Origin: an uncultured virus (IMG/VR IMGVR_UViG_3300020603_000009)
Taxonomy: Duplodnaviria; Heunggongvirae; Uroviricota; Caudoviricetes
DNA: 64,000 nucleotides
IMG/VR virus record: IMGVR_UViG_3300020603_000009
Reading direction: 5' to 3' (one strand)
Below the pieces are notes generated by a model, which saw only the letters and a program-made list of their open reading frames with translations, had not been told where the DNA came from and did not search any database. The translations under genes and the position numbers were made by a program. Shown here piece by piece: positions 1-64,000 of the stretch (position 1 is the stretch's first letter; each line of letters opens with the position of its first letter).

Positions 1-253
1 AATTGTTTTTAATATTATTAATTTTTTCAGCAGCATTATTAACTTTTTCTTCTTGTGCGTTGAGAAACTTATTAGTTTCTTCTTCTGCTTTATTTATTCT
101 ATCTTTACTATCTCTGATATGTTTTAATTTATCAACAATATCATCAAGTGTTTTTTTACGATCTTCAAGTATAGTATTTTGTAATAGATCTTTTTTTGAA
201 ATTTGTTTTTCAAGTTCTTCTATTTTCTTTTTTAGATCATCAATATCGGCCAT
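1..253 (-). CDS. N-terminal part of a coiled-coil protein, probable tape measure protein (runs off the window)
   Basis: ATG at 253; open frame MADIDDLKKKIEELEKQISKKDLLQ... to the window edge; not in the ORF track. Its position after the tail tube and chaperone pair is the usual tape-measure slot. Confidence 0.5.
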   Translation of the reverse strand, partial: MADIDDLKKKIEELEKQISKKDLLQNTILEDRKKTLDDIVDKLKHIRDSKDRINKAEEETNKFLNAQEEKVNNAAEKINNIKNN

Positions 254-274
254 TTAATACATTTCCCAAAATAA

Positions 275-315
275 ATTATACCTTGCTACATTATTATTTA
301 GTAGCAAGGTATAAT
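275..315 (-). terminator. 15-bp perfect inverted repeat, terminator-like hairpin
   Basis: ATTATACCTTGCTAC (275-289) / GTAGCAAGGTATAAT (301-315) with an 11-nt loop, followed by TTATTTT on the coding strand. Confidence 0.6.
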
Positions 316-322
316 ATTTTCT

Positions 323-556
323 TTATCTGCCACGAGAAGCTTTTTCCATCTGTTCTGCTTCTTCTTTTTTCTGTTTTACCAAACGCTTGACAAACCAGTC
401 GCGAATTGGTATTGGTAAGTTGTAAGCCTCTGTGAAACTCCACCCGCCATGATATTTAAGAGCAAAAAACATCTCATAAACACTTTCGATATATTCATCA
501 CTTAGACCAAAAAAATTCCAAATTAAATGGAACCTCCATGTCTGCGCTGTATTCAC
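323..556 (-). CDS. T4 gp51-like baseplate hub/tail assembly chaperone extension, probably expressed by frameshift from the upstream gene
   Basis: YEMFFALKYHGGWSFTEAYNLPIPIRDWFVKRL resembles gp51-type small ORFs; no SD at its own starts; overlaps the upstream gene across a T7 run. Confidence 0.65.
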   Translation of the reverse strand: MNTAQTWRFHLIWNFFGLSDEYIESVYEMFFALKYHGGWSFTEAYNLPIPIRDWFVKRLVKQKKEEAEQMEKASRGR

Positions 557-1367
557 AGGCTTTACATTCGAATTGTTGTGTTAAATCAATATTCGGGGTT
601 ATTGCTTTATATGCTTCTTTGAGGAATCTGGAATCTCTTACTGGCATAACATCAACAAATTGAGATATGAGTTTTTTATCCTTTTCACCTTCGGCAGATT
701 CAATAAGCAACTTTAATTGTTGTGTATTGCTACTATCAACAGCAGCATTTTTATTTGCTTCACTGATTTGTAATATAGCTTTTTCATCATTACCAGTCAT
801 AAGACGAATATTTACCGTTACGCCCGTTTGTGGAAGAGTAATAGCAAATAATTTATCTTCAACATGCTTTACTTTATCGCATAGATGTTCTGGGATTGTT
901 CCATTAACAAGTTTTTTATTTTCATCCAACATAAAAGCATGTTTTGAAACTGTATTACAAGCGGGACAAGATACGCTTGTAATGTATTTGCTTCCAAAAC
1001 CAGATATTCTGGCATCAATTAGAAGAGAATTTCTATCTCCAACCAATAAATCACTGACATTTATCGATTTATCTACAATAACACTTTCTAATAATCTATC
1101 AAGAACAACACCTTTCTTGATAAGAGCTTTAGAAGTAAGAATATCTTCTTCTTTTGCTGTCATAAACTTTATTTCTAAAGTTTCTTTTCCATGTAAGGGA
1201 CTTCCCGGTTTATAGAATTTCCCTTTTGATGGCAGTTCTACAAAAAGAGTTGGAGCGGCAAAGGCCAAGTCTAATTTTGACTTTAGCCCGCCGCTAGCAA
1301 CCACATTTGTAGAGACTGGATCTTCGCCTGCTAATTGTAAGCGGCGTTCATTGTCTCTATCATTCAT
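498..1367 (-). CDS. T4 gp26-like baseplate hub / tail assembly chaperone
   Basis: VELPSKG..Y, MTAKEEDIL, two CxxC motifs (CPAC, CKAC), ends FFW; SD GAGGTG; follows the tail tube gene. Confidence 0.75.
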   Translation of the reverse strand: MNDRDNERRLQLAGEDPVSTNVVASGGLKSKLDLAFAAPTLFVELPSKGKFYKPGSPLHGKETLEIKFMTAKEEDILTSKALIKKGVVLDRLLESVIVDKSINVSDLLVGDRNSLLIDARISGFGSKYITSVSCPACNTVSKHAFMLDENKKLVNGTIPEHLCDKVKHVEDKLFAITLPQTGVTVNIRLMTGNDEKAILQISEANKNAAVDSSNTQQLKLLIESAEGEKDKKLISQFVDVMPVRDSRFLKEAYKAITPNIDLTQQFECKACEYSADMEVPFNLEFFWSK

Positions 1368-1383
1368 TTATCACCTCTGATTT

Positions 1384-2013
1384 TCAACCTGGACCAAATG
1401 GATTTATCGTACTGCCTTTTCCATTTGCTTTAAATTCTGCCCAATCATATCTTACTTGTACTGTGACGGTCAAAATGTCATCTGAACCATAATCTAAGGC
1501 ATCTGGTTTGAATGATTCAAGCCACGCATTTTTTAGTTCCCATTCTTCTGCTATGCCTTCTGGTAGATTTGCTGCTGGGCCTGGAATTCCACCTTGTGAT
1601 GCATCAACTGCAGCATTCAAGACTTTTATTTTTACAGTTCCAAGAGCATTTACTGCGTTTTCTTTGCCGATAGTTCTAACTTCTCCTTGCGGACCAATAA
1701 GGCCATTCAAGCCTGATGCAGCAAAAGCAGCTAATAGCGATTCGTTTGTATCGGTTAGCGAAGTTAGTCCCATTTTTTGAATGTCAACAAGTTTTATACT
1801 AAGAGGATTTGGTTCCCAAGTGACGCGACCAGGATGATAATAAGTTTTATCAAAATATTTATGTTCACTTGCACCAACTTTTACACCTGGACGATCACAT
1901 GTTTGAGCCAGAAATGTAAAATCTCCCAACAAGCCATTTGGATCGCCAAAGCTAAGTAGATATCTAAATTTACGCTTTGGTTCAAGGGCCGCATTTGTCC
2001 ATATTAAACTCAT
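1384..2013 (-). CDS. Tail tube protein (T4 gp19-like)
   Basis: EPKRKFRY, PGRVTWEP, WELKNAW...LDY, YDWA motifs; directly follows the sheath gene. Confidence 0.8.
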   Translation of the reverse strand: MSLIWTNAALEPKRKFRYLLSFGDPNGLLGDFTFLAQTCDRPGVKVGASEHKYFDKTYYHPGRVTWEPNPLSIKLVDIQKMGLTSLTDTNESLLAAFAASGLNGLIGPQGEVRTIGKENAVNALGTVKIKVLNAAVDASQGGIPGPAANLPEGIAEEWELKNAWLESFKPDALDYGSDDILTVTVQVRYDWAEFKANGKGSTINPFGPG

Positions 2014-2051
2014 TTTAAAATTCCTCTTTATAAGTTATATTATTAAATATA

Positions 2052-4895
2052 TCATTCATCAAAACTTGCGCCGGTATTTGTGATAATAAAGTCAATTGCG
2101 ATGAATTCAATAGCACGGGCTGGTTTGATATAAACTTTGGCATACATTATATTACGATCAATTAGATCTGGAGTTGTTGTTGTGTTATCAAGAACAACTT
2201 TGTAATCACTTAGACCAAAACGAGCTTTTGTATCAGCCATTAACGGATTAACTTGCGCAAGGAAGCGATCCCATGTAACTTGTAAGTTTGGATCAAATAG
2301 GATGCCTCTTGAAATCTTAGCAATTCTATCTTTGAGATAGATAGCAAGACGACGAACATTGATACGGTCAAGAGCACTTGAGGTTGCTTGTAATGTCTTT
2401 TGACCGAAGATTACAATGCCTTCGCTTGGGAATGAAGCAATTGGATTTACATTTACTTCATATAGAGCATCGCGCTGTTTCAGACTTAATCTTTCACGAA
2501 CATCAAGAACAGTTAAGCCTGATGAACCATTGCTTAACCCACCACGATTAAATCCAGCTGGAGCAAACCATACTGCGGTTGCTTCTTGACTACTTGCCAT
2601 TGTTCCTAGAGCAACAACACTTGGTGGAACCCATAGTGGAATTCCGCCACCAGCGTCGATTGAAACCCATGGATAATAAGCACAACCAAAGCTGTTATTT
2701 AGTGCTCTTGATTTAATTGTTGCTACAGCAGTATTAACATTACCAAGTCTTGAGCGTTCTGCTGTTGCTTCTTCGGTAGTTGGTTTATACCCACCTTCAA
2801 CATCAATTATGGCAAGAACATCGTTTCTTGTTTTGGCAGTTTCTAGTAGTTTATTTGTAACTGTTGTATTTGTTACACCAGGAACTGTTACAAGATTCAT
2901 TTCAACAACTTCTGGATCTGAAACCATGTCAATTGCTTTTTGTATACTATATTGAGCATAGTTTGATCTTGGTTCTGCAGAATTTAAAGCAAGAACACGA
3001 TTTGCAAATGGTTCTTTTTCTTTGACATTTAATCCATCGAAACCACCAAATACTGGCATAACGAATTTATCAACACCCTTATCTAGTAGTTGTTTGTATG
3101 AACTACTAACTGCAGTTATTGAAGTTCCACCGACACGACTACCTTTTTGCCAGAAGAACTTACCAGCACTGCCAGAAACTTCTCTAACATCATCAAGAGT
3201 GAATATTGTTGAATATTCAGTTAATGAACCTGTTGGAACAAAGGTGTCCAAGTTAAATGGTTTAACTCTTACAAGATCAACATATTCTTCATTAAATTGA
3301 GCACGAGTTGCAACATTACTAACAACGCCAAAGTATGTATCACGATCATTTAGCACACCTGCCTCACTACTTGAAACTCTCATCTTTAATTCTGGGAAGA
3401 GTATTGAAGCAGTTAATGCAGATAAACCAGTAACATTAATTGAGTTTGCAGTACCACTTGGTGCAAGTGGAATTTCGCCAACTGCTTTAAGTAGATCGGT
3501 TCCAGTTGTTGCAGAACCACTTTCAACTGTAACTGTTTTGTATTTAACTGGACCAAGGAAGCCGAATGGTAATGATTCTGGATCAATACCACCTTCTTCT
3601 ACGAGTGTGTTCATTTCAACACGAACAAGTTTAGAAACATTGTCGTAATTACCGAACATTTTGTGTCTCTTTTCGCCAGTCAAAGTATCGTCTGTCCATT
3701 CAAGATATTTATCGCCAATTCTCTTGGCAACATAATTTTCTGAATTTGGATTTAGATTGCAGTTTGTAAACACTTCTAATGCTGCTGGTTGAGCATCATT
3801 GTCATCTGTTTTGCGAATTTCAACTGTGAATGAACCATATTTTTCGAAAGGAGTTGGCGAGTATTTGATATCTTTTACAGCGACTTTTAATGAACGCTGT
3901 GTCCAATCGCCAGAACCTTCTCCACCAAGGGCAACAAATCTAAATAATTTAGACATATTTTGTGGATTGAAAGAACCGGTTACAGCACTAAGATCTTGTG
4001 AGAATACCCATCCGGTTTTTGCTGCTTGAGCTTCTAATTGGAAGTCTGAAAGATCAGCAGTTGCACTCTTTAAGCCAGCAATAAATGCATATGCATTACC
4101 AGCAGCAACTGTATCTGTTAAAAAGTCTGTAAATGTTTCACCAAGCCAATATTTTTCAACATTATCAACTGAAGTAATAGCAGTATTGACTAATGTTGGG
4201 TTTGTATTGAATACTTTGCGAATATATTTATCTGAAATTTTATCAAAGTTAAATGATGTATCTAATATTGGGTTTGCATCATTTACATTATCCGTTCCAA
4301 CAACTTTCATTCTAAATTCAAAATTATTACCAATTGATTTAACAAGAGTTGCTGAACCAGTTGTCATGGTTCCTGCTGGATTTTGACCAACAAGAGCAAG
4401 ACCAGCACCACTATTTACATAAAATACCGCTGCTAATGTGCCGGTAACTTGCGGATTTGAGCTTGATGGAATAACGAAAAGACCATAAGCACCACCGGCA
4501 TTTGCTCCAACTGAACCAGAAATAGTTTTATCTGTTTTCCAGCCAGCATAACCTTGAGCATTTGCTTCTGGATGTTCTGAACCCATCAAACGAACGAATG
4601 TTAGAGGACTTGAATTTGCTAAATAAGCTTTTGCGGCCCATGATGCATATGCAGGACCGGTTAAGTTTCCTTCGCGCCAAATATCACCATCGGTTGAGCC
4701 ACGAACAGGTTCACCGAATATTGATACAAATTCTTCATAAGAGCGAACTTTTACAGGAACCATGCCTGGACCACGGCGAGCACGACCAATTACAACTGGC
4801 CCTACAGCGTCATTTACATTGTTAATCTGTGAACGATCAATTTCTTTTATTTGAATTCCTGGAGATACGAAACGATACTTATTTGCACCACTCAT
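2052..4895 (-). CDS. Tail sheath protein (gp18-like)
   Basis: FVSPGIQIKEIDRS N-terminus; YYPWV, WFAPAGFNRG, GQKTLQ, LDRINVRRL, AIEFIAIDF motifs. Confidence 0.95.
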   Translation of the reverse strand: MSGANKYRFVSPGIQIKEIDRSQINNVNDAVGPVVIGRARRGPGMVPVKVRSYEEFVSIFGEPVRGSTDGDIWREGNLTGPAYASWAAKAYLANSSPLTFVRLMGSEHPEANAQGYAGWKTDKTISGSVGANAGGAYGLFVIPSSSNPQVTGTLAAVFYVNSGAGLALVGQNPAGTMTTGSATLVKSIGNNFEFRMKVVGTDNVNDANPILDTSFNFDKISDKYIRKVFNTNPTLVNTAITSVDNVEKYWLGETFTDFLTDTVAAGNAYAFIAGLKSATADLSDFQLEAQAAKTGWVFSQDLSAVTGSFNPQNMSKLFRFVALGGEGSGDWTQRSLKVAVKDIKYSPTPFEKYGSFTVEIRKTDDNDAQPAALEVFTNCNLNPNSENYVAKRIGDKYLEWTDDTLTGEKRHKMFGNYDNVSKLVRVEMNTLVEEGGIDPESLPFGFLGPVKYKTVTVESGSATTGTDLLKAVGEIPLAPSGTANSINVTGLSALTASILFPELKMRVSSSEAGVLNDRDTYFGVVSNVATRAQFNEEYVDLVRVKPFNLDTFVPTGSLTEYSTIFTLDDVREVSGSAGKFFWQKGSRVGGTSITAVSSSYKQLLDKGVDKFVMPVFGGFDGLNVKEKEPFANRVLALNSAEPRSNYAQYSIQKAIDMVSDPEVVEMNLVTVPGVTNTTVTNKLLETAKTRNDVLAIIDVEGGYKPTTEEATAERSRLGNVNTAVATIKSRALNNSFGCAYYPWVSIDAGGGIPLWVPPSVVALGTMASSQEATAVWFAPAGFNRGGLSNGSSGLTVLDVRERLSLKQRDALYEVNVNPIASFPSEGIVIFGQKTLQATSSALDRINVRRLAIYLKDRIAKISRGILFDPNLQVTWDRFLAQVNPLMADTKARFGLSDYKVVLDNTTTTPDLIDRNIMYAKVYIKPARAIEFIAIDFIITNTGASFDE

Positions 4896-4930
4896 TATAA
4901 AATACTCCTATACAGCTTGTATTTCTTAGG

Positions 4931-4937
4931 TAAATAG
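4931..4937 (-). promoter_or_regulatory. Putative late promoter motif CTATTTA (exact copies also at 8007, 8841, 11922, 12569, 32813, 35062, 37220, 58595)
   Basis: TAAATAG on the plus strand, about 18-52 nt upstream of structural gene starts in intergenic gaps. Confidence 0.6.
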
Positions 4938-4971
4938 TAAGATTTAAATTGAAAAGAAACAATATAATGTT

Positions 4972-5823
4972 TTAATATTTTTTCTTATCTGCTTCTGTTG
5001 ATTCACCAAACAACTCTTTTTCCCTTGGTATTTTTACTTCAACAATAGTTTCTGAAGTAATAATCTTTGGCTTTTGTGAATTTGCTCCCGCTCCCAATAA
5101 ATATCCTAACACATTTATCGATAATTCTGTCGTAAACATACGATTATCTTGATCTAACTTTGTCATGTTTCCACCATTTTTAAATGATGAATCTTTTTCA
5201 AAAAACGCCTCATACCTATGCTGTTCTTTGCTTATCATAAAGTGATTAATACCGGCTGTATAGGTCATAAATGGTTGAATTATTTCATTTATTTGCTGCT
5301 GATATTCTGTATTAACTGTTATTGTGTATTTAACATCAATATAAACTGGTAATGGAATTTTTGTAATTTCATATACAACTTTTTTATTTTTTTCTTTTAC
5401 ATTATATTGAACTGTTTTTCTGTAATTGTTATTTTTTGCGTAATTATTTGATTTTTCTTGAGATATCAGCTTTGTTACGGTTACGACTCCACCGCGAAAA
5501 TCATCTGGCGGCACATTAGCATAAAAAGTTCCTTTTTTTGTTAAACTTTTTGTTATATTATCTCTTTGTAGTGTAATTGCTGGAAGTATAAAATTTCCAT
5601 TTACATCTCTTAATGTTCTATCGTTTTTTATTTGATGTGCTCTTTCACCGGCAACCCAGATAACAGGTGTTTTTTTCCAACCACGATTTGTATTTGCGTG
5701 AATATTCATAGTTTTATCAAGCCATTCATAAACAGCTAAATCGATTGTTTCTATTGTTGATGGTTCTATTGAAACTTGATTTGTTTCAAGACCTCTTCTT
5801 TCGTATTCTGTTTTATCGCTCAT
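4972..5823 (-). CDS. Tail completion / sheath stabiliser (gp15-like)
   Basis: Lies between neck and sheath genes; LPAITLQR and PVYIDVKYTITV...QQINEII pattern. Confidence 0.55.
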   Translation of the reverse strand: MSDKTEYERRGLETNQVSIEPSTIETIDLAVYEWLDKTMNIHANTNRGWKKTPVIWVAGERAHQIKNDRTLRDVNGNFILPAITLQRDNITKSLTKKGTFYANVPPDDFRGGVVTVTKLISQEKSNNYAKNNNYRKTVQYNVKEKNKKVVYEITKIPLPVYIDVKYTITVNTEYQQQINEIIQPFMTYTAGINHFMISKEQHRYEAFFEKDSSFKNGGNMTKLDQDNRMFTTELSINVLGYLLGAGANSQKPKIITSETIVEVKIPREKELFGESTEADKKKY

Positions 5824-5835
5824 TTTTCAATCCCA

Positions 5836-6654
5836 TCATGGTAATGTAAAGAGAGGACTTTCGATCCAAACTCCACCTTCATTAAAAAAAAATTTATCTG
5901 GTTGGTCAAAATTACCATATATTTCATCTTCATCAATTTCTGACAAATAAACTATACAACCTTTATAGTTTTGTGGATTATTTGCATAATCTAAAAATTG
6001 TGAACGCTTTGAACTTGTTCTTTTGCCTGATATTATTTGTATTTTTCCACCGCAAACAGCTTCAATTGGCGTGTTATTGATAATTTCTTCTAAACCACTT
6101 TGATCTTGAGTTTCGTTTATTCTTATTTGTTCTCTTATTTGTAGTAATTCTACCGGCTCATTAAAGAAACCTTGTCTAACGCGATTACAACTTGTTTGTA
6201 TTTCCATTTTATGTTGAACTTGGCCGAATAATTTTCTTGGTTCTGCTAGTTTTACAATTTCATAAAAATTTAATCCATAAAAAACAACATCACCTTCACG
6301 AATATATAAATCTTGATCTTCAGTTAGTCTTCTTTTATGAAAATTAATTGTTATTTTGGAGCTTTTATCAAGACCATACACTTCTGTTGTTGTTTGTTCT
6401 TCATCAATTTTTACTAATGCTTTTATTATTATCGGTCTTAAAAAAGTTTTATTTATTGCTTCACCATAAAGAGGATGAAAATCACTATTTTTTACATTTA
6501 AAGGAAAATAAATAATAGTTTGACCTATAACTCGCTCAATTAATTCATCATTAATTTGCTTTGTTAAATCTCTTTCTTTCTTCCCCAAAAACATTGGAGA
6601 AGGTGGCTGTTCTGGTTGGGTCCATTTTTTTTGATCTACTTTCTTTTTACCCAT
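5836..6654 (-). CDS. Neck / head closure protein (gp14-like) with an extra C-terminal domain
   Basis: ELIERVIGQTIIYF...HPLYGEA, REGDVV...YEI motifs; follows the gp13-like gene. Confidence 0.65.
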   Translation of the reverse strand: MGKKKVDQKKWTQPEQPPSPMFLGKKERDLTKQINDELIERVIGQTIIYFPLNVKNSDFHPLYGEAINKTFLRPIIIKALVKIDEEQTTTEVYGLDKSSKITINFHKRRLTEDQDLYIREGDVVFYGLNFYEIVKLAEPRKLFGQVQHKMEIQTSCNRVRQGFFNEPVELLQIREQIRINETQDQSGLEEIINNTPIEAVCGGKIQIISGKRTSSKRSQFLDYANNPQNYKGCIVYLSEIDEDEIYGNFDQPDKFFFNEGGVWIESPLFTLP

Positions 6655-6658
6655 TTAA

Positions 6659-7975
6659 TCATCCTACGAATATAACATTTGGAACTGCAGCAAGAACTTT
6701 ATTAGCATTATCAGAAAGAGCTGTGCGTTTTTCAGCAAGAGTGTTATAATCTGTTTCTTCCAGTATTTTTACAAGCTCTTCTTTAAGAGCGTCTTTTTCT
6801 TCTTTGCTTTGTGATCTTAAATCCGCACCATTTAGCGTAACGCTTTCACCTGGAATTGGAATTGTTTGAAATTTACTGCGAATTTCAGCAAGCATGCCTT
6901 TTGCTACAGCAAGCGCATAACGACGAATCCAATGTTTGCCGATTGCATTAATATTTTCAAAAGGAATATTTGAGAAAGGAAGAGTGTTTATATTATTAAC
7001 ACCACCAATTCTGGCATCTTTTCCACTTAATTCTGTATATGACGAACCGGATAATATTCCTATGCCAACATTTGCTCCATTACCAGCACCAACACTAAAT
7101 TCAAACCAAAATGTTCTTATATCGGTTGAATCGGGAATAGGAAAAATTCTTAATTTGTTATTTTTAATCTCATAAGAATAATGAGAGATACGAGTATAAA
7201 TATTATCTTCATATGCCATAGCTTGAAGTTTATTATGCCACGCTGGAATAACTTCAAAAGTACTGTCGTCAGCATACTGACCGTATGTTGAAAGATTTCC
7301 TACGGCATTTAAACCGCCATAGTAGCCATAAAATCTCCACATTGCACGAGGAGACTTATAATAAACTTTTCTAACAGTTATTCTTGAACCTGGATTAACT
7401 TTACCATACAAAACAGAAGTAGAATTAGCAGCAGAACTACTAACTATATTTTGTAAATCATAATCTTGTTGATTTGGTTGAGCTTCAAAAGAAGCTGAAT
7501 ATATATCTATTTTTCCACCAACGCCAGCTTCATGTGAAAATGCATCAGCAGCATCACGAACAGCTGTTATATCGTACATTGGATATGTTAAATTAAGTGG
7601 ACCAGAAGAACTAACAAGATTATAAAGAGCACTTCCACTTTTTATTTCACCATCACTATTAAATGTTCCGGTTGGAGAACCAAGCATGCTACCAAGTGAA
7701 TTCTTTGCTTGATGAAGATTAACAAGATAAGAATAAGTTAATACAGCATCTTCATATGCCGCATAAGCTTGACCTTCTGTTATTTCTATATCAAGAACAT
7801 CGCCACCAATCATTTTATAGATATAAGCAACTTGATCTACAGCGCCACTTATAAAATCTGTGCTGTTCGCATAAATACCAAGAGGCAAACTAGAAGCAAC
7901 ATTAGAAAATGTTCCAGTTGAAGGCAATACAATTGCGCTTGTTTGACTTTTAGGTGTTAATACAGGAACAGACAT
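6659..7975 (-). CDS. Neck / head-tail adaptor (gp13-like)
   Basis: GGDVLDIEIT, WIRRYALAVAKGMLAEIRSKF, IPGESVTLNG motifs. Confidence 0.7.
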   Translation of the reverse strand: MSVPVLTPKSQTSAIVLPSTGTFSNVASSLPLGIYANSTDFISGAVDQVAYIYKMIGGDVLDIEITEGQAYAAYEDAVLTYSYLVNLHQAKNSLGSMLGSPTGTFNSDGEIKSGSALYNLVSSSGPLNLTYPMYDITAVRDAADAFSHEAGVGGKIDIYSASFEAQPNQQDYDLQNIVSSSAANSTSVLYGKVNPGSRITVRKVYYKSPRAMWRFYGYYGGLNAVGNLSTYGQYADDSTFEVIPAWHNKLQAMAYEDNIYTRISHYSYEIKNNKLRIFPIPDSTDIRTFWFEFSVGAGNGANVGIGILSGSSYTELSGKDARIGGVNNINTLPFSNIPFENINAIGKHWIRRYALAVAKGMLAEIRSKFQTIPIPGESVTLNGADLRSQSKEEKDALKEELVKILEETDYNTLAEKRTALSDNANKVLAAVPNVIFVG

Positions 7976-8034
7976 TTATATAGTGCCTCCATATATGGCT
8001 ACTTTATAAATAGTATTAATATTGATATAAAAGA

Positions 8035-8060
8035 AAACCCACCATATTTCGGGTTGGTTT
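8035..8060 (-). terminator. Imperfect intrinsic terminator after the LamG gene
   Basis: Coding strand AAACCAACCCGAAATATGGTGGGTTTTCTTTT. Confidence 0.5.
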
Positions 8061-8075
8061 ATAAAATAATTTTAT

Positions 8076-8810
8076 TTATCTTCCGAATTTAGTTTTAAAG
8101 GCATCATAATTTTGCTCTATCTCGGCAAGAGACAATTCTTTATCATAAAATAGTATATTTGAAATGTGACCATCAAAAGGCGAACCGACACCAACATTAT
8201 AAGAAAAACCTATTTTCATAGTGTTGTTAAGAAGCCAAAGTGATGGTGAACCCATCGTTGAGCCGGCGCCGGTATTTTGTAATTTGTTTAAAAATATTTT
8301 AATATTTTGATTAAATCTTCCAACACCTGGTGCTGCTTGACCACCATTAGAAGTTACAACAATATTGTGCCAACTGTCATCATCAACTCTTCCTTCATTT
8401 GTTGTTGATGTGGAAATATAAAAGGAACCCCCACCCGTTCCATTATGAGGATTGTTTATTATGTTTGCTAATACCGCACCATTTTGTACACTTAATTGAA
8501 AACCGTGCGTTAAATATGGTAAGCTATTTAAATAATTTGTCATAATAACACGATTTTTACTAGCATTATTATAAACCATTTTTACCCACATAGATACAGT
8601 AAAAGCATTTTGAGTTATTGTATTTAATGAACTGGTAAAATCGGCATAATCATTTATACCATCAAAATAAAATGAATCTGCACCAGACGAACTCGATACA
8701 GCTGCGCCATTATAAAGGTTTATAAAAGATCCGGCAGATGAAGGTTGCAAAAAAACCCTTAAACTTGAAGTTATGTGCGAAATCGGTTCTGGTTCATTAT
8801 AAAAAAACAT
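8076..8810 (-). CDS. LamG / concanavalin A-like domain virion protein
   Basis: FDGINDY, FTVSMWVK, DDSWHNIVVT, FDGHISNILFYDKELSLAEIEQNY; SD AGGAG. Confidence 0.85.
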   Translation of the reverse strand: MFFYNEPEPISHITSSLRVFLQPSSAGSFINLYNGAAVSSSSGADSFYFDGINDYADFTSSLNTITQNAFTVSMWVKMVYNNASKNRVIMTNYLNSLPYLTHGFQLSVQNGAVLANIINNPHNGTGGGSFYISTSTTNEGRVDDDSWHNIVVTSNGGQAAPGVGRFNQNIKIFLNKLQNTGAGSTMGSPSLWLLNNTMKIGFSYNVGVGSPFDGHISNILFYDKELSLAEIEQNYDAFKTKFGR

Positions 8811-8860
8811 AATAAATTCTCCTGAATTTAAAAGACAATATAAATAGTTTAAAATTTTTA

Positions 8861-8888
8861 AAAGAGAAAACCCGCCATTTCTGGCGGG
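8861..8888 (-). terminator. Intrinsic terminator after the major capsid gene
   Basis: CCCGCCA-GAAA-TGGCGGG stem-loop followed by TTTTCTCTTTT. Confidence 0.85.
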
Positions 8889-8912
8889 CTTCTTATTAAC
8901 TAACCGTTACGA

Positions 8913-10598
8913 TCAGCCTAATAGGTCTTGTACAACGACAAGGCCATATAGGTCTGGACGTACCATCTTCTTGGCGTAGCGAGTCATAACACCCTTACGT
9001 GGTACGAAATCTTCAGTACCAAAGATGGTTGGTGTAACTTGTAGTGGGACATATGGAGCATATACGAATCCACTTTCAAGGAAACTATTGCCCTTACGAC
9101 CTACGAGAACAAGATTACGTGGGAAGTATGGATCAACGAATACATCCCATTTCTTGCTGAGTGAGCCAGCTTTAACAGCACCAACTGTACCCTTGGCATC
9201 ATCATGGACAACGTTTGCACGGAATCCAGTGGTGAATTCAAGTACGTTAGCAACTTCTGGACCGCAAACAACGAAGTTTGCACCACCACGAAGTGTCTTA
9301 CGGTGGATAGCGGCACTTACATCGTTGATTGTTTCAACGAGTGTTTCGTACCACATACTAACATTACCGGTGAAGTCGGCGCCACCTGGGTTTAGACCCA
9401 TATCGCCGGCAATTGGAGCACCGGTTGTACGATTTAAGAATTTACCTGGACGACGTGACCAGTATAGTGTTGCAGCGGTTGCACCACGAACAAGTTCACC
9501 AAGCATTTCTTGATCGATTTCAAGACCAATCTGTTCTGAGAGAATTGAAGTTAATTCAACTTCTGCATCGAGATTGTGGTAAGCGTTGAGATCTTGACCG
9601 AGTTCTGGTGTCCATTTTGCTTTAAGCTTGCGGCTCTTGGCAGTTACGGCAACACTGTCGACCTTGATATCAATTTCTGGCATATTTGCTTCACCTTCGA
9701 AGGTTACGAGTTGAGCAAATATAGCACCTTGAGTATCAGCAACATTACTGATTTCATCAGCAATAGGCCAGAATAGGGTGCGTGAACCAGCGTTGTCATC
9801 TAGATCTGTTGGCGAAACAGTTGTACTAGCAACAACTAGACGAACGTGTGTATAAGTATCGCCACCAACATCAACAAGACCGGTTGAGTCTGTTTTTGCT
9901 GTTAAACGACGAACAAGTGAACCGCTTGGTAGAGTACCACTTATAGCAATAAGACTACTTCTATCAAGACGAGTTAGAACACTGGTTGGAACAACGAATA
10001 CTGCTACATTTGTAGAACCGCTGACAAAATCAGCATCAAACTTACAAAGTTTATCAAGCTGACCACCAGCGCCGAATGTACCACTATCAACTAGAGTTAG
10101 TACAGCATCGCCTGAACCGGTTGGTAATGAATAACCTTGGTTTAATGCGCGTAGTGAATTTTCAGCATTTAGACCACCGAGGTTTACACCGCCAGTGATT
10201 TCTGAACCTACAACGCCACCACCGAATAGTGAACTACCACTTACAGCACCTGAACGAGTACGATCAAATTTAAAGTCAAGGAAGAAGATAAGGCCGCTTG
10301 GTAAACTCATTGGCTGTACGCTGACGAGTTCGTTAGCAATTAAGCTACCGAAAACACGGCGGACGATTGGGAATGCAACCGCAGCGAAACCTTCTACTTC
10401 ACCTCCTGACATTGTGTTCGCTTCACGTAATAGTTCTTGTGCTTGATTTTCTAAGAGACGAGCCATGGTTGCTTTAGTGCGATCATCGCCCATACCTTCT
10501 AATAGACCTGTATCTGACCATTTATTTAATAAAGCGCCGCCTTCTTTTTCAAGGTCGCGCTTAACGATACCTTCTGTTAATTTCTGAATAACTGACAT
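8913..10598 (-). CDS. Major capsid protein (T4 gp23-like)
   Basis: LVSVQPMSLPSGLIFFLDF, AKSRKLKAKWTPELGQDLNAYH, EIDQEML, YAPYVPL, GVMTRYA; SD AGGAG. Confidence 0.95.
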   Translation of the reverse strand: MSVIQKLTEGIVKRDLEKEGGALLNKWSDTGLLEGMGDDRTKATMARLLENQAQELLREANTMSGGEVEGFAAVAFPIVRRVFGSLIANELVSVQPMSLPSGLIFFLDFKFDRTRSGAVSGSSLFGGGVVGSEITGGVNLGGLNAENSLRALNQGYSLPTGSGDAVLTLVDSGTFGAGGQLDKLCKFDADFVSGSTNVAVFVVPTSVLTRLDRSSLIAISGTLPSGSLVRRLTAKTDSTGLVDVGGDTYTHVRLVVASTTVSPTDLDDNAGSRTLFWPIADEISNVADTQGAIFAQLVTFEGEANMPEIDIKVDSVAVTAKSRKLKAKWTPELGQDLNAYHNLDAEVELTSILSEQIGLEIDQEMLGELVRGATAATLYWSRRPGKFLNRTTGAPIAGDMGLNPGGADFTGNVSMWYETLVETINDVSAAIHRKTLRGGANFVVCGPEVANVLEFTTGFRANVVHDDAKGTVGAVKAGSLSKKWDVFVDPYFPRNLVLVGRKGNSFLESGFVYAPYVPLQVTPTIFGTEDFVPRKGVMTRYAKKMVRPDLYGLVVVQDLLG

Positions 10599-10627
10599 TT
10601 TGATAACTCCTGTGAATATATTTGGTA

Positions 10628-11887
10628 TTATTTAATACCGGCTAATTTTAACCAACGATCTTTATTTGGATCGTGTAGTTGTTCTGTTTGTTTGTGAGGC
10701 AGACGGAATGAACTCTTTTTACTAATCGCTTCATTCAATGATTTTGGTGAACGTTCTTTTTCAGCTGTGCCACCCACTGAATTGATTAGTGTTTCATATA
10801 CTGTTTTTGCTTCACCTACAGAATCAGCCTTTGAAATAGCTTCGACAATATGTGTTTTTTGTCGCTCATTCAAGGAGGCGCTTTTCAAGATCTGATTTTG
10901 ATAGAAAAGTTTGGCATTTAAAGCGTTAACTTCTTCAAGTTTTTTAAATGCTTCTGACATTTCTTCTATTGTGGAAGAGAATCTTTTATTTTCTTCCAAA
11001 AGTTTTTGAATTTGTGAATCTTTCTTTTCAACCAGTTTAATTGTATTCTGGTGTTCTTGTAGCAGTTTGGTTGATGTGCTCATCAATTCCTTAACTGTTG
11101 ATTCATTTACTTGTTTTTTTGTTTTTTTCTTTTTACCACCAGCGATACGAGCAGCAACAACATCGCCATAAGTTATTTTGTCTCGTGGTTCAGTCATGGC
11201 AGCTAATTTCTTTTGTTTAGCTGATAGTTTTTTCTTTTTCTTTTTTGCTTCGTCTAATTTTGATTCTTCATCTTCATCTTCGTCATCTGATTCTTCTTCG
11301 TCATCTGATTCTTCTTCGTCATCTGATTCTTCTTCGTCATCTGATTCTTCTTCGTCTTCGTCGTCTTCGTCTGATTCTTCATCTTCATCAGATTCTTCTT
11401 CTAAAAGTATTTCATCGATTTCTATACTTTCTTGAAGTGAAGCACCGGGAGATGGTTGATTCTGTAAGCCAGCTGGTGTTGGCATCATTTCAGAAGTATC
11501 TTCCTCTTCTTCTGCTTCTTTGCCGATCATTAAATCATCGGTTAGTTTTTGTAAATCTATTTCTACATCAATTACTTCATCATCATCGGGACAAGGACAA
11601 AGTTTTTCACCATCAGTTGCTGCTAATGGAATATCTTTTGCTGCACCGGCAACAAAAGCTTTATCAGTTGGATCATCGGGAGCGCCACCAAAATCAGTTG
11701 GTCCAGCAAGAGCGCCAGTTTGTGATGGATCTTCACCCGGTTTATCTTGTTCTAACAATTTTTCAACTGCTTCTTTGATCTGTGGAGCAAATTTTTCAAC
11801 AAGAGATGCTTGTGCACTTTTATAGGCTGAATCTCTTAAGGCTTGTGCGTCGACTATTGCTTGTTCTAATAGCTTTGAACTACTCAT
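10628..11887 (-). CDS. Prohead scaffolding/core protein (gp22-like)
   Basis: Acidic coiled-coil protein directly upstream of the MCP. Start moved to ATG 11887 (MSSSKLLEQAIVDA), which has SD AGGAG; ends RWLKLAGIK. Confidence 0.7.
   Translation of the reverse strand: MSSSKLLEQAIVDAQALRDSAYKSAQASLVEKFAPQIKEAVEKLLEQDKPGEDPSQTGALAGPTDFGGAPDDPTDKAFVAGAAKDIPLAATDGEKLCPCPDDDEVIDVEIDLQKLTDDLMIGKEAEEEEDTSEMMPTPAGLQNQPSPGASLQESIEIDEILLEEESDEDEESDEDDEDEEESDDEEESDDEEESDDEEESDDEDEDEESKLDEAKKKKKKLSAKQKKLAAMTEPRDKITYGDVVAARIAGGKKKKTKKQVNESTVKELMSTSTKLLQEHQNTIKLVEKKDSQIQKLLEENKRFSSTIEEMSEAFKKLEEVNALNAKLFYQNQILKSASLNERQKTHIVEAISKADSVGEAKTVYETLINSVGGTAEKERSPKSLNEAISKKSSFRLPHKQTEQLHDPNKDRWLKLAGIK
11262..11402. 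repeat. 18-bp tandem repeat encoding (EESDDE)n
   Basis: Unit TTCTTCGTCATCTGATTC is repeated with degenerate copies on both sides. Confidence 0.85.
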
Positions 11888-11965
11888 TAAAAATACTCCT
11901 GAAAATACACTTTTACTCAATTAAATAGTTTTATTTTTATCAACATACCACAAATATGCTGGAAA

Positions 11966-12517
11966 CTATAATTTCTTAATAAAACATTTAATTAAATTAC
12001 TATCTCCATCACTATCTTCTAGTGCTTGACCTATTACTTTTCCAAATAAATCGCGTTTTGTTCCAAACATAGTTCGCATTTTTGCTGCTTTTCCATGACC
12101 GCATTTTTCACTTGTAACGACCCAATCACCAGATTTTATTCTTCCAGTAATAAGCAGATATTCAGCACCCAATATTATTGGCTGATCTTTGCCTTTTAAT
12201 GTAGCACCAACAACACGGTGATCTTCTTCACGAACGCAAGGAACAGCTTTACCATTTTCCCACACAACAACTGTACCGGTTGGATATTCACCCAATAATT
12301 CAGTAGTTAAACCGGTTTCAAATATAGCACCAACAGTTGTTTGTTGAGAATATACATCAGCCCAGCGATTTGTTTCTGAACCAATCGTTCTTGACGCATC
12401 ACCTTCTGGTATTAATGTTCCAGTTATTTGTACTGAACCGCTAAAACTTACTGTTCCATCATTTAATAATTTGTGTATATGAGTGCTTCCACTTACTACA
12501 CTTAAACCTTTAGCCAT
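11966..12517 (-). CDS. Short fibre-associated protein with a peptidase G2 / intramolecular-chaperone-like C-terminal domain
   Basis: LIPEGDASRTIGSETNRWADVY fibre motif, then GTVVV...RVVG...IKSGDWVVTS...GKVIGQALE. Confidence 0.55.
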   Translation of the reverse strand: MAKGLSVVSGSTHIHKLLNDGTVSFSGSVQITGTLIPEGDASRTIGSETNRWADVYSQQTTVGAIFETGLTTELLGEYPTGTVVVWENGKAVPCVREEDHRVVGATLKGKDQPIILGAEYLLITGRIKSGDWVVTSEKCGHGKAAKMRTMFGTKRDLFGKVIGQALEDSDGDSNLIKCFIKKL

Positions 12518-12595
12518 TTTTTACTCGCTTCTTCAATAAATATGGAGCAATATTGCGTTTTAACCTAATAAATAGACATTTACAATAAAAACAAT

Positions 12596-12625
12596 AAAAA
12601 AACCGGCACCCCGAAGGATGCCGGT
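12596..12625 (-). terminator. Intrinsic terminator with UUCG tetraloop
   Basis: ACCGGCATCC-TTCG-GGGTGCCGGT followed by TTTTTT. Confidence 0.9.
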
Positions 12626-12651
12626 CTATAGTTTAATTAAAAACTATTATA

Positions 12652-14394
12652 TCATTCACCAAAGAATGGGCTTGGGAACCATTCATCACCTTCGCAGAAG
12701 TACCACTTATTAGCTTGGTCGAATCCAACTGCTTGTGCAGCTGCATGATTGGCAGCTTTTAAGTAGAAGAATCTACCATTATAAGTTGCTGGAGCAGCAG
12801 CCATGGTACTTAACAAAGCAGCATCAGCTGATACCGCAGCATCAAGAACGTTATCAACACCCTTGAATGAACCAACGCCACCAACAGTTAAGCTGTTAGC
12901 AATACTTACATCAGAAGCTAGACCAACTGTGAATACATCACCGTCTTTGCTTACTGAAGTTTCATTAACAACTGAAGAAACGCTGAAGTTATCAAGACGA
13001 GTTGATAATACAGCGTCAGCACTTGCGCGATCTGAGACTTCAGTTGCAAGAGCGGTTGATAGTGAAGCGTCAGCACTTGCGCGATCTGAGACTTCAGTTG
13101 CAAGAGCAGTGCTCAATGATGCATCGGCACTTGCACGATCTGAAACTTCAGTTGCAAGAGCGGTACTCAATGATGCATCACCACTTGCACGATCTGAAAC
13201 TTCAGTTGCAAGAGCAGTTGACAACGAAGCATCACCGCTTACACGATTTGAAACTTCAGCTGATACCGCAGTTGATGTTGCTGTGCTATAGCTAGCAATT
13301 GTACTTAATACACTTGTAGCAAAGTTTGGATCATCGCCAAGAGCTGCAGCCAATTCATTGAGTGTATCAAGTAATTCTGGAGCGTTATCGACTAGATCTG
13401 CAATTGCTTGATCTGTATAAGTTTCAGCAGCTGTTGATAGCGAAGCAACAGCACTTGCACGATCTGAGACTTCATTTGCAAGAGCAGTTGATAACGAAGC
13501 ATCACCACTTGCACGATCTGAGACTTCATTTGCAAGAGCAGTTGATAGTGAGGCGTCAGCACTTGCACGATCTGAAACTTCAGTTGCAAGAGCAGTTGAT
13601 AGTGAGGCGTCAGCACTTGCACGATCTGAAACTTCAGTTGCAAGAGCAGTTGATAGTGAGGCGTCAGCACTTGCACGATCTGAAACTTCAGTTGCAAGAC
13701 CGGTGCTTAATGATGCATCGGCACTTGCACGATCTGAAACTTCAGTTGCAAGACCGGTGCTTAATGAAGCGTCAGCACTTGCACGATCTGAAACTTCAGT
13801 TGCAAGAGCGGTTGATAGTGAAGCGTCAGCACTTGCGCGATCTGAAACTTCAGTTGCAAGAGCAGTTGATAGCGAAGCGTCACCAGTTACACGGCTTGAA
13901 ATTTCAGCTGACAAATCAACTGAAAGTGCATCTATATCACTAGCTATTGTACTAAAGAAGCTTGGATCATTATTGATAGCATCTGCTAATTCTTTTAGAG
14001 TATCTAAACTACTACCAACACCATCTAGAAGATTAGAAACTTCAGTACTGATTAGTGATTCTAATGAACTAACAGCTGATGATAAATTATTTGATGTATT
14101 AGCTGCTAAAGTGCTTAATACAGCTTGAACATCACTTTCACCTGCAACTGCTGGATTTACAACAACGTTTGAAGCAGCAAGTTTATCAACAGTAACTACG
14201 CCATTTTGATTAACTTGAAAAACGCGACCATCTACACTACCAGAACCAGCACCTGGTAAATCAACGGTAAGTGTACCGCTGATACTCATATTAACTGGTT
14301 TGTTTACACCAAACGCTACTTGACCATTTTCCATGATTTTAGCTACAACAGAGCTAGAACCTGAAATAACCGCAAAACCTTTTTGTTTTGACAT
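12652..14394 (-). CDS. Coiled-coil fibre (whisker/head-fibre-like) with 18-aa repeats
   Basis: Two LDTLxELAxAxxxDPxF fibre motifs, 9+5 repeats of ATEVSDRASADASLSTAL, small aromatic C-terminal domain; SD AGGAG. Confidence 0.75.
   Translation of the reverse strand: MSKQKGFAVISGSSSVVAKIMENGQVAFGVNKPVNMSISGTLTVDLPGAGSGSVDGRVFQVNQNGVVTVDKLAASNVVVNPAVAGESDVQAVLSTLAANTSNNLSSAVSSLESLISTEVSNLLDGVGSSLDTLKELADAINNDPSFFSTIASDIDALSVDLSAEISSRVTGDASLSTALATEVSDRASADASLSTALATEVSDRASADASLSTGLATEVSDRASADASLSTGLATEVSDRASADASLSTALATEVSDRASADASLSTALATEVSDRASADASLSTALANEVSDRASGDASLSTALANEVSDRASAVASLSTAAETYTDQAIADLVDNAPELLDTLNELAAALGDDPNFATSVLSTIASYSTATSTAVSAEVSNRVSGDASLSTALATEVSDRASGDASLSTALATEVSDRASADASLSTALATEVSDRASADASLSTALATEVSDRASADAVLSTRLDNFSVSSVVNETSVSKDGDVFTVGLASDVSIANSLTVGGVGSFKGVDNVLDAAVSADAALLSTMAAAPATYNGRFFYLKAANHAAAQAVGFDQANKWYFCEGDEWFPSPFFGE
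12993..13912. repeat. 54-bp tandem repeats in two blocks
   Basis: Unit GCACTTGCACGATCTGAAACTTCAGTTGCAAGAGCAGTTGATAGTGAGGCGTCA with synonymous variation; in frame with the fibre gene. Confidence 0.9.
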
Positions 14395-14482
14395 TTTAAG
14401 AATCTCCTATAAATAAAGAAAACATATTGGTCAGCACGGGCTGACGATATGTGATAATAATTAGTAATTAACTTAATTAAAA

Positions 14483-14516
14483 TCTATGCCTTTCTATGAC
14501 AAGAAAAGGCATTAGA
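14483..14516 (-). terminator. Intrinsic terminator after the S74-chaperone fibre gene
   Basis: ATGCCTTTTCT...AGAAAGGCAT stem on the coding strand followed by AGATTTT. Confidence 0.6.
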
Positions 14517-14520
14517 GGTT

Positions 14521-15630
14521 TTATTTATTTTCTAGTGCCGATATTCTTGTTTTTAAATTTTCATTTTCTTGTTTTAATTCTTTTACAGCTTCTATAAGAA
14601 TTGAAACAATTTCCGCATATCTTACACTTTTATAATCTTTTATTCCATTTAAGTAAACAAGTTCTGGATATATTTGTTCTACTTCTTGTGCTATTAATCC
14701 AATTTGATTTTTATTTTGTTCTTCTTCTGAAATAATAAATTCTTGATCGGTTGTATTATCCCATTTAAAATTAACACCTCTTAATTGAGATACAGAATTT
14801 AAAGCACCAGTTAAAGTTGTTATATTTTTCTTTAATCTTTGATCTGATGTTGCTGCTGTTATATCTCCGGTAGAAGATCTTCCAATAGCAGTATTTGTTC
14901 CAGCAACAAGAGTTCTTATTCTTAATGTTCCGCTTATATCTAATGTTTGAGCGGGAGAAGAGATTCCAATACCAACGCCACTATTTGTTATCCGCATTCT
15001 TTCTACGGCATTTGTTGAAAAACCTATTTGATCCGCTGTATCTCTAAATATTCCACAATTATTATCTCCATTCCAAGTTAGGGTTGGCGCTGCAGCTGTT
15101 CCGCCCAAATTAGACATTTGTATTTGAGCGCCACTAACTTGATTTACAAATCTAACAGCTTCTGCTCCATTTGTTGCTATACCTAATTGATTTATAGCTG
15201 CTCGATAGATTCCAGTATCAATACCCGAAGAACCAAAGCCATATGATACAGCAGAAACACTACCAATACTGGCTTGATAAGTATTTGAAACCAATGTTGA
15301 ACCGGTTATAGTTGTAAATCTTGCAGTTGAGCCAGATAAAATATTGGTTGTATAATTATAAGTGAGATTAGCTGATCCACTAAAAGTGCTGCCGCTATTA
15401 AATTGTATAGTTGTATCAGAACCTCCCGGTGGAGTAAGACCACCGGCAGAAGGTGGTAATCCAACAAAACTTGAAGCAGACAACGTTGTTACGTTTATTG
15501 TTGAAAAACTTGCTGCTGTTCCAGATAAACTATCTCCAACAATTACATTTCCGGAAATAGACAAACTGCCGGGAACACTTATCCCAGCAGAACTTGAAAT
15601 TTGTCCGTTTTTAACAATTATTGGAGCCAT
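14521..15630 (-). CDS. Fibre protein with a C-terminal intramolecular chaperone (peptidase S74 type)
   Basis: GGSDTTIQFN, ERMRITNSGVGIG, TSDQRLKKNI, GLIAQEVEQIYPELV, terminal coiled coil. Confidence 0.85.
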   Translation of the reverse strand: MAPIIVKNGQISSSAGISVPGSLSISGNVIVGDSLSGTAASFSTINVTTLSASSFVGLPPSAGGLTPPGGSDTTIQFNSGSTFSGSANLTYNYTTNILSGSTARFTTITGSTLVSNTYQASIGSVSAVSYGFGSSGIDTGIYRAAINQLGIATNGAEAVRFVNQVSGAQIQMSNLGGTAAAPTLTWNGDNNCGIFRDTADQIGFSTNAVERMRITNSGVGIGISSPAQTLDISGTLRIRTLVAGTNTAIGRSSTGDITAATSDQRLKKNITTLTGALNSVSQLRGVNFKWDNTTDQEFIISEEEQNKNQIGLIAQEVEQIYPELVYLNGIKDYKSVRYAEIVSILIEAVKELKQENENLKTRISALENK

Positions 15631-15673
15631 TAAATACCTATAGACAATTTATTACCTGTATATAGGTAGTTTT

Positions 15674-15877
15674 TTATTCTTCTTTTGGAGTTGCTGCTCT
15701 TTCTTTTTCCAATGCTCTTGCTTTTGCTCTACGCTTTGTATGTTCTGCTTGTGAAGGTTTTACGTAATATCTACGATCAAAACAATCTTCAACAATTCTC
15801 ATCTTTTTTGTTTTTTTGAGAAACTTTTTTATCATCTTCTCAACGTTGCCGTCAACTTCATCTAAACTTACTTTCAT
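15674..15877 (-). CDS. rpsU: Phage-encoded ribosomal protein bS21
   Basis: 67 aa, basic; NVEKMIKKFLKK...RRYYVKPS...KRRAK matches the bS21 pattern; SD GAGG. Confidence 0.8.
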   Translation of the reverse strand: MKVSLDEVDGNVEKMIKKFLKKTKKMRIVEDCFDRRYYVKPSQAEHTKRRAKARALEKERAATPKEE

Positions 15878-15894
15878 CTTTGCCTCTTATAACG

Positions 15895-16338
15895 CTAAAT
15901 AACGTTAAATTTCTTTCTACCAAACAATTTACTTATATCAACACCGGGATCGTTTGGCGATACTCCACCCAATGGATTTGCTACGCTTTCTTGAACGGTT
16001 GCTGGCGCTGGTTTTGTGTCCTTAAATACATCAATACCACCAATTTTCATAGACATGGTTTTATTGACTTCTGAGTTTTGTTTTTTAAACTCGCTTGCCA
16101 TTTCTTCTCTGTCTCGTTTTAGTTGTTCCAACAATTCATTGTTTTGAGGTGGTTTTTGTTTTGTTTGTTGTTGAACTGGTGCTGCTCTACTCTCTGTTAA
16201 TACAGGAAGAGCACCTTTTATAACTTCTTTTATAACTGCTGATAATAGTCCACTTTCGAGAAGTATTTCTTCAACACTTTCTTGAACACATTCTTTTACA
16301 ATTGGCTTAATTAATTCTTTTAATTCACTTTTTTTCAT
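15895..16338 (-). CDS. Hypothetical head-region protein
   Basis: MKKSELKELIKPIVKECVQE leader; C-terminal DPGVDISKLFG. Confidence 0.7.
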   Translation of the reverse strand: MKKSELKELIKPIVKECVQESVEEILLESGLLSAVIKEVIKGALPVLTESRAAPVQQQTKQKPPQNNELLEQLKRDREEMASEFKKQNSEVNKTMSMKIGGIDVFKDTKPAPATVQESVANPLGGVSPNDPGVDISKLFGRKKFNVI

Positions 16339-16514
16339 TAATCACCTAAATCTGCAGTTTGTCGATCTCTTAGATCTTCCCTTGGTAGGGACTTTCTAGA
16401 ATGGCTTGTTTCATCATCTTCTTCAAGAACTTCTTCTTCTAAATTTTCTTCTGCCATCAATTCGCTTAACTCTTCTTTTATAATTTGACGAAGTTTTTCT
16501 CGTGTTAATTTCAT
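16338..16514 (-). CDS. Small acidic protein (58 aa) with MKLTREKLRQIIKEE leader; not in the ORF track
   Basis: Read by hand: MKLTREKLRQIIKEELSELMAEENLEEEVLEEDDETSHSRKSLPREDLRDRQTADLGD; fills the gap, TAATG coupling to the next gene. Confidence 0.8.
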   Translation of the reverse strand: MKLTREKLRQIIKEELSELMAEENLEEEVLEEDDETSHSRKSLPREDLRDRQTADLGD

Positions 16515-16516
16515 AC

Positions 16517-17119
16517 TTATGTTCCTATTATGTCGTTTAATAATCGGTTTATTCTATCAGATTTATTGAAAATGTTTGGTGTTTTTTTGCTTTCTGAAAG
16601 ATTCATAAATGCACCAACTGTTGAAGGTTCACTAACGAAATCAAAACAAATAAGCTGGAAATCATCTTCAACATATGTTAGGCCAGCTTTTTCTTTTACA
16701 CTTCCAAGACCACGGCTTGAAATACCTAATTTAACACCACTTTCAACAAGAGATTTAAGTATTTGACCTGATGGGGTTGTTAATATTTTAACTTTACCCA
16801 TTACGTCTTTTCCGTTCCACCAAATGTCCGTAACGATGTGTGAAGCGTTCTTTAAATTGATTACACTCTCGTCTGGATGATCGAGTTCTCCAAGAGCACG
16901 ATTTTCAGCAACAAGTTTCTTATAGTTTTCTACTTCGCGGCGAAGGATGTTTTCTGGATATACACGACCATTACCATTTTTGGCGTCTGCTCGCTGCATA
17001 ACACCAGTAAGCATCATTCCACCGCTTTTAACAAATGCTTTATCGGCTTCTGTTAACAAATCTTGACAGACACCGCCTTCACAGAGTTCAAAATACTCTC
17101 TTAATAAAAACTGACTCAT
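16517..17119 (-). CDS. Prohead core protease (T4 gp21-like)
   Basis: NGNGRVYP, ALGELDHP, TPSGQIL, GISSRGLGS, DFVSEPST. Confidence 0.95.
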   Translation of the reverse strand: MSQFLLREYFELCEGGVCQDLLTEADKAFVKSGGMMLTGVMQRADAKNGNGRVYPENILRREVENYKKLVAENRALGELDHPDESVINLKNASHIVTDIWWNGKDVMGKVKILTTPSGQILKSLVESGVKLGISSRGLGSVKEKAGLTYVEDDFQLICFDFVSEPSTVGAFMNLSESKKTPNIFNKSDRINRLLNDIIGT

Positions 17120-18123
17120 ATTTTGACTCCTGTATATTTTTTCCAGTTATTATAGAAACTACTGTATGATTTAGATTCATGAGTTGGAGCCTTCAAAGCA
17201 TTCAATCTTGGATCTTGGGTGTGCTTTAAACTATTATACATTCTTTTACTTATAGCGAGTCTTCCCTCTTCATGTAAAGAATTTATTATAAAATCAATAA
17301 TAGTGGGAGGTATATAATTATATTTTTGTTTTATTGAATGTATTAATGATTTAATTATATAAGAATCAAAAAATTCAACATTTCTTTCTATTTGTCTCGC
17401 TGAAGGAACTGTTTCTTCATCAATTTGTTCAGATACTACAGTAAATGTTGGATTTTTTAAAATTCTTTCAGTGCTTATTAGATGTTTTAAAATTGTATTA
17501 ATATGTGTATCTGCTTGATTTTGTTGTTGTGCTGCTAAACTTTTAAAAAAATCACTGGACTTAAATGCTCGTGTTTTTTCTTGAAATAATAAATTAAAAG
17601 CTTCACCTGTCGTATCAGTCAGCAAATCACCAACTTTATCTACTATACCAATTTTTTTTGGTTCTGATAATAATAATTGTTTTTTTATTTCTAATGGTGC
17701 TGGTAAAGCACCAAAAGGCTCAAATTGTGTTTCTGAAGGTTTTTCGCCAGAAGGTAAACTTAATCTAGGTTCAACACGAGCAGTTGCTTTACCAACTTTA
17801 GCCGGTTCAGATTCTGGTGATATATCTACAACATCAGTAGAAAGTAATGTAGAACCAGGAACAGTTAGTGCTGTCGATGGTTCTTCTTCTGGTTCTTTTT
17901 GTGGTTCTTTTTGTGGTTCTTTATATCTTGTATACCAACTTCCAACACCACCGGATTTACCGGGATCTGGCATTCCAGAAAAAGATCTTTTTGCTTTTTT
18001 AAATAAATCCTTACCAAAGTTTTTTAAAGCAGAAAAAAGTTTTTCATCAATCTCTTCTTCGTTGATGAGATTGTTGAATTCCTCCTTTATGATTTGCTTT
18101 AATTGTTCTTCGGTAAGATTCAT
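17116..18123 (-). CDS. Hypothetical protein, candidate internal head protein
   Basis: MNLTEEQLKQIIKEE leader; KEPQKEPQKEPE repeat. Confidence 0.7.
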   Translation of the reverse strand: MNLTEEQLKQIIKEEFNNLINEEEIDEKLFSALKNFGKDLFKKAKRSFSGMPDPGKSGGVGSWYTRYKEPQKEPQKEPEEEPSTALTVPGSTLLSTDVVDISPESEPAKVGKATARVEPRLSLPSGEKPSETQFEPFGALPAPLEIKKQLLLSEPKKIGIVDKVGDLLTDTTGEAFNLLFQEKTRAFKSSDFFKSLAAQQQNQADTHINTILKHLISTERILKNPTFTVVSEQIDEETVPSARQIERNVEFFDSYIIKSLIHSIKQKYNYIPPTIIDFIINSLHEEGRLAISKRMYNSLKHTQDPRLNALKAPTHESKSYSSFYNNWKKYTGVKI

Positions 18124-18125
18124 AA

Positions 18126-18833
18126 TTATTCTCTTGGACTAACTCCAGGTTGAGCGCCAATTGTCGATTTTCTTCTTCTTGGAATTGATGTTCCTGGGAA
18201 ATTTCTTGGATCAATTAAAGCTTGATCTAATACATTTAATACTTGTTTGGCTATTTCTGTTCGATATTTATAGGTTGGTTTTGCTTCTCTTTTGCCTTTA
18301 AATTTTAATTGCTCTTGTTCTTCTCTGCTTTTAAGTAAATTTAAATCCATTTGATCTTTTTGTGGAACCAATTTATTATATAAATTAACCATTTTCTTAA
18401 AATCTGGTGGTGTTCCATTTTTATCGAGAGCATTTTTAATGTCGTCTCTTAAATTTTTATATGTTTCATAACCAGATTCTGCCATACTAATTCTTTTTAT
18501 ATCTTGCGGAATCGGTTCAGATTTAACTGTATCTTGTTTGTTCGCAAAAGAACCTAATCCGGCAATTTCTGTTGACATATTTAAAGCTTTATCTGCTAAT
18601 TGTTGAAAATTCTTTTTATTTAATATTCTACCAAGATCTTTTAGTGAATTTTGTGCGGCAACAACTTTATCGTTAATTTCTTGATCTCCAGATTGTCCGG
18701 ATACTAAACCACCATATTCACTGCTTCTTCCAAATATGCGATCAAGAAAAGCTTCATCAAGTTCGCCCTCTTGCTGCATTTCTTGTAATTCTTCTTGAAT
18801 TATTTGTTGTAATTTTTGTTTTGTAATTTTCAT
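18126..18833 (-). CDS. Hypothetical protein, candidate internal head protein
   Basis: MKITKQKLQQIIQEE leader; SD GAGG. Confidence 0.7.
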   Translation of the reverse strand: MKITKQKLQQIIQEELQEMQQEGELDEAFLDRIFGRSSEYGGLVSGQSGDQEINDKVVAAQNSLKDLGRILNKKNFQQLADKALNMSTEIAGLGSFANKQDTVKSEPIPQDIKRISMAESGYETYKNLRDDIKNALDKNGTPPDFKKMVNLYNKLVPQKDQMDLNLLKSREEQEQLKFKGKREAKPTYKYRTEIAKQVLNVLDQALIDPRNFPGTSIPRRRKSTIGAQPGVSPRE

Positions 18834-18958
18834 CTAATTTTCCTCAACAGATATAATAGTGCGGGCGCAACCCGCACGATACAGCTACCTTTGCAGCAGC
18901 GTCTTGAATTAGTTTGTGGAAGAAACCACTTACGAACATTTTGATCTACCAAATTCAT
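18830..18958 (-). CDS. 42-aa Cys-containing micro-ORF; not in the ORF track
   Basis: MNLVDQNVRKWFLPQTNSRRCCKGSCIVRVAPALLYLLRKIR; SD GAGGT; ATGA overlap with the next gene. Confidence 0.55.
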   Translation of the reverse strand: MNLVDQNVRKWFLPQTNSRRCCKGSCIVRVAPALLYLLRKIR

Positions 18959-18996
18959 ATGTACCTCGTACTCTGTACTCTATAAATATTCTCTAA

Positions 18997-19308
18997 TTAG
19001 TGTTTGTTCTTTAAATTTATAACAATTCCTTCATCACTGCAGCTTTTATCTAAAATATAACTACAAAATGAAGAAATAAGTGCATACACGAATGTTCCAA
19101 TATAAAAATTTGGGAATAGATGTATGCCAGCACACCAAAAAAGCATAAACATCAAATAACCAACATGGAAACCCAAACACATACTACAGCGGAATAATTC
19201 ACCAAATATTCCAGTTTTTGGTCTAATAAAATCAAGTATGCTGGCATAACAAAGTATTTGTGTTAAACCAGCACAACTTAAAATGAATACAAATATTTTA
19301 TCCATCAC
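18997..19308 (-). CDS. Small membrane protein with CxxC (DUF1360-like)
   Basis: Hydrophobic segments around GELFRCSMCLGFHVG. Confidence 0.6.
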   Translation of the reverse strand: MMDKIFVFILSCAGLTQILCYASILDFIRPKTGIFGELFRCSMCLGFHVGYLMFMLFWCAGIHLFPNFYIGTFVYALISSFCSYILDKSCSDEGIVINLKNKH

Positions 19309-19886
19309 AAACCATAAGCATAACGACGAACTTGATGAATTGGAACTGAACCTTTTTCTTTTGCCGCAGGAACTTCGCCAAGTTCTGTTGAATCTTTGTC
19401 TTCGGGATCTGTCATTCTATCTGTATAAACATCAGAAACAGCTTTCTGATAAACGAATGATGGTTTCTCACTATCAATCCATTTTGATATCAACATTAAC
19501 ATCAAATTATCGATTGGTATTTCTTGAGCTGGCTTTAATAATTTAGCCTCCAAAGAACCATAAACATTGCTACCACAAATAGTTTCTAATGATATAACCC
19601 CTTTTTTAAAAAGATATTTCATCAACCTATCTTGTGCTTGATATATATTATCATCAAAGTTTTCACGAGAAAAAGCAATAATTTTCATCTTTTCCGGCAT
19701 GATTACAATATCGATATCTGGATGATCTGATACAATTAAATTAGCATCAAGAGTTCTGCGAACCTTTAATTTAACCTTAAAAATTTCTTTTGGTTTTTTT
19801 GGTTCTTCTTTTTCTGGCTGTTGATCGTCGAGTGCTTGATCTGGTTGAGGATCTTGATCTGTTATTTTAACATTAATATCAGCCAT
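19305..19886 (-). CDS. Hypothetical protein
   Basis: 193-aa ORF in the operon, overlapping both neighbours. Confidence 0.7.
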   Translation of the reverse strand: MADINVKITDQDPQPDQALDDQQPEKEEPKKPKEIFKVKLKVRRTLDANLIVSDHPDIDIVIMPEKMKIIAFSRENFDDNIYQAQDRLMKYLFKKGVISLETICGSNVYGSLEAKLLKPAQEIPIDNLMLMLISKWIDSEKPSFVYQKAVSDVYTDRMTDPEDKDSTELGEVPAAKEKGSVPIHQVRRYAYGL

Positions 19887-20724
19887 TATTATTTTGTTCC
19901 TCAGAATTAATTTCTTTTACCAAACTTTGTATTTTCAATACTTCTTTTATCATAACAGAATCGATTGATTTTTCTTTGTATTTTTCTACTTTTTGTAGAA
20001 CAAGAACAGTTTTTTCTTTTAAGAAGTTATTTTCAGAGATTTGTTTTGTTTCTAAACAACCTTTAAGTGTTTGTTTTAATCTTTCTATTTCTTCATTTAA
20101 ATATAATTTAAATTCAACTCCACCATCAGCAAAACTCATAACATATTTTGTTATAAGATCTTTTTGTTCTGATAGAAGTTCTTCTTTGTATTGTTCGTTA
20201 AATTTTTTAACGAATACTTTATATGTTAAAGTATCAAGTGTTTGTAGTTTTTCTCTTTCAATATCTTCTGGAGATGAAGTCATTTTAGAAACAAGAGAAT
20301 TTTCAAGCAATACTTTTTCTTTTATTGGAATTGTGTTGTTGAATATTTGCGAAAGAGTTGCTAAATTTTTATATTTTGGAACAAATATAGAAAATATTTT
20401 TCCATTTGAAAACTTGTTTAAAACATTTATTAATTTTGTTTGTTGATTAAAGATACTTTGTTTATTCAGCATATCATATTGATATTTTGCTTCTCTTAAT
20501 AGCTTATCTGCTACCGATGTTTCTAAATTGTAGCTTTCATTTAAAGCGTGATATAAATCTAATTCTTTTTTAAGAATCGATTCTTTTCCAAAAAAACTCT
20601 TACAAACATGAATTAGGAATTTTTTTTCTTGTTCTTTTTTTTCCAAAACACAATTCGTTATTTCACGAACGATCACTTCGTATAAGAAGGCCGTGTTTCT
20701 TTTTTTATTGTGTTTACTCTTCAT
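19879..20724 (-). CDS. Hypothetical helical protein downstream of the portal
   Basis: 281 aa beginning KHNKKRNTAFLYE. Confidence 0.7.
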   Translation of the reverse strand: MKSKHNKKRNTAFLYEVIVREITNCVLEKKEQEKKFLIHVCKSFFGKESILKKELDLYHALNESYNLETSVADKLLREAKYQYDMLNKQSIFNQQTKLINVLNKFSNGKIFSIFVPKYKNLATLSQIFNNTIPIKEKVLLENSLVSKMTSSPEDIEREKLQTLDTLTYKVFVKKFNEQYKEELLSEQKDLITKYVMSFADGGVEFKLYLNEEIERLKQTLKGCLETKQISENNFLKEKTVLVLQKVEKYKEKSIDSVMIKEVLKIQSLVKEINSEEQNNNG

Positions 20725-22858
20725 TTTTTTCTTCCTTGTTGAGTTTCTTGTTTTCTAAAGATTTTATCAACTGCTTTAAACTGTTGCTATTAGACATAAT
20801 TTGCTGTTCTATATTGTCAACCGGTTTAATTTCTGTTCCTTCTGTAAGTATTTCTTCATTATAACTATTTTCATAATTTTCATAAATACCATTACCAAGA
20901 CTAAATAATTCTTGGGCTCCTGCTCCCCAAACATTTCTCATCGAGCCGCCGCCCATTTCTTTATTAAATTTAGATTGATAGTTTCTTGTTCTAGCGCCAT
21001 CTGGTCGTCTATCGCCACCACGGAATTTAACTGGAAGATACATCTTTCCTCTTGATGCCGGTGTTGAAGTTAATCTATCGTCTCGTTTACCCGGCGCCGC
21101 TAATAATGGACTTGCTTTTTCTTTGCCAGCTTCGCCACCGGGAGTAGGAGTTGGTGTAGGTGATGATCCCGCTCCAGCTGTAGGTGATGCTCCACCGGGA
21201 GGTTCTTGACCTGCTGTTAAAGCTCCAAGATCAATGCCGGTACCACCACCTGGTGATGGTGGGCCTCCAATTGCTCCTCCACCTGGGACACCACCTTCTC
21301 CAGCGCCAGATATACCGCCTGCTATACCACCGGCAGCAGCGGCGGCTTCTTCAGCACCAGATTTCTCTACAGCAGCTTTAAACTTAAAGTCATAGAACAT
21401 TTCGCGTTGATTTCTCAAGAATTGTTCGTCAGTCATACCAAAGATTTTCTTTGCTACCCAACGCTTACTGAAATATCCCTCTGTTGCCGCAGTGGCAACA
21501 TCAAATTTGGTTTTCCAAGTTTCTAATTCTTGTAATTCAGCGATTTTACTTGGATTATTTAATCTTAATTTAAATTTAATTAAATCTTCGTTTCTATATC
21601 CAAGAACATAAAGATGAATGATACCGATCTTTTCTAATTCACTAACAACAGATCTTTGTAGACGCTGAATTGTTCTAGCAAAACGAATATCTTTTTGTGC
21701 CAGAGTTGCTTTGTCTTCTTCTCCACCTTCACCGCGAGCAAGATAACTTTGTGGAATTTTGATAGCAGAAAATAGTTTATCTCGTAGATATTTTACATCA
21801 TCAATATCGCCGGTATATTGACCGCCAGCAAGGCTTTCAATTTTTGTTGATTGCTGACCGCGAACTGGAATGAAATAATCTTCTTCAATCGAAAGAGGAT
21901 TGTATCTTAAATCAACACGACCAGTTTTTTCGTCAACAACTTGGTTGCGTTTTAATGATGTCATTGCTTTCTGCATGAACTGCTCTATATCGTTTGGAGC
22001 AACATTTCCAACATCGATATAAAAAACACGACGTTCAGCAGAACGAACAATACGATAAGCCATCATGGCATCTTCTAATAGGGTTAATTGGCGCCAAATA
22101 CGGCGGGCTGGTTCAAGAACAGAAGTTCCATATGGGGCATACTTATCATTTCCAAGAATACGGAAATGACCGATTTGCCAATTTTCAAAAGTCATTCCAC
22201 CACTATTCCATTGGAATTGAACGTAATTTGGATTTTTTTCATCTTCACCTTCAATACGCTCAACTTCATATGGAGGAAGACCAATAGCATTTTTAATTCC
22301 ATCTTTATCATCAATATCTAGATAAAGAAAGAAATCACCGAACTTACACATTGTTCGGGACCATCCGAAAAGATTAAATTCAATATTTAAAATATCATAA
22401 TAAAGACCGTTTAAGACATTCTTTATTTCTTCATTCGGACAATCGATTGTTAAAACTTTTTCTAATGAATTACTTGTTGTCATTTCGTCAGCATATATGT
22501 CAAGTGCTGACGCAATTTCTGGTGTATATTCCATTTGTTCGAAGTCAACATATCTTTCAGCACGGTTTTGATTAGCCATGCTTTGAGAATGAACGTATGA
22601 GAATGGATTATAAGAGGACTTTTTAAATTGTTGTCCTTGTGCTGATTGAAATTTGTATCGATCTAATCTGCGGCGGCGCTCACTTTTATAATTTTGTTGT
22701 CTACGATTGATTATCGGACCAGAGAATAACTTTGTAAGTCTCTTGAATAAGTTATTATCTTTGTTATAGGGACTTCTTTCTTGGTTGATCGCTCCTTGTT
22801 TTGAAGGCATCATGTTTCTGTAATCGTTTTTATTAATTGGTTTATTTGTGTCAGCCAT
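20714..22858 (-). CDS. Portal protein (T4 gp20-like)
   Basis: YGTSVLEPARRIWRQLTLLEDAMMAYRIVR, RRVFYIDVGN, EDYFIPVR, DIDDVKYL. Confidence 0.95.
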   Translation of the reverse strand: MADTNKPINKNDYRNMMPSKQGAINQERSPYNKDNNLFKRLTKLFSGPIINRRQQNYKSERRRRLDRYKFQSAQGQQFKKSSYNPFSYVHSQSMANQNRAERYVDFEQMEYTPEIASALDIYADEMTTSNSLEKVLTIDCPNEEIKNVLNGLYYDILNIEFNLFGWSRTMCKFGDFFLYLDIDDKDGIKNAIGLPPYEVERIEGEDEKNPNYVQFQWNSGGMTFENWQIGHFRILGNDKYAPYGTSVLEPARRIWRQLTLLEDAMMAYRIVRSAERRVFYIDVGNVAPNDIEQFMQKAMTSLKRNQVVDEKTGRVDLRYNPLSIEEDYFIPVRGQQSTKIESLAGGQYTGDIDDVKYLRDKLFSAIKIPQSYLARGEGGEEDKATLAQKDIRFARTIQRLQRSVVSELEKIGIIHLYVLGYRNEDLIKFKLRLNNPSKIAELQELETWKTKFDVATAATEGYFSKRWVAKKIFGMTDEQFLRNQREMFYDFKFKAAVEKSGAEEAAAAAGGIAGGISGAGEGGVPGGGAIGGPPSPGGGTGIDLGALTAGQEPPGGASPTAGAGSSPTPTPTPGGEAGKEKASPLLAAPGKRDDRLTSTPASRGKMYLPVKFRGGDRRPDGARTRNYQSKFNKEMGGGSMRNVWGAGAQELFSLGNGIYENYENSYNEEILTEGTEIKPVDNIEQQIMSNSNSLKQLIKSLENKKLNKEEKNEE

Positions 22859-22862
22859 TTAT

Positions 22863-24461
22863 TTATCCCTTGTAAAGCCACTCATACATTTTGTAGAATT
22901 CTCTTAGCTCTTTTACATTAACTCTTTTTTCGTCAATTGAATAACTTTTATTATACCCAACTTGACCTGGAATTTTTGTTTGAACTCGTGTATTCGCCAT
23001 AGTTATAGCACTAAACATAGCTTTTGTATACTCGGCATCTCGCTGAGAACTTGTTAATGCTGTATCTCTAACCCAACAAGCAATAGCCATAGACATAGTT
23101 AAATCGTCATTTCTATTCTTCATTGCTTCTGGTCTTCCATTATTCCAAATAAATGTCGACAATTCTTCTGCTAAACGATTGGAATATATTTTAATTACTT
23201 TATTTCTAATAAATTCTTCTAATTTAGATACGATAAGTGGACGAGTTTTTAATGTTGTTGTAAACCCTGGAACACTATTCGTCATACTTTCAGCTTGTAA
23301 TTGCTCTACGAATTCGTGTGTTGATTTAATAGAAAAATAAAGATTTGGATATTTTCTTTCTATTAATTTATCAAGAACATTATAACCAATATTGTTGTTT
23401 TCTACAACCAGCAAAGCATTATTATATTCTTTGCCGGTTTGTAATAACATATCAGCATAAATATCTGGCGCTACTTTGCCTTGATATTCGGCAACTTGTT
23501 CCATAGTTTGTAATTTTATTATATGAAAAGCAGAATAGTCTTTTCCATCGCCGCGAGCAACATCAGCGACCATTAAATAACTAAATTCTGGTTTTGCTTC
23601 TTCCCATATCCAATAATTACGATCAAAACCGGTTCGATATTTTGGCTCTATTACGCCTTCTCTTATTTCTTGTAAATCTTGCGAATTAATTACACCTTCG
23701 CCGGATGCGTTAAAACTACACTCATATTCTTGTGCTATATCTCGCCTATTCATATTGCGAGTAGCAGCTTCGAACCAATCACGATCACGATCCGGATGTG
23801 CGTCCCAATTTAATTTGATCGCATGAAAGTCGTTCATTGCGCTTTCAGCATTCGTATATGTTTCATGAAACCAATTACCAACACCATTTGGGGTTGAAAT
23901 AGCAATACAACGACCACCGGTAGATAGTGTTGGGAATATACTTTTCCATAGATCTTCCATGCCTTCAACGAAAGCTGCTTCGTCAATAACAAGCAAGCTT
24001 AAGGCTTCAGAACGACCGGCACTTTCGCTTGTTGATGAAGCTTTGATCCATGAACCATTATTTAATTCAAAACTATTTCTATTATCAATTGATATATCGG
24101 CAATACGCATCCAATCTGGAACGTTCTTTATCATCTTTTTAACTTTTTTAACAAGATTTGCGGCAACATCTAATTTAGTTGCGACAACAAGAACGCTTTT
24201 TTGTCGACGAAAAAGTAGCGTCCAAGCAATATAACCCGCAACAGCGGTCGATAAACCTAACTGGCGGGCTTTTAAAACTATATTAAAACGGAAATCTTCA
24301 AAATCTTTTATGGTTTGACTTTGATAACCATAAAGACTGAAAGGAATTAAACCTTTTTCTGGATGTGCGATTTTACAAAAGTTATTAATAAAGTATGTCG
24401 GATCACGACCACACTTTTTTATTTCTTCCTTGACTTGATCTTTTGTAAGAGCATAACTCAT
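22863..24461 (-). CDS. Terminase large subunit (T4 gp17-like)
   Basis: KARQLGLST Walker A, LLVIDEAAF Walker B, ISTPNG, nuclease ADVARGDGKDYSA and DDLTM. Confidence 0.95.
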   Translation of the reverse strand: MSYALTKDQVKEEIKKCGRDPTYFINNFCKIAHPEKGLIPFSLYGYQSQTIKDFEDFRFNIVLKARQLGLSTAVAGYIAWTLLFRRQKSVLVVATKLDVAANLVKKVKKMIKNVPDWMRIADISIDNRNSFELNNGSWIKASSTSESAGRSEALSLLVIDEAAFVEGMEDLWKSIFPTLSTGGRCIAISTPNGVGNWFHETYTNAESAMNDFHAIKLNWDAHPDRDRDWFEAATRNMNRRDIAQEYECSFNASGEGVINSQDLQEIREGVIEPKYRTGFDRNYWIWEEAKPEFSYLMVADVARGDGKDYSAFHIIKLQTMEQVAEYQGKVAPDIYADMLLQTGKEYNNALLVVENNNIGYNVLDKLIERKYPNLYFSIKSTHEFVEQLQAESMTNSVPGFTTTLKTRPLIVSKLEEFIRNKVIKIYSNRLAEELSTFIWNNGRPEAMKNRNDDLTMSMAIACWVRDTALTSSQRDAEYTKAMFSAITMANTRVQTKIPGQVGYNKSYSIDEKRVNVKELREFYKMYEWLYKG

Positions 24462-24464
24462 ATA

Positions 24465-24779
24465 TCATCTTAAATTAACTGATATTATCTTTCCGCGTTT
24501 TTTCGGTGGCTCTATTTCTGGATGAACCATTTTACCAGTTTCTGGATCTTCTACTTTTTCATGAGAATAAAGAGCATCTTCTTCTACGCCAGATTCTTCT
24601 AATTCTTGTTCTTCTGGACTTCCACCCTCGGTATTCTTTATTGCTCTTCTTAAAATTTTGTTGCCTTCTTTATCTGTTAATTCTTCTAATTCACTTTCAT
24701 CAAGTTCAAAAGTATTTTTTTCGTGAAGTTCAACTTCTTCACGAATTATTTCTAATAATCTTGTTTTTGAAATTTTCAT
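24465..24779 (-). CDS. Small acidic protein with MKISKTRLLEIIREE leader
   Basis: Shares the leader; ATGA overlap with the upstream gene. Confidence 0.7.
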   Translation of the reverse strand: MKISKTRLLEIIREEVELHEKNTFELDESELEELTDKEGNKILRRAIKNTEGGSPEEQELEESGVEEDALYSHEKVEDPETGKMVHPEIEPPKKRGKIISVNLR

Positions 24780-25306
24780 TTCTTAAATCCACCTAATTTA
24801 AGCCATTTTTGTAATTGTTGACTGCGCTCAACATCTTTTGGATCTTCTAATTTTGGCATATCAACATTTTTAATTTTATAATGACATTGTGCCGTAACGA
24901 AAACTCTTATTCTTGATGTTTCTTCAACAAGCATTTTTACATCGCCATATTTTTCAACATTTAATTCTTTACCAGCAACTTTTTTAAATTCTTTTTTAAG
25001 ATATTTAAGAGCTTCTGCGATATGTGCTTCAACATCTTCACCAAGTTTTGGACTATGTGCTTCTTCAAGCTTTAATTCTGAGTGATAACTAACAATCAAA
25101 CAAGGAAATGAACCAACTTTACTGGCATGATGCGTTACGCGCGCACGAAAACCATCAAGGAGACGGCAATCACAGCTTGTAAGTGCTGGAACGTCTTCAC
25201 GACGCAAACCTGCTTTTATTGGTTCGCCTTTTTCATCGCGCGCACCATCATAGGTTTGAGCCATTACTTGGGAAATTCCCTTTATTACATCCATTAATTC
25301 AGCCAT
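24776..25306 (-). CDS. Hypothetical protein
   Basis: 176 aa; SD AGGAG. Confidence 0.7.
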   Translation of the reverse strand: MAELMDVIKGISQVMAQTYDGARDEKGEPIKAGLRREDVPALTSCDCRLLDGFRARVTHHASKVGSFPCLIVSYHSELKLEEAHSPKLGEDVEAHIAEALKYLKKEFKKVAGKELNVEKYGDVKMLVEETSRIRVFVTAQCHYKIKNVDMPKLEDPKDVERSQQLQKWLKLGGFKK

Positions 25307-25333
25307 TTAATACCGTCTCCTTGTGGTTTATAA

Positions 25334-25525
25334 TCACTCTTCTTTTTTTGCTTCTTTAACAGTATCAAGAGCAGCAACGCGAAGTTCCTTCAACAGTTTC
25401 GCAACCGCAGCGGCATCTTTGCGTAAACGTGTAGCGGCTGAACGGTTTCCCTTGTCGACTTTTACAGCGTCGGCTTTACAGCCTTCTAATACTTTTAATA
25501 CTTCTTCTAATTTAGATACTACCAT
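25334..25525 (-). CDS. Histone H1-like (Hc1 family) small DNA-binding protein
   Basis: DAVKVDKGNRSAATRLRK matches the Hc1 N-terminal GNKAAxxRxR motif; SD AGGTG. Confidence 0.7.
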   Translation of the reverse strand: MVVSKLEEVLKVLEGCKADAVKVDKGNRSAATRLRKDAAAVAKLLKELRVAALDTVKEAKKEE

Positions 25526-25904
25526 TTAACATCACCTTCTTTCTTTCTTGCCAAAGTTCTTCACGACCTTCAACATACTTTATATAGCACTCATAACAAC
25601 AATCGTATTTGTTCATATAAACATCATCTTTTAAACTAAAAGAATAACGCTTACAATCTTTCACAGGACAAACCCTGCTGGTTTTCGTAGTAATTAGTTT
25701 TTTCTTTATTAAAAACCCGTTTTCCTCAATTGTTTCTTGAATTTGAGATTTTTCTGAGATTATTTTTGCTTGTTCTTTTACTTGTTGGATATAATCCGCT
25801 TCTTTTTCTTTGTTCCAATTTGCTTTTGGATTATGAATAGCATTTTCACCGTATTTTTCTTTTACGGCTCTTTCTACTGCTGCTATTTTATCCCAATCTG
25901 TCAT
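25512..25904 (-). CDS. Hypothetical protein with probable Zn-binding cysteines
   Basis: CPVKDC...CCYEC; YGENAIHNPKANW. Confidence 0.65.
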   Translation of the reverse strand: MTDWDKIAAVERAVKEKYGENAIHNPKANWNKEKEADYIQQVKEQAKIISEKSQIQETIEENGFLIKKKLITTKTSRVCPVKDCKRYSFSLKDDVYMNKYDCCYECYIKYVEGREELWQERKKVMLNGSI

Positions 25905-26329
25905 TGATTTACCTGATTTATTACCAAAACTATACTTATGGAAACAGCTGCGGCTGTTGCGGCTCCAGCCACGACTCCACCAGCAAACCAGTAAAGATTA
26001 CTACCACTATCAGAAACTGTTTCGTATAATCGGTCTTCTTGAACATCTCTTAGTTTACTTATTTCATCATACTTACTTTTTTCATAAGAAAGTTCATTTT
26101 TTAATAAATTCTTTTCATATTCGCATTTATTTTTTTCTAATGATACAGCAGCTTCTTGATTGATCTTACAAATTTCTGCGGCTACTTGTTTATCGGCTAA
26201 TACTTTAGCAGCTTCAAGTTTTGTTAAAAACACACCAGATTCTGGTGCTGGTTGATCTTTTTCAAGAGCAACTTGAGCAAGTGCGGTATTTGCAAACATT
26301 AAAGTAAATAAAAATAATATTATTTTCAC
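25901..26329 (-). CDS. Exported protein with signal peptide and C-terminal membrane anchor (spanin-like?)
   Basis: MKIILFLFTLMFANTALA signal, coiled coil, C-terminal YWFAGGVVAGAATAAAVSISIVLVI. Confidence 0.55.
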   Translation of the reverse strand: MKIILFLFTLMFANTALAQVALEKDQPAPESGVFLTKLEAAKVLADKQVAAEICKINQEAAVSLEKNKCEYEKNLLKNELSYEKSKYDEISKLRDVQEDRLYETVSDSGSNLYWFAGGVVAGAATAAAVSISIVLVINQVNQ

Positions 26330-26700
26330 AATTTAAACTCTTCTTTCATTTTTGCAGCTAATTCTTCTGCTGTTTTATCTTTTAATTCTTCAACAACTTT
26401 TATTTTTGTTGTATTTACTTTTGCAAGTTCTGAATCGCGTTTTTCTTTTATTTGTTGAACTTTTTCTTCATAATTTTTAGCAACTTTTTTATCTTTTTTT
26501 GTTTTCTTTTCCGATAAATTATCTATTGTATCAACTCTTTTTCTATAATTTTCAGCAGTATCTTTTAATACTCTTACTAGTGAAGCTAATTTAGAATTTT
26601 CTACAAAACTTACACCTATAACCATAACGGTTAATGCCAGAATAACAAGTAAATACCAATATTTTTTAATTGTTTCAAAAACTGAATTTAAAAATTTCAT
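26326..26700 (-). CDS. N-terminally anchored coiled-coil membrane protein (i-spanin-like)
   Basis: KKYWYLLVILALTVMVIGVSF TM followed by a Lys/Glu coiled coil. Confidence 0.55.
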   Translation of the reverse strand: MKFLNSVFETIKKYWYLLVILALTVMVIGVSFVENSKLASLVRVLKDTAENYRKRVDTIDNLSEKKTKKDKKVAKNYEEKVQQIKEKRDSELAKVNTTKIKVVEELKDKTAEELAAKMKEEFKL

Positions 26701-26742
26701 TCATCTCTCCCTGAAAATATCTCCAATACAACAGTTATAAAC

Positions 26743-26783
26743 AAAATAACCGCCAGCACATTAAATGCAAGGCGGATTATTTT
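26743..26783 (-). terminator. Terminator-like hairpin after the holin-like gene
   Basis: AAAATAACCGCC...GGCGGATTATTTT inverted repeat. Confidence 0.55.
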
Positions 26784-27024
26784 AGAGTAAACTTTCTGGA
26801 TTATTTTTGGCTGGTTGTCCTGATTTTGCTCTTGCATAATCTATTGCAAAGTTAGCAACAGCTTGAGTGCCTATATAAACCATGCTTATTTGTACCCAAT
26901 CTTCGCCAGTTATAAAACCAAATGGAACACCAGCAGTAGCTACAAGCCATACAAGCAGCTTTCTGCTGACCATTTTTCCAACTAATTTATCCAAAACTTG
27001 TTGTTTATATTTTGCCATACTCAT
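26782..27024 (-). CDS. Putative holin
   Basis: 80 aa; SRKLLVW motif and two hydrophobic segments; adjacent to the spanin-like genes. Confidence 0.5.
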   Translation of the reverse strand: MSMAKYKQQVLDKLVGKMVSRKLLVWLVATAGVPFGFITGEDWVQISMVYIGTQAVANFAIDYARAKSGQPAKNNPESLL

Positions 27025-30000
27025 TCATGCCTCCACATGTGCATAACCATCAATATTATCAATAGTTATTTGTAGATCAGCAACATCTTTGAGTTCTGGA
27101 AGATGTGAAATCAATATAATTGTTTTAAATTGACTCTTCAACATATCAATTATACGCATAAAACCTTCCATATTCTCTTCATCAAGTGCAGTTGCTGGCT
27201 CGTCAAGTATAAATAGAGAGGAAACTGGAAGAGTTGTCAATTTAGTTAATGCTAAACGAATTGCCATAGCGGCCAAACTCTTTTCTGCGCCCGAACAAAG
27301 TTCAAGTGGACGAGCATCGTATTTTGGGTGCTTGATAAGAATATCAAGTTTCTTACCATCATCCTCAAAGAAAATTTCAAAACTAACAATGTTTGAAAGT
27401 ATCTTTGCTATTTCTTCATTAATTACTGGTAGTTTCTTACGAATAATATCATAACTAATACCATTACTATGCATGGCTTTTTCAAACATGGCAATAGCAG
27501 CATATTCATCACGCAGTTTTAGCATTTCTGCTTTTGAAGCTTCTAGATCTGTATATTTTTGTTCTAATGAACCATATTCACGATGTAGTTTTAGAATACT
27601 TGCTTCACATTCTGCAAGTTTCTTTGCAAGCTTTGTTTTATCTGTTAACAAAACATTTTTATTATCGTTTAGTTCTTTTAGTTTTATAGCTGTTTCTTCG
27701 TTTTTATAATAATTTTGAATTTTGTTTTCAAGTTTTTCAGCAAGACCTATTGATACAATAATTTTACCATTTAGTTTTTCACTATCAAGTTTTTTACCAG
27801 AAATAATACCTTCCATATTTCGGATCTTTTCCAGTATAACATTTCTGGTTGCGATAGATTTTTCTAACTCTTCTGGTTTTAGAGCATCAATTTCTTCTTG
27901 AACACGCTGTTTTTTCTTGCTGGAGATATCAACAAGTTCATTTTTCTTTTCTAAATCAGTTTTCTTGGCAAAAGCATCAGTCAAGAACTTGCATGTAGGG
28001 AAACTATCACCACATGGAACTTCATCAAGAATTTTAATAGCTTTTTGATCACGAGAAATATCTTTTTCAAGATCATTTATTTCACGCAATACTTTGTCAA
28101 GTTCTTTATTTTTATCTGATATTGTTTGCTTTTTCTTATTTAAGTCGTCAATTTTAATATCGGTGATAAGTTTTGAAGCACTATCTAATGCTGCTTGTTT
28201 TTCTTCAACAAACTTTGTATTTTTAGCAATAGTTTTTTGCCACTCTTTAATATCATTATCTATTGAAGCAAGTGAGGCTTTGGCGTTATCAACATCAACT
28301 ACATCAATTTTTGGAAATGATGCAATTTCAATATTAATAGCATTAATACCATCAGTTAGCTTTTTAATATCTTCTTTTATCTCTTCACATTCTGCTGTTT
28401 GTATTTCAGCCAGTTTTTTACTTTCAGAACCGCGAATAAGCGTTTGTGCAATTTCTTTATCATAATCTTTGCTTTCAAGACGCTTCAAAGCAGCCTTAAG
28501 TTCTGTAGCGTCATTATTTGATAGTTTGTATTTCTTTGCAAATAACTCAAGATCAAGAAACTTACCAAGAATTTCTTTGCGACGAGTTGAACCCTCGTTG
28601 ATAAAGTCAAGAGAACCCATTTGTGAGGCCATAGAAGTGAAAAGAAAATCTTCTAAGGTTCCAAATATTTTACGAATATTCTTGTCGGTTTCATTACGAT
28701 CAAGGCCGTTGAGATTTCCTTTTTCGTATTTCGTACAATCTTCGGTTTCTTCAATATCGCAAACGCTAAATGAAACATCTGTTTTAGCTTCAAGTGTTTC
28801 TTCGCCAGCAAGTTTTTTTAGATATTTTTCTGCAGTTCGTTCAACGATATAAAGTTTATCATCAACAACTATTTCAACTTCTGCTTTCGCATTCTGCTGA
28901 TTTTGGTTGATAATGTTTACATTTTTACGAACATTTTTACTTGTTGAGTTTTGAACTCCCCAAAGTAAACTATCAATAATACTTGATTTACCTGAAAAGT
29001 TTTTGCCGAATATACCGACAACACCTTCAAGTTTATCAAAGTCTATTTTATTTCCTTCTCCATAATTGAAAAGGTTGTCCCATTTTAGGGATTTCAAAGA
29101 CCAACGAACATTACGAGAAACTTCTTCATTTTCTTCGGCAATTGAATTATATTTTTTATTTATCTCAAATACTTTCTGTAAAACTTCTTCTTTTGGACTG
29201 TAATCTTTTAGATATTCACGAAGCAGTTTTTCTTGTGTTTGTAGATTACGTAAATCATCTGTATCAATCTTTTTGATTGTATCGCTGATATCAATACGCT
29301 CTGTTGCCTTATTCAAGAAGGCGACGCTCTCTGGAACGTATTTAACCTTGATTACATCAATTGTTTTGCGAATGTCGCTTACAGACACGTTGTGTTCGCA
29401 AACAACGCGTATACGCGAATCTGGTTTGATATAAACGCTTTCGTCAAACTTACCACTTTCATCAAGTTTGATTGTGATAAATGGACGAGGATGAGGAATA
29501 ACAATATGACGAACATCAAATTTATTTTTATCTTCAATTTCCCAAATTAAAAAACCTTTATCATCTGTTTCGCCATGGTTCTGCTGAATAGTTGAGCCAG
29601 GATAACGAACACGACCCTCTGTATCAACAATTTGATTTGTCTTGTGAATGTCGCCAAGAAAAGCATAATCATGACCTTCAAAAATAGAAAGTTCGTGATC
29701 TGAATGTTCTAATGTATAGCCAATATCAGTTGATACACCGGCAATAGCACCGTGATAAAGAGCGATATTGATACGATTTGGATCTGATGGTTTTACCCAT
29801 TTATCTTCATCAATAAGCGACATTACGTTAAAAGCAAGTTTATCGCCAATCAATCTTTCACCGGAATATTTCCAAAGAGTTAAGTTTTGATGATTGAGAG
29901 CAGAAACGATAGGTGAGATGCTGTCTTGGCGAGTATCGTTTTTTAGATTTGTGTCGTGATTACCAAGAATAATATATGTTGGTGCGATATCAGCAAGTTC

Positions 30001-30195
30001 TTTGAGAAACCAAGAACACATTTCAACGAATTCTGGTGAGATTTGATTTTTTGTATGGGCGATATCGCCCGTGTGGACGATATAGTCAGGCTTTTCTTCG
30101 CGGAGAAGAGAAAAGATTTTATTGAATACTTCACGATATTCTTCGTGATATTTTAGATTTCTTATATGTGTATCACTAATCTGTACGATTTTCAT
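27025..30195 (-). CDS. Fused Mre11/SbcD nuclease - Rad50/SbcC ATPase (gp47-gp46-like)
   Basis: Start moved to ATG 30195 (MKIVQISDTH). Phosphoesterase DTH, GD, GNHD, LGDIH; Walker A GKNFSGKSS, coiled coil, CSGAEK signature, LDEP, ISH. Confidence 0.9.
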   Translation of the reverse strand: MKIVQISDTHIRNLKYHEEYREVFNKIFSLLREEKPDYIVHTGDIAHTKNQISPEFVEMCSWFLKELADIAPTYIILGNHDTNLKNDTRQDSISPIVSALNHQNLTLWKYSGERLIGDKLAFNVMSLIDEDKWVKPSDPNRINIALYHGAIAGVSTDIGYTLEHSDHELSIFEGHDYAFLGDIHKTNQIVDTEGRVRYPGSTIQQNHGETDDKGFLIWEIEDKNKFDVRHIVIPHPRPFITIKLDESGKFDESVYIKPDSRIRVVCEHNVSVSDIRKTIDVIKVKYVPESVAFLNKATERIDISDTIKKIDTDDLRNLQTQEKLLREYLKDYSPKEEVLQKVFEINKKYNSIAEENEEVSRNVRWSLKSLKWDNLFNYGEGNKIDFDKLEGVVGIFGKNFSGKSSIIDSLLWGVQNSTSKNVRKNVNIINQNQQNAKAEVEIVVDDKLYIVERTAEKYLKKLAGEETLEAKTDVSFSVCDIEETEDCTKYEKGNLNGLDRNETDKNIRKIFGTLEDFLFTSMASQMGSLDFINEGSTRRKEILGKFLDLELFAKKYKLSNNDATELKAALKRLESKDYDKEIAQTLIRGSESKKLAEIQTAECEEIKEDIKKLTDGINAINIEIASFPKIDVVDVDNAKASLASIDNDIKEWQKTIAKNTKFVEEKQAALDSASKLITDIKIDDLNKKKQTISDKNKELDKVLREINDLEKDISRDQKAIKILDEVPCGDSFPTCKFLTDAFAKKTDLEKKNELVDISSKKKQRVQEEIDALKPEELEKSIATRNVILEKIRNMEGIISGKKLDSEKLNGKIIVSIGLAEKLENKIQNYYKNEETAIKLKELNDNKNVLLTDKTKLAKKLAECEASILKLHREYGSLEQKYTDLEASKAEMLKLRDEYAAIAMFEKAMHSNGISYDIIRKKLPVINEEIAKILSNIVSFEIFFEDDGKKLDILIKHPKYDARPLELCSGAEKSLAAMAIRLALTKLTTLPVSSLFILDEPATALDEENMEGFMRIIDMLKSQFKTIILISHLPELKDVADLQITIDNIDGYAHVEA

Positions 30196-30335
30196 TTTAA
30201 ATCCATTTCTACAATAGAATAATTTCGTGAATTTGTTTGATTTTTTATAAATTTTTCTGCTTCTTCTTTTCTTCGGAAACAAGCAACCAAATCTGTGTTG
30301 CTGTACCAAACTTCTATTACCACATATACTTTCAT
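30192..30335 (-). CDS. 47-aa small protein; not in the ORF track
   Basis: MKVYVVIEVWYSNTDLVACFRRKEEAEKFIKNQTNSRNYSIVEMDLK; ATGA overlaps at both ends couple primase to the nuclease gene. Confidence 0.75.
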   Translation of the reverse strand: MKVYVVIEVWYSNTDLVACFRRKEEAEKFIKNQTNSRNYSIVEMDLK

Positions 30336-31273
30336 ACTATTCCTTGTAATTGGTATTTGAAAAGACTATCTGCTGTCATTGGCAATGCTTCTGCTTTACG
30401 TTCCGCAAATTCTGCTTTCGTCATACTACCAACATCTTGAAATCCACGAACATCAATCTTATAAAGTTCAATACCATATTGGAGCATATCGCGGATCAAG
30501 TATTTCGCTTTTTTCTCCGCATCCGGATCAAGCGCAACATAAATCGGCGTGTCGTGTTTCGCAACTTCCTGAAATAAGCGGCTGGTTTCGGGTAAAGTTG
30601 AACCGAGAAGGGGTATAGCATTACCAGCTACAATAGCATCAAACGCGCCTTCTGTCAAGGTCAAATCGTTATCCCAATCAACATAAAGTTCATTAAAAAT
30701 AATTGAGTTTTTGTGGAGAGATGGATTTTTATATTTCATCCAATCATCACGATAAGAGCGACCAACAAAATAATTTATTTTTCCTTCAAGATTAAAACTG
30801 GGAACAATAACTCGTCCAGCATATTCTCCATCTGGGCAATAACCTATTTTCCATTTAAGAATATCTTCTTTGCTTATTCCTCTTTCATAAAGGTAGCGAA
30901 GTGGAATATTGCTTAATGAATTATGTTTTCCAGTTAAGGTAATAAATTCTTTAGGGAGATTAATTGTTGTTTCATTTTCTTCTTCCCATCCAAATAAAGT
31001 ATCTGAAAAATTAGTGGAAGACAAATCAATTTTGTCGTCAAACTGACCCCATTCTTGTTTGTGTTTATACGAACCATAACGCTTTACCAGCCTTGTTAGA
31101 GTTGTTCCTGTGAAATTGCATACCCAACATTTAAAAACATTTTTACGGACATTACAGGAAAGTTTTGGTTTATGATGTTTACATTTTGGACAATAAAAAA
31201 GCAACTCCCCACCAGAACGATGGGGAGCGCCAAGAACATCAATTAGGATTTCTTCTTTTTTCTGATCCGACAT
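30332..31273 (-). CDS. DNA primase (DnaG/gp61-like)
   Basis: Zn finger CPKC..H...CWVC, YLYERGI, GRVIVP, TOPRIM TEGAFDA and LDPDA. Start moved to ATG 31273. Confidence 0.9.
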   Translation of the reverse strand: MSDQKKEEILIDVLGAPHRSGGELLFYCPKCKHHKPKLSCNVRKNVFKCWVCNFTGTTLTRLVKRYGSYKHKQEWGQFDDKIDLSSTNFSDTLFGWEEENETTINLPKEFITLTGKHNSLSNIPLRYLYERGISKEDILKWKIGYCPDGEYAGRVIVPSFNLEGKINYFVGRSYRDDWMKYKNPSLHKNSIIFNELYVDWDNDLTLTEGAFDAIVAGNAIPLLGSTLPETSRLFQEVAKHDTPIYVALDPDAEKKAKYLIRDMLQYGIELYKIDVRGFQDVGSMTKAEFAERKAEALPMTADSLFKYQLQGIV

Positions 31274-31280
31274 CTCTACG

Positions 31281-31309
31281 AGACTAGCAGCTACGACGCT
31301 ACAAGTCAA
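31281..31309 (-). promoter_or_regulatory. Sigma70-type promoter of the primase operon
   Basis: -35 TTGACT (31309-31304), 17-bp spacer, extended -10 TGcTAGTCT (hexamer 31286-31281), 7 nt before the ATG. Confidence 0.75.
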
Positions 31310-31317
31310 GCGCACAT

Positions 31318-31350
31318 AAAAAACTCTCCCCGCTGTTTAAACGAGGAGAG
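31318..31350 (-). terminator. Intrinsic terminator insulating the primase promoter
   Basis: CTCTCCTCG...CGGGGAGAG followed by TTTTTT. Confidence 0.8.
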
Positions 31351-31381
31351 ATAATATATCAATCTATTATTTTAAATTATA

Positions 31382-31819
31382 TCAAGGAGGGGTGCCAGTG
31401 CCGGTGCCAGTGCCGGTGCCGGTGCCGGTGCCAGTGCCGGTGCCAGTGCCGGTGCCAGTGCCGGTGCCAGTGCCGGTGCCGGCACCGGCGGTCGTTCCAG
31501 TACCACTAACAACGACGGTATCTGTAGCACCTTCAGATAATGTTATTGTTAAAGTAGCATTTCTAGAACTAGCCTGAACTGGATTAAACACAACTTGAAT
31601 TGTTGTATTTCCGGCGCCGCCTGTTAAATTACCGCTATCTGGTGAAACGGTAAAATCAGATGTATCACCGCTTTTGGTTATTGTGAAAACTTCAGTACCA
31701 TTACCAGAGGCACTGATTGTGAAACTTTGTGTTATTGGTGTACCAACATTTGACGAACCAAAACTCAAACTTGATGGGCTTCTTGTTAAAGCAAGAGGCG
31801 GCTCTTTATAAAAAAACAT
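31382..31819 (-). CDS. Ig-like domain protein with a (GT)n tail
   Basis: Start moved to ATG 31819 (MFFYKEPP; SD GGAGG). SPSSLSFG..VG...SFTI, FTVSP, VVFNP, ATLTI, VSGTG give an ASH/Ig-like pattern. Confidence 0.75.
   Translation of the reverse strand: MFFYKEPPLALTRSPSSLSFGSSNVGTPITQSFTISASGNGTEVFTITKSGDTSDFTVSPDSGNLTGGAGNTTIQVVFNPVQASSRNATLTITLSEGATDTVVVSGTGTTAGAGTGTGTGTGTGTGTGTGTGTGTGTGTGTGTPP
31392..31487. repeat. Hexamer tandem repeat GTGCC(A/G) encoding Gly-Thr
   Basis: About 15-16 copies; GC-rich in an AT-rich genome. Confidence 0.95.
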
Positions 31820-31877
31820 TTTTAAAATCCTCCGAATAAATAAAGAAAACATCCTATAAAATAGGATTGTTATATAA

Positions 31878-32399
31878 TTAGTTTTCTTTTTTTGTTTGTA
31901 AGTATCCTGCTCTCGCTATTATCCAACTATCAGCCATATCGTAATAATAATCTCTTATATTTTGGCTATTCTTTTTCTTTTCAACTTTAAACCAAGTTTG
32001 ATTTTCTAACATCCATTCCATAACTTGTTGTTTGGCTGGTTTTCCTTTAAGGATTTTTATTCCACAAGTTTTTCTTGCTGTTGTTGAACCAATATATTTA
32101 ACCTTTATCGCCATCTCTTCCCAAATCATCCAACAAAGAATGCCATTAAATTTGGCAAGTGAAAGAATTGTTTTTGCGGATGAAAAACCCGGACAAAATG
32201 CCTGTAGACTTTCTTCAACAAAGACTTCGGTTATTGGATATTTTTTTTTTAATTCTCGTATTTCTGCTTTTGCTCGTTGTAGTTTATCAAATACATCATC
32301 TTCTTTGAACTTCCAACAATCATTTAAAATAACATTACCACTATAATCTAAAACGGTTATACCAGTACAACTTGTTGAAATATCTAAACCTAATATCAT
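31878..32399 (-). CDS. RuvC-like Holliday junction resolvase
   Basis: MILGLDISTSCTG, VFVEE, DMADS; start moved to ATG 32399 (ATGA overlap). Confidence 0.8.
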   Translation of the reverse strand: MILGLDISTSCTGITVLDYSGNVILNDCWKFKEDDVFDKLQRAKAEIRELKKKYPITEVFVEESLQAFCPGFSSAKTILSLAKFNGILCWMIWEEMAIKVKYIGSTTARKTCGIKILKGKPAKQQVMEWMLENQTWFKVEKKKNSQNIRDYYYDMADSWIIARAGYLQTKKEN

Positions 32400-32791
32400 C
32401 CTACACCCGCAGAACCAGACCAACTATTAACAAGTTCAGTTGCTGGAATATTTGTTAATCCAGCTAACACACTTGCTGATAATGGAGTTGCATTATTGCT
32501 CATTAGATACATTTTAGTCAATTTTATTTCAGCTGTAAAGGTAGTAGATGCGGGAATCAAATAATGATTTGAACCCTTTACACCAGCATCGCTAAAACCT
32601 AATCTCATGATACCAGCAGTAGTATTATTAATTGTTATAAATTTAGTAACTTGTGGAAAAACTACTTCTAAAGCGACTGAACCGCTAGCGGGAACGGCAA
32701 GTGAAGAAGTAGCAAATGGTTTTCCAGATACTTGATAGCTGGCAGCATTACCTATACCTGGTCTGTGTAAACTCATGAAATCTGTTGACAT
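32396..32791 (-). CDS. Hypothetical beta-rich virion protein
   Basis: 131 aa; has its own CTATTTA motif and SD GAGG. Confidence 0.65.
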   Translation of the reverse strand: MSTDFMSLHRPGIGNAASYQVSGKPFATSSLAVPASGSVALEVVFPQVTKFITINNTTAGIMRLGFSDAGVKGSNHYLIPASTTFTAEIKLTKMYLMSNNATPLSASVLAGLTNIPATELVNSWSGSAGVG

Positions 32792-32829
32792 ATTATTCTT
32801 TATCCTCTGTTATAAATAGGTTGCTCTTT

Positions 32830-33645
32830 TTAGAATGCGTCTTCTACGAATATTTGGAAGTCATCAAAATAGGTTCGACAATTTGTATCAGCTTGACTTC
32901 TAGCAGAAAATCCATAAGAAGCTGTGCTTACTGTTCCAATTACAGGCGCGCTACTAATTGTATTATAAGAACCCCATGGAACGAAATTGTTTCCATCTAC
33001 TGTTAGTTCTGTTGTGTATACTTGACTCCATGTATCTGGTGTACTCAAAGAAGCAGTATATAAAGTTATTATATCTTTGAAGATTCCACTAGTAGGTGCT
33101 CCGTTTATTATACTATTTACATGAACGGGAACAATATCCATTCTTAAACCAACCCACTTATTTATACCAAGATTAGTGAATCCAGATATTGCTACCGAAG
33201 TAGCGCCGGTATTTGCTTTATAATTCCCAAAATTATAATAAAGAGTTCCATTATTTTGATCTCTATATCCAAATTCATATCCGGAATATGGATATGAATT
33301 ATTAGTCATATAATCTGCTGTATTATATCCATTATGTTTCGCCAACAAACTAACTCTTTGGTAATCTGAAAAACTACTATCTGTAAATCTAGCCCACAAT
33401 CTTAAAGATACTGATTTCGTCTCTGGAATATTGGTTAATACTCCTCCACTCACAGATGAGCTTACAAAATATAAACCATGTATGGCAGCAAAACCAGAGA
33501 GATTTTCCTGATTATATACCCTACAATTAATAGAAGAAGTTAGCGGATTTGATAGATCACTATTTAAAATAGCTGAACCGGTGTAGTATGTTCCGCCTGC
33601 GTTATCTGCATTTCCAGCTGTAATCAAAAAATCACTTTGAGACAT
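32830..33645 (-). CDS. Hypothetical beta-sandwich (lectin-like) virion protein
   Basis: SLRLWAR, NKWVGLRMDI, terminal YFDDFQI; SD AGGAG. Confidence 0.6.
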   Translation of the reverse strand: MSQSDFLITAGNADNAGGTYYTGSAILNSDLSNPLTSSINCRVYNQENLSGFAAIHGLYFVSSSVSGGVLTNIPETKSVSLRLWARFTDSSFSDYQRVSLLAKHNGYNTADYMTNNSYPYSGYEFGYRDQNNGTLYYNFGNYKANTGATSVAISGFTNLGINKWVGLRMDIVPVHVNSIINGAPTSGIFKDIITLYTASLSTPDTWSQVYTTELTVDGNNFVPWGSYNTISSAPVIGTVSTASYGFSARSQADTNCRTYFDDFQIFVEDAF

Positions 33646-33679
33646 GTTTAAAAACTCCTATTAATATATATAAAAATAA

Positions 33680-34084
33680 TTACCAACCACCACTTCCAGT
33701 TTCAAAACTATCTGCGAAATCTGGTGATGTAAATGTTGTGTTGCCGGAAAGAACAGTTGTTATATCAACAGCGTCATTCCAATTGCCTTCAAATTCAAAA
33801 CTATCTGTGAAGTCTGGCGATGCAAATGTTGAAGTTCCAGAAAGAGCAGTTGTTATATCAACAGCATCATTCCAATTACCGGCAAATTCAAAACTATCTG
33901 TGAAGCTTTGAATTGAACTTGGCGGGGGGTCTGGTTCGATTAAGAAATCAAATAATCTAGCGCCATCTTGTGAGATTGAATCGTTGTTATAATATAGGCT
34001 TCCGGAATAAGTTAAAACTCTTATTCTTGGATGAGCTTTTATACGATTTACAAATATGTCGCTACTTTCAAATTTTTTTAACAT
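33680..34084 (-). CDS. Small protein with a baseplate-paralogue N-terminus and three FxDSFE repeats
   Basis: 31-aa internal repeat; N-terminus resembles that of 35216..36235. Confidence 0.7.
   Translation of the reverse strand: MLKKFESSDIFVNRIKAHPRIRVLTYSGSLYYNNDSISQDGARLFDFLIEPDPPPSSIQSFTDSFEFAGNWNDAVDITTALSGTSTFASPDFTDSFEFEGNWNDAVDITTVLSGNTTFTSPDFADSFETGSGGW
33701..33905. repeat. 93-bp tandem repeat (about 2.2 copies)
   Basis: TTCAAAACTATCTG recurs at 33701, 33794 and 33887. Confidence 0.9.
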
Positions 34085-34085
34085 T

Positions 34086-35042
34086 TTACATATCCATTTT
34101 TAATTTAAATGTATAACTATCTAATTCTCTTTTTCTTACCGGATTTGCTAGTTTGGCAACACCTATTAGATTTTTTTGCTCATCGTATATTGCTATTTTC
34201 GAAATATAAGTTGTTTTCTTGAAATCGGGCTCTTCGTCAACAAAAGATGAACTAACCATATTTTTTATTAATAATTTACTATTTTCTATATAACCAAAAC
34301 TTCCAGTTGTTGGTTGTTGTTCTTGCCCGTATTGAATATAAGTTGGATTGTTTGAATGATTTAATTCACCTTGTTGAGCGTGGGCCAACATTGTTATTGT
34401 TGGTATATAATTTGTTCCTTCAAAATCTAATAAGAAACTGGAAGAAGGAGTTAGGTTTACTTCCGATGAACCGGTGTTCATGAAATATTTCCACGATGCG
34501 GAATAAAAAGACGAATCTAAACCAAACTTATCTGTATAAGTTGAATGAAGACTCCAAGAGCCGGTTAATAATATAAAGCCTTCTTTATATAAAACAACAC
34601 CAGCAACACTACCAGAGCCATTACTGCCACTTGGACCAACTTGTATTAATTCGCCATTTCTATTTATATCTTCCAATTCTGCTATAAGAGTTCCAGTTAA
34701 ATACCATTTACAATTTATACTACCTTTGCGGATCGAAGAACCATAAAAAATAGATGGTATTGTTATAAGACTTATTTCTTGTGTTTCTTTGTTTCCCAAA
34801 GAAGAGCTATAAGCAAAATGTGGGCTTGAATAAAGATAATAATCTAGTGTATTTTTTAATGCTTTAACATAATCTCTGTCTTGATAATCATAAACATGAT
34901 ATCTTGTTATGTTTGCTGTATATGGATATTCACTACCAGTAATAACATCGCCATATTGAAATTGGCTAAAATTATTAGCGGAAACTGTTTTAAAATTATT
35001 TAAATTTCCGTCTTTTGTTATAAATTGTTTTGGTCTTGCCAT
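34086..35042 (-). CDS. Baseplate/fibre-attachment-type structural protein
   Basis: C-terminal NHSNNPTY...YISKIAIYD..NLIGVAKLANPVRK; paralogue of 35216..36235. Confidence 0.65.
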   Translation of the reverse strand: MARPKQFITKDGNLNNFKTVSANNFSQFQYGDVITGSEYPYTANITRYHVYDYQDRDYVKALKNTLDYYLYSSPHFAYSSSLGNKETQEISLITIPSIFYGSSIRKGSINCKWYLTGTLIAELEDINRNGELIQVGPSGSNGSGSVAGVVLYKEGFILLTGSWSLHSTYTDKFGLDSSFYSASWKYFMNTGSSEVNLTPSSSFLLDFEGTNYIPTITMLAHAQQGELNHSNNPTYIQYGQEQQPTTGSFGYIENSKLLIKNMVSSSFVDEEPDFKKTTYISKIAIYDEQKNLIGVAKLANPVRKRELDSYTFKLKMDM

Positions 35043-35048
35043 AAATAA

Positions 35049-35075
35049 AAACTGCCTAAAATAAATAGGCAGTTT
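35049..35075 (-). terminator. Hairpin containing the CTATTTA motif
   Basis: AAACTGCCTA-7nt-TAGGCAGTTT, followed by TTATTT and the ATG on the coding strand. Confidence 0.6.
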
Positions 35076-35091
35076 CTTTGTTTTGTTGATT

Positions 35092-35178
35092 TTATACTAA
35101 ATAAGGATTGTTCTTTTCGGTCCACTCTTCAAATATCATTCCATTCTCTTCATAATATTTTTGTACTGCTGAAAACTT
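35092..35178 (-). pseudogene. C-terminal remnant of a TnsA/gp4-like PD-(D/E)XK endonuclease
   Basis: Start-less frame KFSAVQKYYEENGMIFEEWTEKNNPYLV*, resembling the K..Aa..y....G..F..wTE. terminus of that family. Confidence 0.5.
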
Positions 35179-35215
35179 GCGGAGTGTAAAGCAACTTTCT
35201 TACACCGGTGTAAAA

Positions 35216-36235
35216 CTAAAAATCCAATCTAACTCTTAATATCATTTCATTTGTCGGATCTTTCTTTAGAGGTTCACTTAATTTAGCCACAGCAAGTAAT
35301 TCGTTATCTGCTGAGTAAAGACCAACTGAAGTTATATAACTTACAGGATTGTCGATAGCATTATTCTTGACAACAATCTTACTTGAACTTAAATATGTTG
35401 GATTAGAACTATAATTAAATTCATTATGGTTTAATCTACAGAAATAAATTGTTGAATTAAGCTCTGTTGTATTGTTGAATTCAACATTATTTATTCTTCT
35501 TCTCAACGAATCAGCAGCAACCTGCATCGAACTTGTTTGGAAAAGATTGCTCACATTTCCAGTTGAGCCGGTCATAGTTGCTCCAACAAATAGTGAAGCA
35601 GTAAGAACAGCAATACCGGCTTGATAAAATAGCAATCCTACACCGGTTCCTTCAACAGCAGCAGAGCCGGTATATAAAATACCATATTCACCGGCTGGGG
35701 AATTTACACGATATTCATTTTGAGCGCCATAATCACCAACAACTTTTAAAGTTCCGTCATATGGAGTACTAAATGAACCGGTTCCAAGACTTAATCTAAA
35801 TGTATCTTTTTTGATTTCATCTTTAACAAGAAGTCTTGAGAAGTTTACGAAAAATACTTCTTTTAATTTTGGACCGCCACCAACAATATTGCCATCTTGA
35901 TCAAATTCAAGTATGCTTCCAGTGATATCATTACCAGCAAGAACTTGCGCCATTTGATTATAGACATTTATTTTTTTAGCATTTTGTTGATTCAACGAAC
36001 TTGATAATGCTGAATTTGGACTGAATCCAACAGTTATATCAAATATATGATTTGCTGATGAACTTAGATAAGGATAATCATATACAGATTGAAACATGCC
36101 GTGAGCATAATTTTTAATATTATTATCTGAATATGTTCCCGATACTATTGTTCCTGTAATTGGAATTGATTCGTGTAATAATGTTCTTGTCGAAACAACA
36201 TCGTTATTTAGAAATGTTTTATATATTGTTGCCAT
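35216..36235 (-). CDS. Baseplate/fibre-attachment-type structural protein
   Basis: EFNYSSNPTY...YITSVGLY...ELLAVAKLSEPLKK...RVRLDF; SD AGGAG. Confidence 0.65.
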   Translation of the reverse strand: MATIYKTFLNNDVVSTRTLLHESIPITGTIVSGTYSDNNIKNYAHGMFQSVYDYPYLSSSANHIFDITVGFSPNSALSSSLNQQNAKKINVYNQMAQVLAGNDITGSILEFDQDGNIVGGGPKLKEVFFVNFSRLLVKDEIKKDTFRLSLGTGSFSTPYDGTLKVVGDYGAQNEYRVNSPAGEYGILYTGSAAVEGTGVGLLFYQAGIAVLTASLFVGATMTGSTGNVSNLFQTSSMQVAADSLRRRINNVEFNNTTELNSTIYFCRLNHNEFNYSSNPTYLSSSKIVVKNNAIDNPVSYITSVGLYSADNELLAVAKLSEPLKKDPTNEMILRVRLDF

Positions 36236-36252
36236 CTTTTTCTCCTAATCTA

Positions 36253-37200
36253 TCAAGTTGGTGGTGTGTATTTTATAAATCTTACAGGAATATCAACTCT
36301 ATAGCCTGTTGTAGCGCCAATTACTCTGATATTTGTATCGATATATTTTACTGGTTTTGTGCCCTCTTTTAAACCAGTAATATTATCTTCTCCACCAAGT
36401 TGATCAAACAAGAAAGTGGTATTCTGTAAGTCAATTGATGATCTAATAGAAAAATTTAATCTTGTTCCTCTTGGACCGGTTATAACTTGTCCATTACCAG
36501 CAGCATTAGTTAAATTATCTATCTCATTAACAAAAGCAGTATCGCTTCCAAGTGAAAAGAAATAACTCGCTATATTATCATCATCTATATAAGAAGCTCT
36601 CGCAACCGTGCTGCCATTTTGTCCCGGAGCAATAATATTGCCAAGTCGATTATCAATTTCTATAATATATTGAGTTTCAATTAAATCAGCATCTAGTCCA
36701 TTTGTTGGAGAAACTTCATAATTTGTATCTAAACCTTGATCTATTTGTACATAATTATTTGTTGTTTCATTTACGGTTACGCCTTTTAATGTGCCAACAA
36801 CTGTTGTACCATCGGTCGTCAACATTATATCTTCTGTAGTTTCATCAACGGCGACCAAAAAAGAACCATTAGCATATCTTTTTGTTAGGCTGTTTATTTC
36901 ATTTAATTTAAGAACTGGGAGATACAAAAGATTATTTCTTGATATTGTCATCAATTTTGATTTAAGACCGGCAGCGTTATCTGTAAATGCCTCAAGAATT
37001 GGTGTCTGTAATATACTCAAATCATAATAAGCAGAGCCGCTTGTATTATTTTTGTCGTAGAGACGATAATTTATTTCATCATCACCAAGAGCAAACTTGG
37101 CAACTCTAAAGCTTCCATCGCCTTTTGCTAATCTGTATCTTCCTGTATCTGTTAATACAGCATCCAAAATTATGTCGCCACTGTTATCAAGAAATGCCAT
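36253..37200 (-). CDS. Structural protein (baseplate/tail-fibre base type)
   Basis: DAVLTDTGRYRLAKG...FALGDDEINY N-terminus; SD AGGAG. Confidence 0.6.
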   Translation of the reverse strand: MAFLDNSGDIILDAVLTDTGRYRLAKGDGSFRVAKFALGDDEINYRLYDKNNTSGSAYYDLSILQTPILEAFTDNAAGLKSKLMTISRNNLLYLPVLKLNEINSLTKRYANGSFLVAVDETTEDIMLTTDGTTVVGTLKGVTVNETTNNYVQIDQGLDTNYEVSPTNGLDADLIETQYIIEIDNRLGNIIAPGQNGSTVARASYIDDDNIASYFFSLGSDTAFVNEIDNLTNAAGNGQVITGPRGTRLNFSIRSSIDLQNTTFLFDQLGGEDNITGLKEGTKPVKYIDTNIRVIGATTGYRVDIPVRFIKYTPPT

Positions 37201-37239
37201 TATGTATTCTCCTACGGTATAAATAGTGTTTTATGGATA

Positions 37240-40200
37240 TTATTCTGGTTTGTAATTAAATTTAAACTTAAATTCACATTTTTTACCAGTTTGTTTTGAA
37301 GTTAACACCATTTTAAATGTTTTTCCCCAAGGAACAGCAACATCAGACAATCCAAGTTTTATTTTTCTTAATGATTGTTGTGCTGTTGTATCGTTTTGTA
37401 TTTGTGAAGTTTCAGAATTTAAAAATGTATGTTGAGAAGCTGGTTTTATTTTGATAAATCTTCTTATTTCTTTTACATTTGAATATGTTGGTTTTTCAAA
37501 TTCATAATTTTTAATTATTGGAAATACCATACCTTTTTCATTCACCATTTCAACTTCGAATATTTGACTTGGATTGGATAATTTTTCGTGAGTATCTACT
37601 GTTCTAAAACAATAATAATATTTTTTATTTGGTTCTATTGTATCAATAAAAGTTGCCGCACTAGCATTTTGTATGGTTGCTGGATCCACATCAGTATTTA
37701 CTAATTTTATAAATCCTTTTGAGAAATCAGAATACGAATTTGGTTTATTTTCTAATTTCATAATTTCAAATCTTTTTGCTATATCATCAGATTTATATAA
37801 AACAGTATTGTTTAAGTTTCTTTTATATAAAGATGTTATTTGTTGATCTGAGTTTAATATATTGATCGGTTCTAATTTTTCTTCCCCAGTTCTTCCATTT
37901 AAGAATAATCCAATTTTATTATCTACACCAAAATAAGGCACAAACAATATTTCTGGAGATAGAGGAGGAGTGTCAGCAACTCTTTTTGTTGCTGACAAAA
38001 GTTCAACTTCCATTAAATTGGCTTCTGGTAAATTTTCAACATCAATCTTAAAGGTATCGGCAGTTGTTCCTTGGTTATTGTATTTTTGAGTTATTCTATT
38101 TCCCAAAACAAATTGATAAGCAAATATTTTATATACATATTCTTTTTCGTATTTAACTTGAGTATCTACAATGCTTAATACATCTAAATCTGGATTGTTT
38201 GGAATCCAATAATTTTGTATAGGCGAATTACTTCCAACTTCGTATTTTGATATTCTAAATGCTACTGTCTCATTATAACATTTTTTACCATCTAGAATAT
38301 CTCGATATGTTCTATAGCTGCCTCTTACAAATGTATTTAATTTAGAATTAAATATAATATTTCTCAATCCATTTACAAAACTCATAGAGTTTGTATTTGT
38401 TCTCATATATTTTGTTGTATCACCTATAACAGTATAGTCTGATTTATTTAAATCTATTGGACTTTGTTTAATATCTTCCAATAAATCAGAAATATTTAAA
38501 ATATTTATATTTTTTCTTTTTGAACTAAATGTTTGACTTGTTTCTGTTTGTTGATTACCTGGATTTATTTTTTGAGTAAAAAGTGTTTCTGTAATAATAG
38601 ATTCTTTGGATTGAAATCGCCTCTGAGAATACAAATCATATAACTTCATCATAAAGCTATCGAGCAAATCTGAATCCATCAAGGTTCTTGTTATAGTTGT
38701 TGTTTTGTCTGTTGGAATCGATAATTCTACCGACATTGGAAACATATATTTCTTTTTATTTATTTCATTTAATTTGCTTGTTGAATCAGATAATAAAATT
38801 ATATTATTAAGTTTCTTATTATAAGAATTATATAAATTTTTATTAGTTGTTTTTAAATTTTCATAATTTAAACCAAATAAATCAAAATATTCTCCAATTC
38901 CATCTTTTATGCCAAAAACAACTCTTTCAGAACTGTTTAGTAAAAATCGATTCCCATTTTGTACTTGTCCATCCAAAGCCGCGAGTGAAGATAGGAAATC
39001 TTTATCTTCTGTTTTTTCTTCAAGGATGGCATTTAAAACATATAAATTTGGAAAAACATTTTCTTGTGATTCGGAATATTCTTTCGTAGCTATTTTTTCA
39101 TATTCTTTAATATAAAAATTATAATTTTCTTTTATATCAATAATAGAAGCGCCAATTAAATTTAATGTGTTTAATAATTCAGAATTTTCAAAAGGTAATT
39201 GTAATGAAAAACTATTATCAAATAAATCAATATTTTCATTTACTAATTGTTCAAAATTAAATGTATTTTTATTTTGATTTAATATAGAACCAGTAAAAGA
39301 ATCCCCGATTATAAAACTGTTTTTAAATCTTTCTGAGTCTTGTGAATTTCTAACTCTTAAATCTGAACCAAACCTAAAGGAATAACTCTCTAAAGAAGCA
39401 CTGTTTAATGTAGCACTATTATCAAATGTGCTAAGTTTATCTAATCTTGTTGTATAGTATTTTTTAAAATTTAAATTTTTATAAAATTTTAAATTAGAGT
39501 TTGTATCGAGAACATAAAAAGAACCGTTAAAATACTTTATATGATCTGTAATTAAGCTTTTTTCTATACCATAATCTCTTGATAAGTTTGCTATTGGAAC
39601 GGCATAATCATCTCTGTCTATTATTGTGGCAGTTCTGCCTAATCCAAGAAAAGGTGAATCTTGAAATGCTGATAAGTTAGGAGAAATCGATTGTTGCGAT
39701 TGAGAATCTAAAGCGTTTATAGCGTCTTCAGATGGCTCTGGTGGCTCTTCTGTTGCTACGGTATTACCAGAATTATTATCATATGAAGGGATTTTAGGTC
39801 TAAACATATCTCTAACTGGCTCCGCTAAAGAAGTGATGCCACCTTGTGGTAATCTGCCTCTTAAATCAGCCAATCCGATTGCGCCAGAAGTGCCAGCAGC
39901 TGCTTGTGTTCCATTTTGTCCCGCTGCGGTGTCGTCATCATCTACACCTTGTTCGTTCATGTTGGCTAGAATGTTTTCTAAATCTCTACAGCCACTTCTA
40001 AAACCTAAAACAGATGGCGGTCTAATTTGTATAACACCTTCTGGTAATGTTTTTCCAGTTGAAAGCCAGCCAGCCTGATAATTCATTATATTAAAGCTAA
40101 AACCTCTTTCTTCTGCTGGAGGTTCATAGGAATTTCTTTCAGCATCGGCGGCGCCTTTACTTCTTATATCTAATATTTTATTTCTAGCATTTTGTTTTGC

Positions 40201-40245
40201 TGCTTCTTTTGCTGCCGCTATTGCTTGTTGTCTATTATTTGCCAT
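37240..40245 (-). CDS. Large hypothetical virion-associated protein
   Basis: 1001 aa; FnIII-like strands DTQVKYEKEYVYKI and DTIEPNKKYYYCFR. Confidence 0.7.
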   Translation of the reverse strand: MANNRQQAIAAAKEAAKQNARNKILDIRSKGAADAERNSYEPPAEERGFSFNIMNYQAGWLSTGKTLPEGVIQIRPPSVLGFRSGCRDLENILANMNEQGVDDDDTAAGQNGTQAAAGTSGAIGLADLRGRLPQGGITSLAEPVRDMFRPKIPSYDNNSGNTVATEEPPEPSEDAINALDSQSQQSISPNLSAFQDSPFLGLGRTATIIDRDDYAVPIANLSRDYGIEKSLITDHIKYFNGSFYVLDTNSNLKFYKNLNFKKYYTTRLDKLSTFDNSATLNSASLESYSFRFGSDLRVRNSQDSERFKNSFIIGDSFTGSILNQNKNTFNFEQLVNENIDLFDNSFSLQLPFENSELLNTLNLIGASIIDIKENYNFYIKEYEKIATKEYSESQENVFPNLYVLNAILEEKTEDKDFLSSLAALDGQVQNGNRFLLNSSERVVFGIKDGIGEYFDLFGLNYENLKTTNKNLYNSYNKKLNNIILLSDSTSKLNEINKKKYMFPMSVELSIPTDKTTTITRTLMDSDLLDSFMMKLYDLYSQRRFQSKESIITETLFTQKINPGNQQTETSQTFSSKRKNINILNISDLLEDIKQSPIDLNKSDYTVIGDTTKYMRTNTNSMSFVNGLRNIIFNSKLNTFVRGSYRTYRDILDGKKCYNETVAFRISKYEVGSNSPIQNYWIPNNPDLDVLSIVDTQVKYEKEYVYKIFAYQFVLGNRITQKYNNQGTTADTFKIDVENLPEANLMEVELLSATKRVADTPPLSPEILFVPYFGVDNKIGLFLNGRTGEEKLEPINILNSDQQITSLYKRNLNNTVLYKSDDIAKRFEIMKLENKPNSYSDFSKGFIKLVNTDVDPATIQNASAATFIDTIEPNKKYYYCFRTVDTHEKLSNPSQIFEVEMVNEKGMVFPIIKNYEFEKPTYSNVKEIRRFIKIKPASQHTFLNSETSQIQNDTTAQQSLRKIKLGLSDVAVPWGKTFKMVLTSKQTGKKCEFKFKFNYKPE

Positions 40246-40266
40246 ATATATTCCTAAATAATTATA

Positions 40267-43200
40267 TCACATTCCTCTAATTCTTGTTGCTCTTTGTCTT
40301 ATATTCTGTTCGACTTGTGTTGTTTTTTTAGAGATATTTCTATTTGGAATATGATTACTGCTTCTAAAATTATTTGATATATTTGATTCTTGAACCGCCA
40401 AAGATAATGCTTGAGCAGCCGCAAAAGCAGATGCTGGAGTTGGTGGTTTTCCGACCTTTACATCTATATTTTTATTTATATCTTTTGCTACAATATCTTT
40501 AATATCTTTAATATTAGTTATTTGTCTGTTTCCGGAACTATCAGTTCTTATTATTTCAATACTCATTGGAATCATTGTGGGCGCTGTAGCTATATTTGTA
40601 GACTCTCTTATTCTTATTCCCGGAAAACCTTGTCTTAATGAATCTAATAAGTTTTCAACAATAGGATTACTAAATATTCTATCTCTTGTTAATGGTGGCG
40701 CTTCTGGTAGTGCTGTTGTTTTTATTATAAAATACTTATCATAATATCTTTTTTCTAAATCAGAAGAAGAGCGAATTTTTAAATTTAAATTTTCAAAAGA
40801 CTTGATACGACATAATATTTCTTTTTCTGCTTGTATGCTATCAATATATTCTTTATCCAAGGTTTTCCAAATTGGATTATTTAAATTTAAATCATCGGTG
40901 TTTTCTATTTTTTCAAAACCACTTAAATATTGAACTTCAGCAATCATTTCAAAATTAAAATAATTTATTGTTTTATTTTTTATATAAGTTGAAAAATTAG
41001 CCGTATAATCTAGATTACCATTTATGTTTGTTGATAATTGTTGTGGTTTTAAAATCAAAGCTCTGATTTGATTTGGAATCTTGTTTAGTTTAGATACGCT
41101 AAAAGTTCTTCTTCCATCAAATCCTAGAACTCTACCATTTATGATTTTAATGCTATTAGCATTTTTATTCGCAAGTTCTTTAACATAATCTAATTCTGTA
41201 TTGGAAATGATATTATTTATGTTAGCCGAAGAGTTTGTTGTGTATGATAAATTATTTGATTGTTTATTTCTTATAGCGCCAGAAGAAAGTGAACCCATCA
41301 AATTATTTAATGATTTTATATTAGAATTTCCAAGAACAACTGCGGAATCTGATGTTTGAAATTTGTTAATTGTAATACTAGCAAAATCTGAAAATAAATC
41401 ATTTAATTTTCTCGATGTTCTTACTTGCTCTCTTACTCTGGCTGCGGTTCTTTCGGAAGGAGATAAATTGGGTCTTTCTTGTTGTTCATTAGAAATTCTT
41501 TGACGATTTTTTCCATTCACATCCAGTTTAAAATTTAAAATATCCGCATAAATAGAAAGAGCTTTTTCGTATTGCGTTGATGAATTATAAAAATTTTCTA
41601 ATACTCTATTTTGTCCGGTATTGTTGTCGTTTTCAGTTCCAGAAAAAACAACAGATCTATTTCGAAAATCTAAACGAGTTGGAGTGAAAAAAGAATATTT
41701 TATATTTTCCGATACTGCTTGTTGTTCTCCGGAGAAATTAAGTGTTAAGTTTTCACCGGTAAAGAATTTAGACATCTCATTTGAAACTCTTTCAACAAGT
41801 TTATTTTTGTTTAAAACGGCTAATCCATCTTGCCTTCCTAATTCGCCTGGTGTTGTTGATAAATAATCGATATTAAAAGATTTTAAAAAGTTAGAATCAA
41901 ATATTTCACTAAAGAACTTAACAACCTTAAAACTCTTACTTGTTCTAGAACTCAAAGGAGAAACAGCAGACACATCATTTCTGTTTTCTACATGTATATC
42001 AAATGTATTCGATAATGAAGATATAAAATAATCGATTAGTTCAATTATTTTTGATATTATACTTGGATTTGTTGAATTAGGCATTAAATTTGTTGATAGA
42101 AAATTAATCATATTTCTTCTATCATCATCGGTTTGTATGCTATTACTGAAAACATCTAAAGCAGTTCCAAAAATAGCAACAGAATTTACCCAAGGAGCAG
42201 TGGCAGCTTTATTTCCTCTATATTCTCTCAATAAATTACTAACTAATTGTGGAGAAAGTTTATTAGAAACTATATCATATCCATAATCAGTTATTACGGA
42301 ATTATTTGAAGTTTCTTTTGGGGAATCTATGTGTGGATCTTGTGATTCTAATAAAAATTTTCTCATAGTTGGCTTACTAACTTTATTGTAATACTCAGTA
42401 AGCTGGTTTTTTGCCAAACTAAGATTTAGTAATTGATCTTTTATAACTTGTATCGTTCCATCTTCCAATTCAAATTCAATATAATATTGATAAACTCCAT
42501 CACTTAATTGTTTAAAGGTTTTATCTACACCGGTAAAATATCTCATAAATTCATTATCATTATCGACAAGCAGTTCTGTTTCTCTTATGCTTGCCTTTTC
42601 ATTATTTAAGTCTAATAAATTTTTCCAAGATATATCTTTTGTTTGTAAAATCAATTCATCGGGTTCATTTTCATCTAATTTTTCTAAATTTAATCTAGCA
42701 CCGGTATTATCTAATAAAACAGAATTTTTTATTCTTCTTCTAAAAAGTTTTAAATCTAAAATTTTTGTATTTGAGATTGTTTCCCTTTTAAAAGTCTCGT
42801 TATTTGAATCGTATAATTTTGAAAATTTAGAATAATTTTTTAATATATTTACAAATTCAATACCAAATAAAAATTTAACATTTCCTTCAGAATCAATAGA
42901 AGAAAACGCATCAGTAAATTCAGACATATTTTTATCAGCTTTGTAATCAACTGATTGTATTTTAGTAAATTGCCTTAATGTGTTGTTTAAGCTAAAAGAA
43001 TTTTTTATAGGAACACCTTGAGCATTATATTGTTGATTAAAATCTAAAAACATTCTTTCTATTTCAGCAAGGTTTCTGAAATCTTGTATTTTAGTGTTAG
43101 AAACTGTAATTCTGGAAAGTGTTATTGAGTTAGTAGTTTCATCGTCTCCACTTCTCCACTCTCCAGCATCATTTTGATGGACCGGTCCAGACCAAGCCAC

Positions 43201-43887
43201 GCCATTATTATCAACATATACATAACTATAACCGGCTATTTTTGAATCTTGTATTATTACTTCTGAAACGACTTTACCGTTTTCTTCAAGTGATTCTCCT
43301 ATATCATAGTCGATTCTTAAATCAGAACATAATGTTGGTAAATCAATAGAACAAACAGCAAAATACGCTAAATGTTGTGGTTCAACATTATTTTGTAATG
43401 AAAAATTTGCTTTATATGATATTTCGTATACCTTTTGTCCGTCGCTATTTGTATAGGCGGGATAATCTTTTATGTTTTTATTTCCAGTATCCGAAAGAGA
43501 AACGGCAACTCTTGTTGTTTTTGTTTCTAATAATCTTAATAATTCTCTTAAACTTTTCTTTCCAGTTAAATAAGAAAGTGCTTTAATTCTTGTATCTGCT
43601 GTTGATTTTTTACCTCTAGAAAGATTACACAATTGTATCATATCGTTCGAAAACGAAAGTGCCTCTGTTAATTGCGCATCAGTCGACTGAACAACATCGA
43701 TTAAGATATATTTTTTAATATTTATATCATCAAACCAGCTACCAAAAAAATTATTATCTAATACTTCTTTTATGTTTAACTCGACACTTATTATTAGATT
43801 ATCTGATTGATTTGATAAAGTAATTTTTTCAATAGATACTCTTGGAAGTATACCAGATAAAATTTCTTCTTGTGTTGTAGCAGCCAC
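40267..43887 (-). CDS. Large hypothetical protein
   Basis: 1206 aa; GTG start with SD GAGGT. Confidence 0.7.
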   Translation of the reverse strand: MAATTQEEILSGILPRVSIEKITLSNQSDNLIISVELNIKEVLDNNFFGSWFDDINIKKYILIDVVQSTDAQLTEALSFSNDMIQLCNLSRGKKSTADTRIKALSYLTGKKSLRELLRLLETKTTRVAVSLSDTGNKNIKDYPAYTNSDGQKVYEISYKANFSLQNNVEPQHLAYFAVCSIDLPTLCSDLRIDYDIGESLEENGKVVSEVIIQDSKIAGYSYVYVDNNGVAWSGPVHQNDAGEWRSGDDETTNSITLSRITVSNTKIQDFRNLAEIERMFLDFNQQYNAQGVPIKNSFSLNNTLRQFTKIQSVDYKADKNMSEFTDAFSSIDSEGNVKFLFGIEFVNILKNYSKFSKLYDSNNETFKRETISNTKILDLKLFRRRIKNSVLLDNTGARLNLEKLDENEPDELILQTKDISWKNLLDLNNEKASIRETELLVDNDNEFMRYFTGVDKTFKQLSDGVYQYYIEFELEDGTIQVIKDQLLNLSLAKNQLTEYYNKVSKPTMRKFLLESQDPHIDSPKETSNNSVITDYGYDIVSNKLSPQLVSNLLREYRGNKAATAPWVNSVAIFGTALDVFSNSIQTDDDRRNMINFLSTNLMPNSTNPSIISKIIELIDYFISSLSNTFDIHVENRNDVSAVSPLSSRTSKSFKVVKFFSEIFDSNFLKSFNIDYLSTTPGELGRQDGLAVLNKNKLVERVSNEMSKFFTGENLTLNFSGEQQAVSENIKYSFFTPTRLDFRNRSVVFSGTENDNNTGQNRVLENFYNSSTQYEKALSIYADILNFKLDVNGKNRQRISNEQQERPNLSPSERTAARVREQVRTSRKLNDLFSDFASITINKFQTSDSAVVLGNSNIKSLNNLMGSLSSGAIRNKQSNNLSYTTNSSANINNIISNTELDYVKELANKNANSIKIINGRVLGFDGRRTFSVSKLNKIPNQIRALILKPQQLSTNINGNLDYTANFSTYIKNKTINYFNFEMIAEVQYLSGFEKIENTDDLNLNNPIWKTLDKEYIDSIQAEKEILCRIKSFENLNLKIRSSSDLEKRYYDKYFIIKTTALPEAPPLTRDRIFSNPIVENLLDSLRQGFPGIRIRESTNIATAPTMIPMSIEIIRTDSSGNRQITNIKDIKDIVAKDINKNIDVKVGKPPTPASAFAAAQALSLAVQESNISNNFRSSNHIPNRNISKKTTQVEQNIRQRATRIRGM

Positions 43888-43899
43888 TTTTATACCTCT

Positions 43900-44928
43900 T
43901 TAACACTTCTTAACATCATCTTCGTTATAAGATGGTGAATACAAATCGCCTGAAGTTCTTTGTTGTTCGGCTAATTGTTCGTTATATTCCGCACAATCAT
44001 ACATCGGATCGTATAGCGTATTGTTGTCTTTCATCTTATTAATTAATTGGCAAATAAGATTTTTTTCTATTTCATTATCAATTAATATATTAAAAAAATT
44101 CTCAACTCTAAACTGATCTGTATTCTTTTGTTGATTTAAAATAGAACTGGTTTCTATATCTGTTGTTTGTGGATCTAATAAAATTCCATTCTTATAGTCT
44201 TCAAATTTTTGGTCGAAATGTAGTGGAATATAACTTTCTTCACCGGTAGTTTCATTCTGTTCGCAAATAAACATTTCTATATCAAAATTTTTCATTTCAT
44301 TTTCAACATTCTTTTCTAAAACTTCAATTAATAGATAATCTTCCTCTAAAGCAACTGAAGTACCATCTTGATATGTTGATATGTATGTAATACCTTCTGA
44401 GGATTGAGGTTGACTTCCAACTCTTTTTTCTGATAGTAGATAATCTACATCTTTTAATTGTAATAGTGGAGTTTTAATTAATGGTTTTGAATCTAGTGAA
44501 CCGGTTTGTAATAATGTTGTTGATTCTATTTCTCCATTTAACATTGTTATATTTAAAGAAGCAACTTTATTATCTCCGAGAAAGGAAGTTCCAATTCTAT
44601 TGTTTAATACATGGTGTTTATCTGCCGTTGGAACGAGTCTAAGTGAATCCAGTGTTTCTTTTCCGGATTTTATTAATTCTAAATTCTTTTTTACTTGTTC
44701 TTCTATTCCAGTAAAAACATATTGAACTTTTGGTCTTGGAACGCTTTTTATTCTTTCAACAGCAGTTCCATTATTTTCTTCAACACCAGCATATTTCGCA
44801 TCATAAATAACATCATCATCAAAGAAAGCATAATATACAGGTTTTAATTTTCCTCGTGAAAGAAGATATTTTCCATATTGCGTTAATTCAATTTCTATAA
44901 CTTCTTCTTTTTGATTAAAAAAGGTCAT
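43900..44928 (-). CDS. Structural protein, N-terminal paralogue of 36253..37200
   Basis: IELTQYGKYLLSRG...YYAFFDDDVIYD. Confidence 0.65.
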   Translation of the reverse strand: MTFFNQKEEVIEIELTQYGKYLLSRGKLKPVYYAFFDDDVIYDAKYAGVEENNGTAVERIKSVPRPKVQYVFTGIEEQVKKNLELIKSGKETLDSLRLVPTADKHHVLNNRIGTSFLGDNKVASLNITMLNGEIESTTLLQTGSLDSKPLIKTPLLQLKDVDYLLSEKRVGSQPQSSEGITYISTYQDGTSVALEEDYLLIEVLEKNVENEMKNFDIEMFICEQNETTGEESYIPLHFDQKFEDYKNGILLDPQTTDIETSSILNQQKNTDQFRVENFFNILIDNEIEKNLICQLINKMKDNNTLYDPMYDCAEYNEQLAEQQRTSGDLYSPSYNEDDVKKC

Positions 44929-47900
44929 GTAATATTACTTCCTGATTTATTTATATATTCTATTTCAACATCAACTCTCGCTGTTTCAACAAGCGAGCAA
45001 TAATCATAAGGCCAATTAAAGCTATATGGCGATGGTGGCTTACCAGCTTGAATAGATGGGAACAATCCATCGTCAGTTGAATCAGCTGTCATCTTATAAT
45101 AATTAATCTCTGCTCGTTTCTTTGCCTTAAAGATCAAGAACTTAACATCTTTCGGTAAGCCTTGACCGTGGAAGAAATCAAATATAGAATTCTTATGAGA
45201 AATAACTTGCTGTTCTCTTTCGGCTCTTGTAGCAATTTTAGGCATTACACCCTGCCAGATATCAGCTAAATCTTGTTTATCAAGAGTGCTTGTAAATTCA
45301 GAAATATACATAACAAACGGTTTGATATCTGGATTTATTAAGAAATCAAAATTTGGTGGAAGCACATATTTGCTCATCAATTTTATCATTCTACTGATGC
45401 TTGTTTCTACTACATTTCCTTCCAGATCTAAGAAGAATTTTTTATCTACAGCTGGTTTGTTTGATGAAACATTTTGTTTTTGGTGATTAAACATAGTGCG
45501 ATCAATCGTGAAGAAGTTGTGTCCTTCTATTGAAACAGTGCCATTTCCAAATAGCGATTGAGGATCTTCACCTCTATAATATATTATATTTTGATCGTCT
45601 CTGCTATTATCTAAATATGGAATTATAACAATTGCTTCTGATATTTCTCTTGAATCGGCAAGTTCACCAATCTTCTTTGAAAGCTCAGAATTAACTTGTT
45701 GGAAACCGCAAGCTTGTAATAACGAAGCGGTATTTGTTTGGGTGAATGTTTTTGTTGCTGGATTGTATTTTCCAATTAATTCCGATGGATAACTTTCTCT
45801 TAACTCAACAAAAATACCTTTATCTCCAGTTGGTATTTCTCCATATCCGCTCCACATTCCTCTTCCAAAACCGGAAGCTGTTGGAGGAGTGTGATAAGAA
45901 TGTAGTGCTTTTAATTGTTGATCGGCATATGATTGTGTTAAAATATTTGATGAAGTAATAAATTCTTGATTACTAAAATCTAACACAGGGACTTCCATCT
46001 TTGGAGATATAACCCACTTTTTTATATTTGTTGCGTTTGTTGCTGTTCCTATTCCCGAAGCTAATATATTATTTGTTAAATTCCCAATAATATTATTTAC
46101 CGATGCTAGATCGATTGTTTGCTGTCTTTCTTCAATCTGTCCTTTTAATTTTACAGACGATTCAACAGGCATTACGAAAGAGGAATATAAGCTACCAGAA
46201 GTATAGACTGTATCATCTATAAATCCAGTATTTATACTTTCTATTTGTAGTTCTTGAAATATTTCATTTAAAGTGTATCTACCAGTTGTATTAGGTTTAA
46301 AAGACAATCTGGCTATAGCATCCCCATAATAATATGGTGGAGTATAAGCACAATACGCCGGATCTCTTAGGGTTTCGGCCAGTAATAAACCATTTTGTAT
46401 TCTATCGAAATCACCAGATGAACCTGTCCAGAATGATGGACCAAAATATCTACCACTCATTTTTCCAAAATTATAAGCAAGAGAAGAAGAATGAGCTTCA
46501 CATATAACTATATCTTTTTTTCTTAAAACAATATTCATGTAATATGTTTTTGTTGAATCAAATTCAGCAAAATCTGTCTCTGGTTTTGATATAAAAGAAT
46601 TTAATTTTGAATCCTTTAAGAAAAAATTTATCGTTTCAGCTAAGAAGTTATTAATACTTAAAGAATATAACTTAGAACCTTCTCCAATTCTTTCAAAAAA
46701 TCCTTGGAAAGAATATTCATCACCGGTTAAATAATCAAGAGCAGAATAAGAGCTATCTATTTCTTTAAGTTTCATTATTCTATTTGCTTCGCTTTGAACA
46801 GAAGACGATATAGGTATATTTTTTAAATCCAATAAAGATTCAAAATTTATTTTATAATTTGGAGTTTTTTGTAGGCCAACAAATAAACCGCCACCATCTT
46901 GTGTTGGCAAACTTCCCGTATATACCGACCAATCTACTGCTATTCCAGATTTAATTAAATTGTAAAATATACCAGGTGAATATAGAGGTTCCAAAAAAGA
47001 TGATTGTCTATAATATTCTATTAATGGATCGCTATCATCATAGATAATTGTATCACCAGCAGATCTCCTAAGAAGCAAACCGCCTCTCATAACATTAGTA
47101 TCTAAATAAGACTGCTTTAAATAATTAATAAGTTGTATACTTCTATCTTGTGGATAAAACCCATTATAAGGAAGCAATTTCTTGATTCCACTAACAGCTA
47201 TACTTATAATATTTTGTTCGCAAAAATTACTATTTTGTTGTTCTAACAAGTCTCTATAATTAAAGTTTTCTGTTTTTTCATAATTATTCAATGCTATCTT
47301 TTTAGGATCTCCACCATATTCACCAATTAATTTATCGATATTATCAGAAATTTTAAATTCAGATATTTTTGAATAAGCTTTCAAATTATCGTTTGATAAT
47401 GTTTTTATATCTACATAATAATCTTCATAAGAATCATGCCAAGGTTTTTTACCGGATATTAATTCAGTTATCCTTGTTAATCCAAGATCGTGTGTAAAAT
47501 TATTATAAATTGATTGTGGTAAAACAGGGTTAGATAAACTTGAGGTTACAATCCAGCAAGAATGTTCAAATATAAATGATGGACAATAACGCAAAGAAGA
47601 AGGATCTGTTGTGCTTACATCTGGATATTCTACTTTGTTTAATATTACATTATAGCTTTCTCTGCTTGGATCTCCACTTCCTTTGAAAAAATATATTTCT
47701 GGATTTTGAGATACAGAAGCTAATTTAAATCTATATGAAGGACTTGGATTGAGTACATATCTTGATTCTATAAAGTTTAAATTTTGATTTAATTCGGAGC
47801 AATTATAATAAGATGTATCTAAAAAGCTTCTTTTAATGTTTGCGTTATTATCTTTAATATATTCAACATTTTTTGATTCGCTTATAAATTCAAGAGCTGC

Positions 47901-50900
47901 CACACTTGGAGTCTGAAATGGCAAATCTAAATATATAGAATCAAAAGTATTTCCAATAGAATTAATATAAGAATTTCGAGTTCTCATGCGGTCTTCTTGA
48001 TTATCTCTCCAGAATACTCGTTGAGTTCCTAGTTGCCTATCATATCCATCTAATCCATATCCCGGTTCGTCAGTTATATAATCTGTTCGCTGACGAACAT
48101 CTTTTAATAATGCTTGGCCTGATTTTGGAAATACTGTTTCGCTATATGTATATCCAACCAATCTTTCTATTGGATTTTCATTTTCATCTGTATTTCCATT
48201 ATAATAATCTAATAAAGTATCATAAATCTGTCGTTCTTTTTTACCCAAACCAAGTGTATCATTTAATTGTTTGTTGGCAAAATATTGTAAATTATTTCCA
48301 TATGTATGCGTCAATTCAAAACCAACATTTTGATCCGTTGAATCTTTTAGAATAAATTTATGCTTTAATGGTTTGTTGTTTATATAAACAGGACTTTCTT
48401 TGATATTTAAAATTGTCCCTTGTTTTTTTGAACCTGGAAGAGTAAATCTTACTTGAGTTCCATTAATATTTCTGTATACATCTAGTTGTCCTTCTGGGAC
48501 AACAACCGAAATAATATTTGTATTTTCAGTAGTTAATTTTCTTGTTATTGGATGTTCAGCATTTCTTATTGATTTCCAGCTTGCGCCTTGATATGGGCCG
48601 TTGAAATAAGTTGAATAACTTATTAGACCAGTATTCTGTGGTTGTAGATTTACGGAAGCAGTAAAATTAACAAGTGTTCCATTAGTATTTCCTAATTCAT
48701 CTAATAAGGTTGTAGTATTTTCTTCTACTCTTGTTGAATAAATATGTATTGGCGTGGGAATATTTGGATTATCTAATTTGTGTTGTAAATATTTTTTTGG
48801 TTCTTTTCCAAAACTTGATTTACTAATCCTATAAACATCATTGATCTGTTCTTCTGTTAAAACTGAGTTCCATAACATTATATCTTGTAAATTATAATTG
48901 CTTCTTCCAAGGTTTACTTTATCTCTTGAAGATAAAAACAGTCCAGAAATATCTAATTTTTTATATAATTGTGTTGCTTGTGTTGCTAGTCCGCCGTCAA
49001 CATATATTTTAGTTATTGTTGTATTTACCGCAACATCTCGATCAATAGATTGTAATCTTCTAATTCGTGAATTCAAATCGCTGACAAGAGTAATTAAATG
49101 CCAATCTCCATCATTAATATTTGGAAGTGATTTTATTGTAGTTTTAACATCGGTTCCACTTATATATAAATTTGAACCAGATGGAGTTATATTTAATAAT
49201 AAATTATTATCTGATGATGAGCCGCTATATTGTAATAGTGGAAGTGGCTGATTGACGATGTTAAATTGATATATTCTACGATCATCTTCGCCAACATAAT
49301 ATAGTTTTTGTCCAAATTCATTTATATAGATACCACGAGATAAGAGACTATATACACTTAAATCCAAACTATACTGCTCAATAGCAACTAATCCGGAACT
49401 CAAATTCCATGGTTCGTTAAATGTGTAATATTTTAACTCGTCAGGGCTGCTATCAACTATAATTAATCTTTTGCCATTTTTTGATATATTTACACTTCTT
49501 GGAGATGCAACAGCTGTTAGTAAAGTTGAAACAACAGAGCTTGTGGTGGTCAAATCCCACGGAATAGACAAAGTCTTTTCATATAAAGTATCAGTATTTG
49601 TTCCGGCTAGATATATTTTAGTTCCATCTGGCTTAAAGAAAATTGATGTAGGATTAAATTCTTCAGAAACTGGATATTGAATAGCGCTTCCAGTAGTATT
49701 AATGCTCCATGGAGTTGATAACGTAAATTGTATTAATTTTCCCCCATTTGCAGTTATATAAAGCTTTGTTCCATCTGGTTTTATATACATACCTCTTGGA
49801 TTAACGGTGCTGCCATTAATAGGAGATATAGAAGCTGTATTTGTTGTTATGAAAGTGGGTGCATCAGATAAATCCCATCTTGTTGGTAAATCAAATTCAA
49901 ACACTTTCCTATTAGTAGCCCCTAAAACATATAATTTACTACCATCTGGTTTAAAAAATATTGCTTGTGGGGATGAATCTATAGAACCAACACCAAAACT
50001 ATCTGATAAAGAAGAAACAAATTCATTTAAATTATAAACTACATCTTGAACGGATTTCATCCAAAAAGATATTGTGAAATCTTTTTCACTTATTTCTCGA
50101 GAAACAGAGCTTAAATCAACATAAGTATTTGTTTCATCAAATTCAAAATATTTCTTATCCCTATACATCGTATTTGTATAGGTGCTTACAAACATTTCAT
50201 TTTTATCAATGGCACCACTTATACCAAGATGATCTCCAAATGGACCGGTTAGTTCAAAAGATAAATCACTAAAAGCACCATTAGAATTATATAAACTTGA
50301 TGTAGAATAGGGAAGATTATAACTTTGATATTCTATTGGTTGTTGACTTGAACTTACAGAATCAGCAATCCACTTATATCTTAAGTCTGTTCTTGGAATT
50401 GCGTGTTGAACCCAGAAGTTATCATATTTAGAACCAGTAAAATAAGAAGAGCCTGTTATAGAAACTTTTTGTAATGTATTTCTATTAATGCCGTGTATTG
50501 TTGTCGCGTTTACTGAACCAGTATCTGGCAATAATTTATAAGTGCTGCCAGAATTAAATTGAGCTGAATGTTGTGTTAATTGATTATAATATGGTTGTCT
50601 AACTTTTATATTTCTTGTTGTTAAAGAATTGTTTGGAGCATATTCTTCACCTTCTCTGTCAAGTGCTCCTCTTGAAATTTCTTCTTTTCCACCAGGAGCG
50701 CTAAATCTTTCAACAAATATAGATTTGCTATTATTTATTATGTTCGGAAGGGAGTAGTCATAAAATATAGAACCACCACTAAATATTAGTGATGAAAAAG
50801 CTGAAATGCCAGCTAATGATAGCCCCACAAAACTAGCGGTAATTTTAGGCACACCAGAAACCCAATTGCTGGTATTATTTATAATAGACACTAATTGACT

Positions 50901-51650
50901 AGCTGTTTCTACTTGTCCAAATCCAGAACCTGTTTTACTTGAATTGATTGTTATATTTTTACCAGATTCTACTATGTTTGTAGTTGGCTGGCCGTACACT
51001 AAGCTTAAATTTATGCCATATCCTGAATCAACTAAATTATTATTTTTTATAATTTTTGCCGTAAAATAAACGGTGTAAAAACCTGCACCTGTTGTGCCTA
51101 TAGAAGCACTAGCTGGTGTTATTATTTTATTAGAGAGCAAAAATTGACTTGTTAAATTACCACTTGCTATAAAATTATCATTAACAAGATTATTACTAGT
51201 TCTGCGACCAACGCTTTGAACAACTTGATAATTATGTTCGAAATTACCGGCAATATTCCCACTAGTCTCTATGTTTTTTATGTTAACTGGCGATTTGGCA
51301 GTTGTATCTCTTGTCAATAAACTTCTTGGCTTGTTTATACCTTTTATATCTGGACCGTATACTTTTACAGAACCAACAGAAGCAGAAATTATATAACCTT
51401 CTGGTCTATTATCAGAATTATCATTTCCATCATTTAATTTAACATGACGGTGTTGATTTCCGCCAACATGTTGATTTGTAAATGGACCTTGTAGTGGAGA
51501 ATTTTCTATGCCACCATATTCATCTTTATGATGGTTGACTATATCAATATTATAACCAACACTAGAAGTTAATTGTGCTGCGTATCCAGTATTTACTGAA
51601 GAACTTACAACAGTAAACGGGAGTTTACCTCTTGTGTTAATGTCAGTCAT
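44925..51650 (-). CDS. Giant baseplate/virion protein with LamG and beta-propeller inserts
   Basis: 2241 aa; FTISFWMK...DGDWHLITLV...LWNSVLTEEQI LamG strands and five PxxxxxxPDGxKLY-type repeats. Confidence 0.7.
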   Translation of the reverse strand: MTDINTRGKLPFTVVSSSVNTGYAAQLTSSVGYNIDIVNHHKDEYGGIENSPLQGPFTNQHVGGNQHRHVKLNDGNDNSDNRPEGYIISASVGSVKVYGPDIKGINKPRSLLTRDTTAKSPVNIKNIETSGNIAGNFEHNYQVVQSVGRRTSNNLVNDNFIASGNLTSQFLLSNKIITPASASIGTTGAGFYTVYFTAKIIKNNNLVDSGYGINLSLVYGQPTTNIVESGKNITINSSKTGSGFGQVETASQLVSIINNTSNWVSGVPKITASFVGLSLAGISAFSSLIFSGGSIFYDYSLPNIINNSKSIFVERFSAPGGKEEISRGALDREGEEYAPNNSLTTRNIKVRQPYYNQLTQHSAQFNSGSTYKLLPDTGSVNATTIHGINRNTLQKVSITGSSYFTGSKYDNFWVQHAIPRTDLRYKWIADSVSSSQQPIEYQSYNLPYSTSSLYNSNGAFSDLSFELTGPFGDHLGISGAIDKNEMFVSTYTNTMYRDKKYFEFDETNTYVDLSSVSREISEKDFTISFWMKSVQDVVYNLNEFVSSLSDSFGVGSIDSSPQAIFFKPDGSKLYVLGATNRKVFEFDLPTRWDLSDAPTFITTNTASISPINGSTVNPRGMYIKPDGTKLYITANGGKLIQFTLSTPWSINTTGSAIQYPVSEEFNPTSIFFKPDGTKIYLAGTNTDTLYEKTLSIPWDLTTTSSVVSTLLTAVASPRSVNISKNGKRLIIVDSSPDELKYYTFNEPWNLSSGLVAIEQYSLDLSVYSLLSRGIYINEFGQKLYYVGEDDRRIYQFNIVNQPLPLLQYSGSSSDNNLLLNITPSGSNLYISGTDVKTTIKSLPNINDGDWHLITLVSDLNSRIRRLQSIDRDVAVNTTITKIYVDGGLATQATQLYKKLDISGLFLSSRDKVNLGRSNYNLQDIMLWNSVLTEEQINDVYRISKSSFGKEPKKYLQHKLDNPNIPTPIHIYSTRVEENTTTLLDELGNTNGTLVNFTASVNLQPQNTGLISYSTYFNGPYQGASWKSIRNAEHPITRKLTTENTNIISVVVPEGQLDVYRNINGTQVRFTLPGSKKQGTILNIKESPVYINNKPLKHKFILKDSTDQNVGFELTHTYGNNLQYFANKQLNDTLGLGKKERQIYDTLLDYYNGNTDENENPIERLVGYTYSETVFPKSGQALLKDVRQRTDYITDEPGYGLDGYDRQLGTQRVFWRDNQEDRMRTRNSYINSIGNTFDSIYLDLPFQTPSVAALEFISESKNVEYIKDNNANIKRSFLDTSYYNCSELNQNLNFIESRYVLNPSPSYRFKLASVSQNPEIYFFKGSGDPSRESYNVILNKVEYPDVSTTDPSSLRYCPSFIFEHSCWIVTSSLSNPVLPQSIYNNFTHDLGLTRITELISGKKPWHDSYEDYYVDIKTLSNDNLKAYSKISEFKISDNIDKLIGEYGGDPKKIALNNYEKTENFNYRDLLEQQNSNFCEQNIISIAVSGIKKLLPYNGFYPQDRSIQLINYLKQSYLDTNVMRGGLLLRRSAGDTIIYDDSDPLIEYYRQSSFLEPLYSPGIFYNLIKSGIAVDWSVYTGSLPTQDGGGLFVGLQKTPNYKINFESLLDLKNIPISSSVQSEANRIMKLKEIDSSYSALDYLTGDEYSFQGFFERIGEGSKLYSLSINNFLAETINFFLKDSKLNSFISKPETDFAEFDSTKTYYMNIVLRKKDIVICEAHSSSLAYNFGKMSGRYFGPSFWTGSSGDFDRIQNGLLLAETLRDPAYCAYTPPYYYGDAIARLSFKPNTTGRYTLNEIFQELQIESINTGFIDDTVYTSGSLYSSFVMPVESSVKLKGQIEERQQTIDLASVNNIIGNLTNNILASGIGTATNATNIKKWVISPKMEVPVLDFSNQEFITSSNILTQSYADQQLKALHSYHTPPTASGFGRGMWSGYGEIPTGDKGIFVELRESYPSELIGKYNPATKTFTQTNTASLLQACGFQQVNSELSKKIGELADSREISEAIVIIPYLDNSRDDQNIIYYRGEDPQSLFGNGTVSIEGHNFFTIDRTMFNHQKQNVSSNKPAVDKKFFLDLEGNVVETSISRMIKLMSKYVLPPNFDFLINPDIKPFVMYISEFTSTLDKQDLADIWQGVMPKIATRAEREQQVISHKNSIFDFFHGQGLPKDVKFLIFKAKKRAEINYYKMTADSTDDGLFPSIQAGKPPSPYSFNWPYDYCSLVETARVDVEIEYINKSGSNIT

Positions 51651-51664
51651 TATTTACTCCTAAC

Positions 51665-54600
51665 CTATTCGTCCGTACAATCTTTTTTCTCAATAATTTT
51701 AAGTACATCAATCTCTAAATATCCGCCCGAACCAATTTTTGTTATAGGTTTTATAACATCTGTGTTCGATGGATTTTTATTTACATATATTTGTATATCT
51801 GTACCAAAATCTGCCACTCTTGTAAACTTCTTTTTATATTCCGTAGATAATACTTGAAATATTCCATTTAGTTCACTACTTCTTTCACTTCTTTCTTTCC
51901 ACCAAATACAATTTGTATTTTCTGTAAGTGGTATTGGAGCATGACCGTATTTCCAGTTATATTTTAATTCTCCAATTGTTTTAACAGAACTTATTGGTGG
52001 CTCTGCTCCAAGTTCAATTGAAGGCAATTTCCACATGTATTTGTTTCTTTCTAATACATGACTTTCAACAACATCTGAAATATCTGGCGAGAAATCAGCA
52101 CTTGCCGGAATCAACTGATAAGTCATTTTGGTTATGGCGCTGTCTATCCATTTAAAATAATCAACATATTTTTCTAGGTCTGGGGTATTTGATATTCTTT
52201 CGAAAAACATTTGTCTTAATTTAATCAATTCTCGATATTCTCTTTCGTATCGATATTGTGGCTTACCAATAATATTATTAAATTCGGTTATTGTTCCAAA
52301 GAATTTTATCATTTCTTCGGAAATTGTTTGATACATACTCTTTTCAAGAGCAAAATAATAATTTACCGGTCTTGATTCTCGCGTAAATATTTCATCGTCT
52401 TGATTTAATATATTTATTAAATCAGAATTCATCATATTTTCTGGTAATCTATGTTTCGCAATAGAAATATAACCACTTTCTACCATATCATTATTATTTC
52501 TAAAAAAGAAATCACCAACACCGGTATAAGTTTTATTTGCTATTTGCCCGATTAATCCATAGTTGTTTGTCAAAGAACCGCTAGATACATCTAAAACTGT
52601 AAATTTGGCGTCAAATGAATTTGTTGGACCTACTCCAGTTCCATTATCAGAGCCACTTACAAGATTAAAATCCCAATGTAAAGCAAGGGTTTTATGTTGT
52701 GGTAGTTCATTTAAACCGCCGCTGTAAAGAGTTTCTATATTTGATATTGGAGAACTTTGTCCGAATATTAACGGATCTTTCGCATGCTGTTTTATAATGT
52801 CGTTTTCAAGATAAGAAAGCCAATATCTAACACTTGATAGTTTTATATCGCTATTTTGTAATATAGAACCGGTAAAGTTTTGTCGATGACTACCAGCATA
52901 TATTCTTTTTGAATCAGCAAAATAATTTTCTGCTATTGCTTCTGGTACTGAAGCTGTTAAATATATTTCTTGTTGTATGAAGTCTTGAATTGTGTTTATA
53001 GCATAAAATTCAAATATATAATCTCCAACATCGGCACCAATAACCTTTAAGCTGTTTGGATATTTTTCATGCTTTAATTTAACAGCAATATTCCATTTTT
53101 GATTTGTATATAAATCTTTTATAAAAGATGAAGTTAAATTAATTCCCAAGTAAGAAGATGTTAATTGGAAATAGCCATCACTTGAATCCATATCTGGCTT
53201 AATAATATAAATTTGTAAACTCGATAAGTCTGAGCCGTTCCAAGTTGTATCGCCGGGAGAAGATGGATTCGCAGAGTGAACACCAAGAACAGAAGAAGTT
53301 AAAAAGTTTTTTGGAAAATAAAATTTTTCAGATGGAGAAAAATTTAGTGGCACAACTATTTCTGCTTCTAATGTTGAGCCATAATATGATAATTGTGAGT
53401 CTCCAAGTATAAACGAAGTTGAATTAGCATCAACACTTGATGTCATCTGATAGATGGTGCCTTGAACTCTGTCTTGATCGTTAAAATTTATAAGTTTTTT
53501 CTTATAATATGTGTTTAAAAATCTATCATCAAAAGTATAAACAGAATCATTCGAATATATATTAAGTTTTATTAATTCTTCATCAACACCAAAACACCTC
53601 AATAAATTTCTTATTGATTTTTCTGTTCCTTTTGATTTTTGAATATAAGATAGATTGTTATAAATGTTTTGATATATATGATTTTTTATATTAAACAATC
53701 TTTCTTCATACAAAACATTTTCATTTCTATTGCCAAGATTTTCTAATATACTTGAATTTGTAAACAAATCTTGTGTCATGAAACCCATAGATTCAAGAAG
53801 TTTCATCGCATATGGAAAAGCTCTTCCATTTCTATAAGATACTTTTTTTATTGAGGGCAGATATTTTATTTTAATAAACAATTCATCAAAATATGAGCCA
53901 ATTATTTGAGTTAATTCATATAATTTATTACTATCATTTTTTTGATCGTCTTCAACTATCCAAGCCGGGACAGTATAATAAATCATAGAACTATTGTTAT
54001 TATCGTGTAATGTTCCCAGTTCTTGTTTTTCTATCAATAATGATTGAACATCCGGATGAGTTAGATAGATAACTGGATCTTTAAATTCTTTTGGTGCAGC
54101 AGAAGATTCGACAATTGCCGAATTTGTTGAACGACTTCCAGAAATATATCCAGTCCAAAATCCATTAGAAAATCTACCAGAATAATCTAAAATTTTATTG
54201 TCGTATCTTGTATCTGTTGAGGTTGTATCGTAAATTCCTTCATTAAATTTATAATATACACCAAGATCAGTATTGGCTGTGTCTGTATTTGTTCCACCAT
54301 TAACATCGGTAAACCAGAAACGAGAAATTTCTTTCTCTGTTCTTTTTGATTTCCAATATCTAAACTCATCTAACGAACCAGATAGTTTACCATAACCTAA
54401 GTCAGCATTTCCACCACTGACAGCAGTTCCAAGAGATCCTATATAACCAAGCATTGGACCATATACCCTTGATATTGAACTACCTGTTATAACTTTTTCA
54501 TTCAATATTCCGTCTAAGAAAAGCTTAAACTCTATATTACTTCCACTATTTATTGCTGACAAAGAATAATGGTGCCAACTACCACTACAAATATTTAAAT

Positions 54601-55351
54601 TTTGTCCTATAGGAAATTGTGAAATTCCATCAGAACCAGAAGACATTTCGATAAAAAATTCGTTTTCTTCGCCACTTATTCCTGGATGTATTTCTAATCT
54701 AAATCTTCCATAATCACTTCCAAAACTACTGCTATTCCAAAGATCAAATACAACTTGTTTAGAACTACCACTAAGATTATTTTTCTTTAACCAAAATTCA
54801 ACAGTTATTCCGTTGTCTCCGTCTAAAAGTAAATTACTTTCTCTATTTTCATTTGCGTCTAAAATATTAGATGTTCCAAATAACTTGGAAACTTTAAATG
54901 AATCTAAATTTTGTGCTGTATTTGGACCACCTTTTATTGATATATATTCTTTATTGGCTGGATTAGAATAATTGTCTGTTGATACTGATGATGTTGCTCC
55001 GTAAACAAATCCAAGATTTATATAGCCATTATTTCTTGGATATTCATTATCGAAAATATAATTTTGTAAATCAGAAGAGTTTTTTACCCATTTTAATTTT
55101 TCTGCCGAACTTCCATCATAGGGATATTTCTTGGCTATCGATTCTATGGCATCTGTATAATATTTGTTTGCTGAACCGAAAAAAGCAAAATTTTTAGGAT
55201 CAGTATAATCGATTTCGGGTTTTATTAATTTTCGTTCTTCTAATTCTTGAACAATATATTCAGTCGACTCTACATCTTTAGATAAATCTTCAAAATTAGT
55301 AGAAGTTAGAATTTTTGTTGATTTCTTGCCGAATAAATCTTTTAAAGACAT
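51665..55351 (-). CDS. Baseplate wedge-like protein with a LamG domain
   Basis: ITVEFWLK...WHHYSL...LDEFRYW LamG; IYNNLSYIQKSKGTEKSIRNLLRCFG is typical of wedge (P2 gpI/T4 gp7-like) subunits. Confidence 0.65.
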   Translation of the reverse strand: MSLKDLFGKKSTKILTSTNFEDLSKDVESTEYIVQELEERKLIKPEIDYTDPKNFAFFGSANKYYTDAIESIAKKYPYDGSSAEKLKWVKNSSDLQNYIFDNEYPRNNGYINLGFVYGATSSVSTDNYSNPANKEYISIKGGPNTAQNLDSFKVSKLFGTSNILDANENRESNLLLDGDNGITVEFWLKKNNLSGSSKQVVFDLWNSSSFGSDYGRFRLEIHPGISGEENEFFIEMSSGSDGISQFPIGQNLNICSGSWHHYSLSAINSGSNIEFKLFLDGILNEKVITGSSISRVYGPMLGYIGSLGTAVSGGNADLGYGKLSGSLDEFRYWKSKRTEKEISRFWFTDVNGGTNTDTANTDLGVYYKFNEGIYDTTSTDTRYDNKILDYSGRFSNGFWTGYISGSRSTNSAIVESSAAPKEFKDPVIYLTHPDVQSLLIEKQELGTLHDNNNSSMIYYTVPAWIVEDDQKNDSNKLYELTQIIGSYFDELFIKIKYLPSIKKVSYRNGRAFPYAMKLLESMGFMTQDLFTNSSILENLGNRNENVLYEERLFNIKNHIYQNIYNNLSYIQKSKGTEKSIRNLLRCFGVDEELIKLNIYSNDSVYTFDDRFLNTYYKKKLINFNDQDRVQGTIYQMTSSVDANSTSFILGDSQLSYYGSTLEAEIVVPLNFSPSEKFYFPKNFLTSSVLGVHSANPSSPGDTTWNGSDLSSLQIYIIKPDMDSSDGYFQLTSSYLGINLTSSFIKDLYTNQKWNIAVKLKHEKYPNSLKVIGADVGDYIFEFYAINTIQDFIQQEIYLTASVPEAIAENYFADSKRIYAGSHRQNFTGSILQNSDIKLSSVRYWLSYLENDIIKQHAKDPLIFGQSSPISNIETLYSGGLNELPQHKTLALHWDFNLVSGSDNGTGVGPTNSFDAKFTVLDVSSGSLTNNYGLIGQIANKTYTGVGDFFFRNNNDMVESGYISIAKHRLPENMMNSDLINILNQDDEIFTRESRPVNYYFALEKSMYQTISEEMIKFFGTITEFNNIIGKPQYRYEREYRELIKLRQMFFERISNTPDLEKYVDYFKWIDSAITKMTYQLIPASADFSPDISDVVESHVLERNKYMWKLPSIELGAEPPISSVKTIGELKYNWKYGHAPIPLTENTNCIWWKERSERSSELNGIFQVLSTEYKKKFTRVADFGTDIQIYVNKNPSNTDVIKPITKIGSGGYLEIDVLKIIEKKDCTDE

Positions 55352-56778
55352 TATTTATCAACCCTAAATTTAAATGATTCTTTTGCTTCATAAAACGAAC
55401 CATTATATTCGAAACCAAATGATAACTTATAAGCGTAGCCCGGTTCAAATAAATTCATATCAAGATCAAAATAGTTTCCTTCACTATCATAGGAAGTTAG
55501 AGTGTGCTTATATGTTCCCGTACCATATGAAATAACTTCATAGTTATCAGCCAATCTAATGATCTTATAATATAAATTTTCTATATTTGTTTTTTCTGAT
55601 TCATATGCGGCAATATGATAAATATTGGAATCCCACATTTTATTTTTTATTTCAACTCTCATTTTAGAGAACTCAGAATTTCTATAACTTTGTCTTAATT
55701 GTGGCATCGACAAAATATATTCCGGAACTTGGCTATCATCCGAACCGTCATATGTATTTGTATATATTACTGAACCAGTATATAATTGATTGCCACTAAG
55801 ATTTGACCAAACATCATAAATGTGTTCATAATTTCCGCTCAATCCAACAGAAGCAGTATAAACTCCAGTTGAATAATATCCACCAGTTATAACTGTAGCC
55901 GAACCATTTAATAAAGCTAAAGGAATACCTGTTGGACCACTTGTTATTGTTCCAGTATATAAACTAACTAATAATGTTCCAGTTCCAACAGAAGGAATGT
56001 TTTTAAGTTGTCCTCTAACACTGTTAACTAAAAATAATGTATTTAAATTATCTTGTGATGACAACAAATCGCTACTTAAATAAAAATTATTTCTCTTATC
56101 TTTAATTGCCGAATTACTTCGAACTTCTATCCAAGGTTTTTTATAAAAAAATTCACTTCTTCTGGCAAAAAACTTTTTAACATAATAAGATTCTGTGTCT
56201 CCCTCAAGCAACGAGGAGAGCGATATTAAGAAGCCGTTATTTGGAATTGAATTAGATATCCAATTTTCTACAAAATTAGTTATATCAACTTCTAAGTCGT
56301 CAGTTGAGTTTTCTATTAAATACTCTAAAGAAGAACTATAAGTATCTCCACCTTGATTTACCCAAGCTGATGTTGAAGAAGCACTAATCCAATTTGCCGC
56401 TCCAATATCAGTATAACCTTCCATATCTAAGCCAATACCTTCTTGCCAAGTTCCGGAAACAGCAGCAATCGCAACAGTTATATTATCTGGAGTGGGATCG
56501 CTGTGTGAAGCATTGCTTAGTTTTAATATAAATTGACAACTTCCACTTGCGGCAATTATTTTATTATTTCTATCCGAAACTATATCTGATATTGGAAACT
56601 GAACCAATGCTCTTGCTTTTTCATAAGAACTACTCGTTATTTGGCCATATATAGAAAATATTTCTAAAGTGTCAGAAGCTCCCATATTTGAAAGGGTGCC
56701 TCGACTTGTCTGATTCTGCTTATAGGCATCAGTTATAGTTGTATCTTTTTCTGCTATGTATCTTTTAATAGACATCAA
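55351..56778 (-). CDS. Baseplate-associated protein with a beta-sandwich domain
   Basis: KDTTI, RALVQF, DITNFVENW...NNGFLI pattern; lies between wedge genes. Confidence 0.55.
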   Translation of the reverse strand: MMSIKRYIAEKDTTITDAYKQNQTSRGTLSNMGASDTLEIFSIYGQITSSSYEKARALVQFPISDIVSDRNNKIIAASGSCQFILKLSNASHSDPTPDNITVAIAAVSGTWQEGIGLDMEGYTDIGAANWISASSTSAWVNQGGDTYSSSLEYLIENSTDDLEVDITNFVENWISNSIPNNGFLISLSSLLEGDTESYYVKKFFARRSEFFYKKPWIEVRSNSAIKDKRNNFYLSSDLLSSQDNLNTLFLVNSVRGQLKNIPSVGTGTLLVSLYTGTITSGPTGIPLALLNGSATVITGGYYSTGVYTASVGLSGNYEHIYDVWSNLSGNQLYTGSVIYTNTYDGSDDSQVPEYILSMPQLRQSYRNSEFSKMRVEIKNKMWDSNIYHIAAYESEKTNIENLYYKIIRLADNYEVISYGTGTYKHTLTSYDSEGNYFDLDMNLFEPGYAYKLSFGFEYNGSFYEAKESFKFRVDK

Positions 56779-58577
56779 CTAATTTCTCCATATATATCAG
56801 AATTTAAAAATCTTATTTCAAATATAACATTTTTTGGCGCTTCTATGTATCTTCCGTCTCTAGACATAAATCTGTTTACATCAAAAAATACATCAGAGTA
56901 ATTTAAGCCATTTTTTTGTTCTACTTTAACATTTTTGACATCGTTTACGCCTTGAACATTTTTTAATATAGTGTAAACATCACTTATAAAGAATGCTTCC
57001 CCAATAAATTTTGTTTTAGAATATTCTCTTTGAAGAGCAGAAATACAATCTCTTAAAACTTGAGAATTGTCTGCTTCTAAATCTGAAACAACACTAAATT
57101 TAATTGATAAATTAACAATTTTAGCGTCCAAAATATCAATTGTATCATTTATCATCTTGTTTTTATTGAGCCAAACTTTTATGTTTTCTTTAATAGATTG
57201 ATTGCTGTTTGTTAGTGTGCCAGCTGAATCTTCTGATACAACATAAATATTTATATTTCTTTTAAAAGAATCATAATCTCTAACTATTGAAGATCTTTTT
57301 ATGCTGCCAAATTCCGGTGGCATATTATAAATGAGTGCTTCATAATCTTTTTCCGTTACGGCTCTATTCTGAGAACCAAAGGTATTATAAACTCTAAATT
57401 TAAGTTCTTCTGAATTTATAAGTGGAGTATCACCGACTATTGGCTCTTCGTTATTTACTTCAAGCGAAGCACGAACAGAGTTTATTTTTGTTGTATCAAG
57501 ACTTCTTGCGTCTCCAAAATCAAACAAAGCACTGCCAACAGAAACTAAAGTCCCAGCTCCAGTATTAACGTTATCTGAATTGTTTGCGCGAGCAATAATC
57601 CTTAAAGTGGTATTAGATGGAACAACGCCGAGTTTATCTGATCTTATAAGATTATTTGGATCAAAGTCTCGATCTGAGATGTAGTTTTTTCCATATATTT
57701 CCAACGAAACTGCTGATGGATCAATTAATTCAGAATTATAAGTTTCACCTGTGGCATCGCCAGTTCCAAATTGTAAAAATGTTTTATTTTTTTCTCTTAC
57801 AGTTATAAATCTTCTTGGAACGGAAAATGGTTTTAATATACTTTTAACTTCTGTATTACTATCATTATTATCTCTATTCAATATAGAGCGATAAACGATA
57901 TCTTGACTTAAATAATCAACTTCATAATATTCATTACCATCTAAGTCGACAACTGATACTATTTCAGTTAGATAATCAATATTTACGGGTATTTTTAAAA
58001 ATCTTTGATATTCGCCAACATCATAGAATACTTGCGTTAAATATCCCGATTGAACTCTTCCGTGTGCTTTTACAGCATAAGTTAATGGCAAACCGGTTGT
58101 TTCGTTTACTGTACCAACAACAACTTCGTTATCTGCTCTATTGAAATAAACATCATCTATAAGAGAAAAAGAAGTGCCAGTTCTATTTTTAAATACGCTA
58201 TTCTTTTTTAAAATTGGCAGATAATTTTCGTCTGGGGCATTACCAGCGGCATTTGCTGGAACTAAAATAAAAAATGTTGCTACACCATGGGAAGATGGGT
58301 TTTCTGTATATTTAAATCCAAAAGGTTTTGATAGTTTAAGAATATTATCAAATTCGGATGCTGTATCTAAAAAAGTTTCATTAGCCGTATAATCTAGATA
58401 AAAAGATAAATTATCGCCCACATATGAAACTGTATCAAGCATCAAGCTTCCAAATCCAACTTCACTAAAATCCTTATAAGTATCGGGATAATATTTTTTC
58501 GCATGCTCAACGAGAGCATCTTTTATAGATTGGAAATCTCTAGCCAAATAATCAATTGGTATGTTTTTCTTGGGCAT
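56775..58577 (-). CDS. Baseplate wedge subunit (T4 gp6 / baseplate J-like)
   Basis: IDYLARDFQSIK..L, LSFYLD...NETFLDTA, QNRAVTEKDY. Confidence 0.85.
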   Translation of the reverse strand: MPKKNIPIDYLARDFQSIKDALVEHAKKYYPDTYKDFSEVGFGSLMLDTVSYVGDNLSFYLDYTANETFLDTASEFDNILKLSKPFGFKYTENPSSHGVATFFILVPANAAGNAPDENYLPILKKNSVFKNRTGTSFSLIDDVYFNRADNEVVVGTVNETTGLPLTYAVKAHGRVQSGYLTQVFYDVGEYQRFLKIPVNIDYLTEIVSVVDLDGNEYYEVDYLSQDIVYRSILNRDNNDSNTEVKSILKPFSVPRRFITVREKNKTFLQFGTGDATGETYNSELIDPSAVSLEIYGKNYISDRDFDPNNLIRSDKLGVVPSNTTLRIIARANNSDNVNTGAGTLVSVGSALFDFGDARSLDTTKINSVRASLEVNNEEPIVGDTPLINSEELKFRVYNTFGSQNRAVTEKDYEALIYNMPPEFGSIKRSSIVRDYDSFKRNINIYVVSEDSAGTLTNSNQSIKENIKVWLNKNKMINDTIDILDAKIVNLSIKFSVVSDLEADNSQVLRDCISALQREYSKTKFIGEAFFISDVYTILKNVQGVNDVKNVKVEQKNGLNYSDVFFDVNRFMSRDGRYIEAPKNVIFEIRFLNSDIYGEIS

Positions 58578-58605
58578 TAAAAAATCCTCTATTATAAATA
58601 GAACT

Positions 58606-58995
58606 TCATGAAGTTATAATATTACCATTTGATTCTATGGTTAAATTTACACTATCCCCGAGAGGTATTATAAAATAAGTTATTACAACACTCAGCAAGG
58701 AACCATCTATATTGGTATTTCCATAATCTATATTTCGTATGCTTATATAAGGAGCATATACTTGAATTTGATTTCTAAGTCTTTGTTCGAAATTTGTTTT
58801 CAATATAGGACTATAATTTTCAAATAGCAATCTTCTTACTCCAACTCCAAAATTGCTATCCATTATTCTTTCACCTGGATTTGTCAATAGGAGCATCAAG
58901 AAGTTTTGTTTGCTTAATGTTTTTAAATCAGAAATTAAAGTGTAGCCTTGTTCTGTTCCGAGTTTTAAAGGTAATTTTGGTCCATATCCAGCCAT
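58606..58995 (-). CDS. Baseplate gp25-like protein (sheath initiator)
   Basis: QNFLMLLLTNPGERIMDSNFGVGVRRLLFE. Confidence 0.9.
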   Translation of the reverse strand: MAGYGPKLPLKLGTEQGYTLISDLKTLSKQNFLMLLLTNPGERIMDSNFGVGVRRLLFENYSPILKTNFEQRLRNQIQVYAPYISIRNIDYGNTNIDGSLLSVVITYFIIPLGDSVNLTIESNGNIITS

Positions 58996-59018
58996 ATATT
59001 ATTTTCCTACAATAATTA

Positions 59019-62000
59019 TCACACTCCATATTTTTTATAGCCAGATAAATCAATACAATAATTTCTTAACTCTTCTTTGATTTTTTCATTTTCTATGTTT
59101 ATATCTAGATTGTCTGAAAATTCTAGCGAAAGAAGCAATAAATCCGCCCCAAGTAAAACCATGCCTGGTATTGTTAGTGGCGGTCCAACACCTATACCTG
59201 CTGGTGGAATACCAAAAAGAGTTATTGGTAATTGCGCCAAAGAATATATTGCTAGTGGACTTAATTCTAGCGGCAATTCTGATGGAACCGTTGGGCCACC
59301 AAAAGGATTTGGTATTTGAGAAGCAACACTCAAAGATAACTTAACAGCATTTCTTATTAACAAAGCCAAACTTATATTTGGATCCGTCATTTGACAATAA
59401 TATTGAAGAACATATATCGCGGCCTTTAAAGATATTTTTGGAATAGCATCCGCATTAAAGTCTTTAAAGTATTGAGGACTAGACATTTTTTCAAATAAAT
59501 CCATCAAATCGTTTTCATTATAAATTGATAACATTTTTGTAAAAATATTATTTATTATTAATTTTCTCGTAGTTCTAAAGGAGCCAACAATTTTATCATC
59601 AGAAAGTATTTGTGCGCTTGATAATATTGTTAAATTAGAAAGTAAATTTTCATTTGTAAATATTGAATAAAATTGTTTTAATTTTTCATTACAAGAAATT
59701 TTTGTTTTTAATAAATTCGTAAGAATATTTGATTCACCTCTTTGTAATGTTGGTATTAACACTAGCATATCAGAAGCGGTATTGATACCAGCAAGACTTA
59801 GCGATTGTTCTTCTTTTATTATTGGGAAAGCATTAATAACACCAAATTTTCTTTGTCCCTCTCTCAATTGTGGACCCATAAATGGAATAGCATAAGTTTT
59901 ATCATATCCATTGTTAATGGCATCTATCGTTAGGTTATTCATCCAAAATCTATTTTTTCGCTCACTATAAAGCGAATTGAGATTTTCAGTTATTAATCCT
60001 CTGCCTTCTCTCTCATTTAAATTAAAATCAAAATTTATTGATGTTTCTGGTTTCAATTCCGTATCTGGAATGTATACCATTCTCATTCTATAAGTTAAAT
60101 CTTGATTAAAATAAGAATTTAATTCATTATTATTTGGAATAAATTCTAATAACTTTTTAAATTGACTAAATGTTTGCGCGCCAAAGCAATTAAATTGATC
60201 TTGTCTTGCGACTAAATTAAAAAATTCAGATTTAACATGCGGGACATTAATATAATGTTCTATTATTAAATTTGTTCCTGGCTTGTATTTCTTTTCTTGT
60301 TGTTCTATAAAGTTATCTACTGTGGTATTGTCTGTTGTTATTTCTTTTAAATCAGACTTAATTAAAAGTTCCGGTATCAATATAGATAAGAAATCTTTTT
60401 CTTGTAAATTTTGATCTATATCGGCACATTTACCATCAAGTTCTATTTTGACTTTTTCATTAGTCGAAGTGAGATAAGAAAGCTTATCAAACATTACTAT
60501 TAATTCGTTGTAAGCTATGTTTCTTATTTGTAATAATAATATTTGTTTATATTTATTTTTTATTTCAGAACTTAAACAAGCGATATAATTATCTATCTTT
60601 TTCTTGTAATCTTGATTAGATGTTTTATTTGTTTCTGTATATAATTTTCCTAGATAAGAATTAATAATTTTTCTATCTTCTTCTAAACTAGTAATTTCTG
60701 TTTTTAGTCTTTTTATTTTTCTAAATAATTTATTATTTTCTTGCTTATCTAATTCATCTGAAAATATAAAATCATGTATATAATTTACATGTTTTTCTGT
60801 TAATTCTACTAAGCTTGATTTATTTGATAAATTAGATATATAAACTATTTCGTTATATACTGTTTCAGCTATGTATGTTGGCAGCATTAAATCGTCGATT
60901 AATTTTCTATTATATCCAAACACTCTTAGTGGAAATAATGTTCTTAAAGATATTTCAGCGCACGCTGTTCGAACAAGAGATAAAAACATGCCATCTATCA
61001 AAGAAAACTTTAATAAATTATCTTTATCTTTTAAGATATCTTGTAAATCGCTTAAGTTTGTTAAATCACTACTTCTTTGATCCATTATATCAGAAATGAA
61101 TTCTTTTAATTCAATTTCTCCAAATAATCCTGGATCTACTTTTGATTCTTTTTGCTGTTTTGTTGGCTTGGGACAAAAATTAATATATTTTAATGGTGTA
61201 TCAATATTCGGACTAACTATTGGCGGTAAAGAATTTCCTTGTAAAGCTTGAGATAATCCTGGAAATATTGTATCCAACCCATTCTTCATACCAGTAATGT
61301 ATTTTTCTTTTTGTAAAGAATCTAAATTAATTGGCTTTAATAATCCGTCTTCCGATATTGCTTTAGTTATTTTTTGATATATTGAAGATAAAAATTTATC
61401 ATAAGAATCACTAGCATATTGTTCAAATTCTCTGTCGAATATTGATCGATCTAATAATGAACCTTGAGAGGTATAAAGAAAATTTAAATTTCCAGTTATT
61501 GAATTTTTTAACATAGTTTTAAATTCTTCTCTAGAATTTAAAATATCTTCATACAAAGAATTTGTATCTATGTTTTGATTATCAACTTCAAAAGAAAACT
61601 TAATATCTTCTTGTGTTTGTGAGTTTCCTTGATAAATTGTTATATTATTTTCATTATTAGAAATAACACTTTGTATTTTCCAGCTGCTCCCGGACATCGA
61701 AAGACTCATTTCTTTTTCTGATAGACTTGAGAAACCCCTTGAGCCAGTTAAAGTTATATTTAATCTTTCCGGAGTGCTATTAATTGATAAGCTATCTGAA
61801 GAGCCGTAAAAACTGTCAGAGAACAAAGCTCCATATACGAATTTTGTTTCCTCAATCTCTATTGGATCCGGTGCTCCACCCTCTACATAACCACCTTTGT
61901 TTACTAGATCTTTATATTCAGAGTTTTCATATTGTTCTGAATTTCCATCTTGTTTTAAAAATTTTGGAACTTTTCTTTTAAATGGTTTTTTGGCTACAAG

Positions 62001-64000
62001 ATTAGAATAAAAATCATTACATCCAGTTTTAAATTTAGTAGAAATATCTTTTAAATTTGAATTTATAATGTCTGATTTGGCTTTTTCAACTGCTGGAATA
62101 TTATTTCCATTTGGTAATTTTCCAATAAGAAGTGGTTTAAATACTGAATCTTCTATTTTGTTTTTTAAAGTTTCCGGAGAGGCACTTAATAAATCTTGTA
62201 ATAAATTTCTATATGTATCGGTTGGCGATGGAACAATAGTATCTCCATCTGGTAGAGTGAACGGTTCGTCTCCCAAACCTCTATCGGTATCTAAAATAGG
62301 AGAAATTGGATCAAGACAAACAACATTTCTTGTGTTTAAAGAATTAGAAGTATAAAAAGTTGACATAGCAATTAATTCTTGTCTAACAGAATCTAATCCA
62401 GTTATATTTCCAAGATAAGTAAATATTCCAGATAAAGTTCCGGGAGTTAATAAATAAACTAATTCTTGTCTATTTTGTCTTATATGCTGTTCAACTTGTT
62501 TGATATCTTGTTCTGCTGGCTTATAAAACAATCTCATAAAAGCATCGGCAGACATTATTCTAGATAATTCTGATATTAATATTGTTAGAGATTGTTGTAT
62601 TTCTACTTCTGTAGTAGCAGAACTTTTTGCTACACTTAATACTTGTAAAGTTTTGCTTCTAGAAGAAATGTTTGCTTTTCCTATTCCCAAATCAGCATTT
62701 ATATCAAGTTGAGCGGTTTCTTGAATAGCAACTGGGTTTAGTGTTTTAGAAACATTTTTAAACGCTTTCTGATAGGCAACAGGGTCGATTTGTGGATTGC
62801 TGCTTACGAAGTCATCTAAATCAAATCTACCTCTTCCTAGTTGATTTAAAGCAGCAGCAGCGGCACCGGTAATACTTCCTTCTGCTTCACCTGTTAATGC
62901 TGCTCCTATTAAATTTTTTATTCCACCACAAGTCAATAATTCTTGTAATATTTTTACTATAAAAGCAACAATACCATCAAATATAATTTGAACAACTGCT
63001 AAATCTAAACTTAATTTTAATTCTTGAAATATATCTATTTCTGGTAGTTGCGGTAATTGTATCGTTCCAAACATCGGACTTATATTAAACAAATCAACAA
63101 TGCTACATAAAATTTCTGTATTTATTCCATATTTTGTTTCAACTAAATCTAAAAAGTCGTCGATAAATCTTAATTCATCTAAATCCATTTCTTTTCGTGC
63201 TTTTATTTTATCTAAAGCATTTTGTTGAGATGATTCTTGATTTAATTTTAAATCTTTATATTGTTTTAATTTAGATTCATATGTTTGCTGTAAACTACCG
63301 TCTATTTGAATATTTGAAGTAATTGTTCTATCAGCAATGTTGAGTGCTTCTCCGGGATCAGTTCTTTTGTCTAACTCAATAAAAACAATTCTTTTTCTTT
63401 CATTATTTTCAATTGCTCTTTCTAAATCTCTTATTTCTTTAAGAAGCTTTTTTTCTCTTTCATCTTTTAGGTTATCAATTTTAAATTGTTTAATGTCTTT
63501 ATATAATTCAACATAAAGACTTTCTGGAAATGCTCTGTTGAACATACTCTCAAGTTCAGAAAATCTAAAGCCTCTCAATATGTCTCTACAGTTTCCAATT
63601 TTTGGTAAAAAACAAGTTTGAAATTCTTTTAACAAACAAGATAAATTTGTTCTAGCAAATATAATATCTTGTAATCCACTTAAGCTCTGTCTGCCTGCTT
63701 GTTCTATTTGTGCCGATAATCCTCCGATTTTATCAATAATTTGTTGTATAGAATTTGGATCAGAAAAAGAATCTCTTTTTGCTTCATAAAGACCAAAAAA
63801 TCCATTATTTAATAATGCTTCTCTAAATAATTGATTTGAATTTGGATCTCTTATAAGTATAGCAGATGGAGTATCTGCGCTGGATTCATAATAATATTTA
63901 CTATTTTCGAAAATAAGATTTTCTGCTTTATTGCGACTTAATTTGGTTTCAATTGATTCATAAAAAGAAATAGCATCCGGATAATTGTTCGGTATAAAAT
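59019..64000 (-). CDS. Very large hypothetical protein; 5' end lies outside the window
   Basis: The frame of the 1538-aa ORF stays open from 63635 to the window edge (checked codon by codon); C-terminal Pro/Gly-rich hydrophobic segment. Confidence 0.75.
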   Translation of the reverse strand, partial: FIPNNYPDAISFYESIETKLSRNKAENLIFENSKYYYESSADTPSAILIRDPNSNQLFREALLNNGFFGLYEAKRDSFSDPNSIQQIIDKIGGLSAQIEQAGRQSLSGLQDIIFARTNLSCLLKEFQTCFLPKIGNCRDILRGFRFSELESMFNRAFPESLYVELYKDIKQFKIDNLKDEREKKLLKEIRDLERAIENNERKRIVFIELDKRTDPGEALNIADRTITSNIQIDGSLQQTYESKLKQYKDLKLNQESSQQNALDKIKARKEMDLDELRFIDDFLDLVETKYGINTEILCSIVDLFNISPMFGTIQLPQLPEIDIFQELKLSLDLAVVQIIFDGIVAFIVKILQELLTCGGIKNLIGAALTGEAEGSITGAAAAALNQLGRGRFDLDDFVSSNPQIDPVAYQKAFKNVSKTLNPVAIQETAQLDINADLGIGKANISSRSKTLQVLSVAKSSATTEVEIQQSLTILISELSRIMSADAFMRLFYKPAEQDIKQVEQHIRQNRQELVYLLTPGTLSGIFTYLGNITGLDSVRQELIAMSTFYTSNSLNTRNVVCLDPISPILDTDRGLGDEPFTLPDGDTIVPSPTDTYRNLLQDLLSASPETLKNKIEDSVFKPLLIGKLPNGNNIPAVEKAKSDIINSNLKDISTKFKTGCNDFYSNLVAKKPFKRKVPKFLKQDGNSEQYENSEYKDLVNKGGYVEGGAPDPIEIEETKFVYGALFSDSFYGSSDSLSINSTPERLNITLTGSRGFSSLSEKEMSLSMSGSSWKIQSVISNNENNITIYQGNSQTQEDIKFSFEVDNQNIDTNSLYEDILNSREEFKTMLKNSITGNLNFLYTSQGSLLDRSIFDREFEQYASDSYDKFLSSIYQKITKAISEDGLLKPINLDSLQKEKYITGMKNGLDTIFPGLSQALQGNSLPPIVSPNIDTPLKYINFCPKPTKQQKESKVDPGLFGEIELKEFISDIMDQRSSDLTNLSDLQDILKDKDNLLKFSLIDGMFLSLVRTACAEISLRTLFPLRVFGYNRKLIDDLMLPTYIAETVYNEIVYISNLSNKSSLVELTEKHVNYIHDFIFSDELDKQENNKLFRKIKRLKTEITSLEEDRKIINSYLGKLYTETNKTSNQDYKKKIDNYIACLSSEIKNKYKQILLLQIRNIAYNELIVMFDKLSYLTSTNEKVKIELDGKCADIDQNLQEKDFLSILIPELLIKSDLKEITTDNTTVDNFIEQQEKKYKPGTNLIIEHYINVPHVKSEFFNLVARQDQFNCFGAQTFSQFKKLLEFIPNNNELNSYFNQDLTYRMRMVYIPDTELKPETSINFDFNLNEREGRGLITENLNSLYSERKNRFWMNNLTIDAINNGYDKTYAIPFMGPQLREGQRKFGVINAFPIIKEEQSLSLAGINTASDMLVLIPTLQRGESNILTNLLKTKISCNEKLKQFYSIFTNENLLSNLTILSSAQILSDDKIVGSFRTTRKLIINNIFTKMLSIYNENDLMDLFEKMSSPQYFKDFNADAIPKISLKAAIYVLQYYCQMTDPNISLALLIRNAVKLSLSVASQIPNPFGGPTVPSELPLELSPLAIYSLAQLPITLFGIPPAGIGVGPPLTIPGMVLLGADLLLLSLEFSDNLDINIENEKIKEELRNYCIDLSGYKKYGV

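Follow-up and report, generated by a model that had tools for sequence, protein, structure and literature searches.

In phage T4, fibritin (Wac) trimers use their N-terminal domain to attach to gp13, at domain III of that protein, and gp15 is hooked by the C-terminal region of gp14 (PMC12929629; PDB 9MKB). For cyanophage A-1(L), gp82-gp81-gp80 is modelled as a bead-chain neck fibre of initiator, extender, and terminator proteins, in which N-terminal hairpins plug onto the preceding C-terminal trimer and gp82 docks non-covalently on the 15-mer gp5 (PMC10966104). Neck fibres dock on the adaptor ring in both phages (gp13 and gp5; PMC12929629, PMC10966104). In branched receptor-binding proteins of the Klebsiella phage KP32 type, a conserved 29-aa N-terminal peptide binds the socket domain of another trimeric fibre (PMC13352976).

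Here we analyze a 64,000-nucleotide stretch of DNA (the window) from an uncultured Caudoviricetes virus with no close cultured relative (best neck match, 29% over 46%; capsid matches, 47 to 51%). The locus shares with T4 the gp14 core fold, the order gp13-gp14-(gp15)-sheath, and, as proposed here, neck-associated fibres; unlike in T4, the gp14 protein itself bears a predicted trimer domain (herein the knob) or, in relatives, a whole fibre. The relevant features are as follows.

4972..5823, minus strand: gene in the gp15 (tail terminator) position, assigned by position only, between gp14 and sheath
5836..6654, minus strand: gp14-like head-closure (stopper) protein, 272 aa, with a C-terminal knob domain (open reading frame, Foldseek, and PHROG in homologues)
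5839..6054, minus strand: neck copy of the ~70-aa knob domain, residues 201-272, predicted homotrimer and proposed socket (alignment and model)
6055..6159, minus strand: linker, 35 aa, variable, with two predicted helices (model)
6160..6630, minus strand: gp14 core, residues 9-165 (structure matches)
6659..7975, minus strand: gp13-like head-tail adaptor, adjacent to the neck gene on its upstream side (phrog_211, E 1e-11)
11966..12517, minus strand: 183-aa protein with the same N-terminal motif as the fibre (12386-12517), without knob, proposed chain tip (open reading frame and alignment)
12652..14394, minus strand: 580-aa fibre comprising N-terminal motif, shaft of 18-residue repeats, short β-rich stretch, and knob (open reading frame; PHROG tail-fibre matches over the shaft)
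12655..12870, minus strand: fibre copy of the knob domain, residues 509-580 (alignment)
13002..13881, minus strand: shaft of 18-residue repeats, approximate limits (12 repeat units located)
14263..14394, minus strand: fibre N-terminal motif of the K-G-x-A-V-x-S-G type, conserved, proposed plug (alignment A7 and distribution)

Homologous C-termini on the head-closure protein and a fibre

The core of the neck protein has the T4 gp14 fold (stopper β-barrel), which bears out the gp14 label first given to it. The T4 portal-neck-tail structure 9mkb is its top Foldseek match (E 5.8e-8), and all those listed among its 22 matches at E ≤ 0.001 are phage neck structures; with VIA, the core aligns to the Chi neck (Z 11.2, rmsd 2.9, 111 aligned) and to T4 gp14 (9lu4; Z 9.2, rmsd 4.1, 128 aligned). 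The PHROG head closure profile Hc2 (phrog_679) matches 6 of 20 neck homologues weakly (best E 0.0038), and the window's own protein has no Hc2 profile match in PHROG or Pfam. Its gene sits between the head-tail adaptor and tail genes, as in T4 gp14-type Hc2. The following gene has no PHROG match and no informative Pfam match; its place between gp14 and sheath is conserved in relatives. In most relatives the gp14 core alone is the entire protein. The linker is the least conserved segment in the pN/pS comparison given below. We assume that the gp14 ring in the virion is hexameric, by analogy with T4 (PMC12929629).

Neck protein and fibre have homologous C-termini. Both open reading frames and both segments paired in the original prediction lie where it placed them, and their likeness is significant against shuffled sequences: the local BLOSUM62 score of 73 (16 identities in 44 aligned pairs) was reached by 0 of 5000 shuffles (60-aa tails, mean 21.4 and maximum 54; full proteins, mean 31.4 and maximum 53). 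In a comparison with 843 six-frame segments of the window, neither tail has a non-self match above threshold other than its counterpart (E 4.8e-4 and 7.7e-5), and the two knob copies are the only ones found in the 72-kb genome record. The module is present at both C-termini as proposed, but extends beyond the ~50 aa claimed to about 70 aa, including an additional N-terminal strand and helix; 19 of 72 positions are identical between the copies. The fibre shaft is likely a three-chain coiled coil, a chain number that we infer; the periodicity of its hydropathy is uninformative.

Fold and predicted assembly of the knob domain

No curated family for the knob emerged from sequence searches of Pfam, PHROG, and the PDB, whether the query was the two segments or a 95-member profile. 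The best PHROG matches among the 95 members have E 0.003, in 6 members each, and profile A2 matches no PDB sequence at E ≤ 10. The foldon of T4 fibritin is a hairpin of ~27 aa that follows a coiled-coil shaft and trimerises the protein at its C-terminal end. The knob would likewise be a small C-terminal trimerising element behind such a shaft, but it comprises ~70 aa, is modelled as a helix and four strands (strand, helix, three strands), and has no sequence match to the foldon. No fibritin or foldon family occurs among the Pfam and PHROG matches of the 95 members, and the description of the module as foldon-like is not supported.

The knob is predicted to self-trimerise, in keeping with the oligomerisation domain originally proposed. 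Three copies of the neck domain modelled as a homotrimer score 0.87 (best of three controls, 0.00), relative to a mark that 20 of 30 solved one-chain pairs attained, as did 1 of 23 single chains, in a calibration that does not cover three copies or a custom alignment; likeness to solved trimers may contribute to the score. The model runs share at least 97% of their contacts, with a partner pLDDT of at least 87. Thirteen positions are conserved in at least 70% of the 95 members, eight of them in the predicted trimer interface.

The knob model has no Foldseek match at E ≤ 0.001 (PDB, BFVD). Its top VIA matches are trimerisation domains, with Z 4.2 to 4.6, which is below the common-background level of the tool; they include collagen XVIII (9bnb; Z 4.3, rmsd 3.3, 51 aligned) and collagen XV (3n3f; Z 4.2, rmsd 2.5, 48 aligned). 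Mtd (1yu0) aligns with Z 2.7 (rmsd 3.1, 43 aligned). Foldon, T4 gp10, and A-1(L) proteins are not among the VIA matches listed, chains of <30 aa being unaligned by VIA. ESM Atlas leads point to PTL_trimer (PF26696; 0.87 and 0.90, with low shared-feature counts), which, with Mtd_N (PF18454), is a related Pfam look-alike of the collagen XV/XVIII-type knob; PTL_trimer is not among the Pfam matches obtained, from a copy of Pfam that seems not to include it. The modelled domain thus weakly resembles the small strand-helix-strand trimer knobs of collagen XV/XVIII (multiplexin), the Mtd N terminus (1YU0), and the K1 lyase N-domain (7W1C). It differs from the collagen XV/XVIII group in having no PDB or Pfam sequence match, a longer loop, a conserved C-terminal S-x-F tail, and a mostly C-terminal position, fused to a neck ring protein. 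In K1 lyase, this kind of fold is a putative particle-binding N-terminal domain and no socket, which speaks against the socket role considered below (PMC8822698).

Distribution of the knob and the N-terminal motif

In relatives, the knob is confined to the neck slot and to fibres encoded upstream of the scaffold gene. The 105 knob-bearing database proteins comprise 37 gp14 proteins, 36 with the motif at their start, 6 with it directly behind an internal Met, 9 from two other neck-slot families, and 17 that resemble fragments or short open reading frames. Upstream of the scaffold gene there are 35 intact knob-bearing proteins, of which 33 have the motif and 2 a divergent look-alike. Near-minimal proteins of motif plus knob also exist, 6 of 54 non-redundant chains having a spacer of only 15-19 aa. 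Among 50 records chosen by the gp14 core alone, 3 contain the full motif, all of them alongside a neck knob. The full motif is present in 0 of the 44 knob-less records, and three of these match the second half of its profile weakly and in part; these absences weigh little because most of the records are fragments. In one relative (G006), a motif-only fibre gene lies directly 3′ of the knob-bearing gp14 gene.

The proposal that the neck copy is linked to the fibres stands in part: motif-bearing fibres co-occur with the neck knob, although a link via a mixed neck/fibre oligomer is disfavoured by the data discussed below. The co-occurrence may all be shared ancestry, because knob presence needs only two changes, possibly one, on a gp13 tree (128 rows, 103 different). 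Motif and knob of the same chain are correlated (Mantel r 0.42), which we do not count as support, since shared ancestry predicts such a correlation.

Two further candidates were rejected for the long gp14 forms and their neighbours. An internal translation start in long gp14 would use a Met before the fibre part that is found in one subgroup only, with no clear ribosome-binding site; for stop-codon read-through from gp14 into a free knob gene, the frames vary among genomes and the junctions resemble ordinary coupled starts.

Candidate roles of the neck knob

We tentatively favour, at somewhat less than an even chance, a reading in which the conserved N-terminal motif of the fibres is a plug and the knob its socket. 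On the gp14 ring, the knob would receive the motif of the 580-aa fibre and so anchor it, and the knob at the tip of that fibre would hold the 183-aa protein by its motif, so that the chain would grow from the neck; both the binding and the order are ones that we infer. A socket role is favoured because the neck copy, with no shaft to fold, is still under purifying selection: against six relatives its pN/pS is 0.05-0.19, selection as strong as on the core (the table omits the core row of L003, where the anchor motif set the register wrongly; identity is 93% when colinear). The motif distribution above and the place of motif-only tip genes behind knob-ending fibre genes also speak for it, as do the two genomes (G064 and G026) whose fibre has no knob and which keep a neck knob plus a motif-bearing fibre. 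Six gp14 chains would yield two knobs, or six if a downstream free knob gene supplied the remaining chains. The mismatch between a six-chain ring and three-chain knobs on a 35-aa linker was counted against the socket. It is just as conceivable that the motif docks on some other virion protein found in this clade.

A second reading, which appears rather unlikely, makes the knob solely a trimerisation cap, a foldon in function though not in family. On gp14 it would be a fused whisker stump, every fibre would use its own cap, and motif-bearing fibres would attach elsewhere. The last knob copy ends ≤15 aa from the C terminus in 128 of 143 distinct open reading frames, long gp14 forms have fibre-type repeats between core and knobs, and a profile comparison with hhalign matches the knob to a short trimer-type motif that the same proteins contain (PTL-like by reading; probability 88, E 3.1e-6, 26 columns). 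Copies also group by slot rather than by genome, and the one or two events on the gp13 tree could explain the co-occurrence. A cap leaves unexplained why the shaft-less neck knob is selected as strongly as the core, why free knob genes have ~3 origins, and why short motif-only tip genes follow knob-ending fibre genes directly in 14 of 15 distinct cases (14 of 14 where visible, the fifteenth locus having no upstream DNA).

The original prediction held that fibres dock by hetero-oligomerisation, with neck and fibre copies mixing in one oligomer (e.g., 1+2) and tying the fibre tip to the neck. This we consider improbable. The interface residues are shared (10 of the 19 neck/fibre identities lie in the predicted interface), and a fibre knob without a neck-slot knob was found in 0 loci, versus 32 with both (≤21 distinct gp13 sequences). 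Against mixing, two relatives (G064 and G026) have a fibre without knob, yet keep the neck knob and a motif-bearing fibre; a neck and a fibre copy from one genome resemble each other no more than those from different genomes do (0.300 vs. 0.302, p 0.66, 27 contigs), with no sign of homogenisation; some proteins continue for up to 2,700 residues beyond the knob; and a three-chain shaft would by itself assemble three knob chains.

Ig-like domains are shuffled among virion proteins in other phages, and the knob might by analogy be an accessory surface-binding domain placed on several carriers. A genome can have as many as 6 copies, on carriers that are unrelated, and a variable loop lies around positions 39-48; however, even in two complete 190-kb genomes the knob is confined to two gene slots, the neck slot and the fibres upstream of the scaffold gene, and conservation is concentrated in the trimer interface and core, which makes such a role very doubtful. 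Least probable of all is stacking of knob trimers on knob trimers, with the fibre tip or free knob beads docking without a plug: long gp14 and neighbouring proteins do have tandem knob pairs, and split forms have a free knob gene, but, close to the window's clade, free knobs fall among the neck copies and not with the second tandem copy, they are gained and lost among close relatives, and some genomes have a neck knob only.

Read as a socket and its plug, the knob and motif recall the socket-and-peptide branched systems, in which dependent fibres likewise carry a conserved N-terminal peptide. In the KP32 type the socket is T4 gp10-like and internal, on a tail-anchored protein, with binding shown, whereas here the fold appears to be another, the first socket would sit on the neck ring, and binding is proposed. 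The likeness to A-1(L) is architectural only; the motif profile has no meaningful match to A-1(L) gp81, nor has gp82 to gp81 by BLASTP.

In the open-licence literature we found no description of a head-closure protein with a fused trimer domain. If true, a trimer-forming socket on a six-fold head-closure protein would be another route of fibre attachment, with a 6-to-3 symmetry problem. A plug of ~45 aa and a self-trimerising socket of ~70 aa would likewise be a convenient means of coupling proteins into fibres; if the knob is a cap alone, a neck protein still carries a trimerisation domain from an uncurated family. With greater reserve, we suggest that a large group of aquatic T4-like phages may build modular neck chains from one plug-and-socket pair, with the first socket on the head-closure ring, then interchangeable plug-shaft-socket extenders, minimal beads, and plug-only tips, and with free knob chains bridging six-fold and three-fold symmetry. 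The gp14 family is common, an estimated ~3,900 stored stretches fitting its patterns, and the knob is present in 15 of 80 loci among the gp14-family matches listed.

The C-terminal domain shared by neck protein and fibre

The window spans the structural region of a T4-like myophage, with sheath, tube, gp23-type capsid protein, prohead protease and gp13-like adaptor named by PHROG and Pfam; its genome record is 72,276 bases long, and database comparison found no close cultured phage. Two of its proteins are compared here.

5836-6654 (-): gp14-like neck protein, 272 aa; core, linker and C-terminal domain (5839-6054)
12652-14394 (-): fibre, 580 aa; N-terminal motif, repeat shaft and C-terminal domain (12655-12870)

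Their C-termini align with a score of 73 (16 identities in 44 pairs) that none of 5000 shuffled sequences reached, and the two tails are each other's only non-self match above threshold among 843 six-frame segments of the window; the original prediction that both proteins end in a common module is thus upheld. A third copy was not found in the 72,276-base record. Alignment of 95 family members extends the domain, herein the knob, to ~70 aa. It is real, family-wide and uncurated, and is a variant of known fibre-assembly devices.

The model of the full-length neck protein (pLDDT 80.9) has the T4 portal-neck-tail structure as its top structural match (E 5.8e-8), and in VIA residues ~25-175 align with stopper proteins (Z 11.2, rmsd 2.9, 111 aligned); on these models the protein is gp14, as had been proposed. 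T4 fibritin attaches to gp13, and the tail of T4 gp14 serves as a hook for gp15 (PMC12929629), whereas in the window the knob sits on gp14 itself. Among 80 loci chosen on their gp14 core only, the best 80 of at least 544 confirmed ones, a neck-slot knob is present in 15, absent in 64 and cut in 1. In long gp14 forms, fibre-type repeats sit between core and knobs.

Architecture of gp14 in every locus fetched (a redundant set)
Core alone or without knob: 75
Core plus one knob: 59
Doubled core without knob: 11
Doubled core plus two knobs: 16
Cut: 6

Further arrangements were seen around gp14 in individual loci.

L072:9734-12202 (-), L041:6533-10309 (+), L094:1418-8854 (+): tandem double-core gp14 fused to 450-2,100 fibre-like residues, two terminal knobs present or absent
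L036:3210-4793 (+): split layout of three successive genes, the first for gp14 without a knob, the second for gp14 with one and the third for a free knob
L157, L162, L174: order gp13, gp15-like, gp14, the last with a different ~140-aa C-terminal extension, so that the gp14 C-terminus accepts add-ons besides the knob
L143, L171, L178: two consecutive gp15-like genes, a large unannotated ORF, then the sheath gene
Window 6046-6069 (-) and homologous linkers: one or two recurrent cysteines at the linker-knob junction, possibly forming disulphide cross-links

Knob fold and predicted trimer

The knob model (pLDDT 92.7) has the order strand, helix, three strands. The domain had been likened to a foldon; this likeness is not borne out, as sequence searches of Pfam, PHROG and PDB gave no usable match for the knob, whose best fold matches, at low scores, are the trimerisation domains of collagen XVIII (Z 4.3, rmsd 3.3, 51 aligned) and collagen XV (Z 4.2, rmsd 2.5, 48 aligned). 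VIA comparison with the N-termini of Mtd, K1 lyase and hyaluronidase gave Z 2.1-2.7, and Foldseek with the knob model gave no match at E<=0.001. Resemblance to collagen XVIII is likewise reported for the K1 lyase N-domain (PMC8822698), a likeness that the knob shares at low scores.

Three neck-domain copies modelled together scored 0.87 versus 0.00 for the best control, a value that concerns the three-copy state only and to which likeness to solved trimers of similar fold may contribute; in calibration, 20 of 30 solved pairs reached the mark, as did 1 of 23 single chains. Contacts agreed between runs to at least 97%, with partner pLDDT of at least 87. The shared domain is therefore predicted to be a trimer knob. 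Of 13 strongly conserved positions, 8 fall in its predicted interface, as do 10 of the 19 neck/fibre identities; the shared residues first spotted are thus mostly trimer interface and core. That the knob is a plain trimer cap is possible, if rather doubtful.

Distribution of knobs

Gene maps place knobs in two slots only: one comprises fibres encoded upstream of the scaffold gene, the other extends from gp13 to the gp15-position gene, which lies between gp14 and sheath. Two complete 190-kb genomes (five and six copies) follow the same rule. In 128 of 143 distinct ORFs, at most 15 aa separate the last copy from the C-terminus; in some others up to 2,669 more residues come after it.

Knob slots in the 76 loci with scaffold, gp13 and gp15-position genes together
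Both slots: 32
Fibre slot only: 0
Neck slot only: 2
Neither slot, at least 2.5 kb upstream visible: 18
Upstream DNA insufficient for a call: 24

On the gp13 tree, knob presence is explained by two changes, possibly one. Free knob genes directly after gp14 have about three origins and are gained or lost among close relatives; the window's phage has none. Other knob carriers occur in the neck slot.

L012:3025-3270 (+) and relatives: free knob genes of ~80 aa that follow gp14 directly, missing in other close relatives
L094:8864-10300 (+), L025:9622-11688 (+), L211:9943-13524 (+): two unannotated N-terminal domain families bearing knobs

Both families have knob-less versions and match one ORF of locus L164, and one bears knobs where gp14 does not; they are possibly a second anchor.

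The N-terminal motif and a putative socket

Purifying selection acts on the bare neck knob (pN/pS 0.05-0.19 against six relatives versus 0.09-0.33 for the core in five, one row being dropped). An N-terminal motif is common to the fibres and recurs on a knob-less 183-aa protein (window 11966-12517). Of 35 intact fibre-slot proteins with a knob, 33 carry it; a further 17 are cut. In the records surveyed for knob and motif, mostly fragments, 3 of 50 core-chosen records have the complete motif, and each of these three also has a neck knob; the 44 knob-less records all lack the complete motif, three of them giving weak partial matches; the remaining three knob-bearing records are 7-11-kb fragments. 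Among knob-chosen records, 24 of 39 have the motif, and gene maps show 14 of the other 15 to lack the fibre start or slot (genome record G035 stood outside this check). Given the one or two changes on the gp13 tree, this co-occurrence amounts to one or two events, not dozens.

These patterns make the knob a putative socket for the N-terminal plug of fibres, a sequence-based reading to which we give slightly less than an even chance. Under such a scheme gp14 plus knob would initiate a fibre chain, a protein with motif and knob would extend it, and a motif-only protein would form its tip. The motif and knob gene patterns fit this scheme: of the 15 short genes with the motif only, 14 come after a fibre that ends in a knob, and each of the two neck-only genomes encodes a fibre with the motif. 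Plug-and-socket assembly has been shown for branched fibres of KP32 type (PMC13352976) and modelled as a chain for the A-1(L) neck fibre (PMC10966104); both share the assembly logic proposed here and differ in fold.

The original prediction had fibres dock by mixing neck and fibre copies in one oligomer. The copies do have a common predicted interface, and a fibre-only knob case was never seen; however, in whole records and gene maps the fibres of the two neck-only genomes (3,233 and 943 aa) lack a knob, copies group by slot (8 label changes versus 86 when shuffled), and within-genome similarity of neck-slot and fibre copies does not exceed that between genomes (27 contigs). A three-chain shaft, if that chain number is assumed, would also complete its own knob. 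Mixing is accordingly disfavoured and improbable. A surface-binding accessory role for the knob is more improbable still, and stacking of knobs on knobs is the least probable.

In six database proteins (P0040, P0050, P0068, P0074, P0077 and P0088) the motif lies ~540-580 residues inside the protein, each time directly behind a Met, suggestive of an internal translation start in the same frame. Three other genes of the window were noted.

8076-8810 (-): LamG-like lectin (Pfam E 1.5e-12), inserted between capsid and gp13 genes; missing in most relatives
14521-15630 (-): second fibre, bearing an S74 chaperone domain
15674-15877 (-): ribosomal protein bS21, encoded by the phage (Pfam E 2.5e-7)

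The bS21 gene shares the strand of the structural genes, in contrast to its reverse-strand position in the clades of PMC9723584. In some knob-less relatives, S74 fibres occupy the slot used by motif-bearing fibres in the window.
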